From the NCBI GenBank assembly GCA_964510585.1, contig CAZECW010000207.1, forward strand, positions 1 to 7,299: a stretch of DNA of 7,299 nucleotides, read 5' to 3'. This stretch comes from an uncultured archaeon. GTDB taxonomy: Archaea; Asgardarchaeota; Jordiarchaeia; Jordiarchaeales; Jordiarchaeaceae. Positions 1 to 7,299 of the stretch are shown one piece after another (positions within the stretch are counted from its first letter, which is position 1; each line of letters begins with the position of its first letter). The position numbers were made by a program, and so were the translations under genes. The notes under the pieces were generated by a model. The model saw only the letters and a program-made list of their open reading frames with translations, had not been told where the DNA came from and searched no databases.

Positions 1-850
1 GATGGAGAGACGGCCTACACTGCCCCAGATGCGGTTCAACACGCTCAAAAGGGGCATGGAAACTACGGGCAGGGACTCAAACGCTACAAGTGCAAAACAT
101 GTGGAAGAACATTCAACGACAAGACTGGAACCCTATTCCAGTATTCCCGACTGAGCCTGAGGGAGTGGTTTATGCTCATCCTCCTCTTTTTAGCCCTGCA
201 CAACTCCATTCTGAGCATAAGCTGGTTTCTGGGCAGAAGCTACATGACCATATTTAGGGCTCTAAAGAAACTCATACTCCACATAGGTGAGGAGATGCAG
301 CCCGTGAAGATGAGTGGAGATGTTGAATGTGACGAACTCTATGTAACCGCTGGTCTTAAGGGAAGAAACAACAGCACGTGTATTAAAAGGTTGGGTCGAG
401 AGCCCCGATGCAGGGGCTTAAAAAGGCGGGGAAGAGGAACCTGGGGTGAGGATAAGCCTCCCATTTTCATCTTGGTTGAGAGGGGTGGTGGAGAGGACTA
501 TGTGCCTTCGAGCGATGTTAGTGGTGGCACTGTGGAGAAAGTTGTGGGGCGGAGGGTTTCTAAGGATTCCACTGTTTACACGGATGCCTTTACCTCCTAC
601 TCTGTCCTGGATGAGTTGGGATACCGGCATGTGGGGGTTAACCACTCGGCGGGCGAGTATGTCAGGGGTGAGGCTCACGTGAATGGATGTGAGAACCGGG
701 GCTCTTATAGTCCGGATGTGGTTTGCGTGTCACAGAGGTGTGTGTAAGGATAACCTGAGGTTCTACATGGTAGCATTTAGGGTGTGTAGAAGTTCGAGGC
801 GAAGGAATCCTGTGGAGGCCCTGAAGGATGTTCTGGCTATGGTTATTTTT
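1..850 (+). pseudogene. IS1595-family DDE transposase, 5'-truncated by the window edge, with two frameshifts
   Basis: Zn-ribbon halves WRDGLHCPRCGS (frame 3, 3-38) and GNYGQGLKRYKCKTCGRTFNDKTGT (frame 1, from ~55). Catalytic motifs VECDELY (D 331-333), VYTDAF (D 583-585) and YRHVGVNHSAGEYVRGEAHVNGCEN (E 691-693). The C-terminal segment (I)VRMWFACHRGVCKDNLRFY...EALKDVL continues in frame 2 from ~701. Frame changes fall at AAAAGGGG 47-54 and GGGG 698-701. Confidence 0.9.
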
Positions 851-900
851 TGGTTTTTGTGGGCGGTGTACTGGGATGCTTCCAAAGCCCTGGAACCAAC
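1..900 (+). mobile_element. IS1595-family insertion sequence, right portion; right boundary approximate
   Basis: Carries the transposase above. The G/T-rich, higher-GC composition gives way to AT-rich sequence at ~880-920. The terminal inverted repeat cannot be fixed because the left end is outside the window. Confidence 0.65.
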
Positions 901-924
901 CCTAAAAAAGGGTCAGCCATCCAC

Positions 925-966
925 AAAATTCTTATTTAAGAGCGGAATATTCTTAATTTGGGGTGA
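925..966 (+). promoter_or_regulatory. Possible archaeal promoter and RBS of the HEAT-repeat gene
   Basis: A-rich 925-928, then TTATTTAA 932-939. RBS GGGTGA 961-966 lies 7 nt before ATG 974. Confidence 0.4.
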
Positions 967-973
967 AAGCAAT

Positions 974-1627
974 ATGCCTTCTAAAAAATCTGGTTATTGG
1001 TATCTTTTTATTGATAGTTTTTTTGGAGATCCATATACTGCATGGCATGATGGTTTAAATATCGAAGCTTTACTTTCACTTTCGCCAGAGGAAAAGGAAG
1101 AGGCTGAGAAATTGTTGCTTGAGAGAGTGAATGAGAATGATACCAGGGCCGCGGTGGGTTTGGGTGAGCTTCGCTCAAAGAAGGCGGTTCCTAAACTAAG
1201 AGAACTTCTCGGTAAGGCTTGGGGCAAAGAGCTTGTGGACATAGCTGTAGCACTCGCCAAAATAGAAGGCGACATGTCTTACTTAAAACACGTTATAGAC
1301 GTTTTAAAAAATGATCCCTCTTGGTACGTTAGACTCGAGGCTGCTTTTAGTCTGCGCGAATTCAATAAACCGGAAGCGAAAGAAATTATGGAGGAAGTCA
1401 CCGAAACGCTGTTTGAAGCAGTGAAGGACCCGGATTACCTTGTCCGCTACCACGCATGTAATTCACTCCTAAGGTTACACGGATTTGAGGAGGAAATCTA
1501 CGAGTTCGATGAAATCTTTGATAACATCGTAAGTCCAGTGGAGGGGGAACCAACTGAGGAAGACTACAAAAAATATGAAACTGCTATTAACCAGCTGCGC
1601 AAAATGTTTGGTGAAAAGGGAAAATAA
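974..1627 (+). CDS. HEAT-repeat (PBS-lyase HEAT-like, alpha-solenoid) protein, ~217 aa
   Basis: Repeated bihelical motifs RAAVGLGELRSKKAVPKLRELL, VDIAVALAKI, DPSWYVRLEAAFSLREF, DPDYLVRYHACNSLLRL. ATG 974 has an RBS. The part of the 683-1627 ORF upstream of 974 is transposase-derived or linker sequence. Confidence 0.85.
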   Translation: MPSKKSGYWYLFIDSFFGDPYTAWHDGLNIEALLSLSPEEKEEAEKLLLERVNENDTRAAVGLGELRSKKAVPKLRELLGKAWGKELVDIAVALAKIEGDMSYLKHVIDVLKNDPSWYVRLEAAFSLREFNKPEAKEIMEEVTETLFEAVKDPDYLVRYHACNSLLRLHGFEEEIYEFDEIFDNIVSPVEGEPTEEDYKKYETAINQLRKMFGEKGK

Positions 1628-1667
1628 GCAACAGAAAAATTAAGCCTTTAGTATTTAAAAACCCATT

Positions 1668-1705
1668 TTCCGCACCCTTGGTTTATTTTTTCTATTTTTG
1701 CGGAA
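1668..1705 (+). terminator. Putative terminator of the HEAT gene
   Basis: TTCCGCA (1668-1674) and TGCGGAA (1699-1705) form an inverted repeat enclosing T6 (1686-1691) and T5 (1695-1699) tracts, 40-80 nt after the stop. Oligo-T tracts are typical archaeal terminators. Confidence 0.45.
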
Positions 1706-1883
1706 TTAAGTCTATACTGGGAATGCTGATCTTACTTTATCAAAAAATTTTTGGAAATCTCAAAATCCCCGCAAGAAACAGGAGCAGAAACTGGTAAAAA
1801 CAAAAAAAATACCAAAAAATTCACAAACGATGCGAAATGTGGGTTAAAAAACTATTTACCATTCAAAAAGGAGGATTAAATTT

Positions 1884-1897
1884 GTAAAGTTTATATA
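1884..1897 (+). promoter_or_regulatory. Archaeal BRE-TATA promoter of membrane paralog 1
   Basis: GTAAAG (1884-1889) followed by TTTATATA (1890-1897). The expected TSS (~1920-1923) sits just before RBS GGGTG 1921-1925. Confidence 0.65.
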
Positions 1898-1931
1898 GTT
1901 ATAGCTTAAATATATTAATTGGGTGTTTGAA

Positions 1932-3179
1932 GTGGGGAAGAGAAGAGGGCAGCTTAGGTCAATTGTTATCCCTGTCTTACTTTTGTCTGGAGGAGTTTTA
2001 TCCTACTTTGTAGGTTTATTTAGGGGTTTTCTGTTTTTATTTGGAGGTGCCTTATTTCAGATTGTTGATTTCAACATTGTTTTCAGTATGCCTTTTTTGG
2101 TTATGGCGTCTTATCCCCATTTTTCTATAGTTTATCTACCTAGCTTCTTCGCCCCCTATTATGGGCTCTCGCCGCTTTCTCTCTGCTTTTTGCTATGTGG
2201 AGTGGCATCTATATTTTTTGCCCTCTTCGGCAGGTATGTTGCAGCCTCTGTATTTGCCTTAGCAGCTCTAATATTTGGATTAACTCAGGTCCTACTGTTA
2301 TTCTCGATTTCTGGCTTTGATCTGACGAGAAGCGGTCTAATTGTTTTGCCCACAAGCCCCACCGGCATAACTCCTAGTGTTGTCTTATTTTTTGAAAAAA
2401 GGATTATTGTCTTAATATTTTCCATAATCCTACTTGGTGCGGGAATCACATATTGTCAGCGTATTCAACACGCTGAAGCTAAAAGGCTATTAGGTGGATT
2501 TGAAGCACCCAGTTTAGAGCATTTCAAAATACTCAAAACCACACAAATAAAGAGGACTCCTATAATTTTGCCACTTCTCATATTTCCTCTTGTAGGTATT
2601 TATGATTGGCTTTTACTACGATTAGAGTTTCCAAATTATTATTACTTCTTGGGCCTGCTTAACTGGTGGAATAATGTATTCTTCGTCAGCTTATTAATCA
2701 CTTTTTACATATTTTCGCTTTCGATTGTGGAAATTTATCGTTACAGTGATTTAAACAAGTTTTTGGCAAAGAGTTACACCTCGATAATTATCAAAACTTT
2801 GGAGAAGAACACCATTTTACCACTTGAAGTGCTTCAGAGAAGCCTTAAGGTGGAGGAAGCAAATAAAAAACATTTTGAGAACTTGATCGATAGGGTCTGT
2901 TCCGAGGCTGAAAAGCTGGGGGATCCCACAGGCATTTATAAGGGTTACGTTTTTTTGGAGAGGTCTCTGGTACAAGTAGCCCAAAGAGAAATTGGGAAGG
3001 AGGGAGAGGCGGATGTTTACAAAATAGCTTCAGAGTTACTTGTTACCCCAGAAATTCTCACAGAAATATACAGGTACTTAACGTTCGCTGGGAAAATTAA
3101 GGGGTTCATGGTGACAAGTGAAGGTTTCTTAACCAAATATGAGTATCACCCCTTCGGACTATTCAGGAGCCAAGATTGA
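1932..3179 (+). CDS. Polytopic membrane protein with C-terminal tandem winged-helix-like domains, paralog 1 (~415 aa)
   Basis: About 6 hydrophobic segments. Motifs GLFRGF, PFLVMASYPHF, HFKILK and YDWLLLRLEFPNY are shared with the two downstream ORFs. Hydrophilic C-terminal ~140 aa. Start placed at GTG 1932 (RBS GGGTG 6 nt upstream); GTG 1923 (leaderless) is the alternative. Confidence 0.85.
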   Translation: MGKRRGQLRSIVIPVLLLSGGVLSYFVGLFRGFLFLFGGALFQIVDFNIVFSMPFLVMASYPHFSIVYLPSFFAPYYGLSPLSLCFLLCGVASIFFALFGRYVAASVFALAALIFGLTQVLLLFSISGFDLTRSGLIVLPTSPTGITPSVVLFFEKRIIVLIFSIILLGAGITYCQRIQHAEAKRLLGGFEAPSLEHFKILKTTQIKRTPIILPLLIFPLVGIYDWLLLRLEFPNYYYFLGLLNWWNNVFFVSLLITFYIFSLSIVEIYRYSDLNKFLAKSYTSIIIKTLEKNTILPLEVLQRSLKVEEANKKHFENLIDRVCSEAEKLGDPTGIYKGYVFLERSLVQVAQREIGKEGEADVYKIASELLVTPEILTEIYRYLTFAGKIKGFMVTSEGFLTKYEYHPFGLFRSQD

Positions 3180-3190
3180 AGATTATTCTC

Positions 3191-3219
3191 CAACAAAAGC
3201 ATTGTTGATCGCATATCAA
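3191..3219. promoter_or_regulatory. Two overlapping palindromes upstream of the paralog 2 promoter, possible operator
   Basis: CAACAA-N5-TTGTTG (3191-3207) overlaps TTGAT-N5-ATCAA (3205-3219), ending 7 nt before the BRE. Confidence 0.3.
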
Positions 3220-3226
3220 ACAAATT

Positions 3227-3240
3227 GAAAAGTTTAAATA
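3227..3240 (+). promoter_or_regulatory. Archaeal BRE-TATA promoter of paralogs 2 and 3
   Basis: GAAAAG (3227-3232) followed by TTTAAATA (3233-3240). The expected TSS (~3263) precedes GGGGT/GGAG and ATG 3274. Confidence 0.7.
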
Positions 3241-3273
3241 TTTAGGGATTAAACAAATTCTAGGGGTCCGGAG

Positions 3274-4341
3274 ATGAAGGGCAGATACTTGGGAAATTTG
3301 GGAGAACGCCGTCTTTTAATACGCATTATGGCTTTTGCAGGGTTTCTGCTCGGTCTGGTTATCTATTTTGAGGGTTTTCTGGCTGGCTTCTTTCAGGCAT
3401 CTGCATTGTATGTTGAGTACTGGGTGTCGTCGGGCACCTATGCTTTAAGTCAATTTTTGCTTTTCGAAACATATCCTAGGTTCCTTTCAATTTTGTCGCC
3501 TGTATTTTTGGTTACTGGAAGGTTTACAACTCTCACTTTCACATTTCTTACTTTTGCATTTGGAGCGTTGGCTTCAATCTTTCTAAGCAAAGTTAGGATA
3601 GCAGTTTTTTGCAGTGTTTCAGCCTCACTAGCCGCCTTCACACAATGCATTTGTATACTGCCATTTGTGGGAGGTGAGCCCTTAGGATTAATGTTTAGTG
3701 TTCCATCGATTTTCTTCATTGCCTCTGTTTCTATTGTGTTTCCCATTTTGTTCTCTTCAAAAAATCTTTACCTTCTTATAATTCCAGCTATGCTCTTTAT
3801 GGCTGGTATGCTAATTCTATTCTTTCTGCAAATCCGCGAGAAAACAGATTTAATTTTGGGGAAGCCCCCAAGTAGCATGCATTTTAAAATTCTGAAATCT
3901 GTTTCATCAGATTTTGGAATAATATTATTATCGCCAATGCTGATATTTCTCTGGGCTTCCTTTTTCCAGATTCAAATAATTCAAAATGAGTTTCCTCACT
4001 ACCCAATTCTCGCCACCTTTGCCCATATTTCTCCTAGTAATGGACCGTTTTTACTTATTTTTTGGATCCTTTATTACCAAATCCTGCTCATTATTTTGAG
4101 AGCTCAAAAACGTGCCTTGGACGGTTTAGCTGGGCAGTGTATAGCTATTCTAGCTAAGGATTGGCAGAAACAGAAGCCGGTTATTTCACTCGCGAAGGTT
4201 ATGGAATTGTTGGGATTGGAATCCGCTGACAGAAGGCTTTTAAAAAATGTGCTTTTCAAAGCCGCCGAAACAGCTGAGCGAGACGGCACTGTTTATTTTG
4301 GAATCATAGGCAACTACATTTATTTTGAGTATCCAAATTAG
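3274..4341 (+). CDS. Membrane/winged-helix protein paralog 2, N-terminal part (TM region plus first WH-like module, 355 aa)
   Basis: Motifs GFLAGF, QFLLFETYPRF, FSSKNL, HFKILK, NEFPHY and GIIGNYIYFEYP align with paralogs 1 and 3. It stops at TAG 4339-4341, about 60 aa short of the paralogs. TTG 3298 (GERR, matching paralog 1 GKRR) is an alternative start. Confidence 0.8.
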   Translation: MKGRYLGNLGERRLLIRIMAFAGFLLGLVIYFEGFLAGFFQASALYVEYWVSSGTYALSQFLLFETYPRFLSILSPVFLVTGRFTTLTFTFLTFAFGALASIFLSKVRIAVFCSVSASLAAFTQCICILPFVGGEPLGLMFSVPSIFFIASVSIVFPILFSSKNLYLLIIPAMLFMAGMLILFFLQIREKTDLILGKPPSSMHFKILKSVSSDFGIILLSPMLIFLWASFFQIQIIQNEFPHYPILATFAHISPSNGPFLLIFWILYYQILLIILRAQKRALDGLAGQCIAILAKDWQKQKPVISLAKVMELLGLESADRRLLKNVLFKAAETAERDGTVYFGIIGNYIYFEYPN

Positions 4342-4535
4342 TGAGGGATAAGCTGCGGGAGCAAGGGGAAGTCAACCTGAGAGAAATGGCATTGGATCTA
4401 CGAGTGGAGCCAACCCTAATGAGACAAATCTGTCGGAGGCTAAAAGGAGGAGAACTGCTTGGAATTGTAAACATGACGAAGGACAAAATGGCAGCAACAA
4501 AATTTTTATTTAAAAGCTCAAAAATTATATTTTGA
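4341..4535 (+). CDS. Paralog 2 C-terminal winged-helix module (64 aa), out of frame with the N-terminal part
   Basis: VRDKLREQGEVNLREMALDLRVEPTLMRQICRRL aligns with paralog 3 AKEKIKRDGQADIEEIAIEIGVNPINLKEAYKKI and paralog 1 AQREIGKEGEADVYKIASELLVTPEILTEIYRYL. The GTG overlaps the upstream TAG (TAGTG). Confidence 0.7.
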   Translation: MRDKLREQGEVNLREMALDLRVEPTLMRQICRRLKGGELLGIVNMTKDKMAATKFLFKSSKIIF

Positions 4536-4549
4536 AGGGGGTAAAAATT

Positions 4550-5749
4550 TTGGAATTCAATTTACCTATTAGAAGGATTGTTTTACTTCTGCTCTCCTTT
4601 GGCTTATTATTCTATCTTTTGGGAAGCTTTTTGGGTTTCTTCTGGTCATATTTCTCATATTTGATTTATTTCTCGGAGTCGAAATCCTTTTATGTTGCGC
4701 CTTTTTCGGTGTTTGAACTTTATCCAAGATTTGTTCTCGCATATTCAAATGTGTGGCCTCCAATATTTTATGAAAAGTTCTCTATGTTTAGCATCATTTT
4801 TTTCGCCGCATCAATTATCGCAATTCTTTCCGCACTTTTGAATAAAACCATGTTGGCCCTAATTTTTTCTTTTTTAGCCTCCGTAGCTCTAATCACTCAT
4901 TATGGTTTGATAGGGTTTTTTGTGGGATTTCAACCAGCGGGTTTTGAAGTAAAATTTACTACGGATGTTGTGGCTGTTTTTAATGTTTTTTATTTGGTTT
5001 TTTCAAGCAAAAACTTGTCTTCAATAATTTTGGCTATTATAATGTATGTTGTCGGTGCGAATTTACTTTCCTTCAAAGTTTATAAGCAGAAGATTGAACA
5101 ATTATCTCTTGCCCAAACTCTTAAACAAAAATTTCAGAAACTTAGATCCATTAATCGATCAAACCGAGCCGCTTTTCCCATAGGATATTTTATATTACTT
5201 TTTTATGCTTGGTATGATTGGCTAGCTCCCCTCGAGTTTCCATATTATAACCCTATCTCACATTTTTGGTTGACCTTTTGGTACGGTTTCATATACTTTT
5301 TTATTTTAATCTCTGTTCCAGCAGTTCTTGAGCATAGGGCAACCATTCAGTCCAGAAAACTACTGGCTGAAGCACTCATACCATTGCTTGAAAGGAAGTT
5401 GATGAGTAATAGTCCTCTGATTCAAATTTGGGACTTTAAAAGTGAGCTTGGACTTGATTCTATAGACAGGGTGGATTTCAGATTAGTTTTAAAGAATTCT
5501 TTGAAGATGATTGGGCAGAAGGAAAATATTCGCTTCGGATTTTTAAGAAATTACTTTTACTTTGTGGAGCCCCTGGTAGATATAGCTAAGGAAAAGATTA
5601 AGAGGGATGGACAAGCAGATATTGAAGAAATCGCAATTGAAATAGGTGTGAATCCAATAAATCTTAAAGAGGCTTACAAGAAAATTGTGAAGAAGAAGAT
5701 GTTTGAAAACGTGAAAATAGTTAGAGGAAAAATTTTGCCAGTCTATTAG
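4550..5749 (+). CDS. Membrane/winged-helix protein paralog 3 (~399 aa)
   Basis: Motifs GSFLGF, PFSVFELYPRF, FSSKNL, YDWLAPLEFPYY, FGFLRNYFYFVEP. Start placed at TTG 4550, after RBS GGGGG 4537-4541; TTG 4532 is the alternative. Confidence 0.85.
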   Translation: MEFNLPIRRIVLLLLSFGLLFYLLGSFLGFFWSYFSYLIYFSESKSFYVAPFSVFELYPRFVLAYSNVWPPIFYEKFSMFSIIFFAASIIAILSALLNKTMLALIFSFLASVALITHYGLIGFFVGFQPAGFEVKFTTDVVAVFNVFYLVFSSKNLSSIILAIIMYVVGANLLSFKVYKQKIEQLSLAQTLKQKFQKLRSINRSNRAAFPIGYFILLFYAWYDWLAPLEFPYYNPISHFWLTFWYGFIYFFILISVPAVLEHRATIQSRKLLAEALIPLLERKLMSNSPLIQIWDFKSELGLDSIDRVDFRLVLKNSLKMIGQKENIRFGFLRNYFYFVEPLVDIAKEKIKRDGQADIEEIAIEIGVNPINLKEAYKKIVKKKMFENVKIVRGKILPVY

Positions 5750-5781
5750 ACCAGCGTCTAAGCAATTTTTAAAAATTTTTC
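5746..5781. terminator. Possible bidirectional terminator between convergent genes
   Basis: TTAGAC-CAGC-GTCTAA hairpin (5746-5761), then T5-A5-T6 (5766-5781), which gives oligo-T on both strands. Confidence 0.35.
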
Positions 5782-6464
5782 AGCTCTATCCCCTTCTTTT
5801 CTAGCCTAAAATCAGTAATATCCAAATATATGGCATCTTCGCGAAGTATCTTCCGGACTCCTGTAATCCCGATTCTTTTTTTGAATATTGGACCGTCGTA
5901 GACAAAAGTGTGATACTCTCCCAATTCTCCTAAGATGTCCACATTTTTGCTACGGTTAATTCTAACCAAATCATCTAGGAAGTCTTGGTCAAGTTTGCGT
6001 CCCAACCATTCTTCCCCCAAAAGTTCCCTTTTAACCATAATTACAACCGCCTCGAAGCCCAATTTGATAAATTCTCTAAAAATATCTTCGGGTTCATTGT
6101 TGAAGAGGGGTGACAGAGCTTTTATTCCCAGTTCTCTGCATACACGCTCAGTCCACTCCTTGTGTTCTGCAACCCACACATCGCCAAAGATGCATCCCCC
6201 TATTCCCCTGGGCTTTAGGTCATTAACCAGCTCCTTGAATCCCTGCTCATAACTCTCCCAGGTAACCTCTTTTGTAACTAGGGGAATCCCAATGGCTTCA
6301 GCCTGAGCCTTCAACAGATCCACGTTGAGTGCATGCGACATAGACCTGCCAAAGCTTGAAACAAAACTCATCAAGTATGAAACCCTAAAGCCGTCACGGA
6401 GAGCACTGTAGAGCGATAGCGCACTCTCTTTACCACCACTCCAAGACACAACAAACTCACACAA
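5769..6464 (-). CDS. Dph6-like (diphthine--ammonia ligase / DUF71 / MJ0570-type) PP-loop ATP pyrophosphatase, ~231 aa
   Basis: VSWSGGKES P-loop, RSMSH, LKAQAEAIGIPL, IFGDVWVAEHKEWTERVC and DILGELGEYHTFVYDGPIF are all typical of the family. Start placed at TTG 6464 (RBS GGTGG 5 nt upstream). Orthology to true Dph6 is not certain, so no symbol is given. Confidence 0.88.
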   Translation of the reverse strand: MCEFVVSWSGGKESALSLYSALRDGFRVSYLMSFVSSFGRSMSHALNVDLLKAQAEAIGIPLVTKEVTWESYEQGFKELVNDLKPRGIGGCIFGDVWVAEHKEWTERVCRELGIKALSPLFNNEPEDIFREFIKLGFEAVVIMVKRELLGEEWLGRKLDQDFLDDLVRINRSKNVDILGELGEYHTFVYDGPIFKKRIGITGVRKILREDAIYLDITDFRLEKKGIELKNF

Positions 6465-6585
6465 CAAAACCACCAACCAAAGACAAAACATAACTCCCAT
6501 AGCACTACCCAAAAAATCCAGAAAGGTAGGAGCTAACCACCAAATTAAGCTTTCTGGTGGAAACCTTCTCCGATTACTATGAACA

Positions 6586-6615
6586 TGTGAAAACGATATT
6601 TCACAGATTCTGTGA
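6586..6615. promoter_or_regulatory. Three TGTGA half-sites forming two overlapping palindromes, possible operator
   Basis: TGTGAAA-N6-TTTCACA (6586-6605) and TCACAGA-T-TCTGTGA (6601-6615). Confidence 0.3.
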
Positions 6616-6683
6616 GGCTATTTGAATAATTGTGCTTCTCTTAGTGCATTTCAGCGTTTCTGTTGTATTTCCACGGAGTTGAC

Positions 6684-7021
6684 ATGAGAACCTTCTCAGA
6701 AATAGATGAGGAAAATTAAAGAAGCTTCGCAATTCCACTAAGGGATTCTCAAATACGAGAAAAATTGGATGAAAAAAAGGAGTAAAAACTGTTAAGGAAG
6801 AGGAATATGTGTATGAATCTGAGATGCATTTCCTTAGGTTGAAAATGTTTCAATAGTTTTTGTCTCACCACTTTTCATAGAGAGGTAGATATCTACGCAA
6901 GTTTTTTGTGTAAAGGGGGGATATTATTCTTGATGGCTCAAACCATTTAGAATTCGCCACAAAAATGTTCCAAAAGTGGTCTGACAGAGCTCTCATCAAA
7001 AAAGTGAGAGTAAACTTTTGA
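6684..7021 (+). pseudogene. Possible decayed ORF remnant of unknown family
   Basis: RBS GGAG 6675-6678 before ATG 6684, then protein-like pieces (MRTFSEIDEEN*RSFAIPLRDSQIREKLDEK; GVKTVKEEEYVYESEMHFLRLKMFQ*; GDIILDGSNHLEFATKMFQKWSDRALIKKVRVNF*) broken by stops and by shifts at the A7 (6772-6778) and G6 (6915-6920) runs. Confidence 0.2.
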
Positions 7022-7143
7022 GCCTACCTAATTTTTTCTAAAAAGTATATTAGTCATACTTCGGTTAACGCATTAATTACAAACCCTTGGCGAGAAAGCC
7101 CCCAACTTCAAGTCGTGGGGATGAATCGCCAAAAAGCTTATTT

Positions 7144-7161
7144 GAAAGTAGGGTATATAAA
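7144..7161 (+). promoter_or_regulatory. TATA box inside the IS left end
   Basis: TATATAAA 7154-7161 after a purine-rich stretch. It reads TTTATATA on the minus strand, so the direction is not fixed by the box alone. Confidence 0.45.
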
Positions 7162-7181
7162 TAGTTGTTGGTAGCTGAAGG

Positions 7182-7292
7182 GTTTGGCTTGGGCTCAAGG
7201 AGGCTAAACAAGACGCAGCCCCCATGAGGGTGCCAACATAGACGCCGTTCCCTTTGAGGGAAGGGCGTGTTAACTGGGTGATGGCACACCCA
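7182..7292 (+). ncRNA. Candidate structured RNA or 5' leader with four consecutive hairpins
   Basis: Stems 7182-7190/7201-7209 (9 bp with 2 G-U), 7215-7233, 7242-7268 (11 bp, one mismatch) and 7275-7280/7287-7292. It begins ~20 nt after the TATA box. Confidence 0.4.
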
Positions 7293-7299
7293 TTGCTTC

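What the first reader, a model, noticed from the sequence alone, without database searches (positions are those of the whole stretch)
1932..5749. Tandem trio of diverged, unrecognised ~6-TM membrane proteins: candidate heteromeric membrane complex or receptor family
Three adjacent co-directional genes of ~415, ~420 (reconstructed) and ~399 aa are collinear along their whole length but share only short motifs. These are G-x-F/L-x-GF in TM1; (P/Q)F-x3-[AE]-x-YP[RH]F in the first loop; F-[SF]-[SE]-K-[NR]-[LI] before TM4; a basic linker (HFKILK/KFQKLR); (YDWL)...EFP-x-Y between the last two TMs; and G-x3-[GN]Y-x-[FY] in the tail. The positive-inside pattern suggests N-in/C-in with a 4-TM block carrying two outer loops, a cytosolic linker, a 2-TM hairpin and a cytosolic tail. 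Old duplicates kept together, with conserved outward-facing aromatic/proline motifs, fit either subunits of one hetero-oligomer or a diversified sensor family. I cannot assign them to a known transporter or receptor family.
Basis: partly seen in the sequence, partly recalled or inferred. Interest (0 to 1): 0.78.

Follow-up and report, generated by a model that had tools for sequence, protein, structure and literature searches.

The report
Orphan Asgard membrane proteins, winged-helix tails
Three neighbouring genes of a hot-spring Asgard archaeon (Jordarchaeum) encode related six-helix membrane proteins from a family found only in that genus; each joins a claudin-shaped outer module to a pair of winged-helix domains inside the cell, the copies are gained, broken and lost separately between strains, and their function is still unknown.

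Summary
Genes g1 (1923-3179), g2 (3274-4341 plus 4341-4535) and g3 (4532-5749) are collinear paralogues: BLASTP E 5e-11 to 2e-22 at 23-28% identity. The predicted topology is six TM helices, N-in/C-in.

No Pfam, NCBIfam, PADLOC or PHROGs family matches. Exhaustive phmmer found only 28 relatives among 1.84 billion representatives. Among 400 Asgard genomes the family occurs only in the window's own genus.

The AF2 model (pLDDT 80) shows:
- a TM hairpin capped by an invariant EFPxY turn;
- a stalk helix;
- two cytosolic winged helices resembling ESCRT-II, UFL1/DDRGK1 and SelB tandem WH.

An obligate hetero-trimer is unlikely:
- a closed congeneric genome has one copy, another none, another only a relic;
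- the window's g2 carries a real 7-nt deletion that sister strains lack;
- those sister strains instead carry a 461-nt deletion in g1.

dN/dS is about 0.3, so the genes are coding but accessory.

My best reading is a membrane-anchored winged-helix adaptor or transducer. The mechanism is inferred, not shown. This scan earlier noted a claudin-fold protein in a different archaeon (e1-5333027).

The parts
1923..3179 (+). g1: intact paralogue, 418 aa (415 aa if started at GTG 1932); 6 TM plus tandem WH tail
   Evidence: ORF and translation. Family profile match E 2.5e-134 over positions 2-404. g1 clade starred in the tree. dN/dS 0.30 against its orthologue.
3274..4341 (+). g2, N-terminal piece: 355 aa holding the membrane domain and WH1; ends at TAG 4339-4341 after a frameshift
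   Evidence: Profile positions 3-344. Intact 413-aa orthologue P0008 in L004.
4333..4341 (+). Frameshift site in g2: 7 nt (CTTAGTA) missing after 4334 compared with sister strains, where the text reads YPLVKLVRDKL in one frame
   Evidence: Contigs laid from four hot-spring metagenomes: the insertion is present in X3 and X4 and absent in X1 and X2. Three-frame reading.
4341..4535 (+). g2, C-terminal piece: 64-aa ORF holding WH2, in another frame
   Evidence: Profile positions 345-400, E 1.4e-9. Aligns with WH2 of g1 and g3.
4532..5749 (+). g3: intact paralogue, 405 aa from TTG 4532 (399 aa from TTG 4550, as in the database entry P0005)
   Evidence: AF2 model pLDDT 80.2, pTM 0.75. dN/dS 0.33-0.35.
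4547..5107 (+). g3 residues 6-192: 4-TM bundle with a five-stranded exofacial sheet (three strands in loop 1, a long hairpin in loop 2); claudin/TARP-like architecture
5171..5335 (+). g3 residues 214-268: TM5-TM6 hairpin with the invariant E235-F-P-x-Y outer turn
5417..5746 (+). g3 residues 296-405: cytosolic tandem winged helices, WH1 296-344 and WH2 345-405, on a stalk helix continuing from TM6
1890..1897 (+). TATA-like TTTATATA 33 nt before GTG 1923; possible promoter of a leaderless g1 transcript (inference from sequence only)
   Evidence: Sequence.
3233..3240 (+). TATA-like TTTAAATA 34 nt before ATG 3274 of g2 (inference from sequence only)
   Evidence: Sequence.

Best explanation
The trio is a tandem array of three anciently diverged paralogues of an orphan protein family restricted, as far as sampled, to the genus Jordarchaeum (Asgard archaea from hot springs).

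Each protein is a six-TM, N-in/C-in envelope protein built from four parts:
(i) a four-helix bundle carrying a five-stranded exofacial beta-sheet, an architecture like claudin/TARP tetraspans;
(ii) a basic cytosolic linker and a TM hairpin, whose outer turn (invariant Glu-Phe-Pro-x-Tyr) sits beside the other conserved exofacial residues (Tyr-Pro of loop 1, Lys-Asn of loop 2);
(iii) a stalk helix that continues TM6 into the cytosol;
(iv) two winged-helix domains of the tandem-WH type seen in DDRGK1/UFL1, ESCRT-II and SelB.

Proposed mechanism (inferred, not shown): each paralogue works on its own, or as a homo-oligomer, as a membrane-anchored adaptor or transducer. The conserved outer face binds or senses something at the cell surface. 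The tandem WH platform, held at the inner face of the membrane, recruits a cytosolic partner. A protein or ribonucleoprotein partner is somewhat more likely than DNA.

The paralogues are diversified variants, not obligate subunits of one complex. They are accessory genes in rapid birth-and-death turnover. In the window's strain g2 is split by a recent 7-nt deletion.

My odds: descriptive part (family, architecture, turnover, no obligate heterotrimer) about 0.85; adaptor/transducer mechanism about 0.4.
For: Paralogy: BLASTP E 5e-11 to 2e-22.

Orphan status:
- no Pfam, NCBIfam, PADLOC or PHROGs match;
- 28 hits among 1.84e9 representatives;
- found only in genus g1 among 400 Asgard genomes;
- one relative is named Candidatus Jordarchaeum sp..

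Real coding genes: dN/dS 0.30-0.36, against 0.10-0.21 for the neighbouring PF01902 gene. AF2 pLDDT 80, pTM 0.75.

Topology: positive-inside counts.

Outer-face conservation: Y64, P65 and E235 at 100%; P237, G132, G137, K160 and N161 at 80% or more.

Claudin-like block: 8 of the top 13 VIA rows are claudin-superfamily tetraspans with 114-141 aligned residues.

Tandem WH tail:
- Foldseek probability 0.99-1.0 to VPS36, UFL1/DDRGK1 and SelB;
- Atlas rows are SelB, UFL1 and an Asgard DDRGK/UFL1/PCI cluster;
- hhalign of the tail profile to an Asgard 789-aa PCI/UFL1/DDRGK protein spans both WHs, probability 81.5%, E 1.1e-5.

Individually dispensable members:
- closed genome G005 has one copy at the syntenic locus;
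- G003 has none, and G004 has only a 64-aa WH2 relic;
- the G002 copies are all split;
- L020 carries g1+g2 only;
- g1 is frameshifted in L004/G001 by a 2-nt deletion;
- the window's g2 deletion is absent in the X3/X4 strains, which instead lack 461 nt of g1.
Against: No functional data of any kind.

The DDRGK/UFL1-type assignment of the tail is weak at sequence level:
- no Pfam threshold is met;
- two of the three other weak hits in the same genome search were clearly spurious;
- the genome has no detectable UFL1, Ufm1 or UFC1;
- its own Vps25 shows no profile similarity to the tail.

WH2 also gives weak hits to DNA-binding wHTH families: Rrf2 in 6 of 23 members (best 3.3e-6), MarR, GntR, Lrs14 and IdeR. 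A DNA partner is therefore not excluded.

Frequent frameshifts could also mean the family is simply decaying.

No conserved partner gene was found. The only constant neighbour is a convergently oriented PF01902 gene.
Confidence: 0.45

Rival explanations
1. One-component, membrane-tethered transcription regulators. The membrane/exofacial module senses a signal. WH2, a classical winged helix-turn-helix, binds DNA at the membrane, as ToxR or CadC do in bacteria. The three paralogues would be sensors of different specificity.
Against: None of these matches reaches a curated threshold. Recognition-helix positions are not conserved, and in the g1 clade they are hydrophobic and near neutral (WH2 charge -2 to +3). 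The best matches for the two-domain tail as a unit are protein- or RNA-binding tandem WH proteins. No conserved target gene or operon partner lies next to the cluster.
Confidence: 0.28
2. One reading: g1, g2 and g3 are obligate subunits of one hetero-oligomeric membrane complex.
For: The gene order g1-g2-g3 is kept in the window and in L004/G001, with g2-g3 also in L005. The three paralogue clades are old and each is retained in several species. g2 and g3 abut, and so are probably co-transcribed.
Against: A closed genome of the same genus has one copy at the same locus. One genome has none and one only a relic. L020 has g1+g2 without g3. In near-identical strains, either g2 (7-nt deletion) or g1 (461-nt deletion) is broken while the others stay intact. 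In L004/G001 g1 is frameshifted.
Confidence: 0.08
3. A channel, transporter or membrane enzyme whose active site is formed by the conserved exofacial and intramembrane residues (E235, K160/N161, Y64/P65). The WH tail would serve only as a regulatory or anchoring appendage.
For: There is an invariant acidic residue at the membrane boundary and conserved Gly/Pro motifs at helix ends. A small-xxx-small pattern in TM1 (G24, Y28, G31, G35) suggests tight helix packing.
Against: No match to any transporter, channel or enzyme family by sequence or by fold. There are very few conserved polar residues inside the membrane. The family is dispensable and narrowly distributed.
Confidence: 0.07
4. A decaying lineage-specific family with no present function; the ORFs are remnants on the way to loss.
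For: The rate of frameshifts, deletions and relics is high across the genus and between strains. Mobile-element sequences flank the cluster in this genome.
Against: dN/dS of 0.30-0.36 over about 0.6 synonymous substitutions per site shows sustained purifying selection on all three orthologue pairs. Three paralogue clades have been maintained across species. Motifs are conserved and the fold is confidently predicted.
Confidence: 0.1

Closest known systems
DDRGK1 (with UFL1), the ER-membrane anchor of the UFM1 ligase; also the Asgard multi-WH PCI/UFL1/DDRGK proteins
   Different: DDRGK1 has a single TM helix and no exofacial module; here the anchor is a six-TM domain. No Pfam threshold is met. 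The genome shows no UFL1, Ufm1 or UFC1, so the protein cannot be part of a UFMylation pathway as known.
ESCRT-II subunits (VPS36/VPS22/VPS25) and other tandem winged-helix scaffolds (SelB C-terminus, kite proteins)
   Different: All of these are soluble proteins. The tail shows no sequence relation to the genome's own Vps25 (hhalign 1.25%). The genes are not in the ESCRT locus, which lies on another contig.
Claudin / PMP22 / MP20 / TARP / Cav-gamma / LHFPL tetraspans
Membrane-bound one-component wHTH regulators (for example ToxR/CadC-type in bacteria; Rrf2/MarR/GntR-type wHTH domains)
   Same: A winged helix-turn-helix is tethered to the membrane. There are weak profile hits of WH2 to Rrf2, MarR, GntR, Lrs14 and IdeR.
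   Different: ToxR and CadC have an N-terminal OmpR-type wHTH and one TM helix. Here the WHs are C-terminal, tandem and behind six TM helices. No threshold-level match was found, and no DNA-binding residues are conserved.

Membership tests
Claudin/PMP22/TARP superfamily (Pfam PF00822, PF13903, PF10242) | Significant match to a family profile | tested here: not met
   No Pfam hit at E up to 1 for g1, g2 or g3. No NCBIfam hit.
Claudin/PMP22/TARP superfamily (Pfam PF00822, PF13903, PF10242) | Four-TM bundle with an exofacial beta-sheet (claudin fold) | tested here: inconclusive
Claudin/PMP22/TARP superfamily (Pfam PF00822, PF13903, PF10242) | W-(G)LW-C-C signature with a disulfide in loop 1 | tested here: not met
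   Loop 1 of all aligned members lacks the motif and has no conserved cysteine.
DDRGK1/UFL1/PCI-type winged helix | Pfam PF09756, PF09743 or PF01399 above the gathering score | tested here: not met
   Only 2 of 23 tails hit E3_UFM1_ligase, best E 0.019. There are no DDRGK or PCI hits.
DDRGK1/UFL1/PCI-type winged helix | WH fold superposable on DDRGK1/UFL1, in a tandem arrangement | tested here: met
DDRGK1/UFL1/PCI-type winged helix | Profile-level homology to a bona fide family member | tested here: inconclusive
   hhalign of the tail profile against an Asgard 789-aa PCI/UFL1/DDRGK protein: probability 81.5%, E 1.1e-5, 98 columns. Other hits at a similar E in the same search were spurious.
DDRGK1/UFL1/PCI-type winged helix | UFM1 pathway partners (UFL1, Ufm1, UFC1) encoded in the same genome | tested here: not met
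   No UFL1, Ufm1 or UFC1 match in G000, which is 96% complete. The UFC1 control rang in no control genome, so that one test is weak. DDRGK appears only at E 0.0079, below the cut-off.
ESCRT-II (Vps22/Vps25/Vps36) | Match to PF05871 or PF04157, or to the genome's own Vps25 | tested here: not met
   No Pfam hit. hhalign of the tail against G000's Vps25 gives probability 1.25%. The genuine Vps25 sits with Vps4 on another contig.
ESCRT-II (Vps22/Vps25/Vps36) | Tandem WH fold | tested here: met
   VPS36 chains 2zme_B (E 4.9e-3) and 3cuq_B (probability 1.0, rmsd 5.2 A over 148 columns); Odin Vps25 7pb9 probability 0.89.
wHTH transcription factors (Rrf2/MarR/GntR/Lrs14) | Family profile above threshold | tested here: inconclusive
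   Rrf2 in 6/23 tails (best 3.3e-6) and MarR in 3/23 (7.6e-4). The window's own g3 tail has no such hit. PDB profile hits are at E 0.003-0.07.
wHTH transcription factors (Rrf2/MarR/GntR/Lrs14) | Sequence-specific DNA binding | not testable with these tools
   Needs EMSA or DAP-seq with purified tails.
   No Pfam or NCBIfam hit. The fold searches of the membrane domain returned no transporter as a convincing match.

The most novel reading that the evidence does not exclude
The family is an Asgard invention of a eukaryote-style membrane organiser. A claudin-fold tetraspan would have a built-in tandem-WH tail acting like DDRGK1 or ESCRT-II, docking a cytosolic machine (ribosome, ESCRT-III or another WH-binding complex) onto a defined patch of the cell membrane in response to what the outer sheet contacts. 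It would be a prokaryotic analogue, or a distant relative, of membrane-tethered WH scaffolds so far known only from eukaryotic endomembranes.
Probability: 0.1. Interest if true: 0.8.

Novelty: new variant of a known kind. Interest (0 to 1): 0.45.

Why it matters
Asgard archaea are searched closely for proteins that foreshadow eukaryotic membrane organisation. This family joins two folds typical of eukaryotic membrane biology in one polypeptide: a claudin/TARP-like tetraspan, and a DDRGK1/ESCRT-II-like tandem winged helix. I found no description of that architecture in Pfam, NCBIfam, the PDB or the paper searches I ran.

If the tail recruits a cytosolic machine to the membrane, it would be a simple, testable model of membrane-tethered WH scaffolding in a prokaryote.

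Against this, the family is confined to one genus, is dispensable, and turns over quickly. Its general importance is therefore probably modest. It may simply be a lineage-specific surface or sensor family.

The strain-level data also give a clean example of alternative knock-outs of paralogues within one natural population.

Tried and rejected
- Homodimer prediction of g3 (complex prediction): no verdict (score 0.00, controls not run). It counts neither for nor against self-association. The hetero-complex could not be tested because only one job is allowed.
- Stop-codon recoding as an explanation for the g2 break: rejected. Reading through TAG 4339 runs straight into TGA and nonsense. The downstream homology is in another frame, and sister strains show a 7-nt indel.
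- Phase variation by homopolymer slippage: rejected. None of the four frameshift sites inspected lies in a simple repeat.
- Matches of the tail to designer beta-propellers (Bagel/Cake/Scone, E down to 4.7e-11): rejected. They come from one 20-residue hairpin motif (GxIYxGxxxxYxY) counted up to nine times in repeat proteins. The long proteins P0033, P0034 and P0037 (6-8 stretches each) probably have the same cause, but I did not inspect them.
- Viral origin: no convincing BFVD fold match and no PHROG. Defence system: no PADLOC hit.
- Language-model Atlas look-ups: nothing usable.
- Profile search with the membrane domain alone: only family members.
- Weak genome hits G017 (stops inside, TM-biased) and G287 (GatE): spurious.
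- RNA evidence: no RNA holder was listed among public runs, so expression is untested.
- Rfam and tRNA scans of the window: nothing found.
- Paper searches found no claudin-like protein described in archaea. Only three searches were run.

Full report
WHAT IS THERE

The window is a whole 7,299-bp contig (G000:C207) of a 3.8-Mb, 96%-complete genome. Three co-directional ORFs fill 1923-5749:
- g1, 1923-3179, 418 aa;
- g2, 3274-4341, 355 aa, followed in another frame by a 64-aa ORF at 4341-4535;
- g3, 4532-5749, 405 aa, or 399 aa from TTG 4550, as in the database entry.

Pairwise BLASTP shows all three are homologous, with g1-g3 and g2-g3 aligning along almost their whole length (the g1-g2 alignment covers only about the last 225 residues): g1-g2 E 5e-11 (27% identity), g1-g3 E 5e-14 (23%), g2-g3 E 2e-22 (28%). 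The 64-aa ORF aligns with the last domain of g1 and g3.

Flanking genes:
- an IS1595-type transposase fragment (1-747);
- a HEAT-repeat protein (683-1627);
- on the minus strand, a PF01902 diphthamide-synthase-like gene (5769-6512).

WHO HAS IT

The best named relative is a hypothetical protein of Candidatus Jordarchaeum sp.. The DNA occurs in hot-spring metagenomes from several studies.

An exhaustive phmmer search of 1.84 billion representatives found 28 hits, nearly all family members or fragments of them. A profile search of 400 Asgard genomes found the family only in the window's genus: its own genome plus four of five other species. It was found in 0 of 5 genomes of the sister family. 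Pfam, NCBIfam, PADLOC and PHROGs gave nothing.

The cluster sits at a fixed locus. It lies between an arabinofuranosidase/alpha-beta-hydrolase pair and the PF01902 gene, which is followed by a radical-SAM gene.

ARCHITECTURE

AF2 on a 23-sequence alignment gives a confident model of g3: pLDDT 80.2, pTM 0.75. A second model of residues 1-292 alone agrees with it. In order along the chain:
- TM1;
- an outer loop with three strands (58-83);
- TM2 and TM3;
- a long outer beta-hairpin (136-161);
- TM4;
- a basic cytosolic linker;
- TM5;
- a short outer turn;
- TM6, which continues as a stalk helix to residue 291;
- two winged helices, WH1 296-344 and WH2 345-405, both at pLDDT about 90.

Inside loops carry 0.20 K/R per residue against 0.04 outside, which supports N-in/C-in.

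The most conserved residues are in three groups:
- a small-residue ladder in TM1 (G24, Y28, G31, G35, F36);
- exofacial positions: Y64-P65 (100%), G132, G137, K160-N161 and E235 (100%)-F-P-x-Y;
- structural positions of the two WHs.

FOLD COMPARISONS

For the tail, Foldseek's best rows are tandem-WH proteins:
- ESCRT-II VPS36 (E 4.9e-3; probability 0.99-1.0);
- UFL1/DDRGK1 (7.8e-3);
- SelB (TM 0.59 by target);
- Odinarchaeota Vps25.

At sequence level the tail profile gives only sub-threshold hits. These are Rrf2 (6/23 members, best 3.3e-6), HTH_47, MarR, FeoC and E3_UFM1_ligase, and in the PDB GntR-like, Lrs14 and MarR proteins.

The one informative remote hit is a 789-aa protein from another Asgard family carrying PCI, E3_UFM1_ligase, DDRGK, FeoC and a VPS28-like C-terminus. 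hhalign aligns both WHs of the tail to its DDRGK/UFL1 region, with probability 81.5% and E 1.1e-5 over 98 columns. I treat this as suggestive only, because the two other hits of similar E in that search were false.

The genome itself has no detectable UFL1, Ufm1 or UFC1. It does have a Vps4-Vps25 locus elsewhere, but the tail is unrelated in sequence to that Vps25.

For the membrane domain, Foldseek and the Atlas find nothing. The best Foldseek E is 0.37, and claudin-3 appears at E 1.2.

The exhaustive VIA-align search behaves differently. Both with the full model and with the membrane domain alone, it places claudin-superfamily tetraspans in most top ranks:
- TARP gamma-8 and gamma-7;
- MP20;
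- a designed claudin fold;
- Cav gamma-1;
- GARLH4;
- claudin-19 and claudin-4.

EVOLUTIONARY DYNAMICS

This is the clearest result.

A maximum-likelihood tree resolves three well-supported paralogue clades. Each clade contains members from several species, so the duplications predate the sampled species.

Orthologue pairs between the window and L004 are 66-71% identical, with dN/dS 0.30-0.33. The neighbouring PF01902 gene gives 0.10-0.21. The genes are thus coding and constrained, but fast-evolving.

Copy content at the locus varies widely:

| Genome or assembly | Content at the locus |
|---|---|
| G000 (the window) | g1, g2 (split), g3 |
| G001 = L004 | g1 (split by a 2-nt deletion), g2, g3, plus a partial copy elsewhere |
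| L005 | g2, g3 |
| L020 | g1, g2 only |
| G005 (closed genome) | one copy, of a separate small clade |
| G002 | two copies, each split, plus a lone WH2 piece |
| G004 | only a 64-aa WH2 relic |
| G003 | nothing found |

I laid contigs from four independent hot-spring metagenomes on the window:
- Strains about 97% identical to the window (X3, X4) have seven more bases (CTTAGTA) after position 4334. These restore one continuous g2 frame.
- X2 shares the window's deleted allele.
- X3 and X4 lack 461 nt of g1 (2139-2599), which is not a multiple of three.

So within one species-level population either g1 or g2 is knocked out while the others remain. That is hard to reconcile with an obligate three-subunit complex. 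It fits diversified, individually dispensable paralogues.

INTERPRETATION

Shown:
- paralogy;
- orphan status and genus restriction;
- six-TM N-in/C-in topology, by prediction and charge bias;
- a tandem-WH tail, by confident fold prediction and consistent matches;
- purifying selection;
- rapid gain and loss.

Inferred: each protein couples a conserved outer surface to a WH platform at the inner face of the membrane.

I rank the possible partners of the WH platform as follows:
1. A protein or ribonucleoprotein partner (DDRGK1/ESCRT-II-like adaptor). The two WHs match such scaffolds as a unit, and the only remote sequence link points the same way.
2. DNA (a membrane-tethered one-component regulator), close behind. 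WH2 on its own looks like an ordinary prokaryotic wHTH and is basic in two of the three clades.

A transporter or enzyme role and pure decay are less likely, for the reasons given under the rival explanations. The fast turnover would suit a protein exposed to a changing outside world such as viruses, neighbours or substrates, but nothing tested here addresses that.

NOVELTY AND SCORE

The individual folds are known. The combination of a claudin-like tetraspan, a TM hairpin and a tandem WH is not in the libraries searched. Three paper searches found no claudin-like protein described in archaea.

Another agent of this scan reported a claudin-fold cassette in a Poseidoniales genome (e1-5333027). 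I did not check that note, and it concerns unrelated DNA.

Because the family is narrow and dispensable and its function is unproven, I score interest at 0.45 and file it as a new variant of a known kind (membrane-anchored winged-helix proteins). I give about 10% to the more exciting reading, that it is a prokaryotic membrane-tethered WH scaffold of the DDRGK1/ESCRT-II kind.

Noticed in passing
window 1790-1850: A dispersed repeat of about 55 nt lies just upstream of g1. There are 11 other copies at 75-96% identity on other contigs of G000. In the metagenome contigs this stretch has several-fold higher depth, and many contigs end or diverge at 1803/1845. It is possibly a MITE or an IS end, and probably the reason the upstream synteny differs from relatives.
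   Followed up: partly
window 1-1627: The contig starts with an IS1595-family (ISXO2-like DDE) transposase fragment with a zinc-finger-like N-terminus (1-747), followed by a HEAT/PBS-lyase-repeat protein (683-1627). Neither is next to the cluster in relatives, where an arabinofuranosidase and an alpha/beta hydrolase lie upstream. This points to a rearrangement on this side.
   Followed up: partly
window 2139-2599 (strains in runs X3, X4): Sister strains about 97% identical carry a 461-nt deletion inside g1, removing roughly residues 73-226. A minor contig in X4 (depth 3.5) still covers part of the region, so both alleles may coexist in that spring.
   Followed up: partly
window 4490-4540: The 3' end of g2 and its junction with g3 are an indel hotspot between strains: several 1-9-nt differences in X3 and X4. 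The C-terminal residues of g2 and the start of g3 therefore differ between strains.
   Followed up: no
window 5769-6512 (-): A PF01902 gene (diphthamide synthase / DPH6-like ATP-binding domain) lies convergent to g3. It is the one constant neighbour of the cluster in every locus examined, and in relatives it is followed by a radical-SAM gene.
   Followed up: partly
L010 1555-1749 (G004:C188): At the syntenic locus of another species, only a 64-aa ORF remains. It is a g3-type WH2 with a start codon and no internal stops. Similar lone WH2 pieces occur in G002 and, through the frameshift, in the window (4341-4535). Whether stand-alone WH2 peptides are made is unknown.
   Followed up: no
L023 (G000:C140:7535-10870) and L026 (G000:C146): The same genome has an ESCRT locus: a Vps4-like AAA ATPase (388 aa, called from its sequence, no Pfam scan) next to a 243-aa protein that matches Pfam ESCRT-II/Vps25 (PF05871, E 5.6e-13). 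A region on C146 also gives a weak hit (E 3.8e-5) to the part of an Asgard protein that carries a sub-threshold VPS28 match.
   Followed up: partly
L024 551-2920 (-) (G235:C106): A 789-aa protein of another Asgard family combines three PCI-type WH matches, E3_UFM1_ligase, DDRGK and FeoC matches, and a VPS28-like C-terminal domain (that last match is below Pfam's cut-off). It looks like a multi-WH array apparently joined to an ESCRT-I module.
   Followed up: partly
window 3450-3746 (-): A 98-aa antisense ORF inside g2 is also present in L004 (8915-9184). Its conservation follows from the conserved sense gene, and there is no evidence that it is a gene.
   Followed up: partly
I did not examine it.
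   Followed up: no
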